A stretch of DNA of 56,764 nt from Candidatus Tantalella remota (GTDB taxonomy: Bacteria; Omnitrophota; Gorgyraeia; Tantalellales; Tantalellaceae). The notes below the pieces were generated by a model. The model did no database searches, had not been told where the DNA came from, and was given only the letters and a program-made list of their open reading frames with translations. The stretch is from contig JAVCCB010000082.1 in NCBI GenBank assembly GCA_030765685.1, positions 1 through 56,764 of the forward strand. Reading direction: 5' to 3'. The position numbers and the translations under genes are program-made. Below, one piece after another: positions 1 through 56,764 of this stretch (positions are counted from its first letter, which is position 1; each line of letters starts with the position of its first letter).

Positions 1-61
1 CCCGCCTTCGCTAGAAGCTTCCACCTTCGCCAAGGCTACGGCGGACGAGTCGGCGGACAGG
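1..61 (+). repeat. Nested hairpin mini-element (outer unit with 30-nt unit at 20-49 inserted)
   Basis: cccgccttcgctagaagct[tccaccttcgccaaggctacggcggacgag]tcggcggacagg; near-identical to 2475-2534. Confidence 0.85.
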
Positions 62-123
62 CGGGCAAGCAAAAACTCAACCAAAACCCCGTAACCCGAG
101 ACAGGGTATTAGGGGATCAGGAC

Positions 124-294
124 ATCAGGGACGTGAGGCGATTCGACGCTACTTCAGATGCTGGATGCTAGATGCTCGTAGTTTGGGAATTGGGAATAGA
201 GAATCGGGAATAGATGGCAGAATACCAGGCTATCAGGATATCAGGGACGTGAGGCGATTCGACGCTACTTCAGATGCTGGATACTAGATGCTCG
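124..294 (+). repeat. 55-bp direct repeat (124-178 and 240-294) among heptamer repeats
   Basis: atcagggacgtgaggcgattcgacgctacttcagatgctggat(g/a)ctagatgctcg twice, 1 mismatch. Confidence 0.85.
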
Positions 295-391
295 ACGCTC
301 GTAAGAGCTTGCGAATTACGTGCCTGATATATGGCAAGCAAAAGCTAAGCCCAGCACCTAACACCGACAACCCAACACCTGCCGCCGGTCA

Positions 392-1318
392 TCATCCCCC
401 GCCTTCATCCATAACCTTTTTCAGCTGATTAATCGCTTCTTCATGTTTCGTTTGATCCATCTTTCTTAAATTATAAAGTTTCCACTGAACAGCGGGCATC
501 TTCTTCACATCATCAATCCCCAGCAATTCCCATTTTGGATCGCCTTCTTTGAACGATATAAGAAACATACGCTCATCGTCAGTAAAATCGTTATTAATCG
601 TTTCAATCAGTTCTTTTCGCACATTCTCAATATTTTCATAAGTAACATCAAGTGATGACATGTCCGCAAATTCCTTATCGTAGACTGCTTTCATATCCTT
701 AAGGTTCGGCGCCAATAACTCTGCCATAGTACGATTATGACTGACAAGATAAACAATAAACGCTTTTCGTACTTCCTCCGTAATACCTTCATTCTGAAAA
801 AGCAACATAATGTCAAACATATCACGGGGATGTTGCCTGTCCAGCGCGGCACATATTTTGGAACCGTACAACTGTGCGAAAGACAGGGTATTAATCGTGA
901 CAAATTTTTCGAAAACTTCTTCTGCTTTTTTAGCAAGATCGCGCTGCTCACATCCAAATACAGTCCCACGAATAATTAAATTTGGCTCAATTTTTACAAT
1001 AGCACCATGTTTTTTTACAAATAATTTTATAATCAGCTTTTCCTGAACGTCTTTTTTATTCTCCACCGTAACTGACGGAATAGCACTGATAATACTTTTT
1101 GATATTAGCTCCAGCTTTTGACTGATGCTTCTAAGCGTTTCATCACGATCAAGTATGGGCAAAAAGGTTAAATCAATATCTACAGAAATACGCGGCATAT
1201 CACGCACAAAGAAATTAATCGCCGTACCGCCATGCAACGCAAAATCGGTGTCTTTGCCAATGTGCGGCAGAACCGTCAGCAACAGATCCGCTTGTTTATC
1301 AAATAACATTTTTCCCAC
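392..1318 (-). CDS. abiEii: AbiEii/AbiGii-family nucleotidyltransferase toxin (type IV TA)
   Basis: ALHGGTAINFF, RISVDIDL and KICAALDRQHPRDMFD motifs; directly downstream of an AbiEi-like gene. Confidence 0.9.
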   Translation of the reverse strand: MGKMLFDKQADLLLTVLPHIGKDTDFALHGGTAINFFVRDMPRISVDIDLTFLPILDRDETLRSISQKLELISKSIISAIPSVTVENKKDVQEKLIIKLFVKKHGAIVKIEPNLIIRGTVFGCEQRDLAKKAEEVFEKFVTINTLSFAQLYGSKICAALDRQHPRDMFDIMLLFQNEGITEEVRKAFIVYLVSHNRTMAELLAPNLKDMKAVYDKEFADMSSLDVTYENIENVRKELIETINNDFTDDERMFLISFKEGDPKWELLGIDDVKKMPAVQWKLYNLRKMDQTKHEEAINQLKKVMDEGGG

Positions 1319-1329
1319 ACTTTCCCCCT

Positions 1330-2094
1330 CTACTTGGGTATGACTATCTTATACTTCTTATTATAATGGCCTGATCTGCAAAATGATCGGTTACCTGTAC
1401 CAAAATCAACATTTTTAAGATCCACACGTTTTGCCCACGCATGATGGTGTTTTTCAGCTAAATACATAAAAAGTCTTTTTGTCTTAACAGAATTGCACTT
1501 TTCCAAAAGTTCCTGAATAAGCTGCGGACGAAGAGTTGTAAATCCTTCAAAGATGAGGTCCAATTCATCAAAAGATTCATTATTGCCCACGTCATAACAG
1601 AATTCCATGGCTGCTCTTTCAGTTGACGATATTTTTATTTCAAAATTGCCGCAGTCAAATACAACAAGCCCAAGTGACGGAACATCTTTAAACAGGCCGG
1701 TCATAGTGTAGCGTATTTGTACGTTCCAGGAATAATTTTTAAACCAGGCGGGAAGTTTTTCGTTTGGCAAACCAAAAAGAACAACCTTCTCTTGTATTAA
1801 TCGAGCAGATACATAATGTGCGTTTCCATGAAGCTCTATTGCAGTCTTTCCCGACGGATGAACAGCCATCTTTGCTTGTGACTGTAAGGTATACACCCCA
1901 CCAAGCCAATCAACCTTTTCACCAGCCCTTTTGTACGCACCTCGTCCTATACGTTCTATCCATCCACTTTTTACATAAATATCCGCAAGTTGATGATACA
2001 CGCCTTGCTCTCCGAGCCAAGGATAAACAGCAGCAACCCCCTTAGGCAAACTTTTAAGCAAATTGTTTATTATGCTTCCTTTACGTCTATTCAT
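1330..2094 (-). CDS. abiEi: AbiEi-family antitoxin/transcriptional regulator (type IV TA)
   Basis: N-terminal wHTH-like YVKSGWIERIGRGAY, SSTERAAME, LRPQLIQELLEKCNSVKTKRLFMYLAE; paired with AbiEii. Confidence 0.88.
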   Translation of the reverse strand: MNRRKGSIINNLLKSLPKGVAAVYPWLGEQGVYHQLADIYVKSGWIERIGRGAYKRAGEKVDWLGGVYTLQSQAKMAVHPSGKTAIELHGNAHYVSARLIQEKVVLFGLPNEKLPAWFKNYSWNVQIRYTMTGLFKDVPSLGLVVFDCGNFEIKISSTERAAMEFCYDVGNNESFDELDLIFEGFTTLRPQLIQELLEKCNSVKTKRLFMYLAEKHHHAWAKRVDLKNVDFGTGNRSFCRSGHYNKKYKIVIPK

Positions 2095-2101
2095 AATAGA
2101 T

Positions 2102-2130
2102 AAAATAGCATAATTTTAAAGAATAGTCAA
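2102..2130 (-). promoter_or_regulatory. sigma70-type promoter of abiE operon (leaderless-like)
   Basis: TTGACT-17 nt-TATTTT with extended TG, 7 nt before the ATG at 2094. Confidence 0.6.
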
Positions 2131-2337
2131 GTTTTTTCTGTTTTTAGTTATACTTTATAATGATTCGATTTAGTAAATATATTGTAGCTCAAAAAAACTC
2201 ATTCCAAACTTGTATCTTTGCTATTTTGTACCATTTGTAGAATTGCGGCTAGATTAAGGGGTTCGTGTCGAAAATGGTATAGGGAGCGGGGACAGTACAA
2301 ATCTAAAACATGTCAGATACTGGGTGCTTACAAAAAC

Positions 2338-2897
2338 TGGGAATCGGGAATGGATCCAGGGTATCAGGTGATCAGGATATCCGGGACTGAGAGATCAGGC
2401 TATCAGGGAATTGGGGACAAATATCAGGAACAGTGAACTGGGAACAGTGAACAGCATATCTAAGTACCGGGTATCCCGCCTTCGCTGAAGCTTCCACCTT
2501 CGCCAAGGCTACGGCGGACGAGTCGGCGGACAGGCGGGTACCGAGTATCGGGCAAGCAAAAACTCAACCCAGATCCCTCGACTCCGACTCTTAGATCCTT
2601 CGAGTCGGCCCTTTGGGCCTCGCTCAGGATGACGAAATATACATGGTCGATACTCGTGAAAGCTTTCAAATTCGATACCGGGTACCGGGTATCGGGTACC
2701 GAGTATCGGGCAAGCAAAAGCTCAACCAGATCCCTCGACCCCCCCTGCAGCTGCTTTGTGCAGCAAAGCGCAGGGGTCGCTTCCGCCTTCGCTATCCGCT
2801 TTCGCTAAAGCTTCAGCGGACAAGAAGCTACCAGCCTTCGCTAAATCACTTATTCTTATCCAGCTTCGGCTGGCTTCGCGGCGGACAGGCGGAATGA
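2338..2897 (+). repeat. Mosaic intergenic repeat block: 7/8-nt tandem repeats, REP-like GATCCCTCGAC...GATGAC hairpins, nested mini-elements at 2475-2534 and 2782-2889
   Basis: Modules recur at 7860-8420, 10460-10620 and 29700-30110. Confidence 0.85.
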
Positions 2898-2988
2898 CAG
2901 TTTGAAATCAGGATTAGAGGAAATTATTGAATGACCTGCTTATCTCTAAGCAGCTGTTTGATCGAAGTAGCGGACTTATCTCTATATC

Positions 2989-3273
2989 TTAGGTAGACGA
3001 AGTCTGGTGCTTGAGGTGGGTCTGCTTCGCCCTCAAAAATGTTTTTTTACAAAAAGCCCTGCCTGACCCTGTCTTTAAATATCTTTCGAAACGTCTTGCT
3101 TTTTCTTCATTAGAAAAAGCAAGAAAATTTTTAACCTTCCAAGGCTTATGCCTGGTCGTATGCGGTACTCTGCCACTGTTGTGTTCCTTGAGCCGCATTT
3201 CAATGTTTTCAGTATATCCCGTGTACTTTTGCAATGGGTTAACTACTGACTGCAATTGGTATACATAATACAT
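2989..3273 (-). CDS. Small stand-alone GIY-YIG nuclease family protein
   Basis: YYVYQL...KYTGYTENIEMRLKEHN, TTRHKPW, ARRFERYLKTGSGRAF; C-terminus possibly extended by a frameshift. Confidence 0.9.
   Translation of the reverse strand: MYYVYQLQSVVNPLQKYTGYTENIEMRLKEHNSGRVPHTTRHKPWKVKNFLAFSNEEKARRFERYLKTGSGRAFCKKTFLRAKQTHLKHQTSST
2990..3020. repeat. Degenerate copy of tRNA-Leu 3' end plus trailer (att-like)
   Basis: taggtagacgaagtctggtgcttgaggtggg vs taggtaggcgaagtctggtgccggaggtggg (3484-3514), 28/31 identical. Confidence 0.8.
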
Positions 3274-3492
3274 AGGCCCGCCTTCGCTTATTACTTAATC
3301 TTATCTAGCTTCGGCGCGCAGACTTCGCCTTTCTTTAATGGCCTGCCAGACGAAGCCAGATACTATAAAAATAGGTAGGCTTTATAGGCCCGCCTTCGCT
3401 TATTACTTAATCTTATCTAGCTTCGGCGCGCAGACTTCGCCTTTCTTTAATGGCCTGCCAGACGAAGCCAGATACTATAAAAATAGGTAGGC
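3272..3492. repeat. Tandem duplication, 109-bp unit with 112-bp period (3272-3380, 3384-3492)
   Basis: Two apparently identical copies from ataggcccgccttcgc to ataggtaggc. Confidence 0.93.
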
Positions 3493-3498
3493 GAAGTC

Positions 3499-3585
3499 TG
3501 GTGCCGGAGGTGGGAGTCGAACCCACACGGAGTTTCCCCCACTGGATTTTGAATCCAGCGCGTCTGCCAGTTTCACCACTCCGGC
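3499..3585 (-). tRNA. tRNA-Leu(CAA), 87 nt, encoded CCA
   Basis: GCCGGAG acceptor stem, CTGGA-TTCAAAA-TCCAG anticodon arm, long variable arm, GGTTCGACTCC T-arm, ACCA end. Confidence 0.97.
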
Positions 3586-3606
3586 ACATGTATCTAAGAA
3601 AAAACA

Positions 3607-3635
3607 ATTGTATTATCCCTGCAACTATAAGTCAA
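3607..3635 (-). promoter_or_regulatory. sigma70 promoter of tRNA-Leu
   Basis: TTGACT-17 nt-TACAAT just upstream of the tRNA. Confidence 0.75.
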
Positions 3636-3642
3636 GTTCCTT

Positions 3643-3876
3643 AGATCCCTCGACTCCTCTGCTTCGGCTTTTTTGGCTTCGCAGAAGTCGCTCCCGCCGT
3701 TGCTATCCGCTTTCGCTAAAGCTTCAGCGGACAAGAAGCTATGGCGGACAGGCGGGATGACATCATGGGTACCGAGTATCCCTCCTTCCTCCTTCGCCAA
3801 CCTATTTAGGTTTTATCTGGCTACGACGGACTTCGTCGCTGAAACTACGTCGGACAGGCGGGTATCGGGTATCGAG
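3643..3876 (+). repeat. REP-like hairpin and heptamer array carrying nested mini-elements (3693-3752, 3780-3858)
   Basis: 30+30 nt and 30+49 nt nested units. Confidence 0.85.
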
Positions 3877-3887
3877 CAATCTCCGAA

Positions 3888-5528
3888 TTACGAACTCCCA
3901 ACTACGAACTCTATTAGCGACGGGTCGTAATCTTCGACGTTCTCATAACCCAATAGGTTTAGTATCGTTCCCGCTACGTTGGAAAGGCCGCGTTTAGGCA
4001 GTTCTTTCATTTTATATTCACCCGCGTACTGCGGGTCGTATATAGCGAACGGTACCGGATTTAGTGTATGCGCGGTCTTGGGCACATGCTCACCGTTCTT
4101 TACCGAGAACATCTCGTCAGAGTTCCCGTGGTCGGCGATTATTATGGCTATTCCGTCCAGCTCCTTGACCACGTCTAATAGCTGCTGCACGCAACCGTCC
4201 ACGGTCTCAACGGCCTCTATCACGGCTTCGGGGACCGCAGTATGACCGACCATATCGCCGTTAGCAAAATTAAGCCTGCCGAACCGGAATTTCCCGCTTT
4301 TAAGCAGCTCTGTGGTTTTCGCAGTTATCTCCGGAGCTTTCATCTTAGGAGCTTTATCAAACTGTATCCTGTCCGACGGGATCTCAAAATATTCCTCAAA
4401 ATCTTCACAAATATACCCGGATTTGTTCCCGTTCCAGAAATATGTCACATGTCCGTATTTCTGTGTTTCCGACAGAGCGAACATCCTCACCTTCTCGGCA
4501 CACAGGTACTCACACACGGTCCTGTCTATTTCAGGAGGCGTGACCAGATATTTTTTAGGGATATGCAGGTCACCGTCATATTCCATCATCCCGGCATAAA
4601 TAACGGAAGGAAAACGCTCACGGTCAAACTCGTTGAAATCCTTTTCTTCAAAGGCGCGGGAGATCTCTATCGACCGGTCTCCTCTATAGTTAAAGAACAC
4701 TACACAATCCCCGTTCTCTATGCGGCCGACCGGCTCATCATTCTCGGCCACTACAAAAGGCTCCATATACTGGTCGGTGATGGCGGCGTCTTCGGTGTAG
4801 TAAGTCTGGACCGCTTCCTTGGCTGAAGAAAACAACCGCCCTTTTCCCAGGACATGCGTGTCCCACCCTCTTTTAACAACACTCCAGTCAGCGTTATACC
4901 GGTCCATAGTCGTTATCATCCGGCCGCCTCCGGAAGCTATTCGATAATCATAACCTTTTTCGGCACGGATCCTTTCCAGGACCTCTTCCGTTCTTTCTAT
5001 GTATTCAAGCGCTGATTTCGCGGGCACGTCACGTCCGTCAAGAAGAGCGTGTATTCTCACCTTCTTCACTTCTTCCTTTGCCAGATGCTGGATCATGGCA
5101 TAAAGCTGGTCAATATGAGAATGGACGTTGCCGTCCGATAAAAGACCTAAAAAATGAAATGCACCGCCGGTTTTCTTAACGTGTAACACCAGTTCTTTCC
5201 AGGTATCGGTATTAAAGATAGCCCCTTCTTCTATAGCGTGGTTGACCCTTTTTGCGCCCTGATCGAATACCCTGCCCGCGCCAAGAGCATTGTGTCCCAC
5301 TTCGCTGTTACCCATATCTTCGTCCGAAGGAAGCCCCACTGCCGTCCCATGCGCCTGCAATGTAGTATAAAGCTCCGAACCAAACAGTTTATCAAGGCAT
5401 GGTGTTTTCGCCACGTAAACAGCGTTGGTCTCGTCTTGCTTACCTATACCCACACCGTCCATTATTATCATTAAAAGCGGACCTTTTCTGGGCGTGAAGT
5501 TTTCCAGTTTTTTTAAGCTTAATTCCAT
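3888..5528 (-). CDS. gpmI: 2,3-bisphosphoglycerate-independent phosphoglycerate mutase
   Basis: IMDGVG, MGNSEVGH, SDGNVHSH, DGRD, ETQKYGHVTYF, NGDMVGH, ADHGN, TAHT. Confidence 0.97.
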   Translation of the reverse strand: MELSLKKLENFTPRKGPLLMIIMDGVGIGKQDETNAVYVAKTPCLDKLFGSELYTTLQAHGTAVGLPSDEDMGNSEVGHNALGAGRVFDQGAKRVNHAIEEGAIFNTDTWKELVLHVKKTGGAFHFLGLLSDGNVHSHIDQLYAMIQHLAKEEVKKVRIHALLDGRDVPAKSALEYIERTEEVLERIRAEKGYDYRIASGGGRMITTMDRYNADWSVVKRGWDTHVLGKGRLFSSAKEAVQTYYTEDAAITDQYMEPFVVAENDEPVGRIENGDCVVFFNYRGDRSIEISRAFEEKDFNEFDRERFPSVIYAGMMEYDGDLHIPKKYLVTPPEIDRTVCEYLCAEKVRMFALSETQKYGHVTYFWNGNKSGYICEDFEEYFEIPSDRIQFDKAPKMKAPEITAKTTELLKSGKFRFGRLNFANGDMVGHTAVPEAVIEAVETVDGCVQQLLDVVKELDGIAIIIADHGNSDEMFSVKNGEHVPKTAHTLNPVPFAIYDPQYAGEYKMKELPKRGLSNVAGTILNLLGYENVEDYDPSLIEFVVGSS

Positions 5529-5544
5529 TTAGTCGTTCCCTTTC

Positions 5545-5790
5545 CGCTAATAGTATTTAGTATTCAGTATCTCGTATCTCGTCTTGGTATATAGTTTTGG
5601 GTTTAGCTGCTGGTATAGTCTCCGCTTCTTGGTGCTTGGTTGCAAATCCCAGGATATCAGGTTATCAGGATATTTGGGACTAGGGTATCAGGTTATTGGG
5701 ATATCAGGGACAAAACCAGTTCGCTTACCTTTTCCTGATCTCCTGATATCCAGATACCCTGAATCTGTTCACAGTTTACTGTTTACAGCT
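5545..5790. repeat. 7/8-nt tandem repeat mosaic with an inverted octamer pair
   Basis: ggatatca/ggttatca arrays at 5650-5710 mirrored by cctgat-type arrays at 5734-5762. Confidence 0.7.
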
Positions 5791-5792
5791 TA

Positions 5793-7715
5793 CTATGTCT
5801 TTATCGCCATTACCGTGATATCGTCATGCTGCTTGGCTTTGCCGGCAAAAGCGGTTACTTCCATATGTATGGCATCCACAACCTCTTCGGCGGAACAACC
5901 TGCCAGTGTAGTCCCCAACGCCGAAAGGCGTTCCTCTTCGAACATCTCTCCCCTGGTATTCATGGCCTCGGTCACACCGTCCGAATAAAGGACAAAGATG
6001 CTTCCCTTCTGGTATTCGTGCTCGCCCGGGGCGAAATCGCACTCTATCATCCCCAGCGGCATACCTTCGGTAACGTCCAGAAACTGGACGGTACCGTCCG
6101 GCGCTATCACCATAGTAGGCATATGCCCGCCTATGGCCTGTTTGATCTTGTTGATGCCTGGTTCTATATCCATAAACGTCAGCGTGACAAAAAGACCGCT
6201 GCTGCTATCGGCGCACAGGCGATCATTTACCATTTTTAAGACTTCCGTCGGTGAGCCTTCCTTGACGAACGTCTTGAACACACTAACGACCTTTGCCATG
6301 TAAAGCGCTGCCGGCACGCCTTTACCTGAAACGTCACCAAGCATCACACCCAACCTGTTATCATCAAGCTTTACTATATCGTAAAGGTCTCCGCCGACAT
6401 GAAGCGCTGTAACCATCTTCACGCTTACCTCGAGCCCGCCCACATCAGGTATTTCCGTGGGAAGAAAACTCTGCTGTATATCCTTAGCGATATAAAGTTC
6501 TTTCTCTATTACTTCTCTTTTCCTGAGTTCGGTCACGTATTTTTTAAAAGTAAATATGGCATAGATTATGCCGATAGATAAAAGAGGATAGAAAACGTCC
6601 ACCCATATCCCTAAGTTCCAGAAAAAAGATATAGCCAAGATCACGTAGAACAGCATCACCGTCACTATCGAGAGAAACGCGAAACGTTTACGGCTGTGGA
6701 CCGTGGAATACGCCGTGATGAACCATACCACTATTATCAGGAGAAGGTTCCACCATTTGTTCAGCCTGAATATGAATTCATTCTCGAGGATACTGTTATA
6801 TACGCTTGTATGCACGCCTATACCGGGATATAACGGCTCCATCGGCGAAGGATGAGCGTCGGGTGATGCCGTTGCCGTCAATCCTATGAAACACACAGTC
6901 CCTTTAAGGTTCTTTAAGTTGATCACCGGTTTTTGTCCGGTAACATCCGCCAGATATGATTGAAGCACATCGACATAAGAATAATGCTTAAACGCGCTGC
7001 CCCACACATCGGGATAATCTACGAGCATAGATGATTCGTACCCTAACGGTATTACAAGATCGTCATCCACTATCATTTTTTTACCGGGAATTATTTTTAC
7101 GTTATCGAATGAATAGTCGAGGTTGTTCAGCGCTATAAGGACCGTCAAATTCGGATAGTATTTCCCTTCATATTCGATGAAGGGCGGTATCCTCCGGACT
7201 TTGCCGTCCTGGTCCGGCTTTACGTTAACGAACCCCGTGCCGAGCGCGGCATCCGCAAGCGGCTTGATAAGCGGCGCCGCGTAACCTGTAGCGTATAGCT
7301 TGGACTTGTCCGGGTTATCCCTATCGAGCTCAAATACATACGGAATGTATACGTTACCCGCTTCCTTGACCGCGTCAGCGAAAGCTTCGTCGCCCTCATT
7401 GGTCTCGCTGAAAAAAATATCGAATACTATAGTCTCTACGCCCGCTGACTTGAGCGCTTTTGTAAGAAGCGCGTGATAATTCCTCGGGAACGGCCATTTA
7501 CCTATTTTATCTATAGAATCATCGCCGACTTCGATGATGACGATCTTCTCATCTACAGGCTGTGCGGGACGTATCTTATACCTGAAATCCAGCGTACTGT
7601 ACTCAAATTCATCGAAGACTCTCGAAAAGGAAAGAAACAGCATCACCAGTGACACCAGCACCGCCAGGATATAAAACAGGATCTTCTCTTTATCTATGGA
7701 TTTGATCATATGCAA
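5793..7715 (-). CDS. CHASE2-domain sensor fused to SpoIIE/RsbU-type PP2C phosphatase
   Basis: N-terminal TM; GKWPFPR, FDIFF, DQDGKVRR, PGIGVH (CHASE2); 3 TMs; VGGDLYD, GDVSGKG, YSDGVTEA, DDIT; start may be 7709. Confidence 0.93.
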   Translation of the reverse strand: MHMIKSIDKEKILFYILAVLVSLVMLFLSFSRVFDEFEYSTLDFRYKIRPAQPVDEKIVIIEVGDDSIDKIGKWPFPRNYHALLTKALKSAGVETIVFDIFFSETNEGDEAFADAVKEAGNVYIPYVFELDRDNPDKSKLYATGYAAPLIKPLADAALGTGFVNVKPDQDGKVRRIPPFIEYEGKYYPNLTVLIALNNLDYSFDNVKIIPGKKMIVDDDLVIPLGYESSMLVDYPDVWGSAFKHYSYVDVLQSYLADVTGQKPVINLKNLKGTVCFIGLTATASPDAHPSPMEPLYPGIGVHTSVYNSILENEFIFRLNKWWNLLLIIVVWFITAYSTVHSRKRFAFLSIVTVMLFYVILAISFFWNLGIWVDVFYPLLSIGIIYAIFTFKKYVTELRKREVIEKELYIAKDIQQSFLPTEIPDVGGLEVSVKMVTALHVGGDLYDIVKLDDNRLGVMLGDVSGKGVPAALYMAKVVSVFKTFVKEGSPTEVLKMVNDRLCADSSSGLFVTLTFMDIEPGINKIKQAIGGHMPTMVIAPDGTVQFLDVTEGMPLGMIECDFAPGEHEYQKGSIFVLYSDGVTEAMNTRGEMFEEERLSALGTTLAGCSAEEVVDAIHMEVTAFAGKAKQHDDITVMAIKT

Positions 7716-7747
7716 CTCTCGTCTTTATAAAATCTAATATTTGTAAT

Positions 7748-7776
7748 ATTATAACCGTTAGTAGCTTATTTGGGAA
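7748..7776 (-). promoter_or_regulatory. Putative promoter of CHASE2-PP2C gene
   Basis: TTCCCA-17 nt-TATAAT. Confidence 0.5.
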
Positions 7777-7787
7777 TAGTTAATCTG

Positions 7788-8481
7788 AGTACCGGGTATC
7801 GGGTACCGGGTATCGGGCAAACCGGAGCTGGTTTAGGGGTTTAGTTTTGGAAACTGGAAACAGATCCAGGATATCAGGGAATCAGGGGTATTGGGGACAA
7901 ATATCAGGAACAGTGAACAACATATCTAAGTACCGGGTATCGGGTACCGAGTATCGGGCAAGCAAAAGCTAAACCTAGATCCCTTGGTTCGGCCTTACGG
8001 CCTTCGCTCCCGCCTTCCTCCTTCGCCAACCTATTTAGATTTTATCTGGCTACGGCGGACTTCGTCGCTGAAGCTTCCACCTTCGCCAAGGCTACGGCGG
8101 ACGAGTCGGCGGACAGGCGGGATGACAGTGAGGGACTCAACCAAAACCCCGTAACCCGAGACAGGGGATCAGGGAATCAGGCGATTGGGGACTAGGAAAT
8201 CAGGGAATCAGGGAATTGGGGACAAATATCAGGAACAGTGAACAACATATCTAAGTACCGGGTATCGGGTACCGAGTATCGGGCAAGCAAAAGCTAAACC
8301 TAGATCCCTCGGTTCGGCCTTAAGGCCTTCGCTCCCGCCTTCCTCCTTCGCCAATCTATTTAGATTTTATCTGGCTACGGCGGACGAGTCGGCGGACAGG
8401 CGGGATGACAGTGAGGGGCTCTATTGGACACGCAGTCGAGAAATCTGGTACTAAATACTGCATACTGAATACTAAATACTG
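7788..8481 (+). repeat. Mosaic repeat block with two related ~220-270-bp direct copies; nested elements at 8009-8117 and 8334-8400
   Basis: ttggggacaaatatcaggaacagtgaacaacatatctaagtaccgg...cgggatgacagtgaggg occurs twice; the second copy lacks 42 nt between repeated ggctacggcggac. Confidence 0.88.
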
Positions 8482-8505
8482 GATTTTGATAGTGTGCTTA
8501 AACTT

Positions 8506-46700: not shown

Positions 46701-49700
46701 TCAGCGATAGCTCTAACATCAAAGGTCTCACGTCTTATCAAAGCGCGCGCATCCGCATCTCTAAGCATCCCTCTTGCAACAAAACTTTCAAGTGACGGTA
46801 CATCGTATTTCACAAGCGCCCTCGCTACCATATCAGCATAATATCCTGACTTTTCACCGATCTCCGATCCTAAAAGAGCCACCTTATCTTTTAAAGCAGT
46901 GCCTAACCATTCGGCATATCCCTTGTCAACATCTTTCATGGGACCGGGTCTCTTGTGCCTCAGAAAATCAGTATCCTGCGCGGCCTTTATATTTTGTGTC
47001 AATCGGGCATCGACATCTCCGAAGACTTCCCGCTGCAGGGCTCGTAAAAGATAATGCGGGTTATCGGGGTCTTTCTTAGCCTGTTTTAAAGCGTCTTCTT
47101 TTAGAAGCGGAAGTTCAAAAAATAACCCGGTTTCATCACTTGTAATATATAGGCTCATTCCATTGAATCCTATACGCAGCGTACCTTTATTAACAAGGTA
47201 TTCGAGCATTTCATGGAGTATGGCTATTCTGCTTTCGTCGCCTTCGTTGAGGGACTTGTGGATGGCTATAATATCGTATTTCGTATTTCGTATTTCGGAT
47301 TTCGTTAAAGCAAAACCAAAGAGGTCTTCGATGAGGGTGTCAAATGTATACAATGCCGGTGGTGACTTTTCAAGCAAACTCAGCATCGAAAGAAGAATCT
47401 GCCTGTGGCTGTCGTCTATAGCGGGCGCCTGAGTTACCGCCTGGCGAAGAACGGAAACCTGGAACTCCGGATGATGCGTAAGAGCTACTTCATGCGTAAC
47501 GCCTTTTGAATCCTCGACTTTTACCTTCATCTCAGATTCCATGCTAACAACCTTAGCACTCTTGCCCATCTGCGAAGCCTCACCCTTCTTCCCTTCCAGG
47601 CCTGTTTTCTTGTCAACTTTTTTTATCAAAAGCTGTGTTATCTTTGTCTTGAGCTCTTCAAGTTGCCTCAGGCGTTTTACCGCTTCATCCTCTTCTTCCG
47701 CCTTTCCATCCGTCTTCTCTTCTTTTTTCCTGCCGAGTTTATCCCTTAGCTTCAGAGACTGTTCATACCCGTGTTTCGCGTCGATCCAGTTCTTGAGATA
47801 ATGTTTTACCAAGCCGAGAGTAAGGAGATATTCTTTTCTTACGGACTTATCTTTCGCGACTTCTTCCTCTTTTTCCTCACGATAAATGGCTTTGGCGGCT
47901 TTCTCGAACATCTCTTCGGCCACATCATTGTTCTCAAAATAGAATTCCATCCTTCCCAGCATGTAATAGTCTTTTGCGGAGGCGGAACCGAGCATATCAT
48001 CGAAGTACACTTTGTCCCTCATGATATTACGGACCATATGAAGCCTTATCTGCCATAATTTCTCATTGCTTATCCCGTAATATTCGCCAATAAGTTCGTG
48101 TACAGCAAGAGTCTCCTCGACTCCCTTCTCTTCCTCCAGGTATGCCTGCAGCTCATGCAACACTTCCTGTGATACTTCCTGGAGAGCTTCGGCAAGCGCA
48201 TCATCATCCTCATTCTCCCAGTTTCTGAGAACCTCACTTGCCTTGTGAAAATCAAAACTGTACCCGTTCTCCAGTTCCTCCATTTTTTCTCGTACCTTAT
48301 CTCGCAACTTCTTCTTGGCCGCCGAAAGAGCCGGAAATTCGTTCGCGGTATCCATCCTGAATACATTATCCAGGACCGTCCGAGCATTGAGCTCCCGCGG
48401 CATCTTCTGTTCTTTATCGTCCTTATCTTCCTTATCTTCCTCTTTCTTACCTTCCTCTCCTTCTTTTTCTTCAGGTTTCCGCGCGGGCTGGTTCTTCAGT
48501 TTGATTATCCTGGACATGTATATCAGTATGTCCTTGGATATGTTCACCTGCTGAAGTATCCTTTTTTCTTTCTCAGCGAGAGTTTCTCCTGTCTCGGTAT
48601 CTTTTGTCTCCTCGTCCTGTTCTTCACCATCTTCTTCAGCGACCGGCAATCCCCCCTCTGAGGCACCCTTGCCTTTACCTTTTTTCGCTCCTTTGCGGGC
48701 GGCTCCACGTTTACCTTTAATCCCACGTTCCTCAACCATCCCGCGTTTCGCAAATATCATCTGAGTTCCTATGACTATCGCCAGCGAGAGACCAAACCAC
48801 GGAAGAGCACTTATTCCCGGAATAAAAGAAAAGAGAACACATATACCTATAACGGTTACAAGCCTCTTCCAGCTGAAGTTCTTTATCATCAGATAACCAA
48901 AAAACGCGAGCGGCAGGACCCACGCTATTATGACCGTCACCTTGTTCACGGGAAGTATAAACCCCAGAAAGAGAGAAAGCACCGCGCCCGCGGCAAATGT
49001 TATCATGAGGCCCTTCCAGTTTACGCTGCGAAGCATGTCGCCTATCCTGTCTTTTATTGAAAGGCGAATCTTCTGCGTCTTCGCCTTGGGATCCTTTTTC
49101 TTATCTTTCTTTTTAACGGCTTTTTTCCCATCCTGCGCGCCTTCTTCGAAAAGGCTGTCATCGACCTCAATCTCCTGCCCGGCCGGACGCTGATAGAACT
49201 GTTCCACATATTTTATCGCGGCTCGGACTGCCGGATCTATGGCCCAGACGGTATCGGCCATGAAATTGTCATGTGCCTCAATAAGTCTTTTAGCTACACT
49301 TTTTACTTTTTCCAGCTCGTTAGCTTTAAGTTTACTTTTGGGACGGCCGGCGATAATGATATCTGTTTCGCTCCAGACGGTGTCCATCTGCCATATCCAG
49401 TTAAGGCGCGTGTGTATAAGCTGAAACTGTTCTTCGATCTCCCTGAACAATTTGCGCGCCGTCTCCCGGTCGATCCGGCCTTTTTCGTGCGGGAACAGCG
49501 CTCTTAACCTTTCCGCGATACCGCTACCTCGGCCTATATATCTTGACTGGTTTATCATCAGAAACCTGATGACATTTTCTCTCCATTTTTTGTATTTTGT
49601 ATAAAACCTGGTACCCAGGCCGGGACCATCGCCCCTAAAATCCTGTTTCTTGAAATCTTCAAATTCCTTCTCTATTTCGGTACGATCGGGCATTTCTTCG

Positions 49701-50812
49701 GGAATGCCGCCGGAACGTTCCCATATGACTTTTTTGAATGCCAGCGTAAGTTCCCCATCCTTCCTGCCGTCACGCTTGTCTCCCGTTATGTCTTTGTAAT
49801 TATCGGGAAACAGTATCTCCTGCAGGCGCCGTGCTTTATCGTGTCCGAAATACGGGCAGATGACTTCATGTAGAACATATTCCTGCAATACTTTGTCATC
49901 ATGGAGAACAAGATCCAAAACCTGGGTGGACAAGCCTATCGTCCCCGGGAACACATCTCTTAAAAGCGTGTTTACCTTATTGGAAGTCCCGGAGCGGTTT
50001 TCCGCCTGCACATTTGTATTAAAACCAAGCAGCCACCCGCTAGCGTCACCCTCGTTCTGCGCGTCAGGGAGAACTATAGCGTCAAACTCGACCATATTAA
50101 TATCTGTAGAAGCATCAATAAGCTTCTCGAGATTCTTTCTGGTATTATCCTCCAAAGCCGTATCAGCCAGTACGGTTTTTACATTTTTAAGAAGACGATC
50201 TACCTTGTGGCGTAAAGACGTCCGTAACTCCGGTAATTTCCTTTCTTCGGGCATAAGCGCTTTCAACAGTTCTTCAGCATCGCCTTTGGCTACAGCCCCT
50301 TCCTGCTCATTCTGGACCTTTTTACTGATAAGCACCTGTCTTGAGATGTATTCTCCGAGCTTTCTATCTTCCAGGACCTTCCATAAAGAACCGGCATCTT
50401 CAGTACCCGGTATGCGATGATTGTAGAAACGGATCCTGCATGTCCCCAGATCGACGACGAACTCACCCTTCTCAGGAGCTCCCTCAAGAACAGGCACGAT
50501 CCCCTTAAGCCTCGCGGGAATATCCTCAGAACGTATCATTCTGCTGATAGCTTCCTCAACACGAGCTTTCATAGACTGAAGATTAAGACTGTCTGGATCG
50601 GTTTCAAGGCGGGAAAGATATTTCGTAAAATAACTGGCTGTCGCAGCCCCAACACTGCCGGATTCAAAAGATGCGTCAAAAAAGGACTGTGCCTGGAGAG
50701 TATCACGTTTGAAGACATCCGGGTTGGCCCATACCACGCTCTGCCATATAAGAGATATGGTCAAAGCTATAGCAATTGTCTTAAGAATATTTGATGTTTT
50801 AAATTTACTCAT
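43781..50812 (-). CDS. Giant secreted/membrane multi-domain protein (2343 aa)
   Basis: Start reassigned to MSKF (signal peptide ...QSVVWA); two HE domains, ~4 TMs, TPRs, 39-aa repeats, Cys-His-Asp domain, GNAT. Confidence 0.85.
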   Translation of the reverse strand: MSKFKTSNILKTIAIALTISLIWQSVVWANPDVFKRDTLQAQSFFDASFESGSVGAATASYFTKYLSRLETDPDSLNLQSMKARVEEAISRMIRSEDIPARLKGIVPVLEGAPEKGEFVVDLGTCRIRFYNHRIPGTEDAGSLWKVLEDRKLGEYISRQVLISKKVQNEQEGAVAKGDAEELLKALMPEERKLPELRTSLRHKVDRLLKNVKTVLADTALEDNTRKNLEKLIDASTDINMVEFDAIVLPDAQNEGDASGWLLGFNTNVQAENRSGTSNKVNTLLRDVFPGTIGLSTQVLDLVLHDDKVLQEYVLHEVICPYFGHDKARRLQEILFPDNYKDITGDKRDGRKDGELTLAFKKVIWERSGGIPEEMPDRTEIEKEFEDFKKQDFRGDGPGLGTRFYTKYKKWRENVIRFLMINQSRYIGRGSGIAERLRALFPHEKGRIDRETARKLFREIEEQFQLIHTRLNWIWQMDTVWSETDIIIAGRPKSKLKANELEKVKSVAKRLIEAHDNFMADTVWAIDPAVRAAIKYVEQFYQRPAGQEIEVDDSLFEEGAQDGKKAVKKKDKKKDPKAKTQKIRLSIKDRIGDMLRSVNWKGLMITFAAGAVLSLFLGFILPVNKVTVIIAWVLPLAFFGYLMIKNFSWKRLVTVIGICVLFSFIPGISALPWFGLSLAIVIGTQMIFAKRGMVEERGIKGKRGAARKGAKKGKGKGASEGGLPVAEEDGEEQDEETKDTETGETLAEKEKRILQQVNISKDILIYMSRIIKLKNQPARKPEEKEGEEGKKEEDKEDKDDKEQKMPRELNARTVLDNVFRMDTANEFPALSAAKKKLRDKVREKMEELENGYSFDFHKASEVLRNWENEDDDALAEALQEVSQEVLHELQAYLEEEKGVEETLAVHELIGEYYGISNEKLWQIRLHMVRNIMRDKVYFDDMLGSASAKDYYMLGRMEFYFENNDVAEEMFEKAAKAIYREEKEEEVAKDKSVRKEYLLTLGLVKHYLKNWIDAKHGYEQSLKLRDKLGRKKEEKTDGKAEEEDEAVKRLRQLEELKTKITQLLIKKVDKKTGLEGKKGEASQMGKSAKVVSMESEMKVKVEDSKGVTHEVALTHHPEFQVSVLRQAVTQAPAIDDSHRQILLSMLSLLEKSPPALYTFDTLIEDLFGFALTKSEIRNTKYDIIAIHKSLNEGDESRIAILHEMLEYLVNKGTLRIGFNGMSLYITSDETGLFFELPLLKEDALKQAKKDPDNPHYLLRALQREVFGDVDARLTQNIKAAQDTDFLRHKRPGPMKDVDKGYAEWLGTALKDKVALLGSEIGEKSGYYADMVARALVKYDVPSLESFVARGMLRDADARALIRRETFDVRAIAELIDGILEGYISEGFTEKTREKLLWHLVTREEFNALRELFPDVTKGGAIRAFTHKPESPLKFLGEVTKDVEAIRHEPEFRDFPDWAISRICINSPSDPRNVLREALEKRTEIRKDPEFDNIPEWAVLGACVQRPRDPQGLLIKIKDNVAKIGIEEEFKDIPEWVVYSVCLHNLSKARKILRDLIKRVNGIKSSTEFRHRSYKHIFYACLYREDDPEGYLRAFRNEDNTFAENEIPQMGKRAKVTGINPGAEGIGEGQALTDDHIRLQELLREAGYPEEAVANVPRELVDLVAEMRAKYSGLAEVISGGNIEEANKITRSLLLDLHGKGYNNYIVVDPVREYLVTSLSGGNIFKELLEKERFPSKVRLRAELLECTVLAQLSYLILRDLGITDISGVFSRDHISLAVPTGGTRYLFVDPATGAVGDVELKDFFERDSVHAWKMKEGVLLEGKLMYMGGDIHTIQLVEAKGITSSMIDRQGVVFYEMGEKEKALASFRRALEMCPENAGALNNLGNMYFEEGNYAASIDMYTETLRIDPGVGAAYYNRGNAYAELEKCYEARNDYLHAQALMPEDADIAHKLSALEKVTSSALDKNMAVIHADQLSRSEKIEMIGKVIKKYKSHNEKGIFFDDGETGDRSEWIFVVRGDEPLGFIEYILEEEQSVVCAHHVFRESRGEGVGRQLIRELVEKLQYGLADNPERELLTSTRLTKQGEKIWTEMYGDAANINVSDGGKRINIDISKKLDLLPDAQDSVLDLTTAEGILKNAETAIPSLVNAMITVTEKKKRPVLAIDSSLGDGEVNALLAMLIKVIPTIDNNNSDLKRFLRDLVRINGKGEDLARRIGNITDPKTGSVDPADVIVITRKDNIDLFGTISTVVGIDDTGFSETSYLPLLEVTLFAIGKHLGWSKEDLLRYYNMIPNVIAAEDLSFQDYTALFEGEMRTLIIRLIPDAVEFRKGELRELWEGIRTMLARA

Positions 50813-50918
50813 TATTTTTCTTCTTAAACCCTTTAACTTATTCCGGCAACACGAATACCTGCCCGTTCCAGTGTAAAACGGAAAAATCAGTCTAACTTTT
50901 TGTTTTGCTAATAGTGTT

Positions 50919-50947
50919 ATTATAGTAAAAAGAGAGATTGAAGTCAA
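50919..50947 (-). promoter_or_regulatory. sigma70 promoter of giant gene
   Basis: TTGACT-17 nt-TATAAT; about 100-nt leader. Confidence 0.75.
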
Positions 50948-51083
50948 ACCATCTTATCTAGCTTTTTTATATTCTAACCTTTAGGGCAAAAAAATGAAGG
51001 ATTTTACGATTTTAGGGTGCCAAAAGAACCCTATTTTGCTCTTTTTGTGTAATATTTATATAGTGTAATTAAGGTGAGGAACA

Positions 51084-51635
51084 CTAACGTTCAAGAGCCC
51101 TGCCCGCTTCCAGTGACCTGCCGCCACCGGTAAAGGCTCTCACGAGCATATAGCCTATCAGGGTACCCAAAGCGGCACCCGCTACTACGTCTAAAGGATA
51201 ATGTACTCCCAGGTATATCCGTGATATCCCTACAAGAACAGCGAGAGTGTAAAAGATATACCATTTCCGGAAACAGGCTGAGAAAATAAACGCGGCTGTG
51301 AACGCCATGGTCGCGTGCCCCGAAGGAAAAGAAAAACCATTAGCGACTATCAACGGAGCCACTCCTTCTATCGTCATAAAAGGGCGCGGACGTGTAACCA
51401 GAGTTTTCAGGGTACTCATACAATAATAGGAAAAAGACACCCCCGCCATAAGAAGCACACCCGTCGCCTTAATGTTCCTGTTCTTAAAAAATACCAGGAG
51501 CAGCGCGATAATAAAAATTATCTTCCCGTCGCCCGCGGAGGTTATGACGAGCATCATCTTATCGAGTACAGGGTTACTACACGTTCCGTTTATGAAGTGA
51601 AAAGCCACAAGGTCTATATTCTGCAAAAGATCCAT
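51084..51635 (-). CDS. PAP2 family phosphatase (undecaprenyl-PP phosphatase-like)
   Basis: KTLVTRPRP, SFPSGH, SRIYLGVHYPLDV. Confidence 0.92.
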   Translation of the reverse strand: MDLLQNIDLVAFHFINGTCSNPVLDKMMLVITSAGDGKIIFIIALLLVFFKNRNIKATGVLLMAGVSFSYYCMSTLKTLVTRPRPFMTIEGVAPLIVANGFSFPSGHATMAFTAAFIFSACFRKWYIFYTLAVLVGISRIYLGVHYPLDVVAGAALGTLIGYMLVRAFTGGGRSLEAGRALER

Positions 51636-51646
51636 TTACACCCTCT

Positions 51647-52108
51647 CTATCCAGCTTTGTGTATCATTATTTTATCAGCTATCTGTTCAGGCCCCTCCAA
51701 AGCGTTAACCCCGGCGATATCCCACGCCCCCAAACCGTAAACCGGTTTGCCTGCATTGAGCGCGAAAGCTATTTCTGAAAGAGTCCCATACTCTCCGGAC
51801 AGAGCGACTATCATGTCCGCGGCACCAGCTACAAGTGTATTTCTTGTATACCCCATTCCCGTCGGGATCACCACATCCACGAATTCATTGGCATCGGATT
51901 TGTCCTCTCCGGGTATTATGCCTACCGTTAAACCGCCCTTTTGCTTGGCACCGCGACAAGCTGCCTTCATTATTCCTCCCAGACCGCCACAGACAAGAAC
52001 AGCGTCCTGCTCAGCTACTATCTCCCCTATTTTCGCAGCAAGCTCTGAAGCCTCCGCATCACATTTATGTCCGCCTATGACAGAAACTAGAAATTTCTTT
52101 TCGCTCAT
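51647..52108 (-). CDS. TIGR00725/SLOG (LOG-like) family protein
   Basis: VCGGLGGIM, GIIPG, PTGMGYTRN, GEYGTLSEIAFAL. Confidence 0.88.
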   Translation of the reverse strand: MSEKKFLVSVIGGHKCDAEASELAAKIGEIVAEQDAVLVCGGLGGIMKAACRGAKQKGGLTVGIIPGEDKSDANEFVDVVIPTGMGYTRNTLVAGAADMIVALSGEYGTLSEIAFALNAGKPVYGLGAWDIAGVNALEGPEQIADKIMIHKAG

Positions 52109-52122
52109 TATGCCTCCGATTT

Positions 52123-52511
52123 AGTACCGGGTATCCCGCCTTCCTCCTTCGCCAACCTATTTAGGTTTTATCTGGCTACGGCGGACTTCGTCGCTGAAGC
52201 TACGGCGGACAGGCGAGTACCGGGTACCGGGTTTTGGTAGTAAGTTTTTGTTTTAACAGCTGGTGTGGTCTCTGGTTATTGGTCCATGGTCAGAAAATTC
52301 CAGGTTATCAGGTTATCGGGTTATCGGGAACTAGGGTATCGGGATATCCGGGAAAGAACCTTATATCCGATTTCCTGATACCCTGATATCCTAGTCCCCA
52401 ATTTCCTGGTCCCCCAATTTCCTACCTAAACTGCCCTCAAACATACAAACCATCAACCATACCAGTAGCCAAAACTCAAACTATTCACCAGCACTGTGTA
52501 TTGAGTATTGA
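52123..52511. repeat. Mosaic repeat block with 79-nt nested element (52135-52213) and inverted octamer arrays
   Basis: Same 30+49 composite as 10530-10608 but inserted at gggtat|cgagtacc. Confidence 0.82.
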
Positions 52512-52512
52512 G

Positions 52513-53331
52513 TTAATAATCTATCTTTTCCAGGAACTCATTAATTCCTACAGCATATTTGTCTTCATTCAGAAAGACACTGTCATTGTGTCCGCCGCGC
52601 AAGTTAAGAAAACTTTTTGGTTCAATCGACGCCTCGAAGAGCATTTTTCCATGATGATACGGCACAATATCGTCCTCTGAGCTATGTATCACGAGGACCG
52701 GCACTTTCAGTCCTCCCATTTTGGATAACGTATCATATTTTATGGTTATGACCACAGACATCGGCAAAAACGGATAGATCTCTTTTGCCATATCCGTCGT
52801 AGAGGTAAACGTGCTGTCGATTATCACGGCAGGGACATCTGTCCGGGAAGCGACCTCTACCGCTATCGCTCCTCCCAAAGACTTCCCATAAAACAGGATC
52901 TTCTTCTTATCTACATCATCGCGGGAAACCAGATATTCATATGCCGCGTAACCGTCTTCATACGTGCCTTTTTCCGAGGGCCGCCCTTTGCTCTTACCAT
53001 ACCCTCTGTAATCAAAAATGAACACATTGAAACCCAGACGATACAGCATGGTTATTATTTCCAGGCGATGGCTTATATTTCCCGCGTTCCCGTGACAAAA
53101 CAATATAGTTCCCCGCGGCTTGTCCACTTGCGGGATAAACCATCCGTTCAGAGAGGTTCCGTCAGAAGAACTGAAATATACGTCTTCGTATTCAAGACCG
53201 GCGGCCTGGGGGGTCTCTTCCATTGATGCGGTCGGAAAAAACAGATTGCTGTACTCGAACCACCTGATCCACAAAAAGACCAGCACCCCGATGACAACCG
53301 TTAATAGTATCCAGAAAATTATTGTCTTCAA
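52513..53331 (-). CDS. Membrane-anchored alpha/beta hydrolase
   Basis: HGNAGN, DYRGYG, GKSLGG nucleophile elbow, HSSEDDIVP, GGHND. Confidence 0.92.
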   Translation of the reverse strand: MKTIIFWILLTVVIGVLVFLWIRWFEYSNLFFPTASMEETPQAAGLEYEDVYFSSSDGTSLNGWFIPQVDKPRGTILFCHGNAGNISHRLEIITMLYRLGFNVFIFDYRGYGKSKGRPSEKGTYEDGYAAYEYLVSRDDVDKKKILFYGKSLGGAIAVEVASRTDVPAVIIDSTFTSTTDMAKEIYPFLPMSVVITIKYDTLSKMGGLKVPVLVIHSSEDDIVPYHHGKMLFEASIEPKSFLNLRGGHNDSVFLNEDKYAVGINEFLEKIDY

Positions 53332-53474
53332 AATATATATCCTATATTATCCCCTTTACCATGCGTCTTAAACTTCTTTTTACCTTCGAGATCAACCTTA
53401 ACCTTCATTGTTCTCCCTTCCCTATTAAGTTTACCCTGTACCGGAGGAGCATAGCGGCGACTGGTACGGGGCTA

Positions 53475-53504
53475 CTTGTCCGCCATAGCTTTAGCGAAGG
53501 CAAA
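53475..53504 (-). repeat. 30-nt mini-element (slightly degenerate)
   Basis: cttgtccgccatagctttagcgaaggcaaa on the + strand. Confidence 0.7.
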
Positions 53505-53564
53505 AGCCTTAGGAGGACGGCGGATAATATGGTTTTATATCCACATCCATTATATAATAAAGCC

Positions 53565-54398
53565 GTGGACACTCAAATACTCTTTTCTGTTGTGATACCG
53601 ACCTATGATCGGGAACGATTCCTTAAAAAGTGCGTGGATTCTGTTCTGGCGCAAACATATACGCGTTTCGAGGTCATTATAGTCGATGACGGCTCGAGGG
53701 ACGGGACAAAAGACCTTATCGCGTCTTACGATGATAACAAGATCCTTTATACCCGCCAGGACAATAAGGGCGTTTCCCGCGCCCGGAACAAGGGCCTTGA
53801 ACTAGCGAAGGGCGACTTCGTGGCGTTCCTGGACTCGGATGACTGGTGGTCCGTGAAAAAACTTGAGAGAAGCCTGCAATACATACTGGACTTCCCTGAC
53901 ATAAACATATTCCATACCGACGAGATCTGGTATCGGAACGGAAACCTTCTCAAACAGCTCTCCCGTCATAAAAAACCAACCGGCCATGTATACAGGAACG
54001 CTTTGCCTATTTGCTGCATAAGCATTTCCACCGCGGTCATTAAAAAAACCGTTTTTGACGATATCGGGACATTTGACGAAGACCTAGAGGCCTGCGAAGA
54101 TTACGATTTCTGGCTGAGAGCCACCAATAAATACGAAGTAAAACTTATTCCTGAGGACCTCACCCTCAAGGACGGTGGAAGACCCGACCAGCTCTCATCA
54201 AGCGTCTGGGGCCTGGACCGGTTCAGGATAAAAGCTCTGGGTAAGATGCTCGCATCGAACATCCTGTCTCCGGAAAATTCTGAAGCTACCCTGGACGAAC
54301 TCCGGAATAAATGCGAGATATTCGCAGTCGGATGTGAAAAACACGGGAAGACAGAAGACGCAGATTACTATCGTAGTTTGCCCACAACATATCAGTAA
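53565..54398 (+). CDS. GT2 family glycosyltransferase
   Basis: SVVIPTY, VDDGS, GVSRARN, FLDSDD, EDYDFW; start reassigned to GTG 53565, 6 nt after TATAAT. Confidence 0.92.
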   Translation: MDTQILFSVVIPTYDRERFLKKCVDSVLAQTYTRFEVIIVDDGSRDGTKDLIASYDDNKILYTRQDNKGVSRARNKGLELAKGDFVAFLDSDDWWSVKKLERSLQYILDFPDINIFHTDEIWYRNGNLLKQLSRHKKPTGHVYRNALPICCISISTAVIKKTVFDDIGTFDEDLEACEDYDFWLRATNKYEVKLIPEDLTLKDGGRPDQLSSSVWGLDRFRIKALGKMLASNILSPENSEATLDELRNKCEIFAVGCEKHGKTEDADYYRSLPTTYQ

Positions 54399-54555
54399 AA
54401 ATCAGGGATCAGTAATAAATTCTAGGTTTGCGTTGGAGGGTTACGGCTATTGAATCGTCTGACGTTATAGGGTTACGGCTTAGCCTCTACCGTAAACCTC
54501 TACCGATTCCACACACGTAGCCGATCAACGATATACAAGATACTAACATGGTGAG

Positions 54556-55629
54556 CTACTTCTGAATCTTGACCGGATCCGACCCCGGGTTCCAGTCAAG
54601 TGTGCGGATAGGATACGGGATGACGATGTCTTCTTCCTTGAAACGTTTGTGCAGACGCTTAATAAACTCGTGTTTGAGCAGATAGCTGTCGGTGAATTCT
54701 TGAGCTCTGAGCAATACCCTAAAGTCTATGCTGGAATCGTTGAAGGTATGAAAACGAACATTCGGCTCAAAATCCTTCACGCCGCCTTCCACATTCTCCA
54801 GGACGTCTTTAGCTACTTCCACTACTACTTTTTCCACATGATCAAGGTCTGAATCGTAATGGACACCTGCCTGTATCTTTATCGAGATCTCCGTTTCAGG
54901 GTAGTAATAATTCAAAACACGGGAGTTTACCAGGACGTTGTTCGGTATGACAACCGTATTATTAAGAAGCATCCTTACCCACGTTGAGCGCCATCCGATC
55001 TTTTCGACATACCCTTCCTCCCCGGAGTCAAGCTTGATAAACTGACCGATCTTTATCGGCTTGTCGATTATAAGCTGCATACCGGAAAAGAAGTTCTCCA
55101 GCGTCGGTTGAAGCGCCAGAGCTACCGCCAGAGAACCCACACCCAGCGAAGCCAGTATAGGGGTTAGGGAAACTCCGAAATTGTCCAGAAGGATAAGAAG
55201 ACCCAGCCCCATGACGACCGCCCGGAGAATGATCTGGATGACACCTTTAGAATCCCTGAGAGCCGGTATATTTTCAGAATAGGTTTTCACGAGACCCGTG
55301 AATAACCTGTCAAAGAAGATTATTATAGCGATTATTGTAGTCGCCTTGAAAACTATGTCAACCATAACGAGAAGTTCGCCGTCAGTACCGAACTGAAAGA
55401 TGTTATCCAGAACAGCAATTCCGCTTACAAAAACAAAAAGTAGCAGCGGAAGATCCAGGGCGTGCATAAGAACATCGTCAAAACGAAAAGCGGTCTTCGT
55501 CGCGAACCTCTTTATCGCCCCGAAGACCACCCTTTTCAATATAAGGAACACACTTACCCATAAGAAATACAGAACGGGTATGTATATCGCGGCGGGTACA
55601 TCCATCCCCCAAATACGCAAATTGCTCAC
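54556..55629 (-). CDS. MscS family mechanosensitive channel
   Basis: ASLGVGSLAVALALQPTLENFFSG, G-V-KIGWRST, IPN, IPYP. Confidence 0.93.
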   Translation of the reverse strand: MSNLRIWGMDVPAAIYIPVLYFLWVSVFLILKRVVFGAIKRFATKTAFRFDDVLMHALDLPLLLFVFVSGIAVLDNIFQFGTDGELLVMVDIVFKATTIIAIIIFFDRLFTGLVKTYSENIPALRDSKGVIQIILRAVVMGLGLLILLDNFGVSLTPILASLGVGSLAVALALQPTLENFFSGMQLIIDKPIKIGQFIKLDSGEEGYVEKIGWRSTWVRMLLNNTVVIPNNVLVNSRVLNYYYPETEISIKIQAGVHYDSDLDHVEKVVVEVAKDVLENVEGGVKDFEPNVRFHTFNDSSIDFRVLLRAQEFTDSYLLKHEFIKRLHKRFKEEDIVIPYPIRTLDWNPGSDPVKIQK

Positions 55630-55656
55630 TTATCCCTCCAAGTTATCCACAAATTT

Positions 55657-55830
55657 AACCTGGTTAGTTCCTGCCAGGTTACGATAAAAACCCAAAATCC
55701 TAAACCCAAAATCCAAAAGAAATCCTAACCATTAAATCCAAAATACCTGTTTCCCCTTATTGCCCTTTTATGTGTTTTGTCATTTGGACTTCATTTGGGC
55801 TTTGGATTTTGTCATTTGGCTTTGGATCCT
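55657..55830. repeat. aacctgg hairpin plus inverted aaatcca/tggattt heptamer arrays
   Basis: cccaaaatcc arrays mirrored by gtcatttggatttt arrays. Confidence 0.72.

Positions 55831-56764: not shown

What the first reader, a model, noticed from the sequence alone, without database searches (positions are those of the whole stretch)
2831..3635. Candidate master locus: GIY-YIG nuclease at the tRNA-Leu 3' end flanked by the hairpin-element family
Seen: starting at the tRNA's CCA is a 48-nt hairpin (3501-3454, ccagacttcgcctacctattt...tatctggcttcgtctggcagg). It matches the dispersed 49-nt element (cttcgccaacctattt...tatctggctacggcgg). An opposite-strand partner (3389-3435) matches the 48-nt insert at 2831-2878, and a decayed copy follows the gene. 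The nuclease is co-oriented with the tRNA promoter. Known: REP/REPIN families are tied to a flanked RAYT HUH nuclease, and GIY-YIG domains occur in homing and Penelope elements. Inference: this is a REPtron-like system in which a small GIY-YIG protein, not a RAYT, spreads short hairpins. It is my best candidate for an undescribed system.
Basis: partly seen in the sequence, partly recalled or inferred. Interest (0 to 1): 0.88.

Follow-up and report, generated by a model that had tools for sequence, protein, structure and literature searches.

The report
tRNA-end GIY-YIG nuclease with hairpin repeats
A tiny nuclease gene and its own pair of DNA hairpins sit exactly at the end of a tRNA gene, the same arrangement recurs in many bacterial phyla, and it looks like a new relative of the recently described Ssn nuclease-plus-hairpin systems.

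Summary
tRNA-Leu(CAA) (3499-3585, minus strand) is followed from its CCA by two hairpin modules in opposite orientation. The block is duplicated as a perfect 112-bp tandem. Then comes a 94-aa GIY-YIG ORF (2989-3273). The modules belong to a family of 72-86 copies in this genome.

The link between nuclease and hairpins is real and general:
- Of the 80 best homolog loci from many phyla, 59 lie 19-498 nt (mostly 93-200) downstream of a co-oriented tRNA or tmRNA gene.
- In 48 of those 59, a hairpin of the same build starts right after the CCA.
- Among 36 genomes of the window's family, hairpin copy number tracks this GIY-YIG clade and does not track RAYT genes.

"Undescribed" is only partly right. 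Chenal et al. 2025 described Ssn: single-domain GIY-YIG nucleases flanked by multicopy hairpins that they cut as single-stranded DNA. This genome also carries a canonical Ssn locus on another contig.

The window's system differs in protein clade (79 aa, closest to UPF0213/Slx1), in hairpin motif, and in its anchoring to tRNA/tmRNA ends. That anchoring is absent from the main text of that paper.

That the nuclease spreads the hairpins is still inference.

The parts
3607..3635 (-). Promoter-like site (TTGACT, 17 nt, TACAAT) about 21 nt upstream of the tRNA
   Evidence: 10 of 12 matches. It is a consensus match only. The scan found no minus-strand terminator-like site between the tRNA and the ORF.
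3499..3585 (-). tRNA-Leu(CAA), intact. Its 3' CCA (3501-3499) is the first three bases of the hairpin stem.
   Evidence: Rfam tRNA, 53.6 bits.
3454..3501 (-). Hairpin module 1, same orientation as the tRNA. It has a 5' arm CCAGACTTCGCC, an A/T-rich loop and a 3' arm GGCTTCGTCTGG, followed by CAGG.
   Evidence: nhmmer E 1.8e-6; covariance model 47.4 bits. The same element follows 10 other tRNAs of this genome.
3431..3441 (-). Inverted copy (GGCGAAGTCTG) of the 5' arm. It forms the 11-bp long-range stem of the 118-nt unit.
   Evidence: minimum-energy fold of 3384-3501. An equivalent inverted arm is present in 43 of 59 cross-phylum loci.
3388..3430 (+). Hairpin module 2, in the opposite orientation.
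   Evidence: family member, E 1.6e-5; D8, 88% to 2845-2870.
3272..3383 (-). Second copy of the 112-bp two-hairpin unit (perfect tandem duplicate of 3384-3492). It ends at the ORF's start codon. In relatives the equivalent module supplies GGAGGA just upstream of the start.
   Evidence: (D1, 100%). Contigs of three public runs bridge the junction 3383/3384 without differences (records 5, 19, 27).
3034..3273 (-). GIY-YIG core of the ORF (residues 1-80), homologous to a 79-aa family
   Evidence: invariant Y5, Y17, R27, H31, E63; pLDDT 93-97 in blocks 1-70, 79 in block 71-80; UPF0213, Slx1.
2989..3033 (-). C-terminal extension of about 14 codons, found in no homolog. It reads through into the element's 3' arm and the pseudo-tRNA end.
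   Evidence: alignment columns 115-128 filled only by the window protein; pLDDT < 50 for residues 81-94.
3021..3030 (-). Motif GCGAAGCAGA abutting the pseudo-tRNA end. The same junction motif occurs in L016 and L009.
3005..3020 (-). Pseudo 3' end of the tRNA: T-stem 3' strand, acceptor 3' strand and CCA, with 2 mismatches to the intact tRNA
   Evidence: D12. Analogous tRNA-part repeats bracket homologs in relatives.
2945..3004 (-). Copy of hairpin module 1. The first 15 nt carry 1 mismatch and the rest is decayed.
   Evidence: D12. The decayed remainder was judged by eye.
2831..2878 (+). Solo hairpin (outer stem CCAGCC / GGCTGG) inserted into another repeat
   Evidence: D6, D8; two 100% identical copies on contig C1.
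3787..3831 (+). Dispersed-type hairpin copy on the other side of the tRNA
   Evidence: E 6.2e-12; 69.9 bits.

Best explanation
The ORF belongs to a widespread clade of about 79-aa, single-domain GIY-YIG nucleases. Each comes as a small cassette of about 350-500 nt. A structured leader of about 110 nt is built from two hairpin modules in opposite orientation. The first module starts exactly at the CCA end of a tRNA or tmRNA gene, and the ORF follows.

The cassette has no promoter of its own and is most likely read through from the tRNA promoter. The second hairpin supplies the ribosome-binding site. The cassette is mobile: it sits at different tRNAs in related genomes.

By analogy with the Ssn/NTS system, the hairpins are most likely the nuclease's cognate sites, bound and cut as folded single-stranded DNA. 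In the window's lineage, ORF-less modules have multiplied to about 70-90 copies, including the trailers of 11 tRNAs. The window is then the one locus in this genome where this hairpin family and its nuclease are still together.

Shown here: the anatomy, the tRNA/tmRNA anchoring, insertion polymorphism, and co-occurrence. Inferred: co-transcription, hairpin recognition, and any role of the nuclease in spreading the modules.
For: **One unit across phyla.**
- Of the 80 best loci, 62 have a tRNA/tmRNA within 400 nt, 60 are co-oriented and 59 have it upstream. These comprise 15 tmRNA and 12 tRNA isotypes.
- Chance expectation is about 1% (44 tRNAs in 2 Mb; my own estimate).
- 48 of 59 have three variable bases after the CCA followed by TTCG, TACG or a close variant. 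43 of 59 have an inverted copy (<= 2 mismatches in 12) of that arm before the ORF.
- The three variable bases covary with their partner: 33 of 57 exact matches over 8 different triplets.

**Same cassette at different tRNAs in the window's family.** Val in G001, Asp in G004, Arg in G036, Ser in G006 and G015, Leu here.

**Insertion polymorphism.**
- Five orthologous tRNA-Leu(CAA)/iPGM loci are empty (G005, G007), carry a mini-hairpin (G001), a variant hairpin (G004), or a two-hairpin block without the gene (G006). None has the GIY-YIG gene.
- Tandem arrays occur (L009, period 491; L013).

**Horizontal spread.** The window protein is 56-61% identical to proteins of other phyla but 43% to the copy in its own genus.

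**Co-occurrence in 36 family genomes.** 9 of 10 against 4 of 26 (Fisher 6.6e-5). Spearman is 0.49 with GIY-YIG score and -0.01 with RAYT count.

**Catalysis plausible.** Y5, Y17, R27, H31 and E63 are invariant. The fold is confident and nearest to UPF0213 and to Slx1, a structure-specific nuclease.

**Precedent.** Ssn enzymes of the same size bind hairpin repeats that flank their genes and cut single-stranded DNA beside them (PMC11893778).

**Transcription.** A promoter-like site lies upstream of the tRNA, with no terminator-like site before the ORF.
Against: - No biochemical or expression data exist for this clade. No RNA run was available.
- Kin are not independent, so the Fisher and Spearman figures overstate the case.
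- Hairpins occur where the clade was not found: G009 25 copies (96% complete), G008 7, G003 6, G034 4.
- Ten of the 11 tRNA trailers in this genome have no nuclease gene.
- In three other lineages the leader is hardly dispersed: 4 partial extra copies in a Geomonas genome, none outside the gene loci in two others. Multiplication is therefore not an inherent property of the cassette.
- Only 18 of 58 loci repeat leader sequence downstream of the ORF, and only 4 of 59 show a tRNA 3'-end repeat. The transposon-like "flanked" picture and the duplication seen here are not general.
- The dispersed copies (outer stem TCCTCC or TCCGCC) resemble the second hairpin of cassettes in G001, G004 and G036 more than the window's own. 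The window gene may not be their source.
- Single hairpins are thermodynamically weak.
- The ORF has lost its normal stop and carries a disordered tail, so its activity is uncertain.
Confidence: 0.55

Rival explanations
1. Two independent residents of tRNA 3' ends. On this view the hairpins are an ordinary REP/BIME-like family spread by a RAYT (Y1 transposase) or by host recombination. The GIY-YIG gene is a separate selfish, homing-type gene that lands next to tRNAs or next to pre-existing hairpins.
For: - Two Y1_Tnp genes are present.
- One (contig C24) has two hairpin copies about 200-300 nt downstream of its ORF, and its ortholog in G001 also has one.
- Ten tRNAs carry hairpins without the nuclease gene.
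- G009 has 25 hairpins and no close GIY-YIG match.
- Other GIY-YIG clades in this genome also sit beside tRNAs without this hairpin.
Against: - Y1_Tnp occurs in 53 of 61 genomes and its count is uncorrelated with hairpin count (rho -0.01).
- G017 has 20 hairpins and no Y1_Tnp match, though it is only 75% complete.
- Only 1 of 14 RAYT loci scanned has a hairpin hit.
- The C24 RAYT is flanked by a different palindrome (TAACCTGG / CCAGGTTA).
- The hairpin build next to the GIY-YIG ORF is conserved across phyla, even where no dispersed copies exist. Chance co-location would not give that.
Confidence: 0.15
2. The leader is a cis-acting RNA element that handles tRNA 3' processing, stability or translational control for a cellular, non-selfish nuclease expressed with tRNA/tmRNA. 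The dispersed copies are then by-products such as trailers or terminator-like elements.
For: - The element starts at the CCA and pairs with it.
- The second hairpin carries a Shine-Dalgarno-like GGAGGA or GGCGGG 1-18 nt before the start codon.
- In G006 the same two-hairpin block precedes an unrelated gene.
- The conserved TTCG/TACG motifs are of the UNCG type that is stable in RNA (recalled, not tested).
- Dunin-Horkawicz et al. 2006 noted a fusion hinting that prokaryotic Slx1-like proteins may act in RNA metabolism.
Against: - The clade is patchy: 40 of 61 genomes match the query.
- It is multicopy or tandem in some genomes, and sits at 12 tRNA isotypes plus tmRNA.
- It differs in position within one genus and is closer to other phyla than to its congener.
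- Solo copies sit inside other repeats (2831-2878; long-form trailers), which indicates DNA-level insertion.
- No Rfam family matches the leader.
Confidence: 0.15
3. The block is the decayed remnant of an integrase-borne island that integrated into tRNA-Leu. The 31-nt repeat would be attL/attR and the GIY-YIG gene left-over cargo.
For: A direct repeat of the tRNA 3' end plus downstream bases (D12) is the classic signature of integration at tRNA genes (recalled).
Against: - There is no integrase-sized ORF between 2094 and 3888.
- The bracketed segment is only about 480 nt.
- The same gene-plus-leader unit recurs at many tRNAs and phyla without such repeats.
Confidence: 0.03

Closest known systems
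Ssn/NTS (SsnA, CDD cd10448) site-specific ssDNA nucleases with Ssn-related hairpin motifs. Chenal et al., Nat Commun 2025, PMC11893778. Read here: first part of Results, the section on the Ssn family, the Discussion, and term searches.
   Same: - Single-domain GIY-YIG protein of about 80-95 aa.
- Gene adjacent to hairpin-forming repeats that can reach tens to hundreds of copies per genome.
- Copy number is expanded only in some lineages.
- Distinct protein/hairpin pairs exist.
- The authors themselves note the IS-like architecture and the REP/RAYT analogy.
   Different: - Different protein clade. Against the NTS-flanked Ssn-type protein of this same genome (contig C11), identity is 35% over 40 aa (E 2e-4), confined to the GIY-YIG core, with a different C-terminal half.
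- The published SRM search pattern is absent from the flanks: none within 600 nt here, and 0 of 80 homolog loci within 500 nt.
- The hairpin has a 3x3 TTC/TWC internal loop.
- The cassette is anchored to the CCA end of tRNA/tmRNA genes. The words tRNA and tmRNA occur 0 times in that paper's main text. Its supplements could not be seen.
- No biochemistry exists for this clade.
REP/REPIN with RAYT (REPtron). Nunvar et al. 2010, PMC2817692; Bertels and Rainey 2011, PMC3116915. Only search listings and abstracts were seen.
   Same: - Short extragenic palindromes in many copies.
- Doublets in inverted orientation.
- Nested mosaic arrangements.
- One nuclease gene next to the repeats.
   Different: - The enzyme is GIY-YIG, not an HUH Y1 transposase.
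- The gene is usually flanked on one side only.
- It is anchored to a tRNA end.
- RAYT genes of these genomes do not track the hairpins.
Prokaryotic stand-alone Slx1-like / UPF0213 GIY-YIG proteins (PDB 1zg2, 1ywl). Dunin-Horkawicz et al. 2006, PMC1564403; passages read.
   Same: - Minimal GIY-YIG domain without auxiliary domains.
- Best sequence match in the PDB is 1zg2 (E 1.8e-13).
- Fold matches Slx1 at TM 0.62-0.64.
   Different: - That work treated the group as mostly vertically inherited repair enzymes.
- It reports no tRNA-gene context or hairpin repeats in the passages seen.
- This clade has its own C-terminal motif (FERYLKTGSG).
Free-standing GIY-YIG homing endonuclease SegB in the phage T4 tRNA gene cluster. 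PMC2330249; abstract seen.
   Same: A selfish GIY-YIG gene lodged among tRNA genes, promoting inheritance of its own region.
   Different: - SegB is a larger enzyme with a DNA-binding part (recalled).
- It is phage-borne and has no hairpin leader.
- This family has no match in 50,697 phage or 72,556 plasmid records at E <= 1e-5.

Membership tests
GIY-YIG superfamily (Pfam PF01541) | Profile match above the curated cut-off | tested here: met
   54.4 bits against a cut-off of 22.6, E 1.5e-14, residues 1-70.
GIY-YIG superfamily (Pfam PF01541) | Conserved catalytic-core residues (two Tyr, Arg, His, Glu). Their roles are recalled, not tested. | tested here: met
   Y5, Y17, R27, H31 and E63 are invariant in 37 sequences; core pLDDT is 93-97 in blocks 1-70.
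Ssn family (Chenal et al. 2025) | Single-domain GIY-YIG protein of about 80-150 aa | tested here: met
   homologs are mostly 78-83 aa with no other Pfam domain at E <= 1e-4.
Ssn family (Chenal et al. 2025) | Gene adjacent to hairpin-forming repeats that are multicopy in the genome | tested here: met
   (72-86 copies). (hairpins beside homologs).
Ssn family (Chenal et al. 2025) | Flanking repeats fit the published SRM degenerate search sequence (71% of SsnA homologs in the paper) | tested here: not met
   32 matches in the genome, none within 600 nt of this or any other GIY-YIG gene; 0 of 80 homolog loci within 500 nt.
Ssn family (Chenal et al. 2025) | Membership of CDD cd10448 / clade of N. 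meningitidis SsnA (tblastn E < 1e-10 in the paper) | not testable with these tools
   No CDD library and no SsnA reference sequence were at hand. As a proxy, the NTS-flanked Ssn-type protein of contig C11 aligns only over the core and has a different C-terminal motif.
Ssn family (Chenal et al. 2025) | Cleaves only single-stranded DNA next to its hairpin | not testable with these tools
   This needs a biochemical assay.
REPtron (REP + RAYT) | The linked enzyme is an HUH Y1 transposase (RAYT) | tested here: not met
   the linked gene is GIY-YIG. RAYT genes exist elsewhere but do not track the hairpins.
REPtron (REP + RAYT) | Nuclease gene flanked on both sides by the repeat in inverted orientation | tested here: inconclusive
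   In the window there are hairpins upstream and a decayed copy downstream. Across phyla only 18 of 58 loci repeat leader sequence downstream, and 7 of 58 do so in inverted orientation.
Free-standing homing endonuclease gene | Presence/absence polymorphism at orthologous sites | tested here: met
   5 orthologous tRNA-Leu loci lack the gene.
Free-standing homing endonuclease gene | Nuclease domain joined to a sequence-specific DNA-binding domain | tested here: not met
   79 aa, catalytic domain only.
Integrase-borne tRNA island | Integrase gene within the segment bounded by tRNA-derived direct repeats | tested here: not met
   the only ORF of a domain-bearing protein between the repeats is the GIY-YIG gene. 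The repeats themselves are present (D12).

The most novel reading that the evidence does not exclude
This could be a second, independent nuclease-plus-hairpin replicator, distinct from both Ssn/NTS and REP/RAYT. A 79-aa Slx1-like GIY-YIG enzyme would recognise a folded single-stranded hairpin with a TTC/TWC bubble and use it to insert its own cassette, and ORF-less hairpin modules, precisely at the CCA end of tRNA and tmRNA genes. It would borrow their promoters and sometimes duplicate the tRNA's 3' end from the T-loop onward. If so, it is among the smallest autonomous mobile elements known, it is spread over more than ten phyla, and it is a source of new programmable ssDNA nucleases.
Probability: 0.3. 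Interest if true: 0.85.

Novelty: new variant of a known kind. Interest (0 to 1): 0.7.

Why it matters
Ssn enzymes were presented in 2025 as the first site-specific nucleases for single-stranded DNA. Their biological role outside Neisseria is open.

Here a different clade of equally small GIY-YIG proteins shows the same pairing with its own hairpin. It adds a sharp, testable property: attachment to the CCA end of tRNA and tmRNA genes in about three quarters of loci across many phyla.

- This gives a defined target site and a natural expression route.
- It offers a second nuclease/hairpin specificity for ssDNA tools.
- The genome carries both systems side by side, so the two can be compared in one host.
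- It would explain a class of short repeats and odd small ORFs that clutter the intergenic regions of many uncultured bacteria.
- Cultured carriers (Geomonas, Prosthecobacter, Pseudaquidulcibacter) make experiments possible.

Tried and rejected
- **Expression.** No RNA holder was listed for the region, so expression could not be examined.
- **Public DNA contigs.** Four salt-lake metagenome runs were laid on 2400-4300. The contigs are short and break at the repeats. The listed joints have short sides (21-46 nt) and fit other copies of dispersed repeats. No empty or excised form could be read from them. The only usable point is that three runs bridge the 112-bp tandem junction.
- **Rfam.** Only tRNA and tmRNA match. 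Nothing matches the leader at E <= 1 in 9 loci.
- **NCBIfam.** No family for the window protein at E <= 1.
- **Phages and plasmids.** No protein-level match.
- **Literature.** Searches found nothing linking small GIY-YIG genes to tRNA ends or to REPs. One search was badly chosen and returned noise. One search found the Ssn paper.
- **Early reading abandoned.** I first took the hairpin to be merely a tRNA trailer and the GIY-YIG gene an unrelated tRNA-targeting cassette (note). I dropped this when cross-phylum loci showed the same hairpin build next to the ORF.
- **tRNA 3'-end duplication not general.** I expected it to be a hallmark. It is common among the window's class relatives but seen in only 4 of 59 cross-phylum loci.
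- **Faulty regex.** A regex for the distal arm was mis-specified and returned zeros. The valid test is the 12-mer search.
- **Insertion chemistry.** I compared junctions with the T-loop and with the TTCG motifs. This gave suggestive but inconsistent patterns and is not claimed.
Full report
**1. What is in the window**

On the minus strand, from high to low coordinates, the block reads as follows.
- A promoter-like site lies at 3635-3607.
- tRNA-Leu(CAA) occupies 3585-3499.
- A 118-nt unit begins with the tRNA's own CCA (3501-3384).
- A perfect second copy of 109-112 nt of that unit follows (3383-3272).
- A 94-aa ORF runs from 3273 to 2989. It matches Pfam GIY-YIG at E 1.5e-14.

The unit has four parts.
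- A 5' arm, CCAGACTTCGCC.
- A 3' arm, GGCTTCGTCTGG, which closes a hairpin with a 3x3 TTC/TTC internal loop.
- An exact inverted copy of the 5' arm (GGCGAAGTCTG), which gives the most stable fold of the whole unit (-19.6 kcal/mol, z -2.0).
- A second hairpin of the same family in the opposite orientation, which ends at the start codon.

The last 14 or so codons of the ORF have no counterpart in any homolog and are predicted disordered. They read through the motif GCGAAGCAGA into a 31-nt direct repeat (90%) made of the tRNA's last 16 nt plus the first 15 nt of the hairpin (D12). The scan found no minus-strand terminator-like site between the tRNA and the ORF.

**2. The hairpin family**

- Iterated nhmmer finds 72 copies in the 2.03-Mb, 96-contig genome. 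A covariance model built from 27 copies finds 86.
- RNAalifold recovers the two stems, with compensatory changes at 2 of 8 predicted pairs.
- Of 43 tRNAs examined, 11 are followed directly by the element. The outer stem always starts with the tRNA's CCA, and the next three bases covary with their partner (GAC/GTC, GCT/AGC, GCC/GGC).
- The remaining tRNAs mostly have ordinary terminators.
- Long-form trailers carry a mini-hairpin nested inside the 3' arm. The copy at 2831-2878 is an insertion into another repeat. These are DNA-level insertions.

**3. The nuclease and its relatives**

- Homologs are mostly 78-83 aa and share a C-terminal FERYLKTGSG motif. Y5, Y17, R27, H31 and E63 are invariant.
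- The model is confident (mean pLDDT 85.9; 93-97 in blocks 1-70).
- Its nearest solved relatives are UPF0213 proteins (1zg2, E 1.8e-13 by profile) and Slx1 (TM 0.62-0.64).
- A scan of one genome per species found at least 583 relatives.
- The 80 best loci come from Verrucomicrobiota, Kiritimatiellia, Planctomycetota, Alpha- and Deltaproteobacteria, Nitrospirota, Saccharibacteria, Cloacimonadota and others.

**4. The link to tRNA ends is general**

- Of those 80 loci, 62 have a tRNA or tmRNA within 400 nt. Sixty are co-oriented and 59 have it upstream, mostly 93-200 nt away.
- The 59 comprise 15 tmRNA genes and 12 tRNA isotypes.
- In 48 of the 59, the bases after the CCA are three variable bases followed by TTCG, TACG or a close variant.
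- In 43 of the 59, an inverted copy of that arm (<= 2 mismatches in 12) lies before the ORF.
- In 35 of the 59, the exact local partner of CCA plus three bases is present.
- The build is the same as in the window, down to a conserved TGGCA-N-GCC after the first hairpin.
- Among 29 loci from the window's class (all GIY-YIG clades mixed), 19 have a co-oriented tRNA/tmRNA within 400 nt.
- Five of these (G001, G004, G006, G015, G036) show the model-detectable pair of hairpins between tRNA and ORF, at tRNA-Val, Asp, Ser, Ser and Arg.
- More distant loci carry a variant that begins CCATTCTACTTCGCC.

**5. Mobility**

- Five informative orthologous tRNA-Leu(CAA)/iPGM loci were compared. Two are empty (G005, G007). 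G001 has a mini-hairpin plus terminator, G004 a variant hairpin, and G006 the two-hairpin block in front of an unrelated gene.
- None of the five has the GIY-YIG gene. None of those genomes' GIY-YIG matches lies on these contigs.
- In the congener G001 the gene sits, twice in tandem, at tRNA-Val(TAC). In the window's genome that tRNA has only a hairpin.
- The window protein is 56-61% identical to proteins from other phyla and 43% to G001's.
- Many class relatives are bracketed by direct or inverted repeats of part of the adjacent tRNA. Examples: L009, three identical copies of a 43-nt segment (longer by eye: tRNA 3' end plus hairpin) in an array of period 491; L013, 46 nt; L010, L016 and L025, 18 nt.
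- This duplication is not general across phyla. Four of 59 loci have a tRNA 3'-end repeat and 18 of 58 repeat leader sequence downstream.

**6. Does the nuclease go with the hairpin family?**

- In the 36 other genomes of the window's family, a close match (E <= 1e-13) was found in 10. Nine of them have >= 5 model hits.
- It was not found in 26, of which 4 have >= 5 (Fisher 6.6e-5). Spearman correlation between hairpin count and GIY-YIG score is 0.49.
- These genomes are related, so the tests overstate the association.
- Exceptions exist: G009 has 25 hairpins, G008 7, G003 6.
- RAYT-type Y1_Tnp genes are in 53 of 61 genomes, and their number is unrelated to hairpin count (rho -0.01).
- Of 14 RAYT loci scanned, only this genome's C24 locus has hairpin hits, and that gene is flanked by a different palindrome.
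- Elsewhere the leader is hardly dispersed. A Geomonas genome has 4 partial extra copies. A Kiritimatiellia genome has it only at its two gene loci. A 6.1-Mb genome has it only at the gene.
- The large copy number is therefore a lineage-specific expansion.

**7. What is already known**

- Chenal et al. 2025 (PMC11893778) described the Ssn family. These are single-domain GIY-YIG proteins of about 94 aa (CDD cd10448).
- Their genes are flanked by hairpin repeats (NTS/SRM) present in up to hundreds of copies.
- Four purified enzymes bind the hairpin and cut only single-stranded DNA beside it.
- The authors point out the IS-like gene architecture and the parallel with REP/RAYT.
- The main text of that paper mentions neither tRNA nor tmRNA. 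Its supplements were not available to me and may list homologs or contexts that bear on this.

**8. Is the window's system Ssn?**

- The published SRM search pattern has 32 matches in this genome, against 7-15 in mononucleotide shuffles. None lies within 600 nt of any GIY-YIG gene.
- It has 0 matches within 500 nt of the gene in the 80 cross-phylum loci. The paper reports 71% for SsnA homologs.
- The genome does hold a textbook Ssn locus elsewhere. A search pattern for the NTS-like core matches 124 places. A 95-aa gene on contig C11 is flanked on both sides by them.
- Against that protein, the window protein aligns only over the N-terminal core (35% of 40 aa, E 2e-4; profile comparison 97% probability over 66 columns). 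It has a different C-terminal half.
- CDD assignment could not be tested.
- I therefore treat the window's system as a sister of Ssn rather than a member. It has the same logic but a different protein clade, a different hairpin, and a tRNA/tmRNA anchor.

**9. How it most likely works**

Shown:
- a leader-plus-ORF cassette attached at the CCA;
- movement between tRNAs and between lineages;
- ORF-less modules inserted at tRNA ends and inside other repeats;
- co-distribution of modules and nuclease in one family.

Inferred:
- Transcription is by read-through from the tRNA promoter. The mRNA is released by tRNA 3' processing. Translation starts at a ribosome-binding site inside the second hairpin (GGAGGA in relatives, with ATT/ATA starts in three of them).
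- The protein binds its hairpin as folded single-stranded DNA and nicks nearby, as Ssn does and as the Slx1-like fold suggests.
- Such nicks at hairpins or at the T-arm of tRNA genes seed the copying of modules and the occasional duplication of the tRNA's 3' end.

I put about 0.85 on the cassette being a mobile unit tied to tRNA ends. I put about 0.55 on the hairpin being the nuclease's cognate site, and about 0.4 on the nuclease driving the spread of the modules. The insertion chemistry is unknown.

**10. Verdict**

The claim of an undescribed kind of system is overtaken by the Ssn paper. The claim that the nuclease spreads the hairpins remains a hypothesis.
- The tRNA/tmRNA anchoring, the distinct clade and hairpin, and the coexistence with a canonical Ssn system in one genome appear new in the literature I could search.

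Noticed in passing
G000 contig C11:7267-7554 (locus L198:568-855, plus strand); one repeat copy in the window near 30205 (minus strand): A canonical Ssn-type locus. A 95-aa GIY-YIG gene is flanked on both sides by repeats that fit the published Neisseria NTS consensus almost letter for letter. A search pattern for that repeat core matches 124 places in this 2-Mb genome. A second Ssn-type gene lies at C1:24887-25108.
   Followed up: partly
G000 C54:7603-8060 (L003); C55:1-330 with C51:23950-24579 (L004, L005); relatives L172, L173, L029, L030, L035: UPF0213-type GIY-YIG paralogs lie immediately upstream of tRNA genes (Gln, Ser, Pro, His, Asn). They sit inside direct repeats of the tRNA's leader and first 13-29 nt, so the break falls in the D-loop or anticodon stem. 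Orthologs in G002 and G036 lie 8-11 nt upstream of tRNA-Gln. Other small GIY-YIG clades thus also live at tRNA genes, but on the 5' side.
   Followed up: partly
G000 C79:13150-13520 (L002): A GIY-YIG ORF 43% identical to the window's sits between two hyp genes, not near a tRNA. It is enclosed by a 14-nt inverted repeat that looks like the two halves of a terminator stem, as if inserted into its loop.
   Followed up: no
G000 C24:503-1095 and C68:33035-34000 (L006, L007): Two RAYT-like Y1_Tnp genes. The C24 gene is flanked by a different palindrome (TAACCTGG ... CCAGGTTA), which also occurs downstream of the C68 gene. It may be their own REP family.
   Followed up: partly
window 2726-2830 and 3641-3741: A segment of about 100 nt (92% identical over its 62-nt core) is directly repeated on both sides of the whole tRNA-Leu/GIY-YIG block. 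It belongs to yet another dispersed repeat family with copies on several contigs. I did not resolve whether this bracketing means anything.
   Followed up: no
L162 (G001:C50), 150-400 nt downstream of tRNA-Leu(CAA): An 11-nt piece of the tRNA's 3' end (CCCACCTCCGG) occurs twice inside a repeat of about 100 nt, with no GIY-YIG gene present. It may be a footprint of an earlier cassette.
   Followed up: no
window 1330-2094 (minus strand): A 254-aa ORF with AbiEi_3 and AbiEi_3_N domains (type IV toxin-antitoxin / abortive-infection antitoxin family). I did not look for its partner gene.
   Followed up: no
window 2679-2710, 7789-7817, 7930-7958, 8162-8216, 17964-18036, 29745-29803, 37455-37586 and others: Intergenic regions are mosaics of many short tandem and dispersed repeat types, including a 14-mer GTACCGAGTATCGG, an 8-mer CAGGGAAT and 12- and 18-mers. 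This is unusually dense for a 2-Mb genome.
   Followed up: no
L163 (G008:C56), just after tRNA-Leu(CAA): The roughly 100 bases after the tRNA's CCA are withheld (read N) in this relative, so its state at the orthologous site could not be read.
   Followed up: no
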